Shown here: positions 1 to 64,000 of the stretch, one piece after another
Numbering within the stretch: position 1 is the first letter of the stretch
Layout of the letters: each line of letters starts with the position of its first letter
Source: a bacterium
GTDB lineage: Bacteria; Bacteroidota; Bacteroidia; NS11-12g; UBA955
Reading direction: 5' to 3'
DNA: 64,000 nucleotides
NCBI GenBank assembly: GCA_029945665.1
Contig: JAQSCZ010000120.1
Span: 1,618-65,617 of the forward strand
Position numbers and translations under genes: made by a program
The notes under the pieces: generated by a model
What the model was told of the DNA's origin: nothing
What the model saw: only the letters and a program-made list of their open reading frames with translations
Database searches by the model: none

Positions 1-1
1 A

Positions 2-181
2 GATATGCTCTATTTAGACAAAAAAACGATTGATGATATTGGACAGATTAGAGTCTTTAATGCTATCGGCACGCTAATGTATTCAGGTAATGAATTAAGT
101 ATTGATGTAAGTCGATTTCCATTAGGTATTTATTTCTTACATTGTAAAACGTCTATTTTCAAACTCGTAAAACTAGAATAA
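2..181 (+). CDS. 3' end of a T9SS type A sorting-domain protein (partial, runs off the left edge)
   Basis: Manual translation DMLYLDKKTIDDIGQIRVFNAIGTLMYSGNELSIDVSRFPLGIYFLHCKTSIFKLVKLE*; the ...IDVS..P.GIYF...KLVK tail is typical of a T9SS CTD. Confidence 0.8.
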   Translation, partial: DMLYLDKKTIDDIGQIRVFNAIGTLMYSGNELSIDVSRFPLGIYFLHCKTSIFKLVKLE

Positions 182-190
182 TAATTGATA

Positions 191-305
191 CTATTGCAAG
201 AAAAATGCAAGATTCTACTTTATCTTTTGCAAGAAATTTGTAGTGTAACAGTAAATTTGTATTTCCAAAAATCGCCACCTTCGCTAAGCGCTCAAGCCAT
301 TAAAG
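191..305 (+). repeat. attC-like cassette-boundary element A (left arm truncated, right core decayed to ATTAAAG)
   Basis: 191-291 matches 2368-2469 with 3 substitutions and 1 indel; lies immediately after the stop at 181. Confidence 0.8.
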
Positions 306-344
306 TGCATTTTATGAGACCATCAGGACAAACTGAAGCAGATT

Positions 345-1379
345 ATGAAAATTTTTCACGGTATAGCTAGAACAGCGTTTTGTATTTTATTTTCGACAAC
401 TTTTTTGAGTTGGAAAACGGAGAAGAAAGACAATGACTGGACAAATGATAAATTAAAAGGAGAAGTTAAATCTATTACAGAAAGGTATGTACTATCTATT
501 TCGCCATTCGACATATTCGAAAAACCTAAAGATTCTGCTCAGAAAAGTCAAATGAAGAAGGAAATGTTCTATGATCAAAAGGGCAACAAAATAGAATGGA
601 ATAGTATCAATAAAGATGGAAGCTTAGACTTTAAACGGAGATATAAATTTGATAAACAAGGAAATCTAATTGAACAGGGTAGTTATAATTTGGATGGGAG
701 TATCAAATATTTGTCTGTCTATACCTACAATGACAAAGGACAAAATATCGAAGAAGGGAAGTCATACCATTCAGCAGAAATTATAGAATCTAGAGGAACA
801 TTTAAATATGATGACAATGGCAATTTAATTGAATGGATTACATACAAATCTGATGAAGGTTTAATGAGTAAACTAACCTATAAATATGATGAAAGCGGAA
901 ATAAAATTGAATATATATATTTTAATTCTCGTGGAAATATAAAATTCAGATACACCTATAAATATGACAAAAGCCATAATTTAATTAGATGGGATAGTTA
1001 TGATTCTGTTAAACATTCGCTTGGAAAGGCAAGCTATAAGTATGATGATAAAGGAAACCAGATTGAATCAAAAAGATACAAATCAGATGGAAGTTTAGAA
1101 AATAAGGAAACCTCAAAATTTGATGACAAAGGAAATAAAATTAAATTTATCAGATACAATTCTGAGGGCAGTATAAATTATAATTGGGCATATAAGTATG
1201 ATGAATCAGGAAATATCATAGAATGGACTATCTATAATACTAAAAAAGATTCCAAGGCCAGATATTTAAAGTATAGTTATCAATATGATTATGATAAAAC
1301 AGGTAATTGGATTAAGAAAACTGAGTTTAAAAATGATGAGCTTATATTCATAATCGAACGTGACATTGTATATTTTTAA
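345..1379 (+). CDS. Exported YD-like repeat protein
   Basis: About 10 repeats of Y(K/T)YD(D/E)xGNxIE with roughly 24-aa period; N-terminal signal-like segment; C-terminal YDKTGNWIKK...ERDIVYF. Confidence 0.8.
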   Translation: MKIFHGIARTAFCILFSTTFLSWKTEKKDNDWTNDKLKGEVKSITERYVLSISPFDIFEKPKDSAQKSQMKKEMFYDQKGNKIEWNSINKDGSLDFKRRYKFDKQGNLIEQGSYNLDGSIKYLSVYTYNDKGQNIEEGKSYHSAEIIESRGTFKYDDNGNLIEWITYKSDEGLMSKLTYKYDESGNKIEYIYFNSRGNIKFRYTYKYDKSHNLIRWDSYDSVKHSLGKASYKYDDKGNQIESKRYKSDGSLENKETSKFDDKGNKIKFIRYNSEGSINYNWAYKYDESGNIIEWTIYNTKKDSKARYLKYSYQYDYDKTGNWIKKTEFKNDELIFIIERDIVYF

Positions 1380-1424
1380 TAGAAATTACATAGCATCTAA
1401 AAATAAAAAATAGATTAGAATGCC

Positions 1425-1555
1425 CAATAACAAAGTGCACTTGCGCAATGCTTGTTTTGTGGTTTGGAAAGTTCTGCTTCCCAACTACATTCGAATTTGA
1501 TGAAATGTTTTGCGGCTTCAACCTCCGCACTGCGCAAGCCCTCAAAAGGTTATGC
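1425..1555 (+). repeat. attC-like cassette-boundary element B (best preserved)
   Basis: CAATAAC (1425-1431) ... GTTATGC (1549-1555); inner inverted arms CTTGCGCAATGC (1440-1451) / GCACTGCGCAAG (1527-1538). Confidence 0.75.
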
Positions 1556-1599
1556 GTCAGCTTAAAAAACCGACAACAGAAAGAGAATAAAAAACAAAT

Positions 1600-1631
1600 G
1601 TTTCCAAAATTAGAAACTTTGAGTATCTTTG
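1600..1631 (+). promoter_or_regulatory. higBA promoter (-7 element TATCTTTG) with adjacent palindromic putative operator
   Basis: TATCTTTG at 1624-1631 fits the Bacteroidota TAnnTTTG consensus; GTTTC-N8-GAAAC at 1600-1617. Confidence 0.6.
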
Positions 1632-1657
1632 TGATGTTTAACAAATGACAGCAGTAA

Positions 1658-1999
1658 ATGAGATATTTTGAGACAAGGTTTATGGAAGAAGCAAACGAGT
1701 TTATTGCAGAACTTGACCAAAAGACTATCAAAAAAATATTTTATAACATTGATCTTGCAGAGCAGACGAATGACCCGAAATTATTCAAAAAATTACAAAA
1801 TGACATTTGGGAACTTCGGACTAAATTTGGTGGACTTCAAATTAGACTACTTGCGTTTTGGGACAAGACTGACAACAAACAAACTTTGGTAATTGCAACC
1901 CACGGTTTCATAAAGAAAGTAGACAAAGTTCCAGCAAACGAAATTGACCGAGCAGAAAGAATTAGAGATAAATATTTTCAGTACAAATTAAAAAATTAA
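1658..1999 (+). CDS. higB: Type II toxin, RelE/HigB (Gp49-like) family
   Basis: IWELRTKFGGLQIRLLAFW and ATHGFIKK..KVP..EI..A motifs; toxin precedes an HTH antitoxin. Confidence 0.85.
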   Translation: MRYFETRFMEEANEFIAELDQKTIKKIFYNIDLAEQTNDPKLFKKLQNDIWELRTKFGGLQIRLLAFWDKTDNKQTLVIATHGFIKKVDKVPANEIDRAERIRDKYFQYKLKN

Positions 2000-2003
2000 A
2001 AAA

Positions 2004-2330
2004 ATGGCAACCAAAGAAATCAAAACTTATTCGCTTACCGAAATGAAGGACAAGTATATCGGCAAGCTTGGGACAACTGACCGTGACGAGTATGAATACG
2101 AACTTCGCATGGATGTGCTTGGAAAAATGATTAAATCTGCAAGATTGGAACGCCGCTTGACACAAGAAGAACTTGGCAAGCTCGTTGGCGTACAGAAAGC
2201 TCAAATTTCTAAACTTGAAAGTAGTGCCAACAGCGCGACGATTGACACAGTTTTAAGGGTATTCAAAGCATTAAAAGCAGAGATTAATTTTAACGTTAAA
2301 CTCGAAGACAATTTTGTTAAACTTGCTTGA
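2004..2330 (+). CDS. higA: HigA-type XRE helix-turn-helix antitoxin
   Basis: IKSARLERRLTQEELGKLVGVQKAQISKLE HTH; starts 4 nt after the toxin stop. Confidence 0.85.
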   Translation: MATKEIKTYSLTEMKDKYIGKLGTTDRDEYEYELRMDVLGKMIKSARLERRLTQEELGKLVGVQKAQISKLESSANSATIDTVLRVFKALKAEINFNVKLEDNFVKLA

Positions 2331-2348
2331 CAGAAAAGAAAGCCGAAC

Positions 2349-2483
2349 CCATAACAGCCGTTTTGCGCTATTGCGAGAAAAAATGCAAAATTCTACTTTA
2401 TCTTTCGCAAGAAATTTGTAGTGTAACAGTAAATTTGTATTTCCAAAAATCGCCACCTTCGCTAAGCGCCCAAACCGTCAGCA
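2349..2483 (+). repeat. attC-like cassette-boundary element C
   Basis: CCATAAC (2349-2355) ... GTCAGCA (2477-2483, one change from GTTAGCA); imperfect inverted arms; near-identical to element A. Confidence 0.8.
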
Positions 2484-2561
2484 TTGATACTTAAAAAAAT
2501 CTCGGAATTTGGATGTTTGAGAAATATGTAATAACTTTATAGTCACAATTCAGACAAGAAT

Positions 2562-2806
2562 ATGGAAAATCCATCATCAAAATCGGAAATTCTAATGGAC
2601 TTAGATTAAGCAAGTCAATTCTCGAGAAATATAGTATCAATGAAAGAGTTGAAATTATTCTAGAAAAAGGAAAAATTATACTTAAACCAATCGAAATCCC
2701 GAGAAAGAATTGGGAAGCAGCCTTCCAAAAAATGCATTCGGAAAACGATGATCATTTGTTAGTAAACGATGTGTTTGACAATGAAACTTTTGTTGAGTGG
2801 AAATAA
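2562..2806 (+). pseudogene. mazE: MazE/AbrB-family antitoxin, frameshifted after codon 2
   Basis: ATG GAA AA, then in another frame SIIKIGNSNGLRLSKSILEKYSINERVEIILEKGKIILKPI..PRKNWEAAFQKMH...EWK*; IGNS.G.R is the AbrB-type motif. Confidence 0.85.
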
Positions 2807-3120
2807 TTTAGTATTCGATAGTTTTGGTCGACCTTGACCCGACTTTAGGCAGCGAAATAAAGAAGACAAGACCGTGTGTCATTGTTTAACCTGACGAGAT
2901 GAATAAGTATCTTAATACTATTGTCTTAGCTCCAATGACGACAAACATGAAAAAGTATCCTACCAGAGTAGCGGTTGAACATGATGGAAAAAAAGGAATG
3001 ATTGTTATCGACCAAATCCGAACAGTCGAGAAAATACAAATTCTAAAAGTATTAGGTAAACTAACAAAGTCCGAAATCAAGGCCTGTAAGGCCGTTCTTA
3101 AGGAAACATTTGTAGACTGA
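2797..3120 (+). pseudogene. mazF: MazF/PemK toxin with two in-frame stops
   Basis: GTG at 2797: MEII*YSIVLVDLDPTLGSEIKKTRPCVIV*PDEMNKYLNTIVLAPMT...DQIRTVEK; TAG 2809-2811 and TAA 2887-2889. Confidence 0.88.
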
Positions 3121-3130
3121 ACAAACCACT

Positions 3131-3263
3131 AATGCTATCAAAGGTTATAAAAAATGGCGGGTGAAGTACATGATTGAAAGCTTGTAACTCTCATCAGCAT
3201 TGGTGTTGGTTAACAAAAGACACCCTTGCAATCTGCCACAATTTATTCTCTCAACCTTTAGCA
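3131..3263 (+). repeat. attC-like cassette-boundary element D (degenerate)
   Basis: AATGCTATC (3131-3139) ... TTTAGCA (3257-3263); inner arms TGGCGGGT (3155-3162) / ATCTGCCA (3231-3238); begins 10 nt after the mazF stop. Confidence 0.6.
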
Positions 3264-3406
3264 ATTAAAAGTCGATTCATCCCCAAGAACAATGAGCATT
3301 AGCAAATCAAATCTTTTTTTCTCCAAAAAATGTTAAAAGGTAATTTTATAGTCATTTTTATTATATACTTCATTTGTTTTAAAAAAATAAGCCTAAGTTT
3401 GATAGT

Positions 3407-3817
3407 ATGAGACAATTAATTTATATTTTAGTGCTAGGACTATTACTGAGTAGTTGTAAAAAGTCCACTCCTTCACCCATTTCGGTGAATGATGGCACCT
3501 ATGTGGGGGAAGTTACAATGCTACCTTCAACCAACTATATTATGCTAGCTACTTTTGAAGTTAAGGCCATTTCTTATACAAAAATGAAACTATTATTTAG
3601 AAATGGTAATATTGTAGCTGAGGCAGATTTAAATGGTTCAAATTTTACGATCATCCCCACCAACTTCAAAATCAATGATGGTCAAACGGAATACCAAGGT
3701 ATAATTACAGGTGAAGGTTCATTTGGGAAAAACACAATAACTTTAAGATGGCATGAGGAGAGCTTAAGCGTTAAAAATTCTTACAGCGAATACAGCGGCA
3801 CTTTAACTAAATTTTAA
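3407..3817 (+). CDS. Hypothetical lipoprotein
   Basis: Lipobox LLLSS-C; TAAGTTTG promoter element at 3394-3401. Confidence 0.75.
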   Translation: MRQLIYILVLGLLLSSCKKSTPSPISVNDGTYVGEVTMLPSTNYIMLATFEVKAISYTKMKLLFRNGNIVAEADLNGSNFTIIPTNFKINDGQTEYQGIITGEGSFGKNTITLRWHEESLSVKNSYSEYSGTLTKF

Positions 3818-3830
3818 ACAGTTAGAGCAT

Positions 3831-4049
3831 TTAAAGTATCTCATCACCTTCATTCGAAAGCAACTCATTTTCCTTAGCTTCCATTTCAAGCTTTCTTTTT
3901 TTGATGAATTGAATCAAATAATCGACCCCTAGCATTATGGCAAAAATAGCCATAGCAATACCATAGAGTATTGAAACATCGCTGCTTCCTGGCGTACCTG
4001 CATAAAGAGAACTGGCACTTAACAAAAAGAATCCGAGTATTTTTTTCAT
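3831..4049 (-). CDS. Small membrane protein
   Basis: 72 aa: signal peptide, one TM helix, charged tail. Confidence 0.6.
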   Translation of the reverse strand: MKKILGFFLLSASSLYAGTPGSSDVSILYGIAMAIFAIMLGVDYLIQFIKKRKLEMEAKENELLSNEGDEIL

Positions 4050-4097
4050 GACACGTGAGTCATTTTAATCAAAGATAAAAAATAAAATACCGAAATC

Positions 4098-4943
4098 CTA
4101 TTTCTTATTCGAGAAACTATGAAGCGTTTCTTTCTCTTTAGCAGTCAAACTTTCAATACCCTTTTTATTTATCTTATCTAATAGTTTATCTACTTCCCAT
4201 TCATTTTCGCGTTTCTTGGCATTGTACTTATCCTCGATTGTATAGGCTTGCTTGTTTGTTTTAAAAGGATTATCAACCAACATCCAGTTGGGTTTATAAA
4301 TAATAATAAAGATAAAAATAAGAGCGGGTACTAGAATTAAAACAATGGGTAAGCTATTTGTATTTAAACATTCGGGCTGTATGGCAATGGCAATTAATAA
4401 ACCCACCAAACCACCCCCTAAATGTGCTTCATGCCCAATGGCATCTGTTTGCGACTTAATGCCATAGATAGTGTATAGAACATACAATAAACCATAGATC
4501 CAAGCAGGCATGTAATAGGGTAAACCGAAAAAGCCTATCTCTAAACCCGGGAAAACTGCAATACTAGCAAATACAATTCCACAGATAGCGCCAGAAGCAC
4601 CAACAGCACTGTAATTACCATGGTGGCGATGAATATAAAGTGCCAATAAATTGCCACCAATTAAACTGGCAAAGTAAAGGAGTAAAAAATTTATTTCACC
4701 GAGTCCGTTTTCCAACACTTCGCCAAAACACCACAGACTCAACATATTTAAAATAAGATGTGGCCAACTTACGTGAAGAAAACCCGCTGTAACTAATCTT
4801 TTATAATCGCGATTGATTAATATTGGATCGACTTCGAAAAGGTAGGCTTGGAAAAATGTAAAATTAGTGAACCCTTTATAAGATATAATCAGGTTGATTA
4901 AAATAAGGAATGTACTAATTAACCCTATGTTTTCTGTTATCAT
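4098..4943 (-). CDS. Rhomboid-family intramembrane serine protease
   Basis: FLH...HLILNM, VGASGA, AHLGG motifs; C-terminal VDKLLDKINKKGIESLT tail. Confidence 0.92.
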   Translation of the reverse strand: MITENIGLISTFLILINLIISYKGFTNFTFFQAYLFEVDPILINRDYKRLVTAGFLHVSWPHLILNMLSLWCFGEVLENGLGEINFLLLYFASLIGGNLLALYIHRHHGNYSAVGASGAICGIVFASIAVFPGLEIGFFGLPYYMPAWIYGLLYVLYTIYGIKSQTDAIGHEAHLGGGLVGLLIAIAIQPECLNTNSLPIVLILVPALIFIFIIIYKPNWMLVDNPFKTNKQAYTIEDKYNAKKRENEWEVDKLLDKINKKGIESLTAKEKETLHSFSNKK

Positions 4944-5076
4944 AATTTAATTTTACTTGTATGAAGTAGGGAAACAAACATAAAATATTTATTTTACAAA
5001 ATACATTCGATTTAAAAAATAGACTTCTACAAACCAATACCATCCTCACAATACTTATGCACCTACTTATTCATTT

Positions 5077-7374
5077 TTGCAAAAAAATACCTTTATTCGC
5101 ATGACCATTATGTCCACTACAAAACAACAGCAAGATGCTTTAGATTACCATAGCATGGGCCGTCCCGGCAAGATTGAAGTGATTCCTACAAAACCTACGC
5201 AAACCAAACGCGATTTAAGTTTAGCCTATTCACCTGGCGTTGCCGAGCCTTGCCTTAGAATTGCCGAGAACCCTGAAGACATTTATAAATATACCGCCAA
5301 AGGCAATTTAGTTGCTGTAATTAGTAACGGTACGGCCGTATTGGGTCTTGGCGATATTGGCCCAGAAGCATCCAAACCTGTGATGGAGGGCAAAGGGGTA
5401 CTTTTCAAAATATTTGCCGACATCGATGTTTTTGACATTGAATTAAACACCAAAGATGTGGAAGGTTTTATTGCTTGTGTGAAAGCCCTTGAACCCACAT
5501 TTGGCGGCATCAATTTAGAAGACATCAAAGCACCAGAGTGTTTTGAAATTGAAACACGCTTGAGAGAGGAGTTAAAAATACCCATTATGCACGATGATCA
5601 ACACGGCACAGCCATAATAAGTGGTGCGGCCATGTTGAATGCACTTGAACTCGTAAACAAGCCTATAGATCAAATAAAAATGGTTGTAAATGGGGCTGGC
5701 GCCAGTGCCATGAGTTGCAGTAAATTATTTATTGCATTGGGTGTTAAAAAAGAAAATCTATTAATGCTTGATAGCAAAGGCACTTTAAATACACGAAGAA
5801 CTGATTTAGATAAATACAAGACTTATTTCGCTGTAGAAACCAACATTGACACCCTTGAGGATGCCATGGTAGGTGCCGATGTTTTTGTTGGTTTATCGAA
5901 AGCGAATATTTTGAATCAAGCCATGATCAAAAGCATGGCGAAAGATCCCATTGTATTTGCAATGGCCAATCCAGATCCTGAAATTGCCTACGAATTAGCA
6001 ATTGCTGCGCGCGAGGATATTATATTTGCTACTGGTAGAAGTGATTATCCAAACCAAGTTAACAATGTATTGGGATTCCCATTTATTTTCAGAGGAGCTT
6101 TGGATGTGCGCGCCACAACGATTAATGAGGAAATGAAATTGGCTGCTGTAAGAGCCATTGCTAGTTTAGCAAAAGAGCCAGTACCCGATTCAGTGATGAA
6201 AGCATACAACGAATCGAATGTTGAGTTTAGCAGAACTTATATTATACCAAAACCAATTGATCCACGTTTAATAGAAGCAGTAAGTCCGGCAGTAGCTAAA
6301 GCGGCCATGGACAGCGGTGTAGCAAAAAATCCAATTTTAGATTGGGACAAATACAAACTAGAATTAAGAAACCGACTAGGTCTTGATAATAGATTTATAA
6401 GACGAATAATGACGCAAGCCCGTCAAAATCCAAAACGTGTGGTATTTGCCGAGGCTGATAATGTAAAGATTTTAAAAGCTGCTCAGATAGCCAAAGAAGA
6501 AGGCATAGCCATTCCAATATTATTGGGTAACAAAGAAAAAATTACAGCCTTATTAGAAGAATATGCAATTGATTTAGGCAATGTTAGCATTATTGATCCA
6601 TTAATGGAGGATGCCAAACGTGAAGTGTATGGAGAAAAGTTTTTTGCTGGTCGCCAACGCAAAGGCATCAATGTTTATGAAGCGAGTAAATTGATGCGCG
6701 ATCGCAACTATTATGGATGCATGATGGTGAATGAAGGAGAAGGCGATGCTTTTATATCTGGACTTACCAAAAATTATCCTAAATCTTTGAAACCAGCCAT
6801 GCAAATTGTTGGTCGCGAGCAAGGCATTACAAAGATTGCAGGCATGTATATTATCATGACTAAAAAAGGACCCTACTTTTTTGCAGACACTACTGTGAAT
6901 ATTGACCCTACTGTTCAGGAGTTAATTGAGATTACAAAGATGACCCACGCAGAAGTAAAGAAACTTGGCGTTAAACCCGTAATAGCCATGTTGAGTTATA
7001 GCAATTTTGGCAGTGCCAAAGGCGAAGTACCAGTTAAAACAACCGAAGCAGTGGCCTACCTGCATAAGAACAATCCAGAGATTACAGTAGATGGTGATAT
7101 TCAAGCGAATTTTGCGATGAATAACGAAATGCTGAAGGAGAATTTTCCCTTTAGTACTTTAGTAGATAAAGAGGTGAATACTTTTATATTTCCAAACTTA
7201 GCAGCGGGCAATATTGCTTATAAATTCGCTCAGAGTTTTGGTGCTGCAGAGAGCATGGGCCCAGTACTATTAGGTTTCAATAAATCTGTACACTTTCTTC
7301 AACTAGGAAGCAGTGTAAGAGAGATAGTGAACATGGTAGCTGTGGCGGTTATTGATGCACATGGGAAGAAATAG
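5077..7374 (+). CDS. maeB: NADP-dependent malic enzyme with PTA-like C-terminal domain (true start probably 5101 or 5110)
   Basis: [44 protein letters not shown]; [12 protein letters not shown] in the PTA domain. Confidence 0.97.
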
Positions 7375-7382
7375 GCATGAAC

Positions 7383-7416
7383 AAAAAAAATGCGGTTTTT
7401 AAAGCCGCATTTTTTT
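7383..7416 (+). terminator. Intrinsic terminator after maeB
   Basis: AAAAAAAATGCGG-tttttaaag-CCGCATTTTTTT hairpin with U tract. Confidence 0.8.
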
Positions 7417-7464
7417 AAATAATTAATATGAGTTCGGGTTAATTATATCAATTAATCCTGATGC

Positions 7465-8040
7465 ATCAAATATTTTAATCTTATCAATTTTCTTCTCCTT
7501 TAGCTTCACTGCGACTTCTTGGTTTGTTTGGGCATAAAGGAGACAAACCTAGCCAAAGGCGCTCTCATAAGCTTGCGAATAATAGTCTACTATGCATAGG
7601 AAATTTCAATTCATCTTCTCGCACAGGTAGGCCCTTCAACCCTGACTATGCATTCTTGGATTCAGACGCCGGTTTCGGTTCCTTAATATATTTTAACTTT
7701 ACTGACGTAATTCGGTTTAAGTATATCATTTAAATATAGTATATCAAATATTTTAATCACATTTATTTTCTTCTCCTTTTTGTTTGGGCAAAAAGGAGAC
7801 AAAAAGCCCACCACGCATATAAAATTTCAATTGGTCTTCACGCGCAGGCTCACCCTTCATCCCTGACCAAAATGAAATTTTTACGCATGCGTGGACCCAA
7901 CGCGCAGATCCTGCCTTCGATAAAAGTTGTACAATTTTAATAGGTAGTGGTTTTGGTTAAGGCTATTTTTATTTGCATAAATCTTCATCCCTGAGCAATT
8001 GAAATTTTTACGGATGCGCAGACCCAGACCGCGCATCCGT
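7465..8040. repeat. Three degenerate copies of a structured intergenic repeat
   Basis: Shared blocks ATCAAATATTTTAATC, TTTTCTTCTCCTT, TTTGTTTGGGCAnAAAGGAGACAAA, AAATTTCAATT, CTTCAnCCCTGA at about 7465-7646, 7743-7911 and 7983-8040 (partial). Confidence 0.75.
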
Positions 8041-8187
8041 CCTTATATGCCATTTTTAATTGCAATTTATTTACTTCGATTATCTCCTTTTTTTCTAATT
8101 TACATGAGATTGGAGCAAAAGATCGTCAAAACTAGATTTAAATTGAATATATTTCCTGAACCTAACTCACTTAATAAATAACTCTCT

Positions 8188-10749
8188 CTACTTTACTTCT
8201 AAAGCTTGTTTAACAAGCAATACAATATAATTTCTATGCTCTTTGGTATCACCAGTAGATGTTAACAAGGCCGTTTGCATTTGTTTTTGAATGCTTTGTA
8301 ATTGGGCCGTTATTTTTGCTTTCGAAATATTATCATAAAAAGGATAGTCTAACGCTGCACTTAAATAGCCAATATATTCTATCTGCAAATTCTGACGATA
8401 GGTATTAACAGTGGTGGCCATATCAGCTTGAAAAATAGCGTTGGTTAAGTCTTTCATCATTTCTCCTAACTCATATTTATTGCCATATAGTTTACTATCT
8501 GTTAAACGTTCTAAAGTACTAGGGTGCAATAAATGCATTAGTACCGACCGCTGTATGTTTAACACTCTGTCGTGCAACTTAGGATCTTCACCAGTACTAA
8601 AGAAATTAAAACCTCTTCTTTGTGATTGTAAGTAGGCCGCCAAATCGGTTGGAACTTCTAATGCACTGGGTGCAAAAACAAGGTCAGTCAAGGCTTTCAT
8701 AGCAGCTTTTTGTGTCTCGTATGGAACAACAGTGTAAGGCTTAACTAAACTGTTCTGATTGCTAAAGCTTCTATCAACATATACACCTCCAATATAGCGA
8801 CTAATAACACCTGCTTGCACACCCCACTCACCAGTTAAAACAGCAAAATTGCTTTTTAATTCTTGGAAACTTCTATTGCCCTTGCCATACTCTGTCAACA
8901 AATTCGTTTGCAGGCTTTTTATCAAGGTAATTCTATCTTTTGCATAACCTACAGCATCGTTACTCATATCGCCAATCATTACACGAGGATCAATGGCTTT
9001 ACCTGGACTTCGCATATCATCGGCATCGTTACCAAAAGCCAAATCAGGCTCGGTACTGCGCATTAATATTTTTTCTCTGCGGGACAAATCAGCAGCCGCA
9101 TCACTCTCTTCATAATACCCAAACTCTATGGCCCATAAATCGTAAGGACCTGGCTTATCCGTATAATATTGGCATTTAACACCTTTTTTATTACTGAAAT
9201 TAACGGCAGGATAATCCATGACACTACCAATTAATCCTTCACTACTGGTTTTAGCCATGTCGTATAATTCGGCCGGTGAATGCAATTGGGTTGCTTTCAT
9301 GTTGTGATTTAAACCCAATGTATGACCGACTTCGTGCAAGACTAAATAATACAAAGATTCCTTTAAATAAGTATCAACCTCTACCTGACTAGCGCCATTC
9401 ATGGCCAATATTTGCAACCCTAATAAATTTTGTGAGTGCATGTAATCACCTGCCTCACAGGCTGAGTGATTGCCTTCTGCAATCTCATTGTTCAACCAGT
9501 CCATACCAGCCTTGTCAAATACCTTTTGTGACTTTATACGGTTGGTTAGAAACACCCACTCAAACATAATATCAGCTCCTAAAATCTCACCAGTTCTTGG
9601 ATTCACAAAGCTCGGTCCATAACCACCAAATGGAGGCTCAGGACTACTGGTCCAACGCAATACATTGTATCTTATATCACCAGCATCCCATGTGGCCGTA
9701 TCGGGTTGTTCAAAAATTTGAATTGCATTCTTAAAACCTGCTTTTTCGAACGCGATGTTCCATTGCAGGATAGCTGCTTTAATCGTTGGACGCAATTCAG
9801 TTGGTGTTGTTTTTTCTATCCACCAAGTAATCGGTTTTATAGGCTCAGAAAGCGCTGCATTTTTATCCTTTTTTTCTAATCTCCAACGGTGAATTAAATC
9901 TTTAAAATTAATGGCATTTGTGGTTGTCATATCGTTAACTTGGGTCATAAAATAACCAATGCGCGGATCATCTAAACGCGCTTGAAAAGCATCTGTTGGC
10001 ATTTCTATAAAACTGTGCTGCAACAAAATTTCGACATAACGACCATCGGTAATTGCAGAGCTTCCAGTGCCTTTAGAAGCAGGGTCGTCATAAACATACT
10101 TAACAATAATATCAGTGTTTTCTGGATAATTTTTAACCGTGTGATATCGGGTTTTAGTTCTACTTAACATTCCCAAATTAAAACCAGGACCAAATGGATT
10201 ATTAGATGGTGTTTTTATTTGATACAACGTTTCGCTTAATAATAGATTATCAGCTTCAATGAGGTACTCTCCTTTTGCTTCATCCATTGCAACAATTTTT
10301 TCGCTGGCCATTACTGCATTGGTAATATTAGCATCTGCTGCTTTAGAAATATTATTACTTTTATCGAAATAAAAATTGGTATTTACCGTGGTGAATTCTA
10401 ATTGACTATAATATTTAGAGATTTTAAAAATTTTATTATCGCGGAAAGTCCCTTTGTTATGGCCGGTTGTAGAGTTGCCATTTTCGACATAACTAAAATA
10501 AATAAACTCTTTCTCTAATTGATCTTTTCTAATCAACATCATTAAGTTACCATTTACTGTATCGCGATACAAAGTGAGTAAGCCATCGATTTTTTTACAG
10601 CGTTTTACTTTGTCGGCAATGGTAGCCATTGTTGCTGCTGGTTTCGCCGGCTCGGTGTTGGCTTTATCGTCCTTTTTCTGAGCGAACACACTTGTAAAGG
10701 TGAGCGTGAAAGCTAAAAGAACAAGTAGTTTATTTTTCATTATGCGCAT
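8188..10749 (-). CDS. Exported zinc-dependent metalloprotease (DUF5117/DUF4953, EcxA-like)
   Basis: HEVGHTLGLNHN metzincin motif, SVMDY Met-turn, DPRIGYF, signal peptide. Confidence 0.9.
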   Translation of the reverse strand: MRIMKNKLLVLLAFTLTFTSVFAQKKDDKANTEPAKPAATMATIADKVKRCKKIDGLLTLYRDTVNGNLMMLIRKDQLEKEFIYFSYVENGNSTTGHNKGTFRDNKIFKISKYYSQLEFTTVNTNFYFDKSNNISKAADANITNAVMASEKIVAMDEAKGEYLIEADNLLLSETLYQIKTPSNNPFGPGFNLGMLSRTKTRYHTVKNYPENTDIIVKYVYDDPASKGTGSSAITDGRYVEILLQHSFIEMPTDAFQARLDDPRIGYFMTQVNDMTTTNAINFKDLIHRWRLEKKDKNAALSEPIKPITWWIEKTTPTELRPTIKAAILQWNIAFEKAGFKNAIQIFEQPDTATWDAGDIRYNVLRWTSSPEPPFGGYGPSFVNPRTGEILGADIMFEWVFLTNRIKSQKVFDKAGMDWLNNEIAEGNHSACEAGDYMHSQNLLGLQILAMNGASQVEVDTYLKESLYYLVLHEVGHTLGLNHNMKATQLHSPAELYDMAKTSSEGLIGSVMDYPAVNFSNKKGVKCQYYTDKPGPYDLWAIEFGYYEESDAAADLSRREKILMRSTEPDLAFGNDADDMRSPGKAIDPRVMIGDMSNDAVGYAKDRITLIKSLQTNLLTEYGKGNRSFQELKSNFAVLTGEWGVQAGVISRYIGGVYVDRSFSNQNSLVKPYTVVPYETQKAAMKALTDLVFAPSALEVPTDLAAYLQSQRRGFNFFSTGEDPKLHDRVLNIQRSVLMHLLHPSTLERLTDSKLYGNKYELGEMMKDLTNAIFQADMATTVNTYRQNLQIEYIGYLSAALDYPFYDNISKAKITAQLQSIQKQMQTALLTSTGDTKEHRNYIVLLVKQALEVK

Positions 10750-10844
10750 ATTTTTTATTAAATAGGATGCGCAAAATAATACAAAATGAGAATTAATCGG
10801 GATAAAGACCCAATTAATAGAGACAAAAAAGAAGACTTATTCGA

Positions 10845-11099
10845 CTAAATTATATTTGGCGTATCCTTAAAAACAAAATAAATAAGAATCGCTATTAGGG
10901 TAATACCGAGCATGGCCAAAGGTACAAGCCATGTTTTCTTATTCCCATAAATAATGGCCAAACCGGCGTATATAAGTAACAGTGGCCAAAATTTAAACAA
11001 AATATCCCAATCCAAATTTAATAAATCAAAATTGCGCAGCAATAGCAAGGCTCCTAATAGTGTAAGAATTAATCCAGCAGTAAAATTTTGATTTTTCAT
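10845..11099 (-). CDS. LiaF/LiaI-like small membrane protein
   Basis: GLILTLLGALLLL..F...WPLLLI pattern; overlaps the PspC gene by 4 nt. Confidence 0.75.
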   Translation of the reverse strand: MKNQNFTAGLILTLLGALLLLRNFDLLNLDWDILFKFWPLLLIYAGLAIIYGNKKTWLVPLAMLGITLIAILIYFVFKDTPNII

Positions 11100-11548
11100 G
11101 AGATATTATCTTTGTTTTTTTTATTTTTTTGAAAAAGCAGTCCCAAACCAATAATTACCAAAACCACAGGCCAAAGCTTTTCAATATTGAAAGCTTTTAC
11201 CAAATTATTTAGTAACAAAAGTGCACCACCACTGATAAGAATCAAACCAAAGATTGTGCGATTGGTATCATCTGTTCCATTACTAGCCAAATCTGCCTGT
11301 TGAAAGGCATCAAAACTGTTCTCACGCGTTTGTTCGGAATGCGACTCACGTGTATCAAACTCAAAGGGCACTTTGGGTATAACAACTAGAAAAATTAAAT
11401 AAATGAAAAAACTACTACCCCCTGCTAACAGTAGGGCAATAAATACGAATCGAAATACAATGGGATCAATATTAAAATATTCGCCCAAACCTCCGCACAC
11501 CCCACTTATTACGCGGTGAATCCTGCTTCTGTAGAGTTTCTTATTCAT
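11096..11548 (-). CDS. PspC domain protein
   Basis: KKLYRSR..RVISGVCGGLGEYFNIDP. Confidence 0.9.
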   Translation of the reverse strand: MNKKLYRSRIHRVISGVCGGLGEYFNIDPIVFRFVFIALLLAGGSSFFIYLIFLVVIPKVPFEFDTRESHSEQTRENSFDAFQQADLASNGTDDTNRTIFGLILISGGALLLLNNLVKAFNIEKLWPVVLVIIGLGLLFQKNKKNKDNIS

Positions 11549-11613
11549 TTTATCTTTACAAACTTATATAAGTTTTTTGTTGTTACATACTTTTTAGAAT
11601 TATTTTTGCCGAT

Positions 11614-13305
11614 ATGTTAAAGCAAATCATCGAATGTGTGCCGAATTTCAGTGAAGGCAATGACCCCAATATTATCAAACAAATTACAAATGCAATTGAA
11701 AGCGTTGAAGGTGTTATGCTTTTACATGTTGATATGGGAAAGGCTACTAACAGAACAGTTGTAACCTTTGCAGGAGAGCCCCAAAAAGTAATAAACGCTG
11801 CATTTTTAGGTATACAAAAAGCCGCAGAATTGATTGACATGCGCAAGCACAAAGGCGAGCATCCGAGAATGGGTGCTACAGATGTTTGTCCACTGGTACC
11901 TGTCAGCGGAATAAATATGGCTGAATGTGTGGCTTGGGCGATAAAATTAGCTGAGCGTGTAGGTAAAGAATTGGCCATTCCCGTATACCTTTACGAAGAG
12001 GCTCAAATCAATAAAGTCCGTTCAAATTTATCTATTATTAGAGCTGGAGAATATGAAGGATTTGCAAAAAAAATAACCTTACCTGAATGGCAACCTGACT
12101 TTGGTCCTGCCGAACTTCCTTTAAAACATGGAGCAACAGTGATTGGTGCTAGAGATTTTTTAATTGCATACAATATCAATCTCAATACCAAATCGACACG
12201 TATTGCCAATCGCATAGCATTTGATGTGCGAGAAGCCGGCCGTGTAAAACGCGAGGGCAATCCCATAACAGGTAAAATTGTAAAAGATGCAAATGGCGAA
12301 GAAGTAAGAATACCAGGCACTTTAAAAGCAGTAAAAGCCATTGGTTGGTACATTGAAGAATATGGCATGGCGCAAATAAGCATGAACCTTACCAATTACA
12401 AAATAACATCAGTGCACCAAGCATTTGATGAGGTATGTAACAAAGGCAATGAAAGAGGGGTGCGCATTACAGGCAGTGAATTGGTTGGATTGGTTCCATT
12501 AGGGCCATTGCTTGATGCCGGAAGATATTACTTAAACAAGCAAGGCAGAAGCACTGGTGTTAGTGAATCCGAACTAATAGACATTGCTATACAATCTTTG
12601 GGTCTTAATCAGCTTGGTGCGTTTAATCCAAAAGAAAGAATCATTGAATACGTGCTAGAGAAAAAATCAAACAAGCAATTGGTGGACATGAGCATAAGAG
12701 CATTTGCCAACGAAACAGCAAGCGAAAGTGCTGCGCCTGGCGGTGGCTCTGTGAGCGCTTTATCGGCTGCATTAGGCGTTAGTTTGGGTACTATGGTGGC
12801 CAATTTAAGTGCTGATAAAAGAGGTTGGGAAGAAAGAACAAAAGAATTTTCTGATTGGGCTGAGCAAGGTCAAAGTTTAAAAGATGAATTATTATTCTTA
12901 ATAGATGAAGATACCAATTCATTTAATGCGATTATGAATGCTTTGCAATTACCAAAAGAAACCGAAGCGGAAAAAGATTTTAGAAAAACGGCCTTGGAAA
13001 ATGCCTCTATTTATGCCACCGAGGTGCCACTTAGAACCATGAAAGTAGCATTCAAATGTATCCCACTACTTAAATACATGGTAGAGAATGGCAACCCCAA
13101 TAGTGTGACAGATGCTGCGGTTGGCTTATTATGTATTAAAACAGCGGTACGAGGCGCATATTTTAATGTAATGGTGAATGCCAAAGGATTGAGCACAACA
13201 GATAAAGCCAAAGAATTAGCATCCGAGGCTAAAAGTATTTTGAAACAAAATCATACTGAAATTGATAGTATACTTGATAAAGTAGAGTCGACCTTAGCGT
13301 TTTAA
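11614..13305 (+). CDS. ftcD: Glutamate formiminotransferase / formiminotetrahydrofolate cyclodeaminase
   Basis: IECVPNFSEG, HPRMGATDVCP; C-terminal SAAPGGGSVSA cyclodeaminase domain. Confidence 0.95.
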   Translation: MLKQIIECVPNFSEGNDPNIIKQITNAIESVEGVMLLHVDMGKATNRTVVTFAGEPQKVINAAFLGIQKAAELIDMRKHKGEHPRMGATDVCPLVPVSGINMAECVAWAIKLAERVGKELAIPVYLYEEAQINKVRSNLSIIRAGEYEGFAKKITLPEWQPDFGPAELPLKHGATVIGARDFLIAYNINLNTKSTRIANRIAFDVREAGRVKREGNPITGKIVKDANGEEVRIPGTLKAVKAIGWYIEEYGMAQISMNLTNYKITSVHQAFDEVCNKGNERGVRITGSELVGLVPLGPLLDAGRYYLNKQGRSTGVSESELIDIAIQSLGLNQLGAFNPKERIIEYVLEKKSNKQLVDMSIRAFANETASESAAPGGGSVSALSAALGVSLGTMVANLSADKRGWEERTKEFSDWAEQGQSLKDELLFLIDEDTNSFNAIMNALQLPKETEAEKDFRKTALENASIYATEVPLRTMKVAFKCIPLLKYMVENGNPNSVTDAAVGLLCIKTAVRGAYFNVMVNAKGLSTTDKAKELASEAKSILKQNHTEIDSILDKVESTLAF

Positions 13306-13421
13306 CGCATAGCAACCAGCAGATTTGCACTATCATTTTTCTCTATAGCAGCATCCACTTGCCTTCCATAAATATACGCTATTTTTAATTTATCACTGAT
13401 TATATTTGCAGACTTTTAGTA

Positions 13422-15167
13422 ATGCAAATTCTTTTTAAATACTTACGATTTAATATCAAATACGTAATCTTGGCATTGTTCCTTGCCACTATTAACCAAT
13501 GTTTCTCCTTAATAGACCCTCAAATTGTTGGAAGAATTGTAGATGAAATCATCAATAAAAAAGGAGAGTTAACTCAAAAACAATATTTCAATCACGCATT
13601 ATTCTTGGTTGGATTATCAATTGGTGTCTCGATGGTTTCACGCATAGCTAAAAATTTTCAAGATTACTATACCAATGTAATTGTTCAGAAACTTGGTGCA
13701 CAAATTTTTGCTGATGGACTAAAACATTCACTTGAATTGCCATTTCAAACTTTCGAAGATCAACGCAGTGGCGAAACCCTATCAATTCTACAAAAAGTGA
13801 GAACAGACTCTGAACGATTGATAACCTCATTTGTAGGTATCTTATTTACTTCAGTTGTCGGCATTGTGTTTGTTATGATATTTACATTTAGTGTAAGTGT
13901 TAAAGTTAGTTTTGTATATATCGGTGCAATTATTTTTATCGGTTTTATCAGTTCAGTATTGAGCAAAAAAATAAAATCGATGCAGAAAAAAATTGTTGGC
14001 GAAACCACTGCACTAGCAGGCAGCACAACAGAAAGTTTACGCAATATAGAATTGGTTAAAAGTTTGGGATTGGCCAATCAGGAGATAGAGCGTCTAAATA
14101 ACACAACTTATAAAATTCTGGGATTAGAACTTAGAAAAGTAAAATACATACGAAGTCTAAATTTTTTACAAGGTACTGCGGTGCAACTAACGAGGAGCGT
14201 AATGATTGTTATTTTATTGCTTTTAATTTTCCAAAATGCATTAACACCTGGCCAATATTTTACCTTCCTTTTTTATTCGTTCTTCTTATTCAATCCATTG
14301 CAAGAATTGGGTAATATCATCCTTATTCACAGAGAGGCGGAGGTATCCTTAGATAACTTTAAACGGTTGATGGATACTCCAATTGAATTCAAGCCTTCTA
14401 GGCCTCAGGTATTGAACGACTTAGAGAATTTTGAGTTTCAGAATGTTACCTTTCAGCATCAAAGCGCGAATACACCTGCACTTGTCGATATTAATTTCAA
14501 AATTAATAAGGGCGAGACCATTGCATTTGTTGGGCCGTCTGGTTCCGGTAAAACCACATTGGTAAAATTATTAGTTGGCTTATATCAGCCAAAGGAAGGT
14601 AAATTACTATACGACAATATAGATGGCAAAGACATTGATTTAGACGAATTGAGAGAGCAAATTGGTTTTGTAACACAAGACACTCAATTATTTTCTGGCA
14701 CCATTAAAGAAAATTTATTATTCGTAAATCCTAAGGCGACAGATGAGGATATATTAGATGTGTTGCGCAAAGCTAGCTGTCAGAAACTGTTAGATAGGGC
14801 TGAGAATGGTATTAATTCTATGATTGGCGAAGGCGGTGTAAAAGTGAGTGGTGGCGAAAAGCAAAGACTCTCAATTGCGCGGGCTTTGTTGCGTAAACCA
14901 AATCTATTGGTATTCGATGAGGCCACTTCTGCTTTAGATAGTATAACAGAAGAGGAAATTTCTCAAACAATAAGAGAAATCAATCTTGACAAAAAGGCCA
15001 TTACAATTATGATTGCCCATAGATTGAGCACCATTATGTATGCTGATAAAATATATGTTTTGGAGCATGGCCGTATCATTGAATCGGGTAAACACCAGGA
15101 TTTATTGAATGAAAAAGGACTCTATTACGCCATGTGGAGACAACAAATTGGCGAAAGAAAAATATAA
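13422..15167 (+). CDS. ABC exporter, fused permease/ATPase
   Basis: GPSGSGKT, VSGGEKQR, LVFDEATS; N-terminal TMD; TATATTTG at 13401-13408. Confidence 0.93.
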   Translation: MQILFKYLRFNIKYVILALFLATINQCFSLIDPQIVGRIVDEIINKKGELTQKQYFNHALFLVGLSIGVSMVSRIAKNFQDYYTNVIVQKLGAQIFADGLKHSLELPFQTFEDQRSGETLSILQKVRTDSERLITSFVGILFTSVVGIVFVMIFTFSVSVKVSFVYIGAIIFIGFISSVLSKKIKSMQKKIVGETTALAGSTTESLRNIELVKSLGLANQEIERLNNTTYKILGLELRKVKYIRSLNFLQGTAVQLTRSVMIVILLLLIFQNALTPGQYFTFLFYSFFLFNPLQELGNIILIHREAEVSLDNFKRLMDTPIEFKPSRPQVLNDLENFEFQNVTFQHQSANTPALVDINFKINKGETIAFVGPSGSGKTTLVKLLVGLYQPKEGKLLYDNIDGKDIDLDELREQIGFVTQDTQLFSGTIKENLLFVNPKATDEDILDVLRKASCQKLLDRAENGINSMIGEGGVKVSGGEKQRLSIARALLRKPNLLVFDEATSALDSITEEEISQTIREINLDKKAITIMIAHRLSTIMYADKIYVLEHGRIIESGKHQDLLNEKGLYYAMWRQQIGERKI

Positions 15168-15200
15168 CTAGGCTTGCCTAAAAACTATAAAAAAGTCAAT

Positions 15201-15239
15201 AAAAAACCTCCTAATTAAATTAATTAGGAGGTTTTTTTT
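15201..15239. terminator. Bidirectional intrinsic terminator
   Basis: AAAAAACCTCCTAATTA-aat-TAATTAGGAGGTTTTTTTT between convergent genes. Confidence 0.88.
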
Positions 15240-15255
15240 AATAGACTACTTTGAA

Positions 15256-15744
15256 TTATTTGTAAACAGTAATGCTGGTGCCCATTGGTATAATTTGACC
15301 TTTGTGAATATAGGTTACTTGATCAACACTTACGTTTGGATCGTCCTTGTGGCACTCACTTGTTGAATTGACTTTAGACTTTCTAACTACAAAATCAGAA
15401 AGGGTATCAGCACCTGTATCCCATTTAAAAATCAGGGTGCTGTTATCAAAATAACTGCCATAACTATCATAAGTACCGCTCTGCGCTCTGTCGGTAATAT
15501 GCTCTTTATCGCTTTGTGATGAATAAGCCCATAATATTTTTTCTAAACGAAAATTATCAACTTGTGAAAGATTGGCATTGTTAATTCTTGTAACTTGAAT
15601 ACCATCTATTTCTTGTGGTGCAAATCCAATAAAAGTAATTGGAATGAAAACAGATTCACCTTGTTGCACTGTTCCATCACAAGGTTTATTTTTCTTGCAA
15701 CCATAAAATAAGAAAAGCATTGAAAACAGGAATACCATTTTCAT
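15256..15744 (-). CDS. Hypothetical lipoprotein (the ORF extends upstream to 15804)
   Basis: MKMVFLFSMLFLFYG-C lipobox starting at 15744. Confidence 0.7.
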   Translation of the reverse strand: MKMVFLFSMLFLFYGCKKNKPCDGTVQQGESVFIPITFIGFAPQEIDGIQVTRINNANLSQVDNFRLEKILWAYSSQSDKEHITDRAQSGTYDSYGSYFDNSTLIFKWDTGADTLSDFVVRKSKVNSTSECHKDDPNVSVDQVTYIHKGQIIPMGTSITVYK

Positions 15745-15838
15745 ACCTGTGTAAGTTTTAGATTTTGTTGATCCGCTTATTGCAGAAAACTTTGTTTCGC
15801 TCATAGTGTTATTATTGTGAGTATTGATTGATTTTTAA

Positions 15839-16402
15839 TTATTCGGCTTCTGCTTCAACAGCTTCTACCTGGGGTACCATTCGTTTAAGTAAATTCTCGA
15901 TGCCAGATTTTAAAGTCATTGTAGATGAAGGACAGCCACTGCAGCTTCCTTTCATAACAACTGTTACTACACCATCTTTAAAGGACTTAAAAGTAATTGC
16001 ACCACCATCCATTTCAACAGCTGGCTTTACATGATCGTCTAAAAGTTTCTTTATTTTGGCTTCAATTTCGTTTTCTTCTTCGTTTGTCAGTGACTTATTT
16101 AAAGTGATGATTTCTTGTCCACTTTCAAGGTAAGATTTTATAAACTCGCGCATTGGAGTAATATAATCCGACCATGCAACATCAGGTAATTTGGTTATTG
16201 AAACAAAATTATTCATTATAAAAACACCATTCGCAAATGGATATTCTTTAAAAATGGCAACTGCAAGCGGAGAATTGCCTTCAGCTTTCTCTAAGGTGCG
16301 GTAATCAGCACTGTCATTTGGCATAATCATTTTGCTAACAACAAACTTCATACTGTCCGGATTAGGGGTGGCCTCGGCATATATGGTGATAAAATCGCTC
16401 AT
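15839..16402 (-). CDS. NifU/NfuA-family Fe-S carrier
   Basis: EATPNPDSMKF N-domain; GSCSGCPSS. Confidence 0.93.
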   Translation of the reverse strand: MSDFITIYAEATPNPDSMKFVVSKMIMPNDSADYRTLEKAEGNSPLAVAIFKEYPFANGVFIMNNFVSITKLPDVAWSDYITPMREFIKSYLESGQEIITLNKSLTNEEENEIEAKIKKLLDDHVKPAVEMDGGAITFKSFKDGVVTVVMKGSCSGCPSSTMTLKSGIENLLKRMVPQVEAVEAEAE

Positions 16403-16484
16403 CTCTTTCTTAATTATTCTAACTGCAAAAATAACAGGTATTTTCCTAATATTGTTATCATTACGCTCTATGTTGATATTATTT

Positions 16485-17324
16485 TTACCACAGCAAGGCC
16501 AAAGCGCTTGTTGACTGTCCTATTTTCAATAATTCCTTTGCTGCCTGAAACTTATCTTTAGAAACAAATTCAGCTTTAACGGACACTTGCTCTTCCATAC
16601 TTGGCAAATGTTCAACACTACCCAACATTCCCAATTCATTGCCATTTAATAATTCGCTTAAACGAATATGTTTTGGCAAGGCATCAACACCAATACCAAT
16701 AGTAGTTAAAGGCTTAGCCACTTCGAAAAGCGCATCGCCATGGGCTCTGCAATACCAATTACCACCCATTCTCGCAACTAAATCAATTTTTTGTTGATCG
16801 ATAGCACCAAATTCATTAATGAAATCCTCATTAATATGCATTTTCACCACTTCACAAATAATAAGATTGCCCGCGCCACCGCCTTCTCCTAATTCCATCA
16901 CTTGTTTTACAACACATTCCATTTGAACAGGACTTTCTTTGACCCTAGCAGGTTTAATTAAATCTGAATCGACTGCTGTAAATCCTGATTTTATAAATTC
17001 ATCGACCCCTTTTTCATAAGGCGAACTTGCTAAACTCATCTGTTGCACCATTTCGTAAGTTACCACATTGATAACGACTTCGGGCACTTCTTTAACATTC
17101 TCATAGGTATGCTTATTGGCCCCTGTTCTGCCACTTTTGGCTGGCGAAAAAACAGCAATCGGTGGATTCGCACTAAAGACATTGAAAAAACTAAAAGGCG
17201 CTAAATTTCTAATGCCGTTCTTATCAATGGTACTGGCAAAACAAATTGGTCGCGGACCTACACTGCCCAATAAATATTGGTGAATCTGTTGAACGGAGAC
17301 CTCGGAAGGAAGAATAGATAACAT
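16485..17324 (-). CDS. Flavin reductase-like (DIM6/NTAB) protein
   Basis: PRPICFAST, NLAPFSFFN, ARMGGNWY. Confidence 0.88.
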   Translation of the reverse strand: MLSILPSEVSVQQIHQYLLGSVGPRPICFASTIDKNGIRNLAPFSFFNVFSANPPIAVFSPAKSGRTGANKHTYENVKEVPEVVINVVTYEMVQQMSLASSPYEKGVDEFIKSGFTAVDSDLIKPARVKESPVQMECVVKQVMELGEGGGAGNLIICEVVKMHINEDFINEFGAIDQQKIDLVARMGGNWYCRAHGDALFEVAKPLTTIGIGVDALPKHIRLSELLNGNELGMLGSVEHLPSMEEQVSVKAEFVSKDKFQAAKELLKIGQSTSALALLW

Positions 17325-17382
17325 GTTACAAAAGTAAATATTTAAACCTTATTTACTCAAGAATACAGTACTCTATAAAATT

Positions 17383-18105
17383 TTATTTAATATGCATCCG
17401 CTGAGCAAAGGCATCTTTGTAATTTTTTCCCAATGGAATGCTTTTGTTGCCTATTTGAACTTCGTGCGCTCCTATTGATTTTACCTTGTCTGTGGACACA
17501 ATATAACTTCTATGTACACGTGCAAACTTATCTGCTGGCAAACTATTTTCCATGTTTTTCATGGTTTGAAGGGTTACAATACGTTTATCTTCTGAGGTAT
17601 ATATTTTTACATAATCAGCAAAAGCTTCGACATACCAGATATCTTCATAGTTAATCTTTACCATCTTAGAATCTGCCTTCACAAACATATGACCTACATT
17701 CATCTCAGCATGGGGTTGATCCGCATTGTTTTTAAATGTAAAATATTCTTCAGCTCTATCTACAGATTTTTTAAATCTGTCGTATGAAACTGGTTTCAAT
17801 AAATAATCGAGTGCATCTAGGGTAAAAGCGTCCACCGCATATTCAGCATAAGCAGTAGTAAATACAACCAATATTCCACTGTTCTGCAAAGTTTTCATAA
17901 AGTCGATGCCACTAATTTCGGGCATGTGAATATCGCAGAAAATCAAATCTGGTTTTTCGTGCTGTATGGCCTCTGCCGCCTCGATGGCGTTGGCGCATTT
18001 GGCAATTAATTTTAAATTAGGCGTTTTTTTAACGTGTGCTTCGATGATTTCTAGTGCGAGTGGCTCGTCATCAACAGCAAGGCATTTTAAGATGGTATTA
18101 TTCAT
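17383..18105 (-). CDS. LytTR-family response regulator
   Basis: VDDEPLA, DIHMP, DYLLKP; FARVHRSYIV. Confidence 0.95.
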   Translation of the reverse strand: MNNTILKCLAVDDEPLALEIIEAHVKKTPNLKLIAKCANAIEAAEAIQHEKPDLIFCDIHMPEISGIDFMKTLQNSGILVVFTTAYAEYAVDAFTLDALDYLLKPVSYDRFKKSVDRAEEYFTFKNNADQPHAEMNVGHMFVKADSKMVKINYEDIWYVEAFADYVKIYTSEDKRIVTLQTMKNMENSLPADKFARVHRSYIVSTDKVKSIGAHEVQIGNKSIPLGKNYKDAFAQRMHIK

Positions 18106-19157
18106 GTGGTTTGTAATATTAAAGTGATTGTATAGGTTTCTAATTCATCAGCGATTTTAAGCTGATGTTTGCCTGGGTACAAAATATTCAGACGGGTTTG
18201 CACATTTTTCAGACCAATTCCACCAACTTTATTCTTTTCGAGGTTATTTAGGGAGCGTGGCTTGTTATTGGAAACTGAAAAGACAATTGTTTTTGCCAAA
18301 TCATCGATACTGTACATAATATCAATAAACGACTGACCAAGGGTGGGATTTGCGCCATGTTTAAAGGCGTTTTCTATAAAGTTAATGAATAGAAATGGTT
18401 CTATCATTTTACCAATGGTGCTGCCATATACATGGAGCTGAATATTGGTTCTATCACCCAATCTAAATTTTTCTAACTCAATATAATCCCGCACAAACTG
18501 AATATCATCCTCCATTGGCACCTTTTGTTTTTGACTATCATACAAGCCAAAGCGCAGAATATTCGACAACTTCAGCACCGCTTCTGGCGCCAAGTCAGAA
18601 CCCTTGAGGGTTAAAGCATATAAATTGTTGAGATTATTAAATAAGAAATGTGGATTGATTTGTGATTTCAGAAACTTTAATTCATTCTCAATATTCAACT
18701 TTTGCAAGTCCTTATTAGATTGCTCTTTCAAATACCAGTTTCTAAATATTTTGATGGAAGTGGTTAGTAATACTGTAAAAAGTATAAACAAGAAATTGGT
18801 AACAAAAAAACTAATACTCCAAATTGAATTTATACTATCATCCATTAAGGGCAAGTATCTGTAGGTAGAGACCGCTAAAGGAAAACAAACAAGCAATATT
18901 GACAACGATAGACTTAGCAGAAAAGTGATGTATTTCCGTTTAAAAAGAAACCATTCTATCAAATAATAATTATTGAAATAAGAAACAACAATGTGAAAGA
19001 AAATAAAGATAGTTGCATTCAAATAATCTTGTTTCCATGAAATTCCGGAGCGCAAGATGAACGACCAAAAGGAAATATAGAGTAGCCAAAATAAAAGATG
19101 GTAAATCTTATACCTAGTTATGACAGAAATCAATTCAGAAAAAAAACGATTGACCAC
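18102..19157 (-). CDS. LytS-type sensor histidine kinase
   Basis: LKSQINPHFLFNNLN, IENAFKHG, GIGLKNV. Confidence 0.95.
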   Translation of the reverse strand: MVNRFFSELISVITRYKIYHLLFWLLYISFWSFILRSGISWKQDYLNATIFIFFHIVVSYFNNYYLIEWFLFKRKYITFLLSLSLSILLVCFPLAVSTYRYLPLMDDSINSIWSISFFVTNFLFILFTVLLTTSIKIFRNWYLKEQSNKDLQKLNIENELKFLKSQINPHFLFNNLNNLYALTLKGSDLAPEAVLKLSNILRFGLYDSQKQKVPMEDDIQFVRDYIELEKFRLGDRTNIQLHVYGSTIGKMIEPFLFINFIENAFKHGANPTLGQSFIDIMYSIDDLAKTIVFSVSNNKPRSLNNLEKNKVGGIGLKNVQTRLNILYPGKHQLKIADELETYTITLILQTT

Positions 19158-19161
19158 TTGA

Positions 19162-19383
19162 TTAAGGGTTTTTAAAGAATCTTAAAATATCGCGGGCCCA
19201 ATCTATAATTTTATTCCCACTACCCAAATAATTCGCGCCTGTCAATACCTCTTCTGTTGTGCTTGGATTTACTTGTTTGAAATATTGATTAGACATTTGA
19301 TACGAAATTACATTTGCCAGAACCAAAAGCATGACTAAACTCCATGAAAACCATTTTTTTTGCGGTAAATCTCCAATTTTCAT
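19162..19383 (-). CDS. Small membrane protein upstream of the kinase
   Basis: 73 aa with one TM helix; 4 nt gap to the kinase gene. Confidence 0.6.
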   Translation of the reverse strand: MKIGDLPQKKWFSWSLVMLLVLANVISYQMSNQYFKQVNPSTTEEVLTGANYLGSGNKIIDWARDILRFFKNP

Positions 19384-19462
19384 TTATACTTTCTTGTTAA
19401 ACCTACTTTCAAATTAATAAGTGCCTGTCTATTTTAGTTATTCAAAAGTAACACCCATTTTT

Positions 19463-21313
19463 CTATTTTGATAAAAAATCTTTTATTAATACTTGTTGAA
19501 ATGCCTTTGCCTCATTAATAAACCGCAAACTATCTGTTTCCGAACCCTGATATTCATAGCATTTACGGGTATCGTTATCAAACAATGCTTGTTGGGAATT
19601 GGTTACTCTTCCAAAGCCATTGTTGTAGTGATATTGCGCAAAACTTTCCTTGTTTTCAAAATTGGTTTGCCAACTAAATTCAGTACTTGGAATGCCCATT
19701 TGAGATAAAATAAACTGGGGCAAAATCGTTTGAGAAACCACATTCATAATTTGAATACCTTTGTGTTTTTTATTCAAAGCTCCACCTGTAACCACAAAAG
19801 GAATATGGTATTTTTCAGGACCAAAATAATGGACATTTTTTAACCCTATATCATGACCATGGTCGGCTATTAAAAGAATAATTGTTTCATTGTACCATGC
19901 TTGCTTTTTACAATTTTCTAAAAAATCAAATAAGCATTTATCTGCATACTCAATGGAATTTTTAAATCCATACCATTCATCTTTTGATATTTTAGAATTG
20001 TCATAAGGTACATCAAATGGCTCATGGCTGCTAAGTGTCATAACTGTTGAAAAGAAAGGCCCCTTCTCTTTTTTTAACTTATCCAAAACCAAGCGGAATA
20101 AATGTTCATCATGTGCACCCCATTTACTGGTTAAAGCTGCTGAATTAAAACATAGTTTATCGAAAATTTTATCAAAGTTCTGGACCACCAAATAAGCTTT
20201 CATCGAAGCAAACTCTGCATCACCACCATAGAAAAAATAATTTTTATATCCCTGCTTTCTCAAGGCCTTACTCAAAGAAGGCATCTTGCTCACTTTATCT
20301 GGAAAAACAATGATACTCGAAGAAGGTTGGGCAGGATATCCGCTGAGTACTGATACCAAACCCTTTTCGGTTCTATCGCCACTTGCATAACAGCGCATAA
20401 AACTCAAATTCTGCTGAGCAATACTATCAAGAAAAGGGGTGTGGTTATTGTTGCCTGAAAAATAGCGACTCGCATTAGCCGTAAAACTTTCTAACATTAC
20501 AATGATAACATTCGGATGTGGTATTGTAAAAACTTTAGCGGAATCTATTGTCTGGTTTAGCTGTTCCTCAAACAATCTCTCTGATTCACTATCACTTAAA
20601 TAATTTAGATGGGTACCGTATATGGCATCGGTATTGGTAGAAATAAAATACATGGCGTTCCATAAACTATTAATCGCTGCTGCATTCTCTATTGACTTAT
20701 TCGAATAAATAGCTGAGCTCTGACTGATAGTTGTAACGCCAACTCCTCCCCTAATTATTATAAAATTAATACCATTCAAAATTAATAAAGGTCCTAGATT
20801 TATCCATTTCAACGATAATTCTATTTTCAGAATGCGAATAGCCAATTGATATAATTTATATAAAATAAAACAGAATACAGCCGCAAATAATAAGGTTTTT
20901 AGCCAATTGGTAGCCCCTGCAGAGAGTGCCATTTCTATAGGGTGTGAAATATAAACCAATACTTGACTATTGAACTTATTGCCCCATTTCTGAAACAGCT
21001 CTGGATCGGCAATTGTAATTAGTAAGACAATTGTCAGAACAACAACCAAAAGCACCTTTTGAAAGCCTAATAATTTCCTTTTTAAAAGTATTTCTAATAT
21101 ACCAACCATTAGAAAAAGTGAGGCACAATATGCACTTGCAGAAAAATCTAGTCGCAATCCACTCCATGCAGATTGCCCACAAGTCAACCAAAAACCATCT
21201 GGCAATAAATCAAGATTGTAAATTAAAAAATACAATCGACCAATTTGAAAAATCAAAAAGAACAGCAACAAGATTAAAAAATACTTGGCAAATAATTGAA
21301 AGGCGCCCTTCAT
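19463..21313 (-). CDS. LTA synthase / phosphoglycerol transferase (sulfatase-fold) family protein
   Basis: N-terminal TMs, NVIIVMLES, SSHEPF, IADHG. Confidence 0.88.
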   Translation of the reverse strand: MKGAFQLFAKYFLILLLFFLIFQIGRLYFLIYNLDLLPDGFWLTCGQSAWSGLRLDFSASAYCASLFLMVGILEILLKRKLLGFQKVLLVVVLTIVLLITIADPELFQKWGNKFNSQVLVYISHPIEMALSAGATNWLKTLLFAAVFCFILYKLYQLAIRILKIELSLKWINLGPLLILNGINFIIIRGGVGVTTISQSSAIYSNKSIENAAAINSLWNAMYFISTNTDAIYGTHLNYLSDSESERLFEEQLNQTIDSAKVFTIPHPNVIIVMLESFTANASRYFSGNNNHTPFLDSIAQQNLSFMRCYASGDRTEKGLVSVLSGYPAQPSSSIIVFPDKVSKMPSLSKALRKQGYKNYFFYGGDAEFASMKAYLVVQNFDKIFDKLCFNSAALTSKWGAHDEHLFRLVLDKLKKEKGPFFSTVMTLSSHEPFDVPYDNSKISKDEWYGFKNSIEYADKCLFDFLENCKKQAWYNETIILLIADHGHDIGLKNVHYFGPEKYHIPFVVTGGALNKKHKGIQIMNVVSQTILPQFILSQMGIPSTEFSWQTNFENKESFAQYHYNNGFGRVTNSQQALFDNDTRKCYEYQGSETDSLRFINEAKAFQQVLIKDFLSK

Positions 21314-21392
21314 TATTGCAAAAATAAGTGCTTCTCATAAAATACCACCATTTGTAACAATTTTAAAACCAAGGTCTCGTAATAAGCATACT

Positions 21393-21917
21393 TTGCGATA
21401 TATTTGTCGCAAAACAGTCTATATGAAATATTTAGTATCCTTATTAATGCTCACTTTCCTGCCTTTATTTGCGCAGTCTAATTGCAACGATTTGCGCATA
21501 ACTACAGATAACAGAACAGGTGATATACGGTTTGAATGTCCGCTTGTATTTGACATGCAATTTTCTAAAACGCTTATGAAAAACGGGGATAGTTTAATTC
21601 AATTGTATTTACAATCTATGGTACCCTACACCAACACCAATGAAAAAGGATGCACTTTATTTCTATCTGATGGCAGCACAATTGAATACCCTGAGCAAGT
21701 TATCACTGTCACCTATAAGTCTTCGTTACTCTATAAATATAACACCACTTTAAACTTATCTCCTGACAACATCAATAGACTTTTATCAAATAGTATTACA
21801 GACTTTAAAATGCATATTCACAATAGCACAGAAAAACCACTGTTAACAAAGAAAAAAAATGCGACCTTGTTAATGAATTATGTCAGATGTGTGGTAAAAG
21901 GTGTCGTTCGGAAATAA
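21393..21917 (+). CDS. Hypothetical exported protein (likely start 21423)
   Basis: Signal peptide MKYLVSLLMLTFLPLFAQ. Confidence 0.7.
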   Translation: MRYICRKTVYMKYLVSLLMLTFLPLFAQSNCNDLRITTDNRTGDIRFECPLVFDMQFSKTLMKNGDSLIQLYLQSMVPYTNTNEKGCTLFLSDGSTIEYPEQVITVTYKSSLLYKYNTTLNLSPDNINRLLSNSITDFKMHIHNSTEKPLLTKKKNATLLMNYVRCVVKGVVRK

Positions 21918-21918
21918 T

Positions 21919-22593
21919 TTAGAAGCGAAAGCCAACAGAAAATCCATAACCGGTATTCTTCAAAGAAGTTTTATCGTTGCTTATTCGTTTATTCTCTGGG
22001 TTTAATTTTAAGGCTCCAAGTTGTGTATTCAATTGAAAAAATAAACCACTTTCCAACTCGTAGCCAGCAAAAATATTGGCACCAGCATCAAAAGACTTCA
22101 AATAGGGGGTGTTTGAAGGATCACTTGTTTCAATTGTGTTTTTAAACTTCACATCTGAAACAACATCCGATCCATTGCGCGTAAAGGTCACTTTTCCTTT
22201 AATCCCATAACCAAGGTAAGGACCAAAACCAACCATCACAAATCCACGACCCAACAATCCTTTGTATACAAAATTCAGTGGCAATTCTAGATACGAGATC
22301 TTATATTTATTATTGACACTATCTGTATTGATTTTAGTACCTTTGGTTGAAAATAAAAAACCGGGTTGAAAATAGAATTCAGGTGCCAATGGAATTTGTA
22401 CATTGCCACCTAAATGGTAACCAGTTATTAATTTGTTATCCATCATGCTACCATTAACATCTGTACCATTCCAATTTTGAAAATTTACACCACCTAACAA
22501 TGCATATTTAATGCGAGATTCAGTTATTTGTGCTTTTATTGAAATAAAAGGAATGCAGAAAAATGCGACAATTATTATTTTAAAATTTTTCAT
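21919..22593 (-). CDS. Outer-membrane beta-barrel (porin/PorT-like) protein
   Basis: YLELPLN, GFGPYLGY, terminal GFRF. Confidence 0.85.
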   Translation of the reverse strand: MKNFKIIIVAFFCIPFISIKAQITESRIKYALLGGVNFQNWNGTDVNGSMMDNKLITGYHLGGNVQIPLAPEFYFQPGFLFSTKGTKINTDSVNNKYKISYLELPLNFVYKGLLGRGFVMVGFGPYLGYGIKGKVTFTRNGSDVVSDVKFKNTIETSDPSNTPYLKSFDAGANIFAGYELESGLFFQLNTQLGALKLNPENKRISNDKTSLKNTGYGFSVGFRF

Positions 22594-22594
22594 G

Positions 22595-23353
22595 TTAGTT
22601 AGTTTCTACTTTAGCGTCTGACTTCATTTTTTCATTGGCTGAAATTAAAAATTCAACTCTGCGATTATTGGCGCGGCCTTCTTCTGTTTCGTTGCTATAC
22701 TTTGGAGCCTTTTCGCCAAAGCCTTTGATAATGATTCGGGTGTTTTTAATCCCATTAGCAATCAAATAATCTGAAACCTGTAAAGCTCTTTGCTGAGAAA
22801 GTTTTTGATTATAAGCGTCACTTCCTTTACTATCTGTATGCCCTTGAATTTCTATATCAGTATCCGGATAATTATTTAAAACTGTAACCAATTTACTCAA
22901 ATTAGTTTTAGCATCTGTAGATAAATTTGATTCATCGAATCCAAATAATATTTTACTCGCAAACTCCACGATAATACCTTCTCCTACTCTTTCTACTTTT
23001 GCGCCGGGAACAGAATTTTCAATTTCTTTTGCTTGCTTATCCATCTTATGTCCAATAACAGCTCCAGTAGCACCACCAACTGCTGCCCCGATAATTGCAC
23101 CTAAGGCTGTATTGCCAGAGGCTCTACCAATTACAGCTCCAGCAGCACCTCCTGCAACGGTACCTATACCTGCTCCTTTTTGTGTTTTGTTTAAGGATTT
23201 ACATGATGATAAAATCAACACTATACTTAAAATTAATAGTGGCACAAATCTTATAAACTTCGATAAAAATGTACCTTTGAAAGTATAAACTTCCTTATTT
23301 TTTAGAAATACAATTGTTCTCATTTTTTTTAAATTATTCATATTGTTTTCCAT
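22595..23353 (-). CDS. OmpA-family lipoprotein with glycine zipper
   Basis: LSS-C lipobox, GAGIGTVAGGAAGA, GHTDSKG, NRRVE; start uncertain. Confidence 0.92.
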   Translation of the reverse strand: MENNMNNLKKMRTIVFLKNKEVYTFKGTFLSKFIRFVPLLILSIVLILSSCKSLNKTQKGAGIGTVAGGAAGAVIGRASGNTALGAIIGAAVGGATGAVIGHKMDKQAKEIENSVPGAKVERVGEGIIVEFASKILFGFDESNLSTDAKTNLSKLVTVLNNYPDTDIEIQGHTDSKGSDAYNQKLSQQRALQVSDYLIANGIKNTRIIIKGFGEKAPKYSNETEEGRANNRRVEFLISANEKMKSDAKVETN

Positions 23354-23536
23354 TATACAATGGATGACCGCAAAGATGAATCAGCCTTTGCCAACAAAGT
23401 TACACGCCTACACAATCAATTTACATAAATCACACCATGGGGCATTCGGCTTATGAAAATTATAGAATTAAATGATATTAACCTTAATAAAATTAGAATA
23501 GTTTTATATTAAATTTGTCCAGCATACATTTTAATT

Positions 23537-24472
23537 ATGGCAGCAAAAAAACTACCAATAGAGAATTTAGGATTCGACAATAAGATTGACAATAACCGCA
23601 AACGTACCATCAATCAAGATGGCAGTTTCAATATAGTTAGGAAGAACGATTTCTTTAGAGAATTCAGTTTATACCGCTGGGGCATTACTTGCAAATGGTC
23701 GCACTATTGGCTGGCCGTATTGTTCGTATATATCTCCATCAATTTTCTATTTGCGTGGATTTACATGTCCATTGGTTATGAAAACATATCTGGCATTCGT
23801 TTAAATGCTGAACCACCTTATTGGCAATGCTTTTTCTTTAGTTTACAAACTTTTACTACCGTCGGTTATGGAGGCCTTCATCCCCAAGGTATTTTAACCA
23901 GTGCCACAGCCGGTTTCGAAGCTTTTTTAGGCCTTATGACCTTTGCCATTGCAACAGGCACTTTATATGGGCGATACAGTAGGCCCATTGCGCGTTTGCG
24001 CTATTCACCAAATGCTATTATTGCCCCATTTAAAGACATTAATGCATTGATGTTCGTAATTGCCAACGACAACAAAGGTAATTTAGTGGAAGTAACTGCT
24101 AAATTGAATATCAGTTGGAAAGAAAAAGACGCCAAGGGAAATGATATTCGTAAATTCGAGCGGCTGCCATTAGAATACGAAAAAATCAACATGTTGGCGC
24201 TTACTTGGACCATTGTTCATCCAATAGGTGAAGAGAGTTTTATAAAAAATTGGACTGAAAACGATTTTATTGAAAAAGATGTAGAACTGTTTCTTTTTAT
24301 TACTTCTTATGATGACACATTTGCTCAAACTGTGCATAGTAGAAGTAGTTTTGTGGGACATGAAATAGTATATGGCGCAAAATTCATTCGACCTTTTCAT
24401 GTTAATGAAGCAGGTGAAACTGTATTGGAATTAAGTAAAGTAGGTAATTACGAGAACACGCAACTTAATTAA
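23537..24472 (+). CDS. KirBac-type inward rectifier potassium channel
   Basis: FFFSLQTFTTVGYG selectivity filter; WTIVHPI cytoplasmic domain. Confidence 0.92.
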   Translation: MAAKKLPIENLGFDNKIDNNRKRTINQDGSFNIVRKNDFFREFSLYRWGITCKWSHYWLAVLFVYISINFLFAWIYMSIGYENISGIRLNAEPPYWQCFFFSLQTFTTVGYGGLHPQGILTSATAGFEAFLGLMTFAIATGTLYGRYSRPIARLRYSPNAIIAPFKDINALMFVIANDNKGNLVEVTAKLNISWKEKDAKGNDIRKFERLPLEYEKINMLALTWTIVHPIGEESFIKNWTENDFIEKDVELFLFITSYDDTFAQTVHSRSSFVGHEIVYGAKFIRPFHVNEAGETVLELSKVGNYENTQLN

Positions 24473-25364
24473 CACTGCGAGCAAAATCAGCCAATTTAAC
24501 ACTTGGCTTGCCCAGTTCTTCCCAGGCCGTTTCACCAGTAAATATTTCGCTGTAGTTATTAAGTGCTTCGCTGTATTTTGCCTTATAACGTTTGCGTTTG
24601 TCGAAGAGGCCTAAAAATCTGACATAGCTTAAGGATGCTATTTTTACTCTCAGTTTTTCTTTCGTGTAATTTTTAACAAATAAGTTGGCGGCTTCCTTTG
24701 TTGAATAGCAATCTAATCCTTGAATATTATACTCACGATCCTCATTGCCTAAAACTTTAATAGAATTAACAACCATGTTGGCATAATCTGCAATACTTAT
24801 ATAATAGAAAGGGAAACGTGACTCACCAACTATCTGAATGGTTTTACCATTTTTGTTTTGCGAAATAAAACTATCCATAAAAAGACTTGGACAAAAGATG
24901 GTGTATGGAATACCGCTATCTCTCACATAATTGACTGCTTCGTTCTTTACATCAAAGACCCACCAATCAAAGTCATTTTCTTGCTGATAATTTTGTAATA
25001 TAGACGACAGGTAAATAATCCGTCGAACACTGCATTCCAAACTTGCGTTAATAATTTCGCGTAAACCATCCGTTTCAATATGAAAGTCCTCAATATCCTC
25101 TGTTGGTGAAACATTTAAGCTACAATATACCGCATCCATTCCAGTAAGAAACCGCTTTAAATCGTGGTGATATAAAATATTACCTTCAACAATATTGATA
25201 TTTTCTGGCAATATGGTTTTCGCCTTATCGGCATCTCTTACCAATACAGATACTTGGTAACCCGCATCAGCCAATGCTTTTGTGACAGGTAATCCGATTG
25301 ATCCAGTGGCTCCGAAAACTGCAATTTTTTTAATCATACAAAAATAAAACGTGCGAAAATACAA
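24465..25364 (-). CDS. NmrA-like NAD(P)-binding protein
   Basis: IAVFGATGSIG Rossmann motif. Confidence 0.85.
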   Translation of the reverse strand: MYFRTFYFCMIKKIAVFGATGSIGLPVTKALADAGYQVSVLVRDADKAKTILPENINIVEGNILYHHDLKRFLTGMDAVYCSLNVSPTEDIEDFHIETDGLREIINASLECSVRRIIYLSSILQNYQQENDFDWWVFDVKNEAVNYVRDSGIPYTIFCPSLFMDSFISQNKNGKTIQIVGESRFPFYYISIADYANMVVNSIKVLGNEDREYNIQGLDCYSTKEAANLFVKNYTKEKLRVKIASLSYVRFLGLFDKRKRYKAKYSEALNNYSEIFTGETAWEELGKPSVKLADFARSVN

Positions 25365-25495
25365 CTTTTGTATTTAACCCTTCATTTTAGTGATTTACGA
25401 GATGGATCCTTAAATAGATTAAATTCATAAATTATATTGATGTTGTTATAATCTTCCAATCATTCAATTGAATTCCTGCTTTAGTTGTAAAAAGG

Positions 25496-25503
25496 TATCT
25501 TTG
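25496..25503 (+). promoter_or_regulatory. Bacteroidota -7 promoter element for mnmA
   Basis: TATCTTTG ending 13 nt before the ATG. Confidence 0.65.
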
Positions 25504-25516
25504 CAGTTTATTTGAA

Positions 25517-26710
25517 ATGGCAAAAGTAGTGGTAGGTTTAAGTGGTGGTGTCGATTCTTCGGTGGCGGCTTATTTATTAAAAGAGCAGGGTCACGAGGTG
25601 ATTGGCATGTTTATGAAAAACTGGCATGATACTTCTGTAACCATTAGCGATGAGTGCCCTTGGATAGACGACAGCAACGATGCTATGTTGGTAGCCGATA
25701 GTTTAGGTATTCCATTTCAAACCATCGATTTAAGCAAGGAATACAAAAAGCGCATTGTCGATTATATGTTTGCCGAATACGAGGCAGGGCGAACCCCTAA
25801 TCCCGATGTTTTGTGTAACCGTGAAATAAAATTTGATGTATTTTTAAAAGCAGCGGTGCAATTGGGTGCCGAGTATGTAGCAACAGGACATTATTGCCAA
25901 AAAGGAAAGATTGAAACACCACTTGGAATTCAATACCAACTCTTAGCAGGCAAAGATGGTAACAAAGACCAAAGTTATTTTCTTTGTCAGGTTACCCAAC
26001 AACAATTGGCCAAGGCATTGTTTCCAATTGGTCATTTAACCAAACCCGAAGTAAGAGAAATAGCCAATAAAATTGGACTCACCACAGCCAATAAGAAAGA
26101 TTCGCAAGGCTTGTGTTTTATAGGCAAGGTGCGCTTACCCGAATTTTTACAACAACAACTCAAACCTAAAAAAGGCTTGATTTATGAAATTGACGACCAT
26201 TTTAATGGGTATGAATTCAATTGGCCTGCAGGCGCTAATATAGAAAGCAAGGAGGAATTAATTCGCTTAACTACTCCCTTAAAATACGATACCACCATGG
26301 GTAAAAAAGTGGGTGAACACAGCGGTGCGCATTATTTTACCATCGGTCAGCGCAGAGGCTTACAAGTAGGTGGTAAAGCCGAAGGTTTATTTGTTATTGC
26401 CACCGATACTATCAGCAATTCTATTTATGTTGGCATGGGCGAAACCCACCATGGCTTATCGCGCAAGGGTCTTTTTGTGCCATCGAGTGACATCCATTGG
26501 ATTCGCGAAGATTTAAAATTAGGGGTTAATGAAAAGGCCGAATACATGGTTCGCATTCGTTACCGTCAACCGCTTGTTAAAGCTATCATGTATCAGTTTG
26601 AAGAAGGCTTATATATTATTTTCGATGAATTGGTAAGGGCCGTTGCAGCAGGACAATTTGCGGCTTGGTACAAGGATGAAGAGTTGATAGGCAGTGGTGT
26701 GATTGGGTAG
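25517..26710 (+). CDS. mnmA: tRNA 2-thiouridylase
   Basis: SGGVDS, NPDVLCN, ATGHY, KDQSYFL, DSQGLCF. Confidence 0.98.
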
Positions 26711-27137
26711 GGAATTCTAAAAAATAATTTGGATTTATCAAACTAAATACCTTATTTTGTTTTAGTAAGGTAGTAAACACACTTTATTTTTAATACAATA
26801 ATTACAGCTAGTTGTTTTATTAATATAAGTTTAGAAAAGACATTTTTTAAATAAATATAAATATTTGAACAAACAATTAGTCATTTGTAAACCTCTAAAA
26901 TCAGAGGCTCAAAACATTTCGTTTATAAAAGAAAAACCAGACATTTACTGGATAACTTCGATATTATCGAATGTGATTTACTTATACTTTTTGAATTAAA
27001 AATTAAATTAAAAAATATTAACCAATTTTAAAAAGGAGGTATAAAAATCAGATAAAATTAACATTTAAAACCGCCAACTAAAACAAATTGCAAAATACTT
27101 CATTACAAAAAATTTAAAATATAAATATCAATTAACC

Positions 27138-27851
27138 ATGACAACAAAATTTATTAAAAACAACCTTCTAAGAACTTTGGTTCTAATTTCAATCTTCTCT
27201 AATTTTATCAATGTTAATGCGCAATGGTTTTTGCATAATACAGACAATACCTTTACTAGTCCATTTTCAATCTTCCAACCATCAAGACATTTTGGAGCAA
27301 TAACTCTTGGTGATCCTTATGGTGGACTATTTATTGGAGGTAATGATGGAACTAAGCCTATATGTTGGCATACATATAGAGATGTAAATAATGACTATAA
27401 ATTTTTCAATACAAATAAAGCTATGAAAATAGAATTTGTACATTGGAGTCATCTTTTACAATTTAGTTTTTCTAGTAATTCACCAACTGCTGGAGGAACT
27501 GCCAATTTTTCTACATTATTAACTTTGCAGGGGGATGGAATAAACGAGATGAAATTATGTGGCAATTTTTTTGCTAAAAGAGTGATAGTTAATCCACTAA
27601 CAGGATGGTGCGACTACGTGTTTAAACCAAATTATGCGCTGAGACCCTTGAGTAGTTTGAAATTATTTATTGACTCGGCTCATCATTTACCTGAAGTTCC
27701 AAACGAGAAAACAATTTTGGAAAGCGGAATCAATTTGGGGGACATGCAAACTATTCAAATGAAAAAGATAGAAGAATTGACCCTATATCTTCTTCAATTG
27801 GAAGAGAAGGTGGCAATTCTTGAAGAAAAGTTAGAAAAAATTGAAAAATAA
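27138..27851 (+). CDS. Exported protein with a C-terminal chaperone-like/coiled-coil domain (peptidase S74-related, by inference)
   Basis: Signal peptide; WCDYVF...Y.L..L......I....HLPEVP.......G......Q..KIEELTLY followed by a coiled coil. Confidence 0.7.
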   Translation: MTTKFIKNNLLRTLVLISIFSNFINVNAQWFLHNTDNTFTSPFSIFQPSRHFGAITLGDPYGGLFIGGNDGTKPICWHTYRDVNNDYKFFNTNKAMKIEFVHWSHLLQFSFSSNSPTAGGTANFSTLLTLQGDGINEMKLCGNFFAKRVIVNPLTGWCDYVFKPNYALRPLSSLKLFIDSAHHLPEVPNEKTILESGINLGDMQTIQMKKIEELTLYLLQLEEKVAILEEKLEKIEK

Positions 27852-27857
27852 TTATAT

Positions 27858-28658
27858 ATGCTAAACAAATTTTTAACATATATAATTATACTATTCATTG
27901 CCGCTTCCTGTAAAAACCGTGATGGCAAAAATGATTGCCCCACAAATATTGACCTCAGTGCTAATTTTACAATTCAACAAGATTTGGGTTTTACAGATTT
28001 GGATAAAATTGATAGGTATACTGAATTAAATAATGATACTGTTTATTTAATAAAATATCTTCATCCAGATAGTACCATTGAATTTCAAGATATCAGGCTT
28101 AGATTTAGAACATCTGAGACAAATAAAAAGTGCGAGTGGACAATTAGTGGTGATCCTACAATTAGAAAAGGATATGATATAGAAGTTGACTTTTCAGGTG
28201 TATTTGGTACACTTCAAGCTACATGCACTAAAGAATTTGATCCATGGAAAGAATGTTTCCCTGATTTAACTGGATTTGATACAGTCAAGCGAAATTTTCA
28301 TTTCGTTGTAAAAGAAAATCCTTCCTTTTTTGGTCAATATTTTGGATATAATGAGGATAATCCGAGTGATACCTTTACTATCGTAATTGGATTTTTTAAT
28401 GAACAAGGACACCCTGATAATGATATTATTTCTATTGGCAACTTTCCTAAATCATTTAAATATTATCAAACTGGTTTACGCTTTAGTTACTCAGAATTTT
28501 ACTTTAGAAATTTTTCAGATGGTAGCGCAAAATTTGCACACGGTTACACTAGTAAAAATGGGAAAGAAATAGTGATAGATTATATCCATAATAATATTAA
28601 TAGTGACAATACAATTACATATGTTAATCGAAAATTTGTTGGTAAAAAAATAAAATAA
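27858..28658 (+). CDS. Lipoprotein, copy 1
   Basis: Lipobox IAAS-C; paralog at 32019-32819. Confidence 0.8.
   Translation: MLNKFLTYIIILFIAASCKNRDGKNDCPTNIDLSANFTIQQDLGFTDLDKIDRYTELNNDTVYLIKYLHPDSTIEFQDIRLRFRTSETNKKCEWTISGDPTIRKGYDIEVDFSGVFGTLQATCTKEFDPWKECFPDLTGFDTVKRNFHFVVKENPSFFGQYFGYNEDNPSDTFTIVIGFFNEQGHPDNDIISIGNFPKSFKYYQTGLRFSYSEFYFRNFSDGSAKFAHGYTSKNGKEIVIDYIHNNINSDNTITYVNRKFVGKKIK
27972..28656 (+). repeat. 685-bp direct repeat, copy 1
   Basis: Identical by eye to 32133-32817 (offset 4161). Confidence 0.92.
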
Positions 28659-28665
28659 AAATATT

Positions 28666-31089
28666 ATGAAAAAATTCTTATTCCTTTTAATTCTTGTGAA
28701 TTTCGGAACATTGCATTCCCAACCATGCTCTACCAGGACATATTCACCAACTTGGGATTGGAGAGAAGATATTCCTTCTCCTCATAAATATAACACTTAT
28801 ATAAGAAAAAATTTAGTGTCAAACCAAGTTGATTTACCCTCTCCATTTTACGATGGAACAAACAGTAATACCTTGTTATTTGCATTAGAAAATATTAAAG
28901 ATTATCAACCTGAAAATGGTTGGGTTGTAATTACTGCAGGTCTTGGTAAATGCTCAACACCAGGGAATTGTTCGTACGCAGAGGCAGTTGACCATCCTTA
29001 TTTTATACTTTATAATAAGTATACCTCAGTACTTAGGATATTTGCTAATATAATAGATCCTCAACAAAATTATCAATCTGCCTTTATTTCTGTAAACTTT
29101 TATGACCCTCAAAATAATATTGGACATTATGAGTCAGCACTTTTAAATCAACACAAACCAATTTCGGAACCATTAGACAATTTTGTAAAATTAGTGGAAA
29201 TGCAAGCTATAAATTTTTATAATAATACTGAATCATTTTGGTTATATGCTGATTTTCCTGTTGCATACGATCCATGTACATGCAAGGATATGCCAATAAT
29301 TCAATTTAAAATTAGCTTAAAATCAGTTGGCACGATTTCGTTAAACCTTAATACTGTAACCACTCAATTAGTTGACAATAGTGGCTTTCTAAATCCAAGT
29401 TTGGATTTTAAATCTATTATTTCCTATGTTGCTGGAATTGGAGAAGCAGGAGCTAAATCATTAACCAATACACAAAATGCAATTGATAATTTTGATAAGA
29501 CTATATCTACAATGATTCCGAGTCTACACAGCAAAATGGATGCTGATAAAGCTGTTTTTCTGCAACTTTTAGCATTGGTACCCAAGGTTGGTGCAATGGT
29601 TGGAGTTTTCGATTATTTTGCATCTGGCGGTAAGGAAAATGATAAAGAAAATATAAAACCAATAGTCTATGAAACAAAAGGCGCATTAAGTGGCAATATT
29701 TCTTATACGTCTATTTTTTCAACTCCAACTATAACTTTACCCGGATCGAATAATAGTAATATTCAGAATAATACTTTAGTGCCAGAATATAACAACATAT
29801 TGGGTGTATTCAACCTAATAGAATCACCTATTTTAGAAAGAATATCATATAAGTTATGTACAAATTGTGGTTCAGCGGGTAATTTCTCAATACCTCCAAT
29901 TATAACTGAATATAAAGTAAAAGAAGACCTAAAATATGTTCTAAACCCTGCATCAGATTTAGAGATAATAAATTTTGATGTTGCAGTTATTATGGAATAT
30001 GAAGGTTCAACCCCTCCAGTAAATTTTGATCCGTATGGCATAGCATCGATGGGAAGACCAATTGAATTTGGACCACCATCATTTCCTATAACCCCATACG
30101 ATCAACGAATAACAGAAACAACTGGCTTAGAAATTGAATATTGGGATCAAACATATCCTGCAATAGGCAAAAAGGTAAGATTAAGAACACCATACATACC
30201 TGTTGGCTGTTTTCCAAATCAATCCTTTGTATTAGAAGATGGGCAGCCCCCTAAATTTTATTGCAAAATTATACTTCGCTTAAGAAGGAAAGATTGGGCT
30301 GTCACAAATGCACAAGATTTGACATACGTATTCACATATCCATTTAAACAAGAAAATTCAACAACCTATAATAATGAGGAAGCAAATGTATATATACTTG
30401 GGCAGGATGTAAATAATCCAAAGTTTTTTGTTACTGGATTTAAGTCAGGTTTTAATATTAATAATCTTGCTTTCATGCCTGTTAATGGATTAACTTTACC
30501 AAAAGTAGTTCATATTTTTCCGTCATATTCATTTACACCTAATTCTGAAATTTTAGCTAAAGATGAAATATATATCCATAATGGAGTTATTGTGCCAAAT
30601 AATCTTAATATAAAATTTAGAGCAAATAAGTTAATTGATGTAGAACCATTAGTTGACTTGGGGTATGGAACAGAATTATTAATGGGATTAAGCGATTGTT
30701 ATGATAGGACAGTCGCAGAACAAACCAATGTAGAGATTTCCAATTTTTGTCGTGACCAACTTAAATATAAAAATTTTATCGCTTCTGGACCAGTAATGGA
30801 TCCAACTCTAAATATAAACAATACTGAATTCTTGCTTGAATTCAAGATTTTTCCAAATCCAAATTCATCAGATATTTTAAATTTGCAATTTGAATCGTTA
30901 TCAGATTACAATGTTTTTGTCGCAGTAAGTGATATTTCAGGTTCAGTAATTAAAAAAATGGATTTAGGTATGCGTCACCAGGGACCAAATAAAATTCAAA
31001 TAAATACAGAAGATTTACCCCCTGGAGTTTATTTAATTGCTTTTGAAGCAAATGGTTATTTGGCTTATAAAAAATTTATTAAACTTTAA
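28666..31089 (+). CDS. 807-aa T9SS-secreted protein of unknown function
   Basis: Signal peptide; C-terminal IFPNP...LPPGVYLI...KKFIKL type A CTD. Confidence 0.85.
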   Translation: MKKFLFLLILVNFGTLHSQPCSTRTYSPTWDWREDIPSPHKYNTYIRKNLVSNQVDLPSPFYDGTNSNTLLFALENIKDYQPENGWVVITAGLGKCSTPGNCSYAEAVDHPYFILYNKYTSVLRIFANIIDPQQNYQSAFISVNFYDPQNNIGHYESALLNQHKPISEPLDNFVKLVEMQAINFYNNTESFWLYADFPVAYDPCTCKDMPIIQFKISLKSVGTISLNLNTVTTQLVDNSGFLNPSLDFKSIISYVAGIGEAGAKSLTNTQNAIDNFDKTISTMIPSLHSKMDADKAVFLQLLALVPKVGAMVGVFDYFASGGKENDKENIKPIVYETKGALSGNISYTSIFSTPTITLPGSNNSNIQNNTLVPEYNNILGVFNLIESPILERISYKLCTNCGSAGNFSIPPIITEYKVKEDLKYVLNPASDLEIINFDVAVIMEYEGSTPPVNFDPYGIASMGRPIEFGPPSFPITPYDQRITETTGLEIEYWDQTYPAIGKKVRLRTPYIPVGCFPNQSFVLEDGQPPKFYCKIILRLRRKDWAVTNAQDLTYVFTYPFKQENSTTYNNEEANVYILGQDVNNPKFFVTGFKSGFNINNLAFMPVNGLTLPKVVHIFPSYSFTPNSEILAKDEIYIHNGVIVPNNLNIKFRANKLIDVEPLVDLGYGTELLMGLSDCYDRTVAEQTNVEISNFCRDQLKYKNFIASGPVMDPTLNINNTEFLLEFKIFPNPNSSDILNLQFESLSDYNVFVAVSDISGSVIKKMDLGMRHQGPNKIQINTEDLPPGVYLIAFEANGYLAYKKFIKL

Positions 31090-31090
31090 C

Positions 31091-31129
31091 AAAAAAGAAG
31101 CCCTCAAGATTTTTGAGGGCTTCTTTTTT
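31091..31129 (+). terminator. Intrinsic terminator
   Basis: AAAAAAGAAGCCCTCAA-gattt-TTGAGGGCTTCTTTTTT. Confidence 0.9.
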
Positions 31130-31234
31130 AACAAACTCATACTTATTTAAAATAGTATTAGTATAAGTTATTAGAATTTAGATTATGCTGAGTTTATAAT
31201 TTTATCAAGTTAATTCAAAATATTTTTCTTTTAT

Positions 31235-31948
31235 TTGTTAGCAATACCGTATTTATTGTCAAACCCCTCAATTATGAAAGCACCACTTTTTGTTTTTATC
31301 CTATTTTTTGGAAGCGCTGTATTTGCCCAACGCATTACCAATATCTTTGTGGATTTGGGCATGAACCACAGTGGTATTATTTACACCAACAACATATTTA
31401 CAGACATCGATAGAAAAGATTTCAAGACCAATTTTAATCCCAATTTTTCAGGCAGTGCAGGTATCGAACTCCAATTAAATAAGAAATTCAATTTAATCAC
31501 TGGCCTTGGCTATAGAACGACTGGTACTCTGTTTAAACTGCCAGAAACTACAGTGCTACAACCCGATGGCACAGGAAGATTGATTGATACTTACTATCAT
31601 TTTAACCAGGTAACCCTTCCACTTTTATTAGGCTATAATTTTTTCGAAAAATTTAAATTAAAACCAATTTTAGGATTAGTAAATAACTACAATGTTTCAA
31701 TTAATGCAAAAACGGAGAATTATAAAGGCAGTGATATTGAAAAATACTATAATAAATACTCACTTAATGGCTTGGTAGGACTTATGTTTTACAATGAACA
31801 ATTATTCAATTCTAAATTAGGGCTTGGCATGAAAATAAGTTATGAAAAAAATCTGATGGACATTGATAATAATGACAATTCAACAACCAATCAAAATATT
31901 GTTTCTGCAAGTGTCCTTTTTTCTTATAAACTTCTGAATAAAGATTAA
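31235..31948 (+). CDS. Outer-membrane beta-barrel protein (likely start 31274)
   Basis: Signal peptide MKAPLFVFILFFGSAVFAQ; TLPLLLGY; terminal FSYKL strand. Confidence 0.75.
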   Translation: MLAIPYLLSNPSIMKAPLFVFILFFGSAVFAQRITNIFVDLGMNHSGIIYTNNIFTDIDRKDFKTNFNPNFSGSAGIELQLNKKFNLITGLGYRTTGTLFKLPETTVLQPDGTGRLIDTYYHFNQVTLPLLLGYNFFEKFKLKPILGLVNNYNVSINAKTENYKGSDIEKYYNKYSLNGLVGLMFYNEQLFNSKLGLGMKISYEKNLMDIDNNDNSTTNQNIVSASVLFSYKLLNKD

Positions 31949-32018
31949 TTCATCTATGAGCCTAACATTGTTATTATATACACTTACTTTATACTATAAA
32001 AATTTAGGATAACAAATA

Positions 32019-32819
32019 ATGCTTACTAAAAAATTTATATGTTATATAATCATTCTTTTAATTGCAATTTCTTGTAAAAAAAAGCAGAATGCTAATTGCC
32101 CTACAAATATTGACCTTAGTGCTAATTTCACTATTCAACAAGATTTGGGTTTTACAGATTTGGATAAAATTGATAGGTATACTGAATTAAATAATGATAC
32201 TGTTTATTTAATAAAATATCTTCATCCAGATAGTACCATTGAATTTCAAGATATCAGGCTTAGATTTAGAACATCTGAGACAAATAAAAAGTGCGAGTGG
32301 ACAATTAGTGGTGATCCTACAATTAGAAAAGGATATGATATAGAAGTTGACTTTTCAGGTGTATTTGGTACACTTCAAGCTACATGCACTAAAGAATTTG
32401 ATCCATGGAAAGAATGTTTCCCTGATTTAACTGGATTTGATACAGTCAAGCGAAATTTTCATTTCGTTGTAAAAGAAAATCCTTCCTTTTTTGGTCAATA
32501 TTTTGGATATAATGAGGATAATCCGAGTGATACCTTTACTATCGTAATTGGATTTTTTAATGAACAAGGACACCCTGATAATGATATTATTTCTATTGGC
32601 AACTTTCCTAAATCATTTAAATATTATCAAACTGGTTTACGCTTTAGTTACTCAGAATTTTACTTTAGAAATTTTTCAGATGGTAGCGCAAAATTTGCAC
32701 ACGGTTACACTAGTAAAAATGGGAAAGAAATAGTGATAGATTATATCCATAATAATATTAATAGTGACAATACAATTACATATGTTAATCGAAAATTTGT
32801 TGGTAAAAAAATAAAATGA
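32019..32819 (+). CDS. Lipoprotein, copy 2
   Basis: Lipobox IAIS-C; protein identical to copy 1 from CPTNIDL onward. Confidence 0.8.
   Translation: MLTKKFICYIIILLIAISCKKKQNANCPTNIDLSANFTIQQDLGFTDLDKIDRYTELNNDTVYLIKYLHPDSTIEFQDIRLRFRTSETNKKCEWTISGDPTIRKGYDIEVDFSGVFGTLQATCTKEFDPWKECFPDLTGFDTVKRNFHFVVKENPSFFGQYFGYNEDNPSDTFTIVIGFFNEQGHPDNDIISIGNFPKSFKYYQTGLRFSYSEFYFRNFSDGSAKFAHGYTSKNGKEIVIDYIHNNINSDNTITYVNRKFVGKKIK
32133..32817 (+). repeat. 685-bp direct repeat, copy 2
   Basis: Identical by eye to 27972-28656. Confidence 0.92.
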
Positions 32820-33889
32820 ATAAATACTTAGTTTTAGTGAGATTCCTTTTATCTCAACTATTGTTTACCTCTTTTTTTACAAATAGCCATGCTCAAAATT
32901 GGATACCCCACACCTTTAGCGAATTTGATAACAAGGTGGGCTATATCGATTCTCTGACTGGCGAAACCAAAGTTTTTTGGCATTTTGATAGTGCTAAGGC
33001 ATTTAAATATGGTTTAGCAACCGCATGTTACCAAGGTAAATGGGGTTGTTTCAATACAAAAGGAGAGATCATTATACCATTTGCCTTTAGCTCGCTCGAA
33101 TTAATTAGCGATAGCAGTGCCGAGGTAGATTACCATAATTGGGATAACGAAGTTTATTTTTACAAAGGGAAATACAAAGCAATGCTTCTTACCCTAGATA
33201 CTTCAATCAAATACAATTACACCTATACAAAACTGCAATTTATTTATGTTTCAAATAGTGCCTTTTCTTCCATTACATTTATAAATTCAGAAGCGAAACA
33301 AAAAGCTTTGCAAATACTAAAAGATGAAATAGTGTTGAATACCTTAAGAAAAAAAATATATCCTTCAGAAATGCGCGCATATACGTTTTGGAATTCCTTT
33401 CAAGTCTCTACCTTCTCATTTAAAAGTTCAGGCAATGGAAATGGAAATGGCATCGACCTAAAAACTGGCGTTTACTATCGCCAAAAATTTGTACTTTCTG
33501 GTTTTAATATCGGGTATCAAAGATCAAAGATAATCAACGACACTTTTAAATATATAACCCATCAGATCCCATTCCTATGGTCGAATTATTTTTTTCTAAA
33601 AAAGACACCTTTGGGAAATGCCCTATTTACCAAACTAGATTTGGGATGTATTCTTGGCACCTTCGATTTTAAAGAAAATAAAAAAACTGGCAATGCCTAT
33701 AAAAGTACCTCATCTCGCAATACGAGCGCACCAAATATTATAATGAATATTGGTTTCGGTTTTAAAATTGGTACAGATAATTCAAAATCAGGACTTATCT
33801 TCGAAACAGGATATAAATTTGCGCCTATTGTAATTGCCTATGGCACGTATATTAATCATGCCTATGTAAGTCTAGGTGTATTGCTTTAA
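32816..33889 (+). CDS. WG-repeat protein with a probable C-terminal beta-barrel
   Basis: KVGYID..G and GKWGCFNTKGEIIIPF WG repeats; amphipathic C-terminal strands. Confidence 0.7.
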   Translation: MNKYLVLVRFLLSQLLFTSFFTNSHAQNWIPHTFSEFDNKVGYIDSLTGETKVFWHFDSAKAFKYGLATACYQGKWGCFNTKGEIIIPFAFSSLELISDSSAEVDYHNWDNEVYFYKGKYKAMLLTLDTSIKYNYTYTKLQFIYVSNSAFSSITFINSEAKQKALQILKDEIVLNTLRKKIYPSEMRAYTFWNSFQVSTFSFKSSGNGNGNGIDLKTGVYYRQKFVLSGFNIGYQRSKIINDTFKYITHQIPFLWSNYFFLKKTPLGNALFTKLDLGCILGTFDFKENKKTGNAYKSTSSRNTSAPNIIMNIGFGFKIGTDNSKSGLIFETGYKFAPIVIAYGTYINHAYVSLGVLL

Positions 33890-33925
33890 TCTTTAAGATT
33901 CCTCTTTTTTCCTTAGGTTTGCGCC

Positions 33926-34675
33926 ATGATTGGTCTTTCGGCATTCTTTACAAAATACTTTGTGTGGGCGTTTCTATGGCGCTTAATTAAGAAAATTATC
34001 TTTTGGTTTTTTGCAAGTACCATTGGCATAGTATTAATTTACAAATGGGTGCCAGTGCCTGTTACATTTTTAATGTTACAGCGTTGTACAGAACAAAAAG
34101 CAGAAGGCGAATCTATGAAACTGCAAAAGGATTGGGTGCCATTAGATGAAATTTCACCTTACTTACAATTAGCAGTGGTGTGTGCCGAGGATCAGAATTA
34201 CTTAAAGCACAACGGCTTTAGTTATACGGCCATTGAAAAAGCGATGGCATACAATGAGAAGATGGAAGAAAAAGGCAGCGAGAAACGCAGAGGCGCCAGC
34301 ACCATCAGTCAACAAACAGCAAAGAATGTTTTCTTATGGCCTAGTCGCAGTTGGGTGCGCAAGGGTTTAGAAGTCTATTTTACTTTTTTAATTGAAACTT
34401 TGTGGAGTAAAGAACGCATTATGGAAGTGTATTTGAATGTCATAGAGCTGGGCAATGGAGTTTATGGTGCCGAGGCCGCTGCACAAAATTATTTACATAA
34501 AAGTGCTGCAAAGCTTAGTAGTTCCGAAGCTGCCTTAGTGGCGGTGGTATTGCCCAGTCCACGCAAATTTTCTATTGCCCACCCAAGTGCTTATACAAAA
34601 AAACGCCAAAGTTGGTGTTTGCAGCAAATGAAATACTGGGGCATGACACTAGAATATGACAAAAATGAAGAATAG
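33926..34675 (+). CDS. mtgA: Monofunctional peptidoglycan transglycosylase
   Basis: AEDQ..L.H.GF, RGASTISQQTAKN, RKGLE, IMEVYLN. Confidence 0.95.
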   Translation: MIGLSAFFTKYFVWAFLWRLIKKIIFWFFASTIGIVLIYKWVPVPVTFLMLQRCTEQKAEGESMKLQKDWVPLDEISPYLQLAVVCAEDQNYLKHNGFSYTAIEKAMAYNEKMEEKGSEKRRGASTISQQTAKNVFLWPSRSWVRKGLEVYFTFLIETLWSKERIMEVYLNVIELGNGVYGAEAAAQNYLHKSAAKLSSSEAALVAVVLPSPRKFSIAHPSAYTKKRQSWCLQQMKYWGMTLEYDKNEE

Positions 34676-34712
34676 GTTTTGAGCCCAATCTTTATTATTT
34701 TCGTCTGTATCA

Positions 34713-35366
34713 ATGGGTATTAAAAATATTCTTTTCATTCTTTTCTTCATTACTTTTTTCTCTTTGAAAGCAGAAAACGATTCGCTACCTTGGATTACCC
34801 TTAATATTAAAACCGGCCTTCCACTCTTCCTTTATCCAAATACTGAGAATATTCCAAATGCGAGCGTTTCACAGTCTATATTGCAAAACAGATCATATAT
34901 GATTGATTTTGGATTTAGGTTAAATAAAAAGAGTCAATTGTTTCTAGGAGGGCAAATATTAGGTAGAAGTTATGAGATAGTTAGTCATAATACAGGATAC
35001 GGTTTCGTTTCTAAGAATCATGGCACCAGCATACTGTCATTAGCATTAACTTATAGTTATTTATTTTATAATAAAAACAATTTAAAGTGCTTTATAATTC
35101 CAAGACTTTGGTTCTCACATATTGCAGAAGATATACAATACAAATACAACGATAGCATTCCACCGAATAATTATACGATAAGAGGAAGAATGGTGAATCC
35201 TACTGTGACTAGCACAATATCTCCTTCCTTCGGCTTTGGGTTAGAACGTAAACTTTTTATAAAGGAGTTATACTTTATGTTTCAAACAGAATATGTTTTC
35301 AGCCCCTATGGCCATCGTACAAGCCGACTGTGTTTGAATACGGGCTTAAGTTTTAAGATTTATTAA
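34713..35366 (+). CDS. Hypothetical outer-membrane beta-barrel protein
   Basis: Signal peptide; terminal NTGLSFKIY. Confidence 0.65.
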   Translation: MGIKNILFILFFITFFSLKAENDSLPWITLNIKTGLPLFLYPNTENIPNASVSQSILQNRSYMIDFGFRLNKKSQLFLGGQILGRSYEIVSHNTGYGFVSKNHGTSILSLALTYSYLFYNKNNLKCFIIPRLWFSHIAEDIQYKYNDSIPPNNYTIRGRMVNPTVTSTISPSFGFGLERKLFIKELYFMFQTEYVFSPYGHRTSRLCLNTGLSFKIY

Positions 35367-35374
35367 TCTTATTT

Positions 35375-35821
35375 TTGTTCAACATGAAACATTGTTATCT
35401 TTTTATTTTAATAATTGGCATTTGTCATTCATCAGGTGCTCAAATTGATACTTTCCATCAAAATAATTGGCGAAGAAGTTTATTAGATACACTTTCGTCT
35501 CTATCTCCAAATCAAAGAGATTCCTTTAAGCGTTATTTATTGAACACAGAAATCAAAGTAAATTACAAACTCTTTACCATTAATAAACACAAATTAATAA
35601 CGAATACTAAAAGTTTACATCCACTTATTTTGGAAACAAAGGAGATTTTTTTAGAAGTATTAGATCACCAAGGGAATCAACTTTGCAAACAATCTTTAAA
35701 TATTAATCTATCTAATGAATGCCTCCTTCCTGCCAATTATATGAATGGCATGCTCATCATCTTTTTTACATGGGGTGATTCTAAGAGCAATTTGAATTCA
35801 TTAATTTTAAGTTCTCAATGA
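35375..35821 (+). CDS. Hypothetical exported protein
   Basis: 148-aa ORF with a signal-like N-terminus (MKHCYLFILIIG...). Confidence 0.55.
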   Translation: MFNMKHCYLFILIIGICHSSGAQIDTFHQNNWRRSLLDTLSSLSPNQRDSFKRYLLNTEIKVNYKLFTINKHKLITNTKSLHPLILETKEIFLEVLDHQGNQLCKQSLNINLSNECLLPANYMNGMLIIFFTWGDSKSNLNSLILSSQ

Positions 35822-36031
35822 TTCAATTCAAATCTTTCGTATAAAACGTATTTCTAATCAACTGATTTATCTGATGTGAATCAAGAAGACCAGTTATTAG
35901 ACGAGAATCTTTATAAAACTGGCAGTTTGAGAAGGTGTTTTGACCCCTTTATAAAGAATTTCACCGTTAAGAGGTTTTGTTTAAATGTCGACCAAAGTTT
36001 TAGTTCTATTTATTGGTCAATCAAAAACCAC

Positions 36032-37237
36032 TTACCTATATATCACAATTATCTCTCGTTTTAAAACCCCCTCGCAATTGATTTCAAGTATGTAGTTACC
36101 ATTTATATAATCCTTTAAATCTAAAGTTAAATGGAAATCTCCTTGATTAAAATCTTTCGATTCCAAGCGTTTTCCAAATACGTCATAAAGTGCATAACCT
36201 ATTATTTCAGTAGTACTTTTAATATTTAGATACTCCGCAACTGGATTAGGATAAGTCTCAACACCAACTATAATTTTTCGATGAACTTTTAAATCCAAAC
36301 TATTATCCAATTTAAATATTGCCCCATCTTTCCCTGCAATAAAACCTATGTTCTTTGTTGGAAAATAAACACAATAATAACCATTGGTGTAATTCAATGA
36401 TGATGCCACCCAGTTCTTTCCTCCATCTGTCGTTTTCAAAATAGAATCCAATTGGTTAGAAGCTACCCAGCCATTCAGTGAATCCAGAAAATGAACACTA
36501 TACAGTGATTTTGTAAGTCCGCTTTTTTGTTTTACCCATGTAGCTCCGCCATCCATCGTCTTAAGAATCGTTCCATACTCTCCCACCGAATAGCCAATTT
36601 TATCATTTATAAAGTTAATACCGTATAGAGCCGGTCCAGCGGGTTCAGAATACATCGAATCCCATGTTACTCCGGCATTTGAAGTTGAAAATATCGTGCT
36701 ATTACCTCCGCAGGTGTAGCCATTCATTGGGTCCCTAAAATGCATATTTATGAAGTTCTTTGTACTTACCACTTGCTTGGTCCAAGTGTTACCGCTATCA
36801 TTGGTTTTCAAAATGATTCCATTTTGTCCGGATACAAACCCTGTTTTTTCGCTCGTAAAATAAATGCCACTTAAATAAGTTGAAATTCCAGTATTATAAG
36901 TAGTCCAATGGGCCCCATAATCCCTTGTTCTTTTGAGCAAACCATTTGTGCCGCATATCCACCCAGTATGCTTATCCGTAAAAAAAACACCAGTTAACTG
37001 ACCTGAATTAAGACCAGTATTAACCGCTAACCAATCCTCTCCACCTGTTACAGTGGCCACCATTGCACCATTATTACCAACCGCATAGCCATGTTCATTA
37101 TCGACAAAATGAATATTATTTAAAACTTCTAAAGTATTAGATGTTTGTTTAGTCCATTGTGCATTAGAGAAAAATGGCGATAAGAGGAGGAGGCAGATTA
37201 CAATTCTCATATTACAATGATAGGGTATATAAAACAA
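36032..37237 (-). CDS. YCF48/BNR-repeat beta-propeller protein with T9SS CTD
   Basis: Repeated G.ILKT.DGG.TW; C-terminal YPNPV...GNYIL. Confidence 0.88.
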   Translation of the reverse strand: MFYIPYHCNMRIVICLLLLSPFFSNAQWTKQTSNTLEVLNNIHFVDNEHGYAVGNNGAMVATVTGGEDWLAVNTGLNSGQLTGVFFTDKHTGWICGTNGLLKRTRDYGAHWTTYNTGISTYLSGIYFTSEKTGFVSGQNGIILKTNDSGNTWTKQVVSTKNFINMHFRDPMNGYTCGGNSTIFSTSNAGVTWDSMYSEPAGPALYGINFINDKIGYSVGEYGTILKTMDGGATWVKQKSGLTKSLYSVHFLDSLNGWVASNQLDSILKTTDGGKNWVASSLNYTNGYYCVYFPTKNIGFIAGKDGAIFKLDNSLDLKVHRKIIVGVETYPNPVAEYLNIKSTTEIIGYALYDVFGKRLESKDFNQGDFHLTLDLKDYINGNYILEINCEGVLKREIIVIYR

Positions 37238-37352
37238 TTTCTTAAGACCTTTTTTAACCCAATTATTTAAAATTTAAAAGCAATTCATCCTCATTTTCGT
37301 CCATTATAACCTACACCTAAATAATATTTGTTTGATAAACTAACTAAAATCT

Positions 37353-37360
37353 TAAATTTG
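37353..37360 (+). promoter_or_regulatory. Bacteroidota -7 promoter element for gdhA-psd
   Basis: TAAATTTG followed by CAG. Confidence 0.6.
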
Positions 37361-37401
37361 CAGCCTTTTATAACTAAAAAATAACCCAATTTATTCATAC
37401 A

Positions 37402-38664
37402 ATGAGTAACGAAACCATCCACAGTAATTTGAATCCATTGGATTCCATGATGAAACGCTTCGATGAAGCCGCAAAAATTATAGGTCTTGATGATTCAGCC
37501 TACAATACTCTAAAATATCCTGCGAAAATTATTACCGTGCATTTGCCGGTTATTATGGACAATGGCAAAGTGCAAGTGTTCGAAGGTCACCGTGTACAAC
37601 ACAGTACCACACTTGGACCTTCAAAAGGAGGTATCCGTTATTCAATGGATGTTTCATTAGATGAAGTAAAAGCATTAGCTGCTTGGATGACATGGAAAAC
37701 TGCTGTTGTAGGTATTCCTTACGGTGGTGGTAAAGGTGGTATTAAATGCGACCCTAAATCAATGAGCAAAGGTGAACTTGAACGTTTAACCAGAGCCTAC
37801 GCTGCCTCTATGAGCGATGTTTTTGGACCCGATAAAGATATTCCTGCTCCGGATATGAATACCGGTCAGCAAGAAATGGCTTGGATTGTAGATGAATATT
37901 CTAAAATCAAAGGTCAATATACACCTGCTGTAATTACAGGTAAACCCATTTCAATGGGCGGTTCTTTAGGAAGAGTTGAAGCAACCGGTAGAGGTGTTAT
38001 GGTATGTACCCGTTCTGCTTTAGCTAAAATGGGCTTGAAACCAGAAGAGTGCACCTGTGTTGTTCAAGGTTTTGGAAATGTTGGTTCTATCTCTGCTAAA
38101 TTAATTGAAATGTTGGGCGTAAAAATCGTTGGAATCTCTGATGTTACCGGTGGTTATTACAATGTCAATGGTATTAAAGTTGAAGAAGCAATGGCTTATA
38201 CCAAAGCGAATGGCAACTTAGGTGGATTCACAGGTGGCGAAAAAATAAACAATGCGCAATTGTTAGAATTACCATGTGATATCTTAGTACCTGCTGCTAT
38301 GGAAGATCAAATTACTGATGCCAATGCGGGAAATATCAAAGCTAAATTAATTGTTGAAGGTGCTAACGGACCTACAAGCGCTAATGCCGATAAAATTTTA
38401 AATGATAAAGGTATCATTGTAGTGCCAGATATTTTAGCAAATGCTGGTGGGGTGACTGTATCATACTTCGAGTGGGTGCAAAACAGAATGGGTTATTTCT
38501 GGACCGAAGAGCGTGTCAACAGACGTGCTGATAGGGTTATGAAAATGGCATTCGACAATGTATTTGAAACTGGCACGACCCATAAATGTAGTCTGAGAAT
38601 GGCTGCTTATGTGGTTGCAATTGATAAAGTAGCGACCACTCAAAAATTTAGAGGCGTATTCTAA
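37402..38664 (+). CDS. gdhA: Glutamate dehydrogenase (Glu/Leu/Phe/Val family)
   Basis: GPSKGGIRY, GGGKGG, PAPDMNT, VQGFGNVG, EGANGP. Confidence 0.93.
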   Translation: MSNETIHSNLNPLDSMMKRFDEAAKIIGLDDSAYNTLKYPAKIITVHLPVIMDNGKVQVFEGHRVQHSTTLGPSKGGIRYSMDVSLDEVKALAAWMTWKTAVVGIPYGGGKGGIKCDPKSMSKGELERLTRAYAASMSDVFGPDKDIPAPDMNTGQQEMAWIVDEYSKIKGQYTPAVITGKPISMGGSLGRVEATGRGVMVCTRSALAKMGLKPEECTCVVQGFGNVGSISAKLIEMLGVKIVGISDVTGGYYNVNGIKVEEAMAYTKANGNLGGFTGGEKINNAQLLELPCDILVPAAMEDQITDANAGNIKAKLIVEGANGPTSANADKILNDKGIIVVPDILANAGGVTVSYFEWVQNRMGYFWTEERVNRRADRVMKMAFDNVFETGTTHKCSLRMAAYVVAIDKVATTQKFRGVF

Positions 38665-39320
38665 TGTTATTTCACAGAGAAGGTTATAAAATCATATTGG
38701 TAACCCTGCTAATTTTGGCAGGTATTAACATTGCTTCGCATGCCTTAATTGGCGAAGAGAGTTTGATTACCAAAATCATATTGATCATTTCATTGGTCTT
38801 TTTTATTCTTATTCTTCAGTTTTTCAGAAACCCATCAAGACATACTGTCATTAACGAGAACCAAGTTATAGCGCCAGCAGATGGCACAGTTGTGGTAATC
38901 GAAGAAGTAGAAGAACCGGAATATTTTAAGGATAAAAGAAAACAAATCAGTATTTTCATGAGTCCTATCAATGTGCATGTGAATAGAAATCCAATCAGTG
39001 GCATTGTTAAATATGCAAAATACCATCCAGGTAAGTATTTAGTTGCTTGGCATCCAAAATCATCAACAGAGAACGAAAGAACAACTGTTGTAATTGCAGG
39101 ATCTAAAGCAGAAGTACTTTTTAGACAAATAGCTGGTGCACTAGCAAAACGCATTGTTTATTATGTAAAGGAAGGTCAAGAAGTGAAACAAGGTGAAGAA
39201 ATGGGTTTTATAAAATTTGGTTCGAGAATCGATATTTATTTACCACTTACTGCAACTGTTAATGTTCAATTGCAACAAAAAACAAGAGGAGGCGAAACAG
39301 TGGTTGCGACTTTGGCTTAA
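38664..39320 (+). CDS. psd: Phosphatidylserine decarboxylase (short type)
   Basis: APADG, IFMSPINVHVNR, FIKFGSR autocleavage motif. Confidence 0.93.
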   Translation: MLFHREGYKIILVTLLILAGINIASHALIGEESLITKIILIISLVFFILILQFFRNPSRHTVINENQVIAPADGTVVVIEEVEEPEYFKDKRKQISIFMSPINVHVNRNPISGIVKYAKYHPGKYLVAWHPKSSTENERTTVVIAGSKAEVLFRQIAGALAKRIVYYVKEGQEVKQGEEMGFIKFGSRIDIYLPLTATVNVQLQQKTRGGETVVATLA

Positions 39321-39360
39321 TTATTGAATGTTATTCCTTATCAATTCAAATATTAAATAA

Positions 39361-39648
39361 ATGAAAAAACTAATTTTAACCCTAGCCCTTTTTGTTGGTG
39401 TAGCTGTTATCAGCAATGCGCAAACAAGCACTACTGGTGCAACCAATACAGCGACTAACAAACAAGAAACTTCAACTGGCTTAAAGCCAACAGTTGCTCC
39501 TCAGGTAGCTCCAGTTACCACAGAAACAGCACCTGCCACTCCTGCAACACCAGCTCCTGCTGCCAAGAAAAGCACTAAAAAAGCATGCTGCCAAAAGAAA
39601 GCAAGTTCTTGCTGCAAGAAAAAAACAGAAGCCATTAAAGAAGATTAA
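39361..39648 (+). CDS. Small exported Thr/Pro/Ala-rich protein with CC pairs
   Basis: Signal peptide; KKACCQKKASSCCKK. Confidence 0.75.
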   Translation: MKKLILTLALFVGVAVISNAQTSTTGATNTATNKQETSTGLKPTVAPQVAPVTTETAPATPATPAPAAKKSTKKACCQKKASSCCKKKTEAIKED

Positions 39649-39667
39649 ATTCTTTTAAATATTTTTC

Positions 39668-39701
39668 AAAAAAGCCCTGAAATATTTCAGGGCTTTTTTT
39701 T
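39668..39701 (+). terminator. Intrinsic terminator
   Basis: AAAAAAGCCCTGAAA-ta-TTTCAGGGCTTTTTTT. Confidence 0.88.
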
Positions 39702-39757
39702 GTTTCAAAAATTTTTTATCCCTCAATAAAATCAACTAATATTGCATTGTAAAAGTT

Positions 39758-39841
39758 GCCCATGTGGCGAAATTGGTAGACGTGCCACCTTGAGGTGGTG
39801 GTGACCGAAAGGTTGTGCAAGTTCGAATCTTGTCGTGGGCA
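39758..39841 (+). tRNA. tRNA-Leu (anticodon GAG), CCA not encoded
   Basis: Acceptor GCCCATG/CGTGGGC, D loop AATTGGTAGAC, anticodon stem CCACC/GGTGG with loop TTGAGGT, long variable arm, GTTCGAAT. Confidence 0.95.
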
Positions 39842-39855
39842 CTTTTTATAACCCC

Positions 39856-40887
39856 TTAAATATTTTCTTTTTGAAATTGAATGCCTGCCAAATGTATGGT
39901 ATCTGCAATGGCATTAAACTTAAAATTCAATACTTTTAATATGGCTGCATTGCTGTATTGGTGTTTCTTAAGCGAGGTGCGCACTGTTTCTGGTGTTAAG
40001 GTAGACTTTGGATTAAATAATAAATTCAATCTAACCAGTATTAAAAACAAATTTTTATAACGAACTTTTAATTCAATATTTGGTGCTGGTTTGTGAATGG
40101 ATTCCGCAATTTCATTTAAAACTGTACGATAGGACAGATTCTCACTTACCAATAAAAATCTTTGACCTACAATGGCATTGTCTGCCAAATAGCACATGGC
40201 ATTTGCCACATCATGGACATCAACAAAACCATTGATACCATTGGTATAAAATCGCATGCATCTGTCAATATTTCTAAACAACCTGCAAGAGCCTTTGTGC
40301 CAATCGCCATAGCCTAAAATAATCCCTGGATTAACAATTACGGCATTTAAGCCCTCCTCAATACCACGCCAAACTTCTAATTCTGCTAAGTGTTTGCTAA
40401 TTGCATATTGGGTATTATGATCGTTGTCTTCCCATTCCGTAGTCTCGTCAATTAAAGTGGCGTTGTCTGTTCTACCCAAGGCTGCTGTGCTGCTAACATG
40501 CACCAATTGCTTCACATTGTTTTTAAGACAGGCATTTACAACATTGGCCGTTCCTTCAACATTAATAGCCATCATTTCGTCTGCCTCTTGCATATTAAAG
40601 GCCACCTTAGCAGCACAATGAAATACGATAGAGTTAGGCTCAAACACCTCATCTAAAACCGTGATATCTAGTATATCCGCTATTTTCCATTTGAAATTTG
40701 CAATTAAATGCGCATGGTTATCGCCTAATTCATTTTTTACAATAAGATTGAATTCCGAAGTGGAACTTTGTTCTCTTTTTAAGCCAATAACAGGATGTCC
40801 TTTTTGTAATAATGCGGCTACCACATAACTACCCAAAAAACCATTCGCTCCCGTTACTATCATTTTGTTGAAATTTAAGTGGTGCAA
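39856..40887 (-). CDS. NAD-dependent epimerase/dehydratase
   Basis: VTGANGFLG, HVSS, YAISK. Confidence 0.92.
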   Translation of the reverse strand: MHHLNFNKMIVTGANGFLGSYVVAALLQKGHPVIGLKREQSSTSEFNLIVKNELGDNHAHLIANFKWKIADILDITVLDEVFEPNSIVFHCAAKVAFNMQEADEMMAINVEGTANVVNACLKNNVKQLVHVSSTAALGRTDNATLIDETTEWEDNDHNTQYAISKHLAELEVWRGIEEGLNAVIVNPGIILGYGDWHKGSCRLFRNIDRCMRFYTNGINGFVDVHDVANAMCYLADNAIVGQRFLLVSENLSYRTVLNEIAESIHKPAPNIELKVRYKNLFLILVRLNLLFNPKSTLTPETVRTSLKKHQYSNAAILKVLNFKFNAIADTIHLAGIQFQKENI

Positions 40888-40916
40888 AATTCGGATATTT
40901 GTATCAATATTGAACC

Positions 40917-42005
40917 ATGGATATTTTAAAGGAATTTTTTGAACCCATTAGTAAAAATTTATTAAAAGGAATTGTAAAAAAAGAGGGTCTCATTGGGCCT
41001 GAAATAAAATTAAATAACGGCAAATTCCCCGACCCATCAAAAGTTGATGTCGCTATTATTGGTCTTGGTAAAAATGCAGATTTAGTGCGAAAACAGTTCT
41101 ACGCCTACAGTCATAAATTAAATGGCATCGAGTTGGCTGACTTTGGCAATTTAAAACACAATGGTACTGAAAAAAATATCAATGCCGGATTAGCCGAATG
41201 TTTAATCAGTTTGAAAGAACATAACATTATTCCAATAATCATAGGCGAGCAACACAATTATGCACAAGGCTTAATGAAAGGTATCGATTTTAAATCAATT
41301 GATTATGCTTTGGTATCGCCTTTTCTCAATTACGATGAAACGGATTTAGGCTATCAGCTTAATGCTAAAAAGCGTTTATTTCATGCCTCCTACTTGGGTT
41401 TTCAAAGCTATTTGACAACCAATAATTCCATGCAAAGTGTAGCCGATGTATTTTCAGAATGCATTAGACTAGGAACACTGCGTGCAGATATGGCACAATC
41501 AGAGCCATTATTAAGGCAAGCCGATATTTTTGATTTCGATTTATCTGCTATTAAATATTCTGAATTTCAAAGCGCCGTTCAAAAAATACCGAATGGTTTT
41601 TTCAATCACGAGGCTTGTGCTTTGTGTCGGTATGCTGGTATTTCAAACAATGTCAATTATTATTTACTTAGAAATTTTACTTTGAATGAAACATCAACCA
41701 TTGATGCCTCTCAAATCGCGCAAATGATATGGTATATCTGCGATGGCATAGACAACCGATTCAATGATTTTCCTCAAATGAATCACCGAAATTTCAAAGT
41801 ATACAAATGCCATGCCCCTAGTGGTGTTGATATGGTATTCTTGAACAGCAATTTAACTGGGCGTTGGTGGCTGCAAATACCATCAAAAAATGGTGGTAAA
41901 AAAACAGCCCCAAAATTCATAGGTTGCAGCGAATCTGATTTCGAAATTGCGCGCGAAGGCGATGTGCCAGAAAAATGGTTCAGAGCAGCAGGATCGGGTT
42001 TTTAA
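40917..42005 (+). CDS. Arginase/formimidoylglutamase-fold protein, catalytically degenerate
   Basis: ADFGNL, IPIIIG, LGFQSY, PNGF...ACALCRYAG, AQMIWY; metal-binding motifs not evident. Confidence 0.75.
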   Translation: MDILKEFFEPISKNLLKGIVKKEGLIGPEIKLNNGKFPDPSKVDVAIIGLGKNADLVRKQFYAYSHKLNGIELADFGNLKHNGTEKNINAGLAECLISLKEHNIIPIIIGEQHNYAQGLMKGIDFKSIDYALVSPFLNYDETDLGYQLNAKKRLFHASYLGFQSYLTTNNSMQSVADVFSECIRLGTLRADMAQSEPLLRQADIFDFDLSAIKYSEFQSAVQKIPNGFFNHEACALCRYAGISNNVNYYLLRNFTLNETSTIDASQIAQMIWYICDGIDNRFNDFPQMNHRNFKVYKCHAPSGVDMVFLNSNLTGRWWLQIPSKNGGKKTAPKFIGCSESDFEIAREGDVPEKWFRAAGSGF

Positions 42006-42010
42006 AAAAG

Positions 42011-42133
42011 CCACAGATTCACAGATTAATTAAAATGACAATTCCACAGCTTAATAAATCCTTTGGATTTATTAAGCTCAATCTGTGTCCCTTTTCTTGT
42101 TAAATTTTAATCTGTGAATCTATTGAGCTTAAT
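42011..42133. repeat. Nested palindromic (REP-like) element
   Basis: Perfect inverted repeats of 15 bp (42015-42029 / 42107-42121), 14 bp (42048-42061 / 42065-42078) and 12 bp (42071-42082 / 42122-42133). Confidence 0.8.
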
Positions 42134-42332
42134 TTATTTCAAAGGCATCAATGCTGCTTTGCGGTGTGGCCAATGCTTTTAACCCCATAATGATTTTATT
42201 CACAAGAGAGATTCTCCGTTTTAATCAACTTTTATTCAACATATTATAAATATTCTGAAAATATTCAAAAGTGCATTAATTTTTCATTTGAATGCTTGGA
42301 TAATATAAAATTTCGTGTAGGTTTGCCATAGC

Positions 42333-43436
42333 ATGAAAATAGGAACTATTAAAGAGACTAAAGCAGGAGAAAACAGAGTAGCTTTAAGTATCGATGTTGT
42401 TAAAAATTTTATTAAACAAGGCTTCGAATGTATAATAGAATCAGGTGCCGGCATTGCCTCTAACTTTTCTGACGAAATGTATACCAACGCTGGAGCAAGC
42501 ATCGTTGCCAGTGCCAAGGAGGTATGCGACAAAGCAGATGTTTTGGTAAAAGTAAATGCGCCTTCTGCCGATGAAATTGCAATTCTAAAAAATGGTTCTG
42601 CCCTTATTTCTTTCATTTATCATTTAACCAATCCAGAATTAATTGATCAACTCAATGCTAAAAATATATCCGTATTTAGCATGGATGCTATTCCGCGTAT
42701 TTCAAGAGCTCAGAGCATGGATGCATTAAGTTCTCAAGCCAATTTGGCAGGCTACAAAGCCGTACTTTTAGGGGCCCATCACTCCGCAAGAATTTTCCCT
42801 ATGCTAATGACTGCAGCTGGCACTATTTCTCCTTCCAAAGTATTAATATTTGGAGCAGGCGTGGCCGGTTTACAAGCTATTGGTACTGCCAAGCGTTTGG
42901 GTGCAGTAGTTGAGGTAACCGATATAAGACCAGAAACAAAAGAGCAAGTTGAATCATTAGGTGGTAAGTTTATTAGTTTCGATACTGGTGATGTGAAAAT
43001 AGAAGGTGGCTATGTGAAAGAAGCTGGCGAAGACACGCTGAAAAAACAAAGAGAAATATTAACCAAACATTTGGCAGTTGCCGATGTAGTAATCACTACG
43101 GCATTAATTCCAGGTAAAAAAGCCCCAATTTTGGTAACAGAAGACATGGTAAAAGTCATGAAATTAGGGAGTGTTATTATTGATATGGCGGTTGAACAAG
43201 GTGGAAATTGCGAGTTAAGTGAACCTGGAAAAGTAGTAGTTAAACATGGTGTTAAAATTGTTGGCGAAACCAATCTACCTTCCTTGCTTTCACAAAATGC
43301 GAGCGAGAGTTATTCAAAAAATATTTATGCTTTCTTAACACATTTGGCCACTAAAGATGGCTTAAAATATGAGATGGAAGAAGAAATTACAAAAGGAACT
43401 TTAATTTGCAAAGAAGGAACGAAGCTTAAATTTTAG
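42333..43436 (+). CDS. pntA: NAD(P) transhydrogenase alpha subunit, part 1
   Basis: RISRAQSMDALSS, GAGVAGLQA, TTALIPG; TAGGTTTG at 42318-42325. Confidence 0.96.
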   Translation: MKIGTIKETKAGENRVALSIDVVKNFIKQGFECIIESGAGIASNFSDEMYTNAGASIVASAKEVCDKADVLVKVNAPSADEIAILKNGSALISFIYHLTNPELIDQLNAKNISVFSMDAIPRISRAQSMDALSSQANLAGYKAVLLGAHHSARIFPMLMTAAGTISPSKVLIFGAGVAGLQAIGTAKRLGAVVEVTDIRPETKEQVESLGGKFISFDTGDVKIEGGYVKEAGEDTLKKQREILTKHLAVADVVITTALIPGKKAPILVTEDMVKVMKLGSVIIDMAVEQGGNCELSEPGKVVVKHGVKIVGETNLPSLLSQNASESYSKNIYAFLTHLATKDGLKYEMEEEITKGTLICKEGTKLKF

Positions 43437-43583
43437 GATTTATTGATTTCAGAATTTTTGAATAATCTTAGAGTAAAATTTAAGTAAATCAAAGTTTAAA
43501 AATCTCAAATCAACCTTAAGCGAAAAGCAAACAAAATTGTAAACGACGAAAAACACAAATCACAAAATCCAAAAATAAATAGA

Positions 43584-43895
43584 ATGAATACGATAATAGA
43601 TTTTATAGCTGAGGAACATAATCTACTCATGATTTACCTCGTAATCCTCATGATTTTTGTAGGGATTGAACTGATAGAAAAAGTGCCTTCAGTATTGCAC
43701 ACCCCTTTAATGAGTGGTGCTAACGCCATACATGGTGTTGTAATTATTGGAGCCATTATCATTATGGGCGAAGCAGAAAACATGTATGCTACTATTCTTG
43801 GTTTCATAGCTGTAGTATTAGGAACTCTAAATGTTGTCGGTGGTTTTGTAGTAACCGATAGAATGTTGGAAATGTTTAAAAAGAAAAAGAAGTAA
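43584..43895 (+). CDS. pntA: NAD(P) transhydrogenase alpha subunit, part 2
   Basis: LHTPLMSGANAI, NVVGGFVVTDRMLEMF. Confidence 0.95.
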   Translation: MNTIIDFIAEEHNLLMIYLVILMIFVGIELIEKVPSVLHTPLMSGANAIHGVVIIGAIIIMGEAENMYATILGFIAVVLGTLNVVGGFVVTDRMLEMFKKKKK

Positions 43896-44004
43896 ACCTA
43901 ATTTGATTTAAATAATTATCAAAGCGAAGCTTCATTGATTCCATTAAAAAACAATTACCACATCAATAAATTATCAAATTATCAAATCACCAAATTAACC
44001 TTAA

Positions 44005-45399
44005 ATGAATCTTTTACAAATCATATATCTCATCGCCTCTCTAACCTTTATCATAGGTATTAAAATGCTGGGGAAACCAGAAAGTGCGCGCAGAGGAAAT
44101 CTCATTGCAGCCTTTGGTATGACCATTGCTATTTTCGGAACCATCTTTTTATATGAAGGTGTCAAAACCTCCAATTACGGTTGGATTTTTGGCGGTTTGC
44201 TTGTCGGCACTGTTATTGGTACCCTCATGGCCAAAAAAGTAAAAATGACAGGTATGCCGCAAATGGTCTCTTTCTTCAATGGAATGGGTGGAGCGTGTGC
44301 AGGCATTATTTCACTGGTAGAGTTTAACCATATTTTGCAACAAGGCGATTTTTTGGCCGCTCCAAAAGTTAAATTAGCCATTATATTTTTAGGCTTAGTT
44401 ATTGGCTCTATTTCATTTGCTGGTAGTATGATAGCCTATGGCAAATTGGTTGAGAAAATAAAAGATAAAGTATTGCCATTGCAACAATTAGTAAATATTG
44501 GTTTATTATTATTAATCTTAGGCATTGCAGCAGCAGCTACTGTGGGTTACATCAGCACCCCGAATGTTTTGTTTTTAATTCTAGCTTTATCATTGTTATA
44601 TGGCGTGCTTTTCGTTATGCCAATTGGCGGTGCAGATATGCCAGTGGTTATTTCCTTATTAAATTCTTTTACTGGTGTGGCAGCAGCCATGGGTGGTTTC
44701 TTATACGATAACAAGGTGATGTTATTTGGCGGTATATTAGTTGGTAGCGCAGGCACACTGTTAACGGTAGTCATGTGCAAAGCCATGAACCGCTCGCTTA
44801 CCAATGTATTAATTGGCAATTTTGGTGGTGGTAAAAAAGATGCTGGCGAAGGCAAAGCCATTACAGGATCTATCAAAGAAATATCAAAAGCAGATGCAGC
44901 TGTATTAATGAAATATAGCAAAAAAGTAGTGATCGTTCCCGGTTACGGATTAGCGGTTGCGCAGGCACAGCATATTTGCCACGAGCTAGAGCAAGTATTG
45001 GAGGACGAAGGTGTAGAAGTAAAATACGCCATACACCCTGTAGCGGGTCGTATGCCCGGCCACATGAACGTTTTATTAGCCGAGAGCAATGTGAGTTACG
45101 ATAAATTGATTGAGATGGATGACATCAATCCTGAATTTAAAACCACCGATGTGGTATTAATTGTAGGCGCCAATGATGTCGTAAACCCTGCCGCTAAAAA
45201 CGATCCAAACAGCCCTATTTATGGTATGCCAATACTCGATGTTGAAGATGCAGCCCATACCATTGTTATGAAACGGAGTATGAAAGCCGGTTATGCAGGC
45301 ATAGAAAACGAACTCTTCTTTAGCCCAAAAAACAGCATGCTATTTGGCGATGCCAAAAAAACTTTAACTGAGCTGGTAAGTGAGTTGAAGAGCTTGTAG
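44005..45399 (+). CDS. pntB: NAD(P) transhydrogenase beta subunit
   Basis: GGADMPVVISLLNS, HPVAGRMPGHMNVLLAE, GANDVVNPAA. Confidence 0.97.
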   Translation: MNLLQIIYLIASLTFIIGIKMLGKPESARRGNLIAAFGMTIAIFGTIFLYEGVKTSNYGWIFGGLLVGTVIGTLMAKKVKMTGMPQMVSFFNGMGGACAGIISLVEFNHILQQGDFLAAPKVKLAIIFLGLVIGSISFAGSMIAYGKLVEKIKDKVLPLQQLVNIGLLLLILGIAAAATVGYISTPNVLFLILALSLLYGVLFVMPIGGADMPVVISLLNSFTGVAAAMGGFLYDNKVMLFGGILVGSAGTLLTVVMCKAMNRSLTNVLIGNFGGGKKDAGEGKAITGSIKEISKADAAVLMKYSKKVVIVPGYGLAVAQAQHICHELEQVLEDEGVEVKYAIHPVAGRMPGHMNVLLAESNVSYDKLIEMDDINPEFKTTDVVLIVGANDVVNPAAKNDPNSPIYGMPILDVEDAAHTIVMKRSMKAGYAGIENELFFSPKNSMLFGDAKKTLTELVSELKSL

Positions 45400-45416
45400 A
45401 ATATCCTTCATTTAAG

Positions 45417-45950
45417 ATGAAAAGCACACTGAATATTGTTGATGCTCCAATGCATGATGAAGATAGCGATTATCATTTTTCTCAAGGTTCGTATTTTCCA
45501 CCCCAATTTAAGATTGTTGCAATTTTTCTACTTATTGCCGGTCTGGTATTGTGTGTTGAATTAAATTTCATAGGGTTAATTTTATTAGTGTTAAGTACTA
45601 TAGCATTGATAGCTAAGAAACAATTAACCATTAGTTTTTCATTGTCAAAACAAAAAAACGGGATGACTTTTTTTGGTAGGCAATTCGGCCAATGGGAACC
45701 ATTACCAAGTTTCGAATCTGTATCAATTTTTAGTGCTAAAAAAAGCCAAGACATGGCAGTAGACAGCCAATTTGCAACAGTTACCTTTACCGAAATTGAA
45801 GTCAATTTAGTTTACAATAAAAATAGACGCTTAACGGTATTTACAACCAAAGATTTTAATAAAGCCCTCAATATTGCTCAATTATTTGCAGATAAACTCG
45901 CTATAAGAATATACGATGCTACACAACGAGAAGGCAAGTGGTTGGATTAA
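45417..45950 (+). CDS. Hypothetical membrane protein
   Basis: Two TM helices followed by a soluble domain. Confidence 0.7.
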   Translation: MKSTLNIVDAPMHDEDSDYHFSQGSYFPPQFKIVAIFLLIAGLVLCVELNFIGLILLVLSTIALIAKKQLTISFSLSKQKNGMTFFGRQFGQWEPLPSFESVSIFSAKKSQDMAVDSQFATVTFTEIEVNLVYNKNRRLTVFTTKDFNKALNIAQLFADKLAIRIYDATQREGKWLD

Positions 45951-46157
45951 GTATCAGTGAATTCCACTTTGCTACATGCGTAAATAACGGTTAAATAAAA
46001 GAAATGTAAAAACATGTCTAAAGAATGCTAATTTTAGGTAGATAAGGTTGCAAATTACCTGCACCTATATACGTTAGCAGTGATTCAAAGGACCATTTTA
46101 ACCTAAGCAGATGAAATAACTATTTGTAATAAACAGTGCCTACCGGACAATGCTAGC

Positions 46158-46307
46158 AGACAACAAAGCATTTGCAATAAAGGTCAATCCGTAAAAGAAA
46201 TTCATTTTGCATTGCAAATGAATAGACCATACTATCTTTGTTAAAGTATTCTGTAGAAAGTGCCCTTGGCCAAACTGCAAGTAGTTTTAAAACAAAATGC
46301 GTTACCC
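46158..46307 (+). repeat. Degenerate attC-like element E
   Basis: AGACAAC ... GTTACCC (46301-46307); arms TTTGCA..GGTCAA / TTGGCC..TGCAAG; followed by ACCGACAACA, as after element B. Confidence 0.45.
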
Positions 46308-46345
46308 AATGACTACCGACAACAAAGCCAAATCCACCATAATTT

Positions 46346-47101
46346 ATGTTTAGACACAAAGGGAACAAGAGAACATTAAAGCACAATTTAAGGCTTGCTT
46401 CTTTGCTTTCTTTTATAGCAGGAATGGTAAATGTTGCAGGCTTTCTTGCAGTTAAACAGCTAACAACCAATGTAACTGGACACTTTGCCTTTTTTGTAGA
46501 CGAAGTTTTTAAACTTAACTTATGGCAAGGTTTTATTTACTTTTTATACATCTTCTTTTTCTTCTTAGGTTCTTTTGTATCCAATGTTATCTTTGAAATT
46601 GTATCAAAGCGAAGCGATAGGTTAATATACATAATTCCTACAATAATTGAAAGTCTTATTTTGTTTTTAGTATCGGTATTTGGACAGTTTTTAATTTTAC
46701 AAAATCCAAATCATTTAGCATTTTCTTTACTTTTTGCAATGGGCTTACAAAATTCATTAGTCACAACAATTTCAAACGCAACAGTCAGAACAACGCATTT
46801 GACAGGGCTGTTCACAGATTTGGGGATAGAACTTTCACAATTATTTTTTTACAAACAGCAAGACCAAAAAGACAAACTCCACGCCTCCATAAAATTACGT
46901 TTTACAATCATTAGCTTTTTCTTTTTAGGAGGACTTTTTAGCGGTATTTTATATTCAAAAATTCAGTTATGCGTCTTAGCAATCGCAGGGATAATTTTAC
47001 TCATTGGAATAATATATGACGACTTAAAACTGAAATTAATAATTCAAAACAGACATCAATCAGATAGTAATAAAAACGGCATATCACAAAACCTGCCATA
47101 A
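46346..47101 (+). CDS. YoaK / DUF1275 membrane protein
   Basis: LSFIAGMVNVAG, TTNVTGH, FAMGLQN, RTTHLTG. Confidence 0.9.
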   Translation: MFRHKGNKRTLKHNLRLASLLSFIAGMVNVAGFLAVKQLTTNVTGHFAFFVDEVFKLNLWQGFIYFLYIFFFFLGSFVSNVIFEIVSKRSDRLIYIIPTIIESLILFLVSVFGQFLILQNPNHLAFSLLFAMGLQNSLVTTISNATVRTTHLTGLFTDLGIELSQLFFYKQQDQKDKLHASIKLRFTIISFFFLGGLFSGILYSKIQLCVLAIAGIILLIGIIYDDLKLKLIIQNRHQSDSNKNGISQNLP

Positions 47102-47675
47102 ATTTAACGGTTGCGTTTTCCGCGATAACTATTGTGGATGGTTAAACGTTGCTTTTCCATATGTATATTAGTGAACGCCAAATTAACTTATTGGAGATCC
47201 AAGCTGGTCAAAAATTAACAAGGTCTCAGTTGATGATTTTGGTTTTCTAAATTAATTTTTGCAAAATAATCCATTAATTAATTGTCACTATTTTAATTGT
47301 GGAATAACAAGAAAGACAATAGTTGGCGATTAACTCCTTTTATAAGTATAAATCAATATACGCCAAAAATTTAACTCGAGACAATCCTTAGGCATCCGCG
47401 TTTTAGAACAAAATATTTTAGTTTTATAAATTCCATATTATTTCATATTTTTGAAAACTAATTGCAGTTTATACAAATTTTGCTATAATAAACAAGAAAA
47501 AGAAACAATAACTGGGCACTTTTCAAACATGAAAAACAGAAATTTTTTACTTTAATTGTTCATAAATGAGCATTAATTTTTATTTTTGTAAGATTAAGTG
47601 TGGAGACCAGTAACCACCAAAAAAACGGGGCTATACCTAAAAGTCAACAATTAGGACAAATTATTAAAAAATAAA

Positions 47676-48278
47676 ATGAAACTAAAAAATTTACTCTCGC
47701 TAATCCTGTTGTCAGCATGTATGACTGGTTTTTGCACTACTTGGTCCATAAACAATGCTGGAAATACTTATACTCCTGCAACTATTACAATAAAACTAGG
47801 CGACACAGTGAATTTTGTAATAACAACATCACATGATGCAAGAGAAGTTAGTCAGACCACTTGGAATTCAAACGGGAATACTGCACTTTCTGGTGGCTTT
47901 CAAACTGCTTTTGGTGGTGGAAAAGTTTTGCCTGCCCAACTTGGAGTTGGAACGCATTATTTTGTATGCACACCTCACGCCGCAATTGATATGAAAGGAA
48001 CCATCATTGTCCAAGGCGCAACAGGCCTTACAGATAACCGCTTGCTTACAAATATTTCATTCTTTCCAAATCCTGTCTCCGACCTAATTACAATTATAGC
48101 AAGTAACGATTTGCTAGGTTTTTCTTTTATCATTGCTGATCAAACAGGTAGACAAATTATGACTGGATTGTTAAATACCGAAACAACATTGGTTGATATT
48201 AGTCGACTAGCTTCAGGTGCTTACTTCTTTTTAATCGGACAAGAGAGAAAGAAGGCATTCAAAATACTAAAGAATTAA
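47676..48278 (+). CDS. T9SS-secreted cupredoxin (plastocyanin-like) protein
   Basis: YTPATITIKLGDTVNF, H..., YFVCTPHAAIDMKGTI type-1 copper ligands; FFPNP...GAYF CTD. Confidence 0.85.
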   Translation: MKLKNLLSLILLSACMTGFCTTWSINNAGNTYTPATITIKLGDTVNFVITTSHDAREVSQTTWNSNGNTALSGGFQTAFGGGKVLPAQLGVGTHYFVCTPHAAIDMKGTIIVQGATGLTDNRLLTNISFFPNPVSDLITIIASNDLLGFSFIIADQTGRQIMTGLLNTETTLVDISRLASGAYFFLIGQERKKAFKILKN

Positions 48279-49140
48279 ATTAGCCATCGAAGAGACCAAC
48301 TTAAAAATGGCGATTCATTTTCAGAAAATAAAGCTTTATTAAATTTCTTCAAGGGCATTCTCTATAGATACTTTTAGATTTGTGAGAACGTTGAGAGTAT
48401 GTTTCGTTTCATATTTATCTCTTCTTTTCAAAAGTTTCAGTCTTATTGAAAAAAATAGAATTAAATTAGAATTTGTCATTTGATTTCAGAGGCATCAATC
48501 AGCCCAAAAGTCTTATCAATTGGCATTTTGTACTAACAAATACAATTTCAAAAGCAGTATTTTTTGGATGTCCTATTCATCCAAAACCAATTGACAATTA
48601 CGAAGAAGGGCTGACACTTGCTTAAAAAAGGGTAAAGGTAGAACCATTTATAAACTATAGTCAGAATTCAACTAAGTTAGCCATCTTATACCTTATTGAA
48701 AAACGAAAGAAAAGTATCAATCAAAAAATATAACAATAATGACTTTAGACGCTCTCAACGTGCTAAAATATTCACTAATTTAGACTATTTTTCCTAATTG
48801 TTTATAATACTTTTAATTGTTTCATCGATTCATTCTTTCAATTTGGGAAATAATTGCGTCATCAAATTTGATGGTGCTGTTATCACATCATTTAAAGCAG
48901 AATCAACCTGGCAATCGAATTAAATTATTAAAAGTTTTAAATTTTTTTAGCGATAGTTTTTAGTTCCTTGTTACTTTTGTTAAATATACATGGCATAATG
49001 TAAATTCTTTGATAGCGCAGAAACACTAAATACTATTATCCAAAGGCAATAAGAGATGAATTTTAATATTTAATTTAAACTCAAACCAAACCTTCTAATA
49101 AATTGTTAAAAATATACAGTTTGAATAATAAAGTACAATA

Positions 49141-49788
49141 ATGAAATTAAAACACCAGGCAGACATAAACGTTCTGATGTCAACTTATAATACCCCTTTC
49201 CACATGGTCAAAAGAGCCATTGATTCTGTATTAACCCAAGATTTTCAAAATTTTGAGTTACTAATTCTCGATGATGGAAGTGATTTTCATACAAGTATTA
49301 AGTTGCTTGAATATGTTCAGAATCTTGATAATAGAATTAGCTATGTATGGCATAAAAATAGAGGACAATCTGAGAGCATCAATCGGGGCATCCTGCTTTG
49401 CAGTAGTGCTTTTATAAGTATTATTGATGCCGACGACGAATATTTGCCAAATCACTTGTCAACATGCCTAGAATCGATGGATATATATGATTTGATAGCA
49501 ACCCATACGGATACGATTGTTAATGATTACGAAGATTATTATGTGCCAGATAAACACGACAACAATAATAACATTCATGTGGACGATTGTATTTTGTTTG
49601 CCACACTTTTTGGTAAAACCGCAGTTTTCAAAGAAAATATTTTCAAAAATAAATATTCGGCCGACAGTGATTTCTTTGAACAGGTATCAAAAATTTACAA
49701 AGTTGCAAAAATACCTTCGCGCACTTACAAATATTACCGGAATCATATAAATAGTATTACATCTAACATGAAATTAAATAATGCTTGA
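49141..49788 (+). CDS. Glycosyltransferase family 2
   Basis: VLMSTYN, ILDDGS, NRG, IDADD. Confidence 0.9.
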   Translation: MKLKHQADINVLMSTYNTPFHMVKRAIDSVLTQDFQNFELLILDDGSDFHTSIKLLEYVQNLDNRISYVWHKNRGQSESINRGILLCSSAFISIIDADDEYLPNHLSTCLESMDIYDLIATHTDTIVNDYEDYYVPDKHDNNNNIHVDDCILFATLFGKTAVFKENIFKNKYSADSDFFEQVSKIYKVAKIPSRTYKYYRNHINSITSNMKLNNA

Positions 49789-50545
49789 AAATGCGACTCC
49801 TAAAAGTTCTGCAAATTTTATTTTTGCTTCAATTCTTACTGGGGTTTATGATGTAAATAGGAACGAAAACTTGCAACACGATGATTTTTCTATTGTAGAA
49901 AAATGGGTTTCTTCGATTGTAAAACTAAAACTCAATGGTATACTTTTTCATAATACTTTTTCAAAAGAAACCGTTGACAATTATGCTAATAAATACGTAC
50001 AGTTTGTCAATGTAGAATATAACAAGGAACTAAATCCCAACATATACCGATATTATATCTACCAAGACTATATTTCAAAGAACTTACAAAACATTAATAA
50101 CCTATTTGTTACTGATGTTTCCGATGTTGAAGTCGTCGCCAATCCTTTTGAGAGTCCTCTTTTTAAAGAAAATCCAAACCGTTTATTTTGTGGAGATGAA
50201 CCAGAAATTTTAGACAATGAATGGATGCGTAATCACTGCAACCATCTCAGAGATTCAATGCCAGAATTTCGAAATTTCGAAGCCCTAAATCAGTATAAAA
50301 CCCTGTTAAATTGTGGTATTATAGGAGCCAATATCAATGTTATGAAAGATCTATTTGATAAAATGCTGGGGATCCATGATGCATTTTCATATTCAAATAG
50401 CACAGATTACACACTGGATATGGGCGTTTTTAACTATGTTGCACGCACCCATTTTGGGCAAAATTTATTCCATGGCGAGCCTGTAAATACTTGTTTTAAA
50501 AATTACGAAATCCATAGAACGGACTGTTGGTTTAGGCACAAATAA
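49781..50545 (+). CDS. Hypothetical protein, possibly GT-A-like
   Basis: Overlaps the GT2 gene by 8 nt; TDVSDV, LLNCGIIG, DMGVFNY. Confidence 0.65.
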   Translation: MLENATPKSSANFIFASILTGVYDVNRNENLQHDDFSIVEKWVSSIVKLKLNGILFHNTFSKETVDNYANKYVQFVNVEYNKELNPNIYRYYIYQDYISKNLQNINNLFVTDVSDVEVVANPFESPLFKENPNRLFCGDEPEILDNEWMRNHCNHLRDSMPEFRNFEALNQYKTLLNCGIIGANINVMKDLFDKMLGIHDAFSYSNSTDYTLDMGVFNYVARTHFGQNLFHGEPVNTCFKNYEIHRTDCWFRHK

Positions 50546-50572
50546 AAATTAATAGAATCTACTTCTTCTTGC

Positions 50573-51529
50573 CTAGCGATTGCGCAGTCTTTCTTTTACA
50601 TACTTTTCTACGGCAGCCTTACTTGTATACCAATTTTTACCTTCCTTATAAGCATCTATTTTGCCTCTACGAGCCAACAAGCTAATATATTCTGGACCAT
50701 AAGGCATTTTTTCTTCCTCCACCAAATTGGCAATCGAAGAATAATCATCGGGACTGTTGGGCATGGCATTGATATAAATATTCAATGTTCTTTCTAAGGC
50801 TTGACACATTAATAACAATAATTTTTGATAATTTCCATTATTGGCTTGATTCAAGGCATCATAGTATTTTTTTCTATCATTTTTAAGGATAATAGCGGGA
50901 GGAAATCCCGAACGCATCAATAATAGATTCATTACCAAGCGGACTGTTCGTCCGTTGCCGTCTAGAAAAGGGTGTATCCAAACAAAGCGATGGTGAAACA
51001 CAGTAGCCAATTCAATAGTATTCAGACCTTGTGGATTATGCTTTACATATTCAATTAATTCATCGAGCAAATCTGGCACTTTTCGGGCATTGGGAGGTAC
51101 AAAATTGGCTCCAGTAATACGCACAGCTGAATTTCTTAATTGGCCAGCACAATGATCTTCAATGCTATTGAGCACAATTTTATGTAACGATACAATATCT
51201 CCAGCATTCAATGCATAATTGGGCTTTAAAAGCCTATAAAGATAATCAATTGCTTTGGCGTGATTATGTGCTTCGAAATGTTCGCGTAAAGATTTCCCAT
51301 GAACCGTAAGGCCGTCTTCTAAAATGACCTTGGTTTCATTTAAGGTCAATGTATTGCCCTCTATGCTATTTGAATTATAGGTCCATTCTATAGCAAGCGT
51401 TTCTTTTATTTTCTCCAGCGCAATAGATGAAAGTGGTCTTCCTTTTTCTAGTGTTGTTTTCTTATCATCTATGCGCCTATATATGGCTTGCAATCCTTGT
51501 CTTTCATCTAAATTAAATTCCAACATCAC
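50573..51529 (-). CDS. Fic-family protein with N-terminal inhibitory motif and C-terminal HTH-like domain
   Basis: HPFLDGNGRTVR; SNSIEGN. Confidence 0.93.
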   Translation of the reverse strand: MMLEFNLDERQGLQAIYRRIDDKKTTLEKGRPLSSIALEKIKETLAIEWTYNSNSIEGNTLTLNETKVILEDGLTVHGKSLREHFEAHNHAKAIDYLYRLLKPNYALNAGDIVSLHKIVLNSIEDHCAGQLRNSAVRITGANFVPPNARKVPDLLDELIEYVKHNPQGLNTIELATVFHHRFVWIHPFLDGNGRTVRLVMNLLLMRSGFPPAIILKNDRKKYYDALNQANNGNYQKLLLLMCQALERTLNIYINAMPNSPDDYSSIANLVEEEKMPYGPEYISLLARRGKIDAYKEGKNWYTSKAAVEKYVKERLRNR

Positions 51530-51688
51530 ACGAAATTACAATAATATTTTAATATCGTTTATATATAAATAATATTATACCGATATTAACTTTGAATTTA
51601 TCCTAATTAAGTGACTATTGAATATCCAAATTAATGTCATCATAATAATCTCGGCGTGCCCAATAAAAAATACTAACTTTGCGCTACC

Positions 51689-52255
51689 ATGCAAATCATT
51701 AAACAACATTTCGAAGAAGCAAAAAGTGTATTAACTACTTTTTTGGCCAATGAAAACAATTTCCTAACCATAGAGAGAGCCGCAGCAGCCATGGTAGAAA
51801 GCGTAAGGAATGGTGGTAAAATATTGAGTTGTGGCAATGGTGGCAGCATGTGCGATGCTATGCATTTTGCAGAAGAATTAACTGGTCGCTACAGAAATGA
51901 TAGACCAGCGATGCCTGCTATTTCAATTTCCGACCCGAGCCATATCAGCTGTGTGGGTAACGACTATGGCTACGAATTTATTTTCTCCCGCTATATTGAG
52001 GCTTTGGGTCAAAAGGGCGATGTATTGTTAGCCATTAGTACCAGTGGCAATTCAAAAAATATTTTAAGAGGCATTGAAGCCGCGAAAGAAAAAGGCATGG
52101 TTATTATAGGTTTGACTGGAAAAGACGGTGGTGCCATGGCCGAACTATGTGATTTGGAAATACGTGCCCCTTTTTCTGAATATGCCGATCGCGCCCAAGA
52201 GATTCACATTAAAGTAATCCATAGTCTTATCGATTGTATCGAGAGAAATTATTAA
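51689..52255 (+). CDS. gmhA: Sedoheptulose-7-phosphate isomerase
   Basis: CGNGGS, NDYG, STSGNS, QEIH; TAACTTTG at 51674-51681. Confidence 0.95.
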
Positions 52256-54789
52256 AAATTTCCTGCTACCACACAACTTATTTTATCTTTAATTACATCG
52301 CCCGAAGGATGGGTACTTTCTATCATTACAATGTATACCCCTATTGCAGCCTTTTGCTGGTTATAATCTGTGCCATTCCAACTTAAAAAGCCTGCGGTTC
52401 CAAGAGTTACATTATTTACCCATTGTTGTATCAATCTGCCTTCTAAATCATAAATGTGAATGGTCGTTGCATAATCTGCTTGAGGTAGTTGATAGTTTAA
52501 AATCAAGACATCTTGGTAGCCATCATCATCTGGCGAAACAGTTGTGTTCTGTAAACTAAAATATTGCCCGACTCCATGTATACCAACACTTTGAGAGTTC
52601 ACATAACCAGGTGTAGCAAACCCTGCAACCGAAGCCGCACTGTGCCAATTGTCTTTGGCTTGACTTAAGTTAATAAAACTTATTCGCTCCAAACTCACTC
52701 CTTCTTTGTCCGAAAGCAAAGGAAAATGCCAATCATCTAAATACACCAAACTATCTATTACTTGTCCTTTGATATTGAGCAAGATAATATTACCTTCAGT
52801 ATCAGGCATACTTGGCATTTTATTATAATTCAACAATAAAGCATCTGCATTTTTGCAATTATAATTCAAACATACCTTTGCTACATTTTCGCTTATTAAA
52901 AGATACTGATTGGGCTTTAATATTAATGGAACAGCGCTCAACTTTTCTATGCTTTTAAACTGCTGCTGTTCGTCATAAACTGCGATAAAATGTTTACTCA
53001 AATCAATGGCTTTACGACTGTTATTGTACAATTCAATAAAATCATAACCGCCACTTTTGGGATTGAATAATACTTCATTAAATATAAGCTCATTTCTGTC
53101 TGCCATGGAGGGCCATTGCAATTCAAATTGACTATTCATTATCGCATTTCCAGAACAATCTTTAACCCCAGAGAATGTAAATAGATAAATACTATCACCC
53201 GATGGTTTAAAATCAATCAACCAATCCATACCACTATAATTATTCACGAGCTTAGTTTGCTTGACTGAACAAATCCTACCATTCCTAAAAAGCGTAAAAT
53301 CCTGTGAATGTATGCTGTCAATTTCCTCATCAAATAAAAGTCGAATCATAGAATCATTTAAAGCAACAATCGCTGTAATTTGAGGGGCCTGAAAATCGAT
53401 TCCTCCCATACCTGTAACTGAATTAAGAAAACCTGGCGTGCCTCCATTTTTATCGATACTAGCCATCCAATTTGAACCACCAATACACATGTTCTTAGTA
53501 TTGATCATCTCGAGACTCCAACCCCCATTTTGCTTTTTACTATCGCGGTACCAAGCATCTGTATAAGTTAGTTCATGTATGGTTTCCCCCCTTTGATTGC
53601 TCAACCAAATATGATCACCTGCATTGTTAAGCGAAGGTATATTATATAAAACGATCACCGAATCTGGGGCCAATATCAAATTGGGTAGTGGCTTTGAACC
53701 GGTACCATCGTCAATATTGCAGCCTTTCAATTGAATATACTTTTGACTCACATTGGTAATCTCAATGTATTCTTTATCGGGTAATCCCACCATTGGATTG
53801 GGGTCGGGCATTAATTCCGTAATTAGTAATTGATAAAAACTTGCAGTATCTGGATTCGAATAGTAAAATGATTGTAGTATACTTTTCATTGTGTTATTAG
53901 AAGTATCTTTCACATTTTCTATTTTCAAATACTGCTTACTATTATCACTGAAATTATTGCTAAAATTTAACAGAACAGAACGATTGCTTTGGTAAGTTAT
54001 AGATTGAGGGTGAACCGAATTTGAGGTTATGGTATAATTAAGCAAATCAACCAAGCTATTGCTATCGCAATCTTCATTAAACACACAGCGCAATTGTCTC
54101 GGACCTACGAAAACAAAGCTATCCATGACAGGTGGCACAGTATCTCTAATAATTTGACCAAAATACAAATTATCGAAAAAATGCTTATTGACAAAACTGG
54201 CAGTGCTCTGTTTAATTCGCAACCCAATATAATTTGAAACTAATATATCGGAGTCTAAAGCTAAACCTTCGGTAATTAATAGTCCACCCAATATTGCACT
54301 GCGCTGCAATATAAACGAATGGTCTTTTAATCGTTTTACAATAAGTGTGTATTGATTTAAACTTTTATTCAGAGTATTATCTAAGCCATCAATGATTTTA
54401 GTTTCTATACCATTTTTAGTTTTGAATAATGAGATTTCATCAGTAGTTCCTCCCATTCGAACAAAATAACCATTCTTCATTTTTAAAAGATTAAGAGAAT
54501 CTGATAAAAGAATAAAATCAACATAATTTAATGAAGAGGTGTTGAATAACAAATATGCATCTATTCTCCATTCACTTTGAACAAGCGCTTTGGCTTGGGT
54601 GCTAATATAAAATGAGGAATTTAAAGCGCTGCAATTACTTCGAAGTTTTTGCTGGGCAGTTAAAAAATTATTTAATTGCCCTTCCCATTTTGGAGTAATA
54701 TTTAAATCGGAATCGTCAAAATTATCTGTAATTTGAGCATACCCCAATTGGGCCATCAATAGGCATAAAAGAATAAGTGGTGTTTTCAT
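52252..54789 (-). CDS. Lamin-tail-domain surface protein with a T9SS type B (gliding-motility) CTD
   Basis: [13 protein letters not shown] and [13 protein letters not shown] lamin-tail motifs, GTPG..NS; SPDDDG..D...IYD..G...W.G tail. Confidence 0.82.
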
Positions 54790-54879
54790 ATAGTTTCACA
54801 ATCGTTTTAGTTAATTGAAACCATGTATCTAGAAACAGATAATGCCGTTTTATTTCATTATGCTGTTGGAATTAAAGCT

Positions 54880-55464
54880 TTACTTTTCTACTTTTTTAAT
54901 AATTTTTTTTAGATTTTCAAACTTTAAAGGTTCCCTATCTTTGATATTGGTTTTTGTAAAATAATGGTGGGCAGTAAGGAATTTAATTTGCAAATGGTTC
55001 CAAGACATTTCGTCTTTGACAACACCGATGTGCAATAATTCTTCATATAAATAATCACCTATTACAAAAAAATCATCTCTGCCCAGATAATCCAGATCTG
55101 CATCGCATATAATTTCTTCTAATTTGGTTTTAGGTTTTTGTGGCACTTTAGTCGCCATGATTAAACCTTCGATTATTTTTATTTGTGCCGGGGTATACTC
55201 ATACTGTGATAAAACTTCTCTAGCTATTTCACAACCTTTTTCCTCATGATTGGTATAGGTAGACAAGAAGCCACAATCATGATAAATGGCGGCAGTTTCT
55301 AATAATTCTAAATCTTCTTGATCAAAAACCCCTTCGCTCTTAGCAATTCGCATCGCTTGAACTTTCACGTCTCTAACATGAGAAACTGAATGGTATAGTA
55401 AATATTCAGGCAGATTGACCTTCAATTTTTCTAGGATATGTTTAATGGCCCCTTTTACTTGCAT
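54880..55464 (-). CDS. HD-domain phosphohydrolase
   Basis: YHSVSH, AAIYHDCG, HEEKG, CDADLDYLG. Confidence 0.88.
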   Translation of the reverse strand: MQVKGAIKHILEKLKVNLPEYLLYHSVSHVRDVKVQAMRIAKSEGVFDQEDLELLETAAIYHDCGFLSTYTNHEEKGCEIAREVLSQYEYTPAQIKIIEGLIMATKVPQKPKTKLEEIICDADLDYLGRDDFFVIGDYLYEELLHIGVVKDEMSWNHLQIKFLTAHHYFTKTNIKDREPLKFENLKKIIKKVEK

Positions 55465-55475
55465 TAAAAAAAATG

Positions 55476-56987
55476 TTAAAGTTCAAAAATACGATTTAAA
55501 TAATACATATCAATTTCGCCTTTATTTTTAGCCTCTACTTTTCCACGATAGGTATACTCAATTTTGGTTAACACCTCCTTAAAAGTACTTCCAGAGAGGT
55601 TAATTTTGCCAGGTTCGCAGTTTTGTTCCATACGCGCTGCTGTATTAACAGTATCGCCCCAGATATCAAAGGCAAATTTTTTGGCACCTACAATACCAGC
55701 TACCAAAGGACCTGTATGTATTCCTATACGAATATCAAAAAACGGTTGATTTTCCTTTCTCTTAATCTCTATCAAATCTTTAATAAAGTCCTGAATTTCA
55801 GTCGCTGCCCTTAAAACATTCATTGGATTATGGGTGGTTGTATCCGGCAAACCACTCACACATAAATAGGCATCTCCTATGGTTTTAATTTTCTCGAGTT
55901 CGTTGCGTTCCATAATTTCATCGAATGCTCGGAAAATAAAATCAATATCTTCTACCAGTTTCTTGGGAGTTACCAATTCACTAATTTTTGTAAAATCTTT
56001 GAAATCAGTAAACATGACGGTCACCTTATCAAAGTACCTCGACTCATACTTGCCGGTTCTTTTTAGTTCCTCTGCAACCTCTTGCGGCAATATATTCAAC
56101 AATAAGTCATCACTTCTTTTCTTTTCATTTTCAATTTCTCCATTCTTCTGCATCAATAAGTCTTGTATACCCTTTTTAACAGTGTACATTCTATAGAAAA
56201 AAGCTGCAAGTACAATGAAACCGCTTATTCCAAGAATTAATAAATAATTAATTAAGGTTTGTTTCTCTATCTCATTGTTGGCCAGCTCTTCGTTCTGTTT
56301 GGTAATTGCTAAAGAGTCTTCTATCACTTTGGCTTGTAATTTCTGGGTTTCCAATTCCTGCATAGTTAAAAACAACTGTGTATTGGCTGAATTTATGGTT
56401 TGGTTTTGTATACTAATGGTTTGGCGTTTATTCTCAATATCCAACTGCTTGCGTTGTATTTCTAGCTTTCTTCTTTCTAACTCAGATTTACTAATTGTTT
56501 TATCATTTTCAAGATTAACAATCTCATCCATTTTTCGCTTCAACTCTTCTTGCTCCCTTTGAAGTTGCTCTTGCTGCTGCCTAATAACCTTTTCTTTTTC
56601 TATTTTCTCAAGCCTTTCCTTCTCATCCCTTTCATAATTAATCTCTTCGAGTTTTGCCTGTGAATTGATGGCTTTCACTTTATACTTAGCCGAGAGCATC
56701 GGTTTACCGGCATCGCGGTATAGTAATTCTAAAGCCTTATACGACTTATATTTACCATATTCATATTTTGCCTTTTCTGCCAAATCCATGGCTGACAATA
56801 CCGTTTCAACAGCTCTTTGGTAGTCCTTTTTTTCTTCAAAAGCTTTAGCATCTAACAATAATTTATTAATTTTTGCTGAATCTTCGACCGTTAAAGTGCG
56901 AATATTTCCAAAAACCATGGCTTTTGAAACCATTGGCAACATAAGCAGTAAAAGGCAAGTAAGAAAATAGATTTTAATTTGCTTCAT
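55476..56987 (-). CDS. Membrane-anchored class III adenylate/guanylate cyclase
   Basis: VMFTDFKDFT, KIKTIGDAY, DIWGDTVNTAARME; periplasmic TPR-like helices and coiled coil, one TM helix. Confidence 0.93.
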   Translation of the reverse strand: MKQIKIYFLTCLLLLMLPMVSKAMVFGNIRTLTVEDSAKINKLLLDAKAFEEKKDYQRAVETVLSAMDLAEKAKYEYGKYKSYKALELLYRDAGKPMLSAKYKVKAINSQAKLEEINYERDEKERLEKIEKEKVIRQQQEQLQREQEELKRKMDEIVNLENDKTISKSELERRKLEIQRKQLDIENKRQTISIQNQTINSANTQLFLTMQELETQKLQAKVIEDSLAITKQNEELANNEIEKQTLINYLLILGISGFIVLAAFFYRMYTVKKGIQDLLMQKNGEIENEKKRSDDLLLNILPQEVAEELKRTGKYESRYFDKVTVMFTDFKDFTKISELVTPKKLVEDIDFIFRAFDEIMERNELEKIKTIGDAYLCVSGLPDTTTHNPMNVLRAATEIQDFIKDLIEIKRKENQPFFDIRIGIHTGPLVAGIVGAKKFAFDIWGDTVNTAARMEQNCEPGKINLSGSTFKEVLTKIEYTYRGKVEAKNKGEIDMYYLNRIFEL

Positions 56988-57118
56988 TTTTCAATCATTA
57001 GTATATCTTTAACAAACACATTGTAAAAGAAACTAATTTTATTTGAAAAACAAAATATCCCTAACCTATTAGCCGAAGTAAAAAAATTTACAGGTATAAA
57101 TATTTAGAAATTAACCAC

Positions 57119-58960
57119 TTAAACTAATTGCAAATTGCTAAGATTTTGATAAATACCATTTTCTAATAGTATCAGCTCCTGGTGTTTTCCTTGCTCGGCA
57201 ATTACACCCTTATCAATAACAATAATATTATCCGCATTGCGAATGGTACTTAGGCGGTGTGCAATCACAATACTGGTGCGGTTCTGCATCAAATCTTCCA
57301 AGGCCTCTTGAACCAATAATTCACTTTCACTATCCAAAGCACTAGTAGCCTCATCCAATACCAAAATGGCAGGATTCTTTAATATAGCTCGCGCAATAGC
57401 GATTCGTTGCCTTTGTCCACCTGATAATTGTATACCCCTTTCTCCAACAATTGTTTCGAATTTTTCCGGGAATGATTCAATGAATTGAAGCGCATTGGCC
57501 CGTTTAGCAGCCTCTACAACAGCTTCTTTATCTGCCTTTGGATCGCCGTATAAGATATTTTCATAAATGGTTCCTCCAAATAATATCACATCCTGAGGCA
57601 CGTATGCAATCTGACTTCTTAAATATTTTAAATCATAGTCATTGGCATTTTTGTTATCAATTAAAATGCTTCCACCATCGGGCTGATAGAATTTTAATAT
57701 AAGCGCTGCAATGGTACTTTTACCCCCGCCACTACTGCCGACAATAGCAATTTGCTCGCCTTGCTTAGCCGTAAAACTAATATCCTTTAGCACTTGCACT
57801 TCTTTTCTGCTTGGATAACTAAATGCGACATTCGAAAAAACTATTTCACCACTTAATCTTGGAAGCGAGGAATCCAATTCTCCATTAATCTCTTCTCCAT
57901 CCATGGCCATTAATTCGCGCACTCTTTGGGTTGATCCAATGGTCTTTTGCAACTGCCCAAACATATCTGCAAAACCACCCAAGGTTCCGCCAACAAAAAT
58001 ACTGTAGATTACAAAACTAATTAGTAACCCTACCTCCATTGTATGCGCCAATACCATGCCTGCACCATACCAAACAACAAAACCGATGGCCCCAAATACA
58101 GAAAAAATAATGAATGAAATAAAGAAACCTCTATAAACACCACTTCTTAAAGCAAACTCAATCAAGCCATCAATATTTTTTCCATACCGTTGGCGTTCAA
58201 TCGATTCTCCCGTAAATGCTTTTACAACACTTATGCCTTGCAGGGTTTCCTGAACCACATTGCTACTTTCCGCCAACATATCCGTTTCCCTACGGCTCAT
58301 TTTTTTAATCTTAGCGCCAAAAAAAACAGCACTTATGGCAATTAAAGGCACAATTGAAAGCATGATTAGCGCCAATTTCCAAGAGATTACAAAAATAAAA
58401 CTTAAGCCTATAATTAAAGTGAGTAAGCCTCTTAAAAATTCGGCCAATACAAATGAAATAGTATCTTGAATTTGACCTGTATCAGCAGAAATTCTACTGC
58501 TTAAATCACCCACTCTTTGGCTACTAAAAAATGACATAGGCAATGAAATAATTTTGCTGTAAAGATTCTTTCGTAAATCGGCAGTAGCACTTGTTCCCGC
58601 TTTCGTTAACAGATACACTCTCATGAATGAAAATACAGTTTGCAGTGATAGTTGAATAAAAATTAAAAGTAGCACAAAATTTAAAGACCAATGTGCTTTT
58701 AACAAACCATTACCCGTATTTATGTTACTGAGGCCAGGCATATTAGCACTTGCATTGGATCCACTTACTGCATCGATCATTTTCCCCATTAAAAACGGAA
58801 AAGCCATCGTGCTAAAGGCAGAAAGAGAAATAAAAATCAAGCCTCCAATGAAATATTTTCTGTGTGGTCTTAAATATTTAAAAAGAAATTTAAATTCTGA
58901 AAGTGAATCCTTTGTTAGTTTTACCTTAGGTAAATCGCGGTCTTGCCTCGGTCCGGCCAT
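57119..58960 (-). CDS. ABC exporter, fused permease/ATPase
   Basis: GSSGGGKS, LSGGQRQR, LVLDEATS. Confidence 0.93.
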   Translation of the reverse strand: MAGPRQDRDLPKVKLTKDSLSEFKFLFKYLRPHRKYFIGGLIFISLSAFSTMAFPFLMGKMIDAVSGSNASANMPGLSNINTGNGLLKAHWSLNFVLLLIFIQLSLQTVFSFMRVYLLTKAGTSATADLRKNLYSKIISLPMSFFSSQRVGDLSSRISADTGQIQDTISFVLAEFLRGLLTLIIGLSFIFVISWKLALIMLSIVPLIAISAVFFGAKIKKMSRRETDMLAESSNVVQETLQGISVVKAFTGESIERQRYGKNIDGLIEFALRSGVYRGFFISFIIFSVFGAIGFVVWYGAGMVLAHTMEVGLLISFVIYSIFVGGTLGGFADMFGQLQKTIGSTQRVRELMAMDGEEINGELDSSLPRLSGEIVFSNVAFSYPSRKEVQVLKDISFTAKQGEQIAIVGSSGGGKSTIAALILKFYQPDGGSILIDNKNANDYDLKYLRSQIAYVPQDVILFGGTIYENILYGDPKADKEAVVEAAKRANALQFIESFPEKFETIVGERGIQLSGGQRQRIAIARAILKNPAILVLDEATSALDSESELLVQEALEDLMQNRTSIVIAHRLSTIRNADNIIVIDKGVIAEQGKHQELILLENGIYQNLSNLQLV

Positions 58961-59126
58961 TGTATTAAAATTTAGTTGCGAAAATAGCTATTTGTATTTA
59001 GTTTAAATTAAAATTTTATTGATTTAGACATAGACCACATCTTTTTCCCTGAGAACCCATTGAACAGGATATAATTATCTTGAAAAACCTTGTTAAAAAA
59101 TCATTCTTATTAACTATTTTTGAAAA

Positions 59127-62100
59127 GTGAGATTTCTGCTATCCCTTCTTTTTCTTTGCACCTCCGCCCAAATAGTTGCCCAAGGTATCTATACTGAATT
59201 CGGCCAAAGCAGAATTCAAAAGAAAACGATTACATATAGCCTCAAACAAGATAATATAGAAATAATATACTACGAAGGTGGCGAGGCATTGGCGCAATTG
59301 GTATTTAACTATGTCATTAAGCAATTACCCGAATTTGAAACCCGTATTAATTATAATTTGAGCAATGGCGTTAAAATAGTAGTTTACAACAACTTTATAG
59401 ATTACCAAAACAGCAATATTAATCTTACTAATTTCCAACAAAATACAAGTGGCTACTCCTACCTCACGGACAATACCAGCAGTCTCTATTTCTCGGGCAG
59501 CCGCATTGATTTATACAGCCAAATTAGAAGAGCCATTGCCGAAATATTGATTAGCGAATTTATTTATGGTGGCGATTTAAGGGAGCGCATTCAAAACTCA
59601 GCTTTGCTAACACTACCAACATGGTATTATAAAGGTTTGGTTTCCTATTTAGCCGAAAGCTGGAATGTGGAAAACGATAATTATTTAAAAGACTTTCTCC
59701 TAAGTGGTAAAGCAAACACTTTTTCGAGTTTACAGGAAGCAGATGAAATATTGGCCGGACATAGTATTTGGCGTTATTTAGAAGAAAAATATGGTACAGG
59801 TTCTGTTAGCAATGTTGTCTTTATAACCTGCATTGGCCGCAGTGTTGAAAGTGCTTTTAATTATTATACAGGACTTACCATTAATAGTATGCTTAATGAT
59901 TGGGAGCAATTTTATAAAGAAAAATACAGCATCGATGAAAGCACATTTAAATTGCCAAAAGGCCAAGAAAATGTGCCAGACAAATTGGTTAAGAAAAGAA
60001 TTACGCAGTTTAAATTAAGTCCCGATGGAAAACAAATAGCTATTGTTACCAATACCCTTGGCAGATACCAAGTAGTTTTGTACAATGTTAAGACTAAAAA
60101 AAGTAACATAATTTTAAAAGGTGGCCACCAAATATTTAATCAAGAAGCTTCGTACGATTACCCTTTGATTGCTTGGGAAAAAGACGGAAAAGCCATCAGT
60201 GTTATTACCTCTAAAGATCACCAATCCATTCTAACTAAATATAACACCCTCGGAAAAAAGATAAAATCGCTAATATTAGAAAAAGTTCCTTTTATCAAAG
60301 ATTTTACACTGAATACTGATGGCACTGTAATGGTTATGTCTATTATAAGGGGGGATCAATCAGACATCATTACTTATGACCTAAAGAATAAAACGATTCA
60401 GGATATTACAAACGATGTATTCGACGACCTAAATCCGCGATTTTCGTTAAATGACCAAAGTATTCTTTTCTCATCAAATCGAGAATGGCCAAGCAAAACC
60501 CTAACAAACTACTATTCCATATTTGAAATTGAAATAGAACACAAAAGCATAAATTTAATCGCCGGCTATCCCAAGTATTTTTGCAACTATTTTCAACCCA
60601 TTGAATTGCCCAATAATTACATCAGTTTTTTAAGTGATGCCAATGGCATAGTTAACAATTATGTGATAAAACGCGGAGATAATAAAATCATTCAACTTAC
60701 CAATTATAAACGCTCTATTTTATATAACGATGTGGCAACCTCCAATCGCAACATTGCCGACTTGTTGTTCTTTAAAAACCGTTACCGCATATACGTTAGT
60801 GAATTATCAGATAATTTAACAGATGACGAAGTAGATAACCCACGAAACACAGCCTACAGAAACTGGCTAACGGAGACAAAAATAGGTGCTAAAAAAACAG
60901 ATTCCATCGGTCAAAAAGACACTGCAATTAAAAGCAAAAACAATACATTAAAAGACACCATTCCTGCACCTCGTAAAAAAATATTTATAAGTGGTTTCAG
61001 TGAAAAAGATGAAATTAATTTGGAACGAAACCCAGGAGAAAAAACATCACTTGTTAGTATTCAACAAACAAAACTAAATTTCGGGGTCAATTATTCCATA
61101 ACACTTTTCGATAATTCATATCTAAATAATTACCTTTTTCAAGCCAATGTAAACGAGTCAGTTTTTAATAATCCATTTTTATTAAACACCTTGCTACAAG
61201 CTAAAATTACAGATAATTTAAAAAACTACCAATTTGAAGCTGGTGCGCGAATACCTATAAGTATTAAGGCATCCGACTATTTTTTAAAATATACCAACTT
61301 GAGAGGTCGCTGGGATCAATCCATTTTTTTCCACCGCAGGGGCCGCGTATTAGGTACCGAAAATACTGTGAATAGAATGGTTACAGAGATTCTAAAATAT
61401 ACCATTAGTTACCCTTTCAATGAGCGTTCTAAACTCAATATCAATGGCGGTTTAAGACAAGATCGACTCATTTCTTTGGCCACAGATTCTATAACGCTTA
61501 ATAAGCCTACACTCGGCAATGTGTATGTTTCTGGTGGCATTGAGTATGTATATGACAATATACAATACAAGGGTTTGAATATTTTCGAAGGCTTGCGTTT
61601 TAAAATCTATAACGATAATTATATTGGTGCTACTAAAAAGGCCTTGGTTATAAATACTGGTTTTGATGGCCGTTATTATTTAAAATTACACCGTCAAATT
61701 TATTTTGCTACACGATTGAGTGGCGCTTTTTCTTTAGGACCTCAGAAAACGGCTTACTACCTAGGAGGTGTTGAAAATGAAATTGGTCGCGTGGCTTCAA
61801 ATTCCAATTTCAATTACAATATTCCAACCCTGACATCTTCTGAATATAGTTTTCAAACCTTGGTGGCGCCTATGCGGGGCTTTAAACGCAACACCCGAGG
61901 AGGCACTAATTTTGCTGTGTTAAATGCTGAAATGAGAATACCAGTATTAAGCTATTTGATACAAAAACCAATAACCAGCGAATTCTTTCGCAGCATTATG
62001 GTTGTTGGTTTTGTAGATGCAGGTACCGCTTGGTTAGGTAGCTCGCCATTCGACAAGAGCAATCCTTTTAATACCCAAATAGTACAAATGCCTAACTATT

Positions 62101-62264
62101 ACATTACCGTTTCCTCTCAACGCAATCCAATGCTTTATGCAACTGGCATAGGCGTGAGAGCTAAGATACTTTACCATTACATCAAAGTAGACCGCGGTTG
62201 GGGTTATTTAGAGAATAAATTTCTCGCAGGCATGACGACCGTCTCTTATGGGTTAGATTTTTAA
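59127..62264 (+). CDS. Outer-membrane protein: peptidase-like N-domain, TolB-like propeller and Omp85-like barrel
   Basis: LP.WY..G..SY, LSPDGKQIA, NPRFS; C-terminal PMRGF, NAEMRIP, FVDAGTAW, terminal GLDF. Confidence 0.75.
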   Translation: MRFLLSLLFLCTSAQIVAQGIYTEFGQSRIQKKTITYSLKQDNIEIIYYEGGEALAQLVFNYVIKQLPEFETRINYNLSNGVKIVVYNNFIDYQNSNINLTNFQQNTSGYSYLTDNTSSLYFSGSRIDLYSQIRRAIAEILISEFIYGGDLRERIQNSALLTLPTWYYKGLVSYLAESWNVENDNYLKDFLLSGKANTFSSLQEADEILAGHSIWRYLEEKYGTGSVSNVVFITCIGRSVESAFNYYTGLTINSMLNDWEQFYKEKYSIDESTFKLPKGQENVPDKLVKKRITQFKLSPDGKQIAIVTNTLGRYQVVLYNVKTKKSNIILKGGHQIFNQEASYDYPLIAWEKDGKAISVITSKDHQSILTKYNTLGKKIKSLILEKVPFIKDFTLNTDGTVMVMSIIRGDQSDIITYDLKNKTIQDITNDVFDDLNPRFSLNDQSILFSSNREWPSKTLTNYYSIFEIEIEHKSINLIAGYPKYFCNYFQPIELPNNYISFLSDANGIVNNYVIKRGDNKIIQLTNYKRSILYNDVATSNRNIADLLFFKNRYRIYVSELSDNLTDDEVDNPRNTAYRNWLTETKIGAKKTDSIGQKDTAIKSKNNTLKDTIPAPRKKIFISGFSEKDEINLERNPGEKTSLVSIQQTKLNFGVNYSITLFDNSYLNNYLFQANVNESVFNNPFLLNTLLQAKITDNLKNYQFEAGARIPISIKASDYFLKYTNLRGRWDQSIFFHRRGRVLGTENTVNRMVTEILKYTISYPFNERSKLNINGGLRQDRLISLATDSITLNKPTLGNVYVSGGIEYVYDNIQYKGLNIFEGLRFKIYNDNYIGATKKALVINTGFDGRYYLKLHRQIYFATRLSGAFSLGPQKTAYYLGGVENEIGRVASNSNFNYNIPTLTSSEYSFQTLVAPMRGFKRNTRGGTNFAVLNAEMRIPVLSYLIQKPITSEFFRSIMVVGFVDAGTAWLGSSPFDKSNPFNTQIVQMPNYYITVSSQRNPMLYATGIGVRAKILYHYIKVDRGWGYLENKFLAGMTTVSYGLDF

Positions 62265-64000
62265 GCTACCGAAGTACCATTCTCTGCCAATTCATTAGGG
62301 GTTATTAGTTTTAATGAACCATCTAAATTCTTCCCCATTAATATCATGCCGTTCGATTCAATACCTTTGATTTTTCGAGGCGCCAAATTAGCCAAGATCG
62401 TAATTTTTTTACCTATCATACTTTCTGGTGTAAAATCGAGCGCAATACCAGAAACAATTGTTCTTTGTTCGAATCCTAAATCTACTTTTAACTTTAATAA
62501 CTTATCTGCTTTCTCAACCTTCTCAGCCTCTAATACTGTAGCGACTCTCAAATCCATTTTACTAAAATCATCGAAAGTAATTTGTGGTTTAAGGGGTTCT
62601 ATGCTTGCCTCTGTCTTGGTTACAACCGGTGCATTTTCCATGGTTTTCTTTTCTGATTTTTGTTTTAAATTATCCAATTGTAGTTGAATAATATCATCTT
62701 CAATATTTTGAAATAGTAAAGTAGGTTGACTAATTTGATGTCCACTTTCCATTTGAATAAATGCGTTGTTTTGAAACGCTGACTTTTCAAAATTCAACAA
62801 CTCGTATAATTTTTTGGCAGTAAACGGAATAAATGGCTCCATCCACCAAGCCAAGTGGGCCGCCAGTTGCAGGCCATGAAACATCACCGTATCTGTTCTG
62901 GCTTGGTCCGTTTTCACCGTTTTCCAAGGCTCATTATCTGCTAAATATTTATTGCCTGCGCGCGCAATATTCATCATTTCAAATAAGGCTTCTCTGAATT
63001 TAAAGTTCTCAATATTATTGGTTATGGCTTCCTCACATCTCTTAACTTCAGCAATCAAATCCGATTCCTTTTCTGTTGGAGCAACATTCGCAGGCACTTT
63101 GCCATCGTAAAACTTATGAGTAAGCACAGCTATTCTATTAATAAAGTTTCCCAATATAGAAACCAACTCACTGTTATTACGCGTTTGAAAATCCTTCCAA
63201 CTAAAGTCAGCATCCTTAGTTTCGGGTGCAATGGCAGTTAAAACATACCTTAATACATCTTCCTTACCTGGGAAAGTATTAAAATAATCTTCCATCTCTA
63301 CACTCCATTTTCTGCTGGTACTCATTTTATCGCCTTCTAAATTTAAAAATTCATTGGCAGGTACATTATCCGGAACAATATATTTACCAGTAGAATGCAA
63401 CATTGCAGGAAAAATAATACAATGAAAAACAATGTTATCTTTTCCAATAAAATGCAATAAGCGTGTTGAATCATCTTGCCACCAAGTCGCCCAATCGCCT
63501 TCCTTTGCATTTTTAAGGGTTGTATTTTGAGGGTAGGTAAATTCAGTGCGCCCTTCACCCAACTCTTTAAACAAGGCCTTGGTAGCCGAAATATAGCCAA
63601 TCGGTGCATCGAACCATACATAAAGCACTTTGCCTTCTGCATCTTTTAAAGGCACTTTAACGCCCCAATCTAGATCGCGGGTCATGGCGCGAGGCGAAAG
63701 GCCGCCATCTATCCAACTTTTACTTTGACCATATACATTGGTTTTCCAATCATTTTTGTGGCCTTCAACCAACCATTCCTTTAACCATTCTTCTTGATTC
63801 TGTAGTGGCAAATACCAATGTTTGGTTGCTTTCAATATCGGTTTATTGCCCGATATAGTTGAAACAGGATTAATCAATTCTGAAGGACTTAAAGACTTAC
63901 CACATCTTTCGCATTGGTCGCCAAAAGCATTGTCGTAACTACAGTTTGGGCAAGTCCCTTTGATATACCTATCGGCCAAAAAAGTTTGATTTTCTTCATC
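62261..64000 (-). CDS. metG: Methionyl-tRNA synthetase (partial, 5' end beyond the right edge)
   Basis: Zn knuckle CPNC...CERC, YVWFDA, KMSTS, C-terminal tRNA-binding OB domain. Confidence 0.97.
   Translation of the reverse strand, partial: DEENQTFLADRYIKGTCPNCSYDNAFGDQCERCGKSLSPSELINPVSTISGNKPILKATKHWYLPLQNQEEWLKEWLVEGHKNDWKTNVYGQSKSWIDGGLSPRAMTRDLDWGVKVPLKDAEGKVLYVWFDAPIGYISATKALFKELGEGRTEFTYPQNTTLKNAKEGDWATWWQDDSTRLLHFIGKDNIVFHCIIFPAMLHSTGKYIVPDNVPANEFLNLEGDKMSTSRKWSVEMEDYFNTFPGKEDVLRYVLTAIAPETKDADFSWKDFQTRNNSELVSILGNFINRIAVLTHKFYDGKVPANVAPTEKESDLIAEVKRCEEAITNNIENFKFREALFEMMNIARAGNKYLADNEPWKTVKTDQARTDTVMFHGLQLAAHLAWWMEPFIPFTAKKLYELLNFEKSAFQNNAFIQMESGHQISQPTLLFQNIEDDIIQLQLDNLKQKSEKKTMENAPVVTKTEASIEPLKPQITFDDFSKMDLRVATVLEAEKVEKADKLLKLKVDLGFEQRTIVSGIALDFTPESMIGKKITILANLAPRKIKGIESNGMILMGKNLDGSLKLITPNELAENGTSVA

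Follow-up and report, generated by a model that had tools for sequence, protein, structure and literature searches.

The first 3,263 nt of the 64-kb stretch of DNA that we analyzed (referred to here as the window, located on contig C120 of a 126-contig draft genome) probably represent the far end of a gene-cassette array that belongs to an integron-like system of Bacteroidota. This reading draws on the structure of a recurring site, on its placement and orientation, on its adjacency to a tyrosine recombinase elsewhere in the genome and in relatives, and on the boundaries of cassettes shared between genomes. A first-pass annotation of the window had already proposed such an array from four co-oriented units, each followed by an imperfect palindrome of 115–135 nt, and all four palindromes (s1–s4) were found where it had placed them, 9, 45, 18 and 10 nt beyond the respective stop codons.

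All features of the array lie on the forward strand. The array enters the window with the 3′ end of cassette gene 1 (positions 1–181; full ORF C120:638–1798), whose product is secreted and has at its C-terminus a weakly matching T9SS sorting tail (17.8 bits against Por_Secre_tail, under the Pfam cut-off of 27). Site s1 (191–305) is a decayed copy of the s3 type that has lost its left AAC end, ends in ATT on the right, and was undetected at E ≤ 1 by R1, the covariance model that we built from a MAFFT alignment of ten sites; as had been noticed earlier for two near-identical palindromes, it shares 96% identity with s3 across 98 nt. The RHS/YD-repeat protein encoded by cassette gene 2 (345–1379) is 344 aa long and begins with a hydrophobic segment, and this cassette is almost unique, with one weak DNA match among 190 other genomes of the order, so that its boundaries could not be tested. 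Site s2 (1425–1555) is an intact AAC…GTT site of 123 nt with clean TAAC…GTTA ends, whose hairpin is formed by the bottom strand; it is included in the seed alignment (A1) and scores 75.3 bits with R1 (E = 1.6e-14). The higBA cassette (1556–2348) follows with its leader GTTATGCGTCAGC, higB (1658–1999; Gp49 in Pfam) and higA (2004–2330; HTH_3), and ends in the degenerate site s3 (2349–2483; R1 25.5 bits, E = 0.005), whose right end reads GTC rather than GTT. The last cassette (2563–3120) is a mazEF-like pseudogene pair, in which an AbrB-like antitoxin frame has neither an in-frame start nor a Pfam match, and mazF is broken by an in-frame TAA near position 2887 into PemK_toxin pieces matching model positions 4–27 and 32–108. 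The weak site s4 (3131–3263; R1 29.7 bits, E = 5e-4 at 3136–3263) closes the array, and core genes (rhomboid, malic enzyme) lie downstream of it.

Thus, among the gene identities first proposed, the RHS-repeat, HigB, HigA and split mazF calls were borne out and the T9SS tail stayed below its cut-off; the TAAC-like and GTT-like ends proposed for the sites are clean in s2 and altered in s1 and s3. With s1, s3 and s4 degenerate and mazEF broken, the window copy looks inactive and ageing, as had been suggested. Also as suggested, the array continues past the left edge, since a fifth site lies at C120:468–600, 1 kb upstream of the window on the same contig, and the window itself contains no recombinase. 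R1 matches only three places in the entire 64-kb window, every one within the array, and because covariation also supports the structure (below), the array pattern in the window exceeds chance.

The site spans approximately 124 nt from AAC to GTT (123–125 nt in most copies) and consists of a 5-bp AAC/GTT box, a stem of approximately 18 bp, and a central region of approximately 70 nt that is non-palindromic and made up of phased direct repeats (lag-37 autocorrelation 0.518 vs. 0.26, z = 23; z = 9–12 at lags 18–19). The ten-site alignment supports 23 pairs, 12 of them with compensatory changes. Among 75 distinct sites, 92.9% of cells pair, compared with 69.7% in shuffles and 37.6–55.3% with slid partners, both-side changes occur in 20 of the 23 pairs, and none of 500 shuffles reached the observed values. 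The alignment underlying this count was itself fitted to the model; when 41 sites of exactly 132 nt each were aligned without gaps, the stems came out the same as in the covariance model. Two fixed pairs keep G-U in 67 of the 75 sites, and since these conserved G-T wobbles become A-C mismatches on the top strand, the stem forms on the bottom strand only: the same sites score at least 100 bits with R1 on the bottom strand and at most 23 bits on the top strand. When s1–s4 were folded individually, none did significantly better than its shuffles (z between +0.98 and −1.81), so energy alone is no proof of structure. TAnnTTTG-like words, similar to the Bacteroidetes promoter consensus, are present within hairpin bodies and might act as promoters.

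A search with R1 of the kind that the first-pass annotation had proposed yielded 29 matches over 14 contigs of this genome, along with sites in relatives. A cruder scan for TAAC/GTTA palindromes was too strict and missed known sites, and the covariance model was used instead. The sites fall 5–60 nt past stop codons, and we examined the placement of 74, three of which lie at contig ends; the other 71 have an upstream ORF, at a median gap of 28 nt, and all 71 are on its strand rather than placed at random, a count that is not one of independent events because all genes of those arrays are co-oriented. Positions shortly past stop codons are also where terminators sit, and the sites could be read as passive intergenic palindromes, terminators or mRNA stabilizers with no role in recombination. 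We consider this very improbable: it is the antisense strand that folds, while the sense strand carries A-C mismatches and stays at or below 23 bits, each site includes approximately 70 nt of direct repeats that do not pair, homology between genomes stops exactly at GTT and AAC, and no Rfam family matches. The thought that an existing model such as Flavo-1 might describe the sites did not hold up, since the Rfam search matched no family at them and its weak Flavo-1 match (4226–4335; 19 bits vs. 42) is a chance match inside the rhomboid gene. By Pfam, 37 cassette ORFs or gene pieces of this genome comprise toxin-antitoxin, defence-like and unknown genes, including HigBA, ParE, a MazF remnant, ThsB-TIR, STAND NTPases, PLD and VWA, with many having no Pfam match.

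A genome-wide search for tyrosine recombinases, also proposed at the outset, led to contig C104, where a gene for a 350-aa tyrosine recombinase is followed, downstream and on the same strand, by cassettes with such sites; in this draft assembly it and the window array are on different contigs. The C104 recombinase is the best match in the genome to the IntI model TIGR02249 (212 bits, cut-off 265), and it skips model positions 180–237. With XerA it aligns over the whole of its catalytic and core-binding domains, while its alignment with VchIntIA falls into two pieces with approximately 42 residues absent. The IntI insertion is absent from all 14 homologues, which keep the catalytic residues throughout. 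The protein passes NCBIfam NF040815 (223.8 bits, cut-off 220) and in structure best matches 2a3v (E = 5e-18) and 5hxy (E = 7e-17); by these comparisons it appears equally close to XerA and IntI. It also carries an extra N-terminal domain of approximately 60 aa, for which a fold search returned nothing at E ≤ 0.001; its highest-ranking hits, to the HARP domain of SMARCAL1 (E = 0.49) and the N-terminus of XPB (E = 1.2), are a lead only. Because the recombinase does not have the IntI patch, the system is not a canonical integron, and in this respect the original description of the array as integron-like needs qualifying; its structured sites, recombinase-linked arrays and a mobile cassette agree with that description. 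One could suppose that a canonical integron is present and its IntI gene was simply not assembled, given a draft of 126 contigs and site ends that are AAC and GTT as in attC sites. This we regard as the least probable of the readings considered, since none of the nine TIGR02249 matches in the genome reaches the cut-off and the recombinase adjacent to arrays, both here and at 18 other loci, is one without the IntI insert.

The association between this recombinase and the sites extends to other Bacteroidota. Around 80 recombinase loci, 35 of 38 R1 matches were downstream of and co-oriented with the recombinase, over 18 loci from several orders. In two loci (L106 and L116), the recombinases are short (283 and 305 aa) and sites lie upstream on the other strand. 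At 24 of 32 loci, the recombinase stop codon is followed by a TATA-N(3–7)-GTTR motif (mean 3.6 and maximum 9 in shuffles), which may be a candidate attI. In the order of a MAG labelled Bacteroidales, 63 of 121 genomes encode homologues of the recombinase (36–63% identity) and 74 of the same 121 contain R1 sites. Sites are still found in 13 of 22 relatives without the recombinase, and 4 of 19 relatives with it have none; overall, the sites have the wider distribution of the two, which leaves room for a different enzyme acting on them. It could accordingly be argued that the recombination sites are real and that housekeeping Xer-type recombinases act on them in place of the array-linked enzyme, a situation comparable to that of dif modules, or of phages whose folded DNA co-opts XerCD. 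Separate Xer-like genes (approximately 305 aa) also occur in this genome, and five genomes with 5–11 sites each hold only Xer-like proteins of approximately 30% identity, which fits that argument, as do the relatives with sites and no recombinase. We nonetheless consider it unlikely, because the matches lie so consistently directly downstream of the special recombinase, because the GTTR motif past its stop codon is conserved, and because arrays free of a recombinase are described as usual among classical integrons too (CALIN; PMC9024848).

Evidence that cassettes move as units comes from genomes G019 and G016, which belong to two species and share an identical cassette of 523+73 nt (596 nt) between flanking GTTs, with unrelated upstream hairpins and unrelated downstream flanks; the cassette has moved together with its downstream hairpin body. 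The higBA cassette recurs at 79–85% DNA identity in arrays of five other genomes, one of them in another family, and its homology between genomes is limited by GTT on the left and AAC on the right. Precise boundaries are thus documented by a single identical pair plus two cassette families that have diverged, the latter bounded by GTT on the left and AAC on the right. These older cassette relatives keep their GTT…AAC boundaries and have different hairpin bodies; a downstream hairpin that is not kept is outside the prediction of classical integron chemistry. Conversely, near-identical bodies follow unrelated genes (s1/s3; C104 vs. G036), and judging from these comparisons hairpin bodies and genes appear to assort independently over time.

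Different bodies on both sides of the same genes, and near-identical bodies after unrelated ones, would also be expected if it were the bodies that move, as small MITE- or REP-like elements inserting between genes at TAAC|GTTA targets, and the genes were not cassettes. This alternative seems improbable to us: in the sole recent transfer, the identical cassette carries its downstream body; the orientation of the sites is strict, and they adjoin the recombinase rather than being scattered in either orientation; and the genome has 21 copies of TAACGTTA where base composition predicts 137. Just one of these copies falls in an array region, within higA, and thus no unoccupied target was seen.

Returning to cassettes as the mobile units, a comparison of cassette order between strains, which the first-pass annotation had put forward, was informative only in part: a strain of approximately 99% identity from another study (run X2) has the same order, and it is the G019/G016 cassette that is bounded at the GTTs. 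Set against the 79–85% DNA identity of the higBA cassette, the rhomboid protein next to the window array is only 51–58% identical in the closest genus relatives (4 genomes) and 37–42% identical in 4 more, with no match at E ≤ 1e-30 in 23 of 31 genus genomes; as these relatives are too distant and share the rhomboid gene alone, a filled-versus-empty comparison around the window array was impossible. We observed no recombination event directly: none of the contigs from public reads joins across a cassette in the parts that they cover. One joint in run X5 (3185→3946) was not counted, as one side is 26 nt long and it is off the GTTs. Contigs of other organisms in X5 show half a site and then divergence near GTT (loose ends 598 and 484), which is only suggestive.

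We propose that cutting would occur at the AAC/GTT box, either on the bottom strand in its folded form or on a cruciform that has been extruded, that cassettes would move as GTT-gene-AAC-hairpin-G units, and that over longer times exchange would also take place on the AAC side, so that hairpin bodies would be swapped between cassettes. The partner enzyme would be the 350-aa C104 tyrosine recombinase, which does not have the IntI insert; we infer the acting enzyme, the strand used and the chemistry.

Like classical integrons, this system has co-oriented cassettes that each end in an imperfect palindrome with AAC…GTT ends, a fold specific to the bottom strand, cassettes bounded at the GTT of two sites (here in one identical pair, two diverged families having AAC on the right), toxin-antitoxin and defence genes among the cassettes, and arrays without a recombinase. 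Unlike theirs, its recombinase is devoid of the IntI insert and bears an additional N-terminal domain, and the recombinase gene points into the array rather than away from it; most sites are 123–125 nt long, with a block of direct repeats at the center where attC sites have a variable hairpin tip, and many cassettes contain more than one gene and extend over several kb, with swapped hairpin bodies. The end-to-end alignment with archaeal XerA is a likeness to Xer/dif, whereas tens of arrayed 124-nt sites per genome differ from one 28-bp dif site. The closest known system, compared here by its published description only, is rAID-1 of gut Bacteroidales (Ross et al., 2019; bioRxiv 10.1101/471110; PMC12247911), whose authors report it from 226 of 423 Bacteroidales genomes, describe it as confined to that order and as a store of orphan T6SS immunity genes, and call its intergenic repeats "reminiscent of integrons." As described, it shares an XerD-like tyrosine recombinase at the 5′ end, co-oriented genes and repetitive intergenic sequences. 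It is defined by a recombinase at least 44% identical to BF9343_RS08045 and downstream genes of at most 41% GC (bioRxiv 10.1101/471110; PMC12247911). The C104 locus likewise has at least two co-directional downstream genes with repetitive intergenic sequences, and the 32.0% GC of the genes downstream of its recombinase is under 41%, a limit that does not discriminate here, as the genome itself is at 34.9%. Where rAID-1 is described as holding orphan immunity genes, the cassettes here are toxin-antitoxin, defence-like and unknown genes, and the description of rAID-1 compared here mentions no folded site, strand bias or crossover point, although its supplements may show its motif. Judging from the relatives of its recombinase and from a run label, the host here appears to be a Flavobacterium-like bacterium of freshwater sediment. 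Our literature searches turned up no account of such arrays beyond Bacteroidales; as to the earlier view that arrays in Bacteroidota are poorly characterized, the related rAID-1 of that order has been known since 2019.

A broader reading, which we put forward tentatively and think somewhat less probable than even, is that these arrays form a phylum-wide, integron-like gene-capture lineage of Bacteroidota with rAID-1 as one branch, in which the recombinase with its new N-terminal domain and the phased repeats of the 124-nt site would build the synapse, and exchange at AAC and GTT would shuffle genes and bodies separately. Such separate shuffling, if true, is not done by classical integrons. According to surveys, Bacteroidota have almost no integrons: PMC9024848 describes solitary integrases (In0) and a single complete integron, that of Salinibacter, and a 2024 preprint lists the phylum among clades without integrons. 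The cassette-capture system proposed here is apparently unreported by standard tools. If it is active, the IntI insert would be unnecessary for recombining folded sites, the system would provide a natural point of comparison for the origin of integron recombination in Xer-type enzymes, rAID-1 would gain a mechanism and a much wider host range, and a major phylum of soil, water and gut bacteria would have a parallel cassette-capture machine holding toxin-antitoxin and defence genes.

The first-pass annotation had read positions 1–3263 of the window as the end of an integron-like cassette array, with four same-strand units each followed by an imperfect palindrome. ORF calls and Pfam searches bore out all four. 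First comes the end of a secreted protein with a weak T9SS sorting signal (17.8 bits; cut-off, 27), next an RHS-repeat protein of 344 aa, then a higB/higA pair (identified by Gp49 and HTH_3), and last a broken mazEF pair. Behind every unit we likewise found a palindrome of 115–135 nt, at a distance of 9–45 nt (s1, 191–305; s2, 1425–1555; s3, 2349–2483; s4, 3131–3263). The TAAC- and GTT-like ends ascribed to these sites held only in part: s2 is intact and ends TAAC...GTTA, but s3 reads GTC at its right end, s1 is truncated, and s4 is a weak site. The two sites described as near-identical are s3 and s1, itself a copy of the s3 type, which share 96% identity across 98 nt. Because a fifth, intact site lies upstream of the window, behind an ORF with Reg_prop repeats (contig C120, 468–600), the array extends past the left window edge, as had been proposed, as far as the contig end. 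The window spans positions 1618–65617 of C120 in the source genome (G000), a draft assembly of 126 contigs, and only one public run, a freshwater sediment metagenome, contained the whole stretch. Further along the window, downstream of a malic enzyme gene, we noted several direct repeats of 25–69 nt (7433–7998; 76–96% identity, spaced 221–278 nt), preceded by a terminator-like palindrome (7384–7416).

The sites are a structured family. A short motif taken from s1 and s3 also occurs on three other contigs, within better palindromes. Ten sites from the source genome and four relatives were aligned with MAFFT in bottom-strand orientation, and RNAalifold on this alignment predicted 23 pairs, with compensatory changes at 12. 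The covariance model built from it (R1) detected at least 29 copies on 14 contigs of the source genome (E ≤ 1), a lower bound because 150 of ~2,190 first-look candidates were scored; the three matches in the 64-kb window all fell within the array. When 75 distinct sites from 29 loci were aligned by fitting to R1, which biases the alignment in favor of structure, 92.9% of cells were pairing, compared with 69.7% when shuffled and 37.6–55.3% with slid partners, and 20 of the 23 pairs showed changes on both sides; none of 500 shuffles reached the observed values. The same stems were obtained from two independent alignments, one being the ten-site MAFFT alignment and the other 41 sites, each exactly 132 nt long, stacked without gaps. 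Single-sequence folding energies of the sites were not significant, and an Rfam search at the sites returned no matching family. Two pairs were G-U in 67 of the 75 sites, and a third was G-U or G-C. Since the conserved G-U pairs turn into A-C mismatches on the top strand, the bottom strand scored at least 100 bits with R1 where the top strand scored at most 23. The site center (~70 nt) has no self-complementarity and is composed of direct repeats, with an autocorrelation of 0.518 at lag 37 versus 0.26 in shuffles (z = 23) and further peaks at lags 18–19. Site bodies, for example at window positions 235–262 and 2413–2440, also carry words like TAAATTTG and TATCTTTG, oriented towards the next cassette, which we take to be similar to the consensus of the Bacteroidetes −7 promoter box.

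The nearest upstream ORF (at least 70 aa) lay on the strand of the site in 71 of 74 sites examined and on the opposite strand in none, the remaining three being next to a contig end; these trials are not independent, because array genes are all co-oriented. The median gap from ORF to site was 28 nt. Pfam matches in the cassettes comprised HigBA, ParE, a MazF remnant, ThsB-TIR, STAND NTPases, a PLD nuclease, and VWA/T9SS proteins, while many cassette ORFs had no Pfam match. Cassette GC was near the genome mean.

A genome-wide search for tyrosine recombinases, with or without the IntI patch, pointed to an enzyme on contig C104 that lacks the IntI insert. This 9-kb contig opens with the gene for the 350-aa recombinase; after it, in the same direction, come a STAND/TPR unit of three genes and a 743-aa ORF, each ended by a strong site. 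No other protein of the source genome matched the IntI model better, but the score of 212 bits fell below the cut-off (265) and model positions 180–237 were skipped; NF040815 (XerA_Arch) was narrowly passed (223.8 versus 220). Its alignment with XerA ran end to end, and that with VchIntIA fell into two pieces, with ~42 residues absent at the place of the IntI insert. For the predicted fold (pLDDT 81), 2a3v and 5hxy were similarly good matches. In fourteen homologues the catalytic residues are retained and the insertion is absent; these proteins have in common an extra N-terminal domain (beta-beta-alpha-beta-beta-alpha), for which a structural search returned no significant match. The family is large, with at least 7,998 relatives at E ≤ 1e-30 among 8,000 candidates scored; its members are labelled “site-specific tyrosine recombinase/integron integrase” by NCBI, and among named sequences those nearest to the C104 enzyme come from Flavobacterium species. 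A 300-aa relative (37–38% identity) is present in at least 11 copies, all on one strand and spanning ~120 kb, in one genome of our Bacteroidales-order sample (G308:C1:1867082–1983115). MAGs labelled Comamonadaceae and Undinarchaeales also include contigs with full-length relatives (loci L079 and L117), which could reflect mis-binning or transfer.

To relate recombinase and sites, we scanned 80 loci around recombinase relatives from named genomes, with the upstream flanks as control. R1 gave 38 matches in 20 loci. Of these, 35, spread over 18 loci, were downstream of the recombinase gene and in its orientation; the remaining three, at two loci whose recombinases are short, were upstream on the other strand. 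Among the carriers are Flavobacterium aciduliphilum, Algoriphagus ornithinivorans, Aquiflexum, Algibacter, Winogradskyella, and Polaribacter, as well as MAGs labelled Chitinophagales and Bacteroidales. In 24 of 32 loci the motif TATA-N(3-7)-GTTR, a candidate attI, was located 8–139 nt past the end of the recombinase gene, counted from its stop codon; in shuffles the mean was 3.6 and the maximum 9. Across 41 genomes (the source genome and 40 relatives), sites were found in 28 and the recombinase in 19: both in 15, sites only in 13, recombinase only in 4, and neither in 9. Five site-bearing genomes had only Xer-like proteins of ~30% identity. Arrays without the recombinase are thus common, as they are in classical integrons (CALINs). 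A two-gene cassette on contig C53 (L060, G000:C53:20660–22479) showed 68% DNA identity over 1.8 kb to positions 1201–3007 of L106, a locus of a Calditrichales MAG; this counterpart is flanked by R1 sites, and the label of its genome is that of another phylum.

Between genomes, the arrays have almost nothing in common but the sites. A cassette shared by genomes G019 and G016 is identical over 523 nt and, past 48 nt inserted into the hairpin loop of one copy, over another 73 nt; the insertion-bearing site is at 10748–10927 of L072 (G019:C5), and the rest of it is identical to the G016 copy. Identity sets in 9 nt ahead of the upstream site's GTT, the upstream hairpins being unlike, and stops one base short of the GTT of the downstream site, beyond which the flanks diverge. 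This identical stretch is a classical cassette unit. The higBA cassette of the window is also present in arrays of five other genomes, one in another family, at 79–85% DNA identity. By comparison, the rhomboid protein encoded after the array had only 51–58% identity to the closest relatives found among 31 genomes of the genus (four genomes), followed by 37–42% in four more, and 23 gave no match at E ≤ 1e-30. Homology among the higBA copies begins at GTT, preceded by four differing hairpins, with an IS end at this place in L161, and finishes at ...CATAAC of the next site, to the right of which are six different hairpins. A second cassette family (C81 versus G003, 85% identity) showed the same boundary behavior, and unrelated genes can precede near-identical hairpins. 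Given these boundaries and the similar hairpins behind unrelated genes, genes and hairpin bodies sort separately over time. Classical integrons, with their one-sided crossover, do not predict such separate sorting; it could be expected if the folded site underwent exchange at both of its ends, or if a cruciform took part in the reaction. No empty TAAC|GTTA junction was seen in the arrays of the source genome, nor was any direct recombination event, and in a ~99% identical strain from another study cassette order was unchanged over C120:593–8991.

Two further observations concern the surroundings of the sites. A 138-nt spacer plus site was 84% identical between two families (L023 on C104, 6160–6431; L047, G036:C12, 9285–9552), with unrelated genes before it, and the spacer has CCAACGC-type motifs also present just after the recombinase gene (C104:1205–1478). 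An IS with a DDE_Tnp_1_6 transposase (L025, G000:C81, 114–950) has its end abutting the GTT of a cassette start, and the same IS end adjoins the GTT before higBA in L161 (G043:C37), which suggests that this IS may target array sites. The IS1111-attC elements of integrons offer a parallel.

Integron surveys, in their accessible portions, record almost nothing in Bacteroidetes (PMC9024848; 10.1101/2024.07.02.601686), and reviews count Bacteroidetes among the phyla with some integrons. The available text of Smyshlyaev et al. calls the insert “not fully conserved” within the integron-like subgroup (PMC8138268). The nearest known system is rAID-1 of gut Bacteroidales. In the available excerpts it combines a XerD-like recombinase with orphan immunity genes, all co-oriented, and with repeats between genes that are “reminiscent of integrons,” and it is reported as restricted to Bacteroidales. 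Of 121 genomes from the order of a MAG labelled Bacteroidales, 63 had a recombinase homologue and 74 had R1 sites, and sites lay downstream in 2 of 12 short loci of this sample. These counts are compatible with rAID-1, judged by its description, belonging to the same family as the C104-type system. The integron-like reading holds: positions 1–3263 of the window are the array end of a widespread integron-like Bacteroidota system, one that appears to be known in part as rAID-1 and is described here with a site structure, strand bias, and boundaries.

Follow-up and report, generated by a model that had tools for sequence, protein, structure and literature searches.

Positions 1-3266 of the window (the whole 64,000-nucleotide stretch of a Bacteroidota contig analysed here) contain gene cassettes separated by attC-like sites, with cassette genes and sites all on one strand. 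This segment would represent the distal, decaying part of an integron-type array of gene cassettes. The contig (C120) carries five such sites, four within the window (S1 to S4) and one, S0, upstream of it. The features are listed below, with scores in bits referring to our site model R1.

G000:C120:465-603, upstream of the window: site S0 (102.6 bits)
1-181, + strand: 3' end of the gene in the cassette that starts at S0 (ORF 2-181), with a type-9 secretion sorting tail (PF18962, E = 8.7e-5, under the family cut-off)
185-298, + strand: S1, attC-like remnant of repeat family D4; 5' arm and R'' lost
299-313, + strand: first 15 nt of the YD/RHS cassette (R' core and extension); core ATT, not GTT
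345-1379, + strand: cassette gene for a 344-aa RHS/YD-repeat lipoprotein-like protein (PF05593, E = 4.7e-8)
1417-1431, + strand: end of the YD cassette, R'' extension and TAAC core (register from the R1 alignment)
1422-1558, + strand: S2, attC-like (TAAC, stem, GTTA; 31.7 bits, E = 2.8e-6 in a search over 8 kb with filters off)
1549-1563, + strand: first 15 nt of the higBA cassette (R' core and extension); homology to the G008 and G018 orthologues begins here
1658-2330, + strand: higB-like gene (113 aa, Gp49/RelE type; PF05973, E = 1e-15) and higA-like gene (108 aa, HTH; PF01381, E = 4.4e-10)
2340-2355, + strand: end of the higBA cassette, R'' extension and TAAC core; homology to G008 and G018 stops at AAC
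2346-2486, + strand: S3, attC-like, with R' core GTC (15.1 bits, E = 0.028)
2477-2485, + strand: start of the mazEF cassette (R' core GTC and extension); positions 5-9 complement 3131-3139, 5/5
2899-3120, + strand: broken mazF/PemK-type toxin gene, 73-aa ORF (PF02452, E = 2.3e-12)
3130-3266, + strand: S4, decayed last attC-like site, with R'' at 3131-3139 (core ATC) and R' core TTT at 3257
3257-3817, + strand: post-array sequence with a 136-aa lipoprotein-like ORF (3407-3817)

S1 and S3 share 96% identity (201-298 versus 2379-2476), and this identity stops exactly one base before the ATT and GTC cores. The mazF ORF spans positions 32-108 of the 109 positions of its profile, and the upstream antitoxin frame is interrupted too. 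Global alignment of S4 to the intact site C18:45-182 (z of 5.2) upheld the register originally predicted for the last site, in which 3131-3139 is the R'' box with AAC changed to ATC; R1 matched S4 at 17.1 bits in a shifted register. Past S4, no R1 match was found up to position 8000, and the 136-aa ORF belongs to no Pfam family. The sequence at 3257-3817 probably represents the array's original flanking DNA and not a cassette.

Structure of the attC-like sites

The sites are imperfect palindromes of 100-148 nt. Each consists of a TAAC core, a 1-nt spacer, a covarying stem of about 24 bp, a variable middle, a 5-6-nt spacer and a GTTA core, with AAC and GTT invariant or nearly so and the purine/pyrimidine pattern of the integron cores (RYYYAAC, GTTRRRY) only loosely kept. 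The relevant passage of PMC3053210 defines attC as an imperfect palindrome of 57-141 bp between an inverse core ending in AAC and a core beginning with GTT. Among 34 sites from other genomes, 22 of the 23 stem pairs showed changes on both sides. Stem cells were paired in 89%, versus 29-40% when the partners were slid, and none of 500 shuffles attained the observed values. We saw no bulged bases in the 24-bp stem, where fixed mismatches occupy their place. Stem wobbles, 81 counted for the bottom strand and 50 for the top, picked out neither strand; clear strand preference was confined to extension positions 10-11. The window's own sites folded no better than shuffles (z of -1.28 for S2 on the bottom strand; +0.82, +0.71 and +0.57 for the rest), and S0 was the only one of the five to do so (z of -4.37).

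Homology between the higBA cassette and its copies in two other genomes, G008 and G018, runs from the GTT core to the AAC core. The orthologous cassette in G008 retains both ends, with position 5 changed on both sides compared to the window. The two genomes have this cassette in common up to TAAC and their site bodies are unrelated; elsewhere, near-identical bodies bear different R'' extensions. As site bodies are not carried along with the cassette, either R'' would also have to undergo exchange or the bodies would have to be homogenised.

Complementarity of cassette ends

In integrons, crossover at G|TT makes the leading core complementary to the cassette's own R'' box. For the three cassettes of the window, the original prediction held that each start pairs with its own end better than with the other end of the site it now sits in. 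We analysed such pairing with an anchored extension score and at positions 5-9 of the cassette end, the five variable positions. In this genome, 26 self pairs reached a mean score of 9.48 (median 10.75), far above 1130 cross pairings (mean 4.27) and 34 same-site pairings (mean 4.75). A score of at least 9.5 was attained by 18 of the 26 self pairs versus 10 of the 1130 cross pairings, a genome-wide excess far beyond chance. An independent set from 11 other Bacteroidota loci gave a mean of 9.78 for 23 self pairs versus 4.96 for 1537 cross pairings, and none of 100,000 random draws from this set attained the observed self mean. Self scores below 9.5 occurred in 8 of the 26 adjacent pairs of this genome and in 8 of the 23 from the other loci.

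When this genome and the 11 loci were pooled (48 adjacent site pairs), all five variable positions were complementary in 29 of the 48 self pairs, compared to 90 of 5354 cross pairings (1.7%) and 2 of 74 same-site pairings. All nine of the first nine positions matched in 19 of the 48 self pairs versus a single one of the 5354 cross pairings. The arms vary from cassette to cassette, and at positions 5-9 cross pairings agree in only 27-56%. The complementarity of a cassette start to its own 3' end is genuine as a class.

We then counted how far pairing extends in the 33 of 51 pairs that matched at eight or more of the first nine positions. Positions 12-15 were paired in 76-91% of these and positions 16-20 in 9-27%. 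Position 11 was paired in none of the 33, with A opposite C in 26 and opposite G in 7; on the bottom strand those 26 A/C cases would become G.T. End complementarity therefore reaches position 15, position 11 excepted, in line with the predicted extension past the canonical 7-bp core.

The six strings of the window's own cassettes were found where they had been placed (299-313 with 1417-1431, 1549-1563 with 2340-2355, and 2477-2485 with 3131-3139), and the match count of 10/15 given for the YD pair is correct. By extension score, all three starts favour their own end over the R'' of the site in which they reside (higBA 9.5 versus 5.0, YD 6.0 versus 3.5, mazEF 5.0 versus 2.0). For these three pairs alone, the likeness could reflect chance together with the GTTA and TAAC cores, which are conserved and common to all sites. 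The YD pair would allow this: it is complementary at 2 of the 5 variable positions, as 50% of cross pairings are, and at 5 of 9 overall, reached by 18%. The mazEF extension score of 5.0 is also reached by 374 of the 1130 cross pairings. However, the mazEF pair is complementary at every one of the five variable positions, as are 1.7% of the 5354 cross pairings, and at 7 of 9 overall (2.1%). Just 10 of the 1130 non-self pairings reach the higBA score, and no random draw attained the family-wide signal. The higBA and mazEF pairs exceed chance at about 1-2%, and they stand as signal; the YD pair, taken alone, is indistinguishable from chance. As an account of all three pairs, chance has a minimal probability: it is rejected for the class as a whole and remains for the YD pair only. 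Upstream of the predicted range, the pair S0 to S1 showed no pairing signal (score 3.0).

A recombinase gene and an attI-like site at the array start

Contig C104 encodes a recombinase at 152-1204, and next comes a hairpin site ending at GTTA (position 1292). This GTTA is a cassette start, and the R'' of the same cassette, at 6306, is complementary to it. An identical 50-nt attI-like site opens a second array, on C117. Across 38 recombinase loci, 45 of 47 model matches were located downstream of the gene in the same orientation; these were spread over 18 loci from several orders. In 17 of the 18, the complement of the first site's R'' occurs once, 88-246 nt past the recombinase stop codon (best score 9-13, runner-up 5-9). 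At these 17 loci an A/T-rich motif and repeats precede this complement, and the first cassette joins directly at GTTA. Recombinase, attI-like site and array are thus linked. Four recombinase loci with at least 4.8 kb of downstream sequence had no site there.

The recombinase lacks the IntI insert, the IntI-specific additional domain of about 35 aa near patch III. When it was aligned to IntI4 (2a3v), 25 aa (residues 245-269) lay opposite 67 aa (chain residues 176-242). Positions 180-236 of TIGR02249 remained unmatched, and the whole protein scored 212.4 bits versus a cut-off of 265. It passed NCBIfam NF040815 (223.8 bits, cut-off 220). Among solved structures, the best sequence matches were XerA (5hxy) at 134.5 bits and an archaeal Xer (4a8e); IntI4, at 133.5 bits, was level with them. 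The predicted fold was closest to IntI4 (2a3v, E = 2.1e-18). In addition, the protein carries an extra conserved N-terminal domain of about 75 aa. This genome also holds other Xer-like genes.

Sites were present in 89 of the 125 genomes of the window's family. With a recombinase-positive genome defined by a match at E 1e-60, 34 of the 37 positive and 55 of the 88 negative genomes had sites. Among the same 125 genomes, 77 of them of high quality, none had a TIGR02249 match (E 1e-40 or over the cut-off), and no IntI above the family cut-off was found in this genome. The system was also seen in Pedobacter, Flavobacterium, Saprospirales, Cytophagales and Vicingaceae records.

Interpretation and comparison with known systems

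We consider it probable that the locus is a decayed integron-type array with chimeric G|TT sites, whose enzyme is a XerA/IntI-like recombinase and not a classical IntI. Strand exchange would occur at G|TT. Every array site would then be a chimera, with the R'' core and body from the left cassette, and TT plus about 12 more bases from the right one. The first 15 bases of a cassette would consequently be the outer arm that is absent from the site at its own 3' end. Excision and circle closure would bring the two arms together, and a single strand could fold into an outer stem whose segments, first 9-10 bp and next 4 bp, are split by the conserved non-pair at positions 10-11. The arm covered by a Xer/Cre-type recombinase monomer is about as long as this outer stem. 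The likely enzyme is the tyrosine recombinase encoded directly upstream of arrays, a Bacteroidota protein that most resembles XerA and IntI. We infer the circular intermediates, the single-strand folding, the strand used and the action of this recombinase. Contigs of four public runs yielded no circle or excision junction; the sole contig to skip a cassette (1568 to 2329) had just 26 bases on one side. The proposal that the units are integron-type circles holds as far as the sites are chimeras split at G|TT, as array sites of integrons are according to a passage of PMC4889954, but with no IntI the platform is not a canonical integron.

The best surviving alternative is that these are ordinary integron arrays of at least two attC sites but no integrase (CALINs), built by a classical IntI that has since been lost or was left unassembled, with the Xer-like recombinase a bystander. 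Up to the end of C120, cut 1.6 kb upstream of the window, there is no recombinase gene, although the array may continue on another contig; the assembly comprises 126 contigs and is broken at arrays. Sites in recombinase-negative genomes would also fit, as would the integrons that parts of the reviews PMC8618304 and PMC9668308 report from Bacteroidota. However, TIGR02249 has no match in 125 genomes of the family, 89 of which bear sites. In 18 loci spanning several orders, moreover, sites are found downstream of the Xer-like gene in its own orientation, and the first cassette is joined at a fixed point past that gene in 17 of them. We regard this alternative as improbable.

Even less probable are small transposon-like units with 15-bp terminal inverted repeats, inserted at TAAC/GTTA within a repeated palindromic element. 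Cassette ends are indeed inverted repeats of about 15 nt, and site bodies and cassettes assort independently. The repeats, however, are cassette-specific and still complementary, and this points to selection on pairing and not on a protein-binding sequence. A family-wide terminal repeat, as in a transposon or MITE, was not found, the cassette genes scanned included no transposase, and at the array start a tyrosine recombinase gene neighbours the attI-like site to which the first cassette is joined. Finally, pairing in RNA, with transcript ends pairing or the palindromes serving as terminators or processing sites for transcript stability, would suit a covarying stem and the single orientation of genes and sites in the window, but it is highly improbable: the A opposite C at sense position 11 (26 of 33) would be unpaired in RNA and only the antisense would give G.U, orthologous cassettes lose homology exactly at the GTT and AAC cores, arrays begin at a fixed point beside a recombinase gene, and no Rfam family matched positions 1-12000.

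Returning to the integron-type array, its closest counterparts would be sedentary chromosomal integrons, as in Vibrio. Judged by sequence, the system appears to share with integrons a recombinase gene beside the array, attC palindromes, the G|TT exchange pattern and an attI-like join. Sedentary integrons likewise have tandem co-oriented cassettes rich in toxin-antitoxin pairs, palindromic separators with chimeric sites and a tyrosine recombinase gene with an attI-type junction at one array end; integrase-less arrays are common in them too. Several features differ. The outer (R) stem combines 9-10 bp and 4 bp around a fixed non-pair instead of having a 7-bp core, the spacers measure 1 nt versus 5-6 nt, and bulged stem bases were not seen. 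The recombinase lacks the insert and has an extra N-terminal domain, some cassettes are as large as 5 and 15 kb, and in the main subfamily the gene has the same orientation as the cassettes, with the attI-like site past its stop codon. Archaeal and other attI-downstream integrons, as described in part of Ghaly et al. 2022 (PMC9668308), also have an attI-type site right after the integrase gene, followed by the attC array. The integrases treated there possess the IntI-specific additional domain, which is absent from the recombinase here.

The chromosome-dimer resolvases XerA, XerC and XerD resemble the recombinase in the best structure matches (XerA and archaeal Xer), in the NF040815 match and in a catalytic domain that aligns with no large gap. 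Unlike theirs, its gene adjoins cassette arrays and not dif; the extra N-terminal domain and a predicted fold nearest IntI4 also set it apart. The pdif modules of Acinetobacter plasmids are gene modules whose inverted-repeat ends belong to recombinase sites shared with their neighbours, and those sites are double-stranded and 28 bp long, with arms of conserved protein-binding sequence. In the present arrays the arms vary by cassette, covary and flank a palindrome of 100-140 nt. The fixed 28-bp XerC/XerD arms of Xer/dif or pdif sites were not found.

The IntI insert is thought essential for attC recombination. It is an evenly balanced question whether the arrays constitute an undescribed integron class, widespread in Bacteroidota, with an insert-less XerA/IntI-like integrase that carries a new N-terminal domain instead and with attC sites needing a 15-nt split outer stem present only in the circular cassette. 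Our literature search found no published description of this cassette system. For Bacteroidota, a passage of PMC9024848 mentions only In0 elements from earlier work plus one complete integron in Salinibacter ruber, and part of a preprint (bioRxiv 10.1101/2024.07.02.601686) names the phylum among clades in which integrons had previously not been found. A cassette system in most genomes of one family and in several orders would fill this gap. Such a system would also prompt one to ask whether folded sites truly need the IntI insert to recombine or whether another domain can replace it. If such a class exists, standard integron finders, which require the insert, would miss it.

The cassettes form a gene pool worth cataloguing, with toxin-antitoxin pairs, large NTPase genes and hydrolases among their contents. 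The 15-nt complementarity of start and end marks true cassette borders and flags cassettes with a neighbour missing. Contigs of fragmented arrays can be ordered by it as well: complementary ends predict a join of C104 to C18, with a score of 12.5.

Genes and sites of the window array

The genes of the window array are co-oriented, and palindromic stretches separate them:

2-181, tail of a secreted protein
345-1379, RHS/YD-repeat protein gene (YD cassette)
1658-2330, higB/higA-like pair (higBA cassette)
2899-3120, broken mazF-type gene (mazEF cassette)

The array extends past the start of its contig, C120 of the source genome G000 (window, G000:C120:1618-65617), and the same array with the same cassette order is present in a second sample, in contigs of the public run X2. 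The public runs consist of contigs only, and stretches that they leave uncovered were not counted as evidence. A contig of run X5 joining 1568 to 2329 was considered as a product of excision and rejected as too weak, with 26 bases on one side and 90% likeness.

Segments 201-298 and 2379-2476 share 96% identity across 98 nt, and in the alignment this likeness ends exactly one base before the ATT/GTC core. Each attC-like site carries the end arm of one cassette (R'', extension plus AAC core) and the start arm of the next (R', GTT core plus extension). The following sites were scored or located, R1 being our covariance model of the long site class:

G000:C120:465-603 (locus L009), S0, a well-preserved attC-like site 1 kb upstream of the window
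1422-1558, window site, R1 31.7 bits
2346-2486, window site, R1 15.1 bits
last window site, in a shifted reading, R1 17.1 bits

All six sequences quoted as cassette ends in the original prediction are present at the positions it gave. Alignment to a site on contig C18 confirmed the register that it gave for the last R'' (3131-3139) and ruled out 3124-3209, where a heuristic AAC...GTT scan had put the last site. Since none of the window sites, folded singly, was better than shuffles, folding energy is useless as a detector here. Rfam, searched over window positions 1-12000, gave nothing beyond a snoRNA match at chance level (E 0.91). S0 is the sole well-folding site of the C120 array (z -4.37) and the only one whose own R'' and R' are mutually complementary (score 8.5); it looks as though it had never been split. 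The window sites are decayed copies.

The window also holds short direct repeats of families D5 and D7 at 7433-8044, and a 300-nt direct repeat at 27934-28233 and 32095-32394 (99% identity, copies 4161 nt apart). X2 contig depth is 212 at 7801-8100 versus ~13 around it; this segment is a small repeat common in the X2 metagenome.

Complementarity of the two ends of a cassette

The arms compared were 20 nt each: R' started at the G of GTT, and R'' had the C of AAC as its last base. Each pairing was scored by an alignment anchored at the core. Self pairs combine R' of one site with R'' of the next, same-site pairs the two arms of one site, and cross pairs unrelated arms. Locus L071, a duplicate of L055, and the third sites of L063 and L050, which are cut by the contig end, were dropped before counting.

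Mean end-pairing score by type of pair
Set; self; other; same-site
Source genome; 9.48 (n=26); 4.27 (n=1130); 4.75 (n=34)
11 other Bacteroidota loci; 9.78 (n=23); 4.96 (n=1537); 5.51 (n=40)

According to the original prediction, each cassette start pairs better with its own end than with the other end of the site it now occupies, and a genome-wide set in which self pairing is no better than cross pairing would speak against it. Self pairing far exceeded cross pairing, and no such equality appeared. A score of at least 9.5 was reached by 18 of the 26 self pairs versus 10 of the 1130 cross pairs in the source genome, and in the 11 other loci the observed self mean was reached in 0 of 100000 random draws. 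In both sets together, the variable positions 5-9 were all matched in 29/48 self, 90/5354 cross and 2/74 same-site pairs. Within the window array, the own end is the best or tied-best partner of each cassette start. Only the best 0.9% of cross pairs score as high as the higBA ends (9.5). For mazEF the plain score is only 5.0 because both cores are mutated (GTC, ATC); its ends match at 5/5 and 7/9 variable positions, which 1.7% and 2.1% of the cross pairs also attain. The pairing proposed for the YD ends (2/5 and 5/9 variable positions) is not above chance. Among the 1130 cross pairs, the second-highest score (12.5) joins R' of the last site on contig C104 to R'' of the first site on C18 (minus strand); the 3' end of C104 and C18 are probably neighbouring contigs.

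The extent of pairing was profiled in those 33 of the 51 adjacent pairs that had no more than one mismatch in the first 9 positions. Among these 33 pairs, position 10 is paired in 48%, position 11 in none (R' A opposite R'' C in 26 pairs or G in 7), positions 12-15 are complementary in 76-91%, and positions 16-20 lie at background (9-27%). The outer stem therefore consists of 9-10 bp, a fixed non-pair and 4 bp. The terminal pairing predicted to extend beyond the canonical 7 bp thus reaches position 15 in these pairs. By definition, canonical attC pairing would stop at 7 bp. The outer stem is clearly longer than the 7-bp attC cores, by which, in excerpts of PMC3053210, attC sites are defined. 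The A/C at position 11 would be a G.T wobble on the bottom strand, a hint that this is the strand that folds; the wobbles of the 24-bp stem are mixed (81 favour the bottom strand, 50 the top) and do not pick a strand.

Site classes and the bounds of cassettes

A heuristic scan for AAC...GTT with paired arms found clear arrays on C53, C110, C104, C72, C18, C117, C121 and C19, all small contigs. Since AAC...GTT reads identically on either strand, the scan cannot tell the strands apart; it is also noisy, with 216 merged matches that are mostly terminators. MAFFT misaligned the short class when given all 24 seed sites; we therefore built two separate covariance models, R1 for the long class (138 positions, 27 pairs) and R2 for the short class. 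Genome-wide, R1 matched at least 25 places at E up to 1 (150 of 913 candidates scored) and R2 at least 14 (150 of 1337 scored); as only part of the candidates were scored, the site list is incomplete. R2 added no contigs besides C53 and C110. The array contigs yielded additional sites once filters were switched off. In 34 sites from other genomes, 22 of 23 pairs of the long stem show changes on both sides, and 89% of cells are paired versus 29-40% with slid partners, values reached in 0 of 500 shuffles; the alignment was fitted to the model structure and somewhat favours it. On these other-genome sites the long stem is strongly supported. A third, shorter class occurs at G000:C72:4899-4988 and 6744-6833 (spacer ~68 nt), and the cassettes beside it have a conserved start in common, without end complementarity.

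Relatives of the higBA cassette occur in 21 further genomes of the family. In two of these, G008 and G018, homology runs from the GTT core to the AAC core. The window and G008 differ at position 5, where one has T.A and the other G.C, and their site bodies past TAAC are unrelated; within the source genome, near-identical bodies bear different R'' extensions. Bodies and cassette ends thus assort apart, so that site bodies are either homogenised within genomes or also exchanged at R''.

On the minus strand of G000:C53:3347-18815 (L010), two attC-like sites separated by 15.2 kb have R'/R'' extensions that match at 19/22 positions (score 15.0). If this stretch is one cassette, it holds ~12 genes and is far above the usual integron cassette size; they include three PF00144 serine hydrolases, an S41 peptidase, a C92 amidase, two secreted proteins with T9SS tails and an AraC regulator. 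At G000:C104:1292-6427 (L013), the first cassette past the attI-like site measures 5 kb and has three genes, one of which is possibly a defence gene; its 1069-aa product has repeats and an NTPase-like N-terminus.

A recombinase beside the arrays

No protein exceeded the cut-off of the integron integrase model TIGR02249 in the source genome (98.8% complete), and none matched it at E 1e-40 in the 125 genomes of the family. R1 sites are present in 89 of the 125 (61 of the 77 good-quality genomes, 13 of 15 genera). The best TIGR02249 match is a tyrosine recombinase of 350 aa at C104:152-1204. It scores 212.4 against the cut-off of 265 and passes NF040815 (XerA type; 223.8 bits, cut-off 220), a model named "site-specific tyrosine recombinase/integron integrase". 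It has 25 residues opposite 67 in IntI4 (2a3v), and thus the IntI insert is absent. Its conserved N-terminal extension of ~75 residues is predicted to fold as strand-strand-helix-strand-strand-helix (mean pLDDT 83), and by predicted fold its nearest solved structures are IntI4, then XerA. Excerpts of PMC8138268 call the insert "not fully conserved" in the integron-like subgroup, and proteins like the C104 recombinase may already be catalogued. A 47-nt hairpin ending in GTTA lies 40 nt 3' of the stop codon of the C104 gene, and the bases past the GTTA are complementary to the R'' that opens the first attC-like site, at a distance of 5 kb downstream.

Homologues were found at 51 loci (Pedobacter, Flavobacterium, Saprospirales, Cytophagales, Vicingaceae and other Bacteroidota; L045, with an internal stop, was omitted from the protein alignment). 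The 38 loci searched gave 47 R1 matches, 46 on the gene strand and 45 downstream, spread over 18 loci. Of the 20 loci without a match, 15 have at most 371 nt after the gene, and four have no R1 site despite at least 4.8 kb. In 17 of the 18 loci the complement of the first-site R'' has a single occurrence, 88-246 nt past the gene and immediately 3' of an A/T-rich motif and local repeats; this junction is attI-like. Within the family, the recombinase gene is found at E 1e-60 in 37 of 125 genomes, 34 of which have sites; 55 of the 88 genomes without it have sites as well.

An integron is the simplest account of the array. In excerpts of PMC4889954, insertion splits each site at G|TT and gives an array of chimeras; the ends of a cassette would then each supply one half of a single outer stem, present only in the excised circle. 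For integrons, both the split sites and the shared stem are established biology. We infer cassette circles, single-strand folding and recombinase activity. Recent papers, in the portions covered, describe Bacteroidota as nearly or wholly without integrons (PMC9024848; bioRxiv 10.1101/2024.07.02.601686), and searches of open-access texts found neither such arrays nor the recombinase described as an integrase; supplementary tables may list Bacteroidota CALINs. Two features appear to be new: how long the outer stem is and what form it takes, and a platform without the IntI insert in this phylum.

Genes of the main recombinase subfamily (55-77% identity) point into the array, unlike classical intI. 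A second, more distant subfamily (38-41% identity; G050:C50:34542-35567, G116:C55:2456-3502 and G117:C11:61515-62561) is transcribed away from the array, like classical intI. A second array in the source genome (G000:C117:5813-5879, L016, minus strand) begins with the same 50-nt attI-like hairpin as on C104, without an adjoining recombinase gene.
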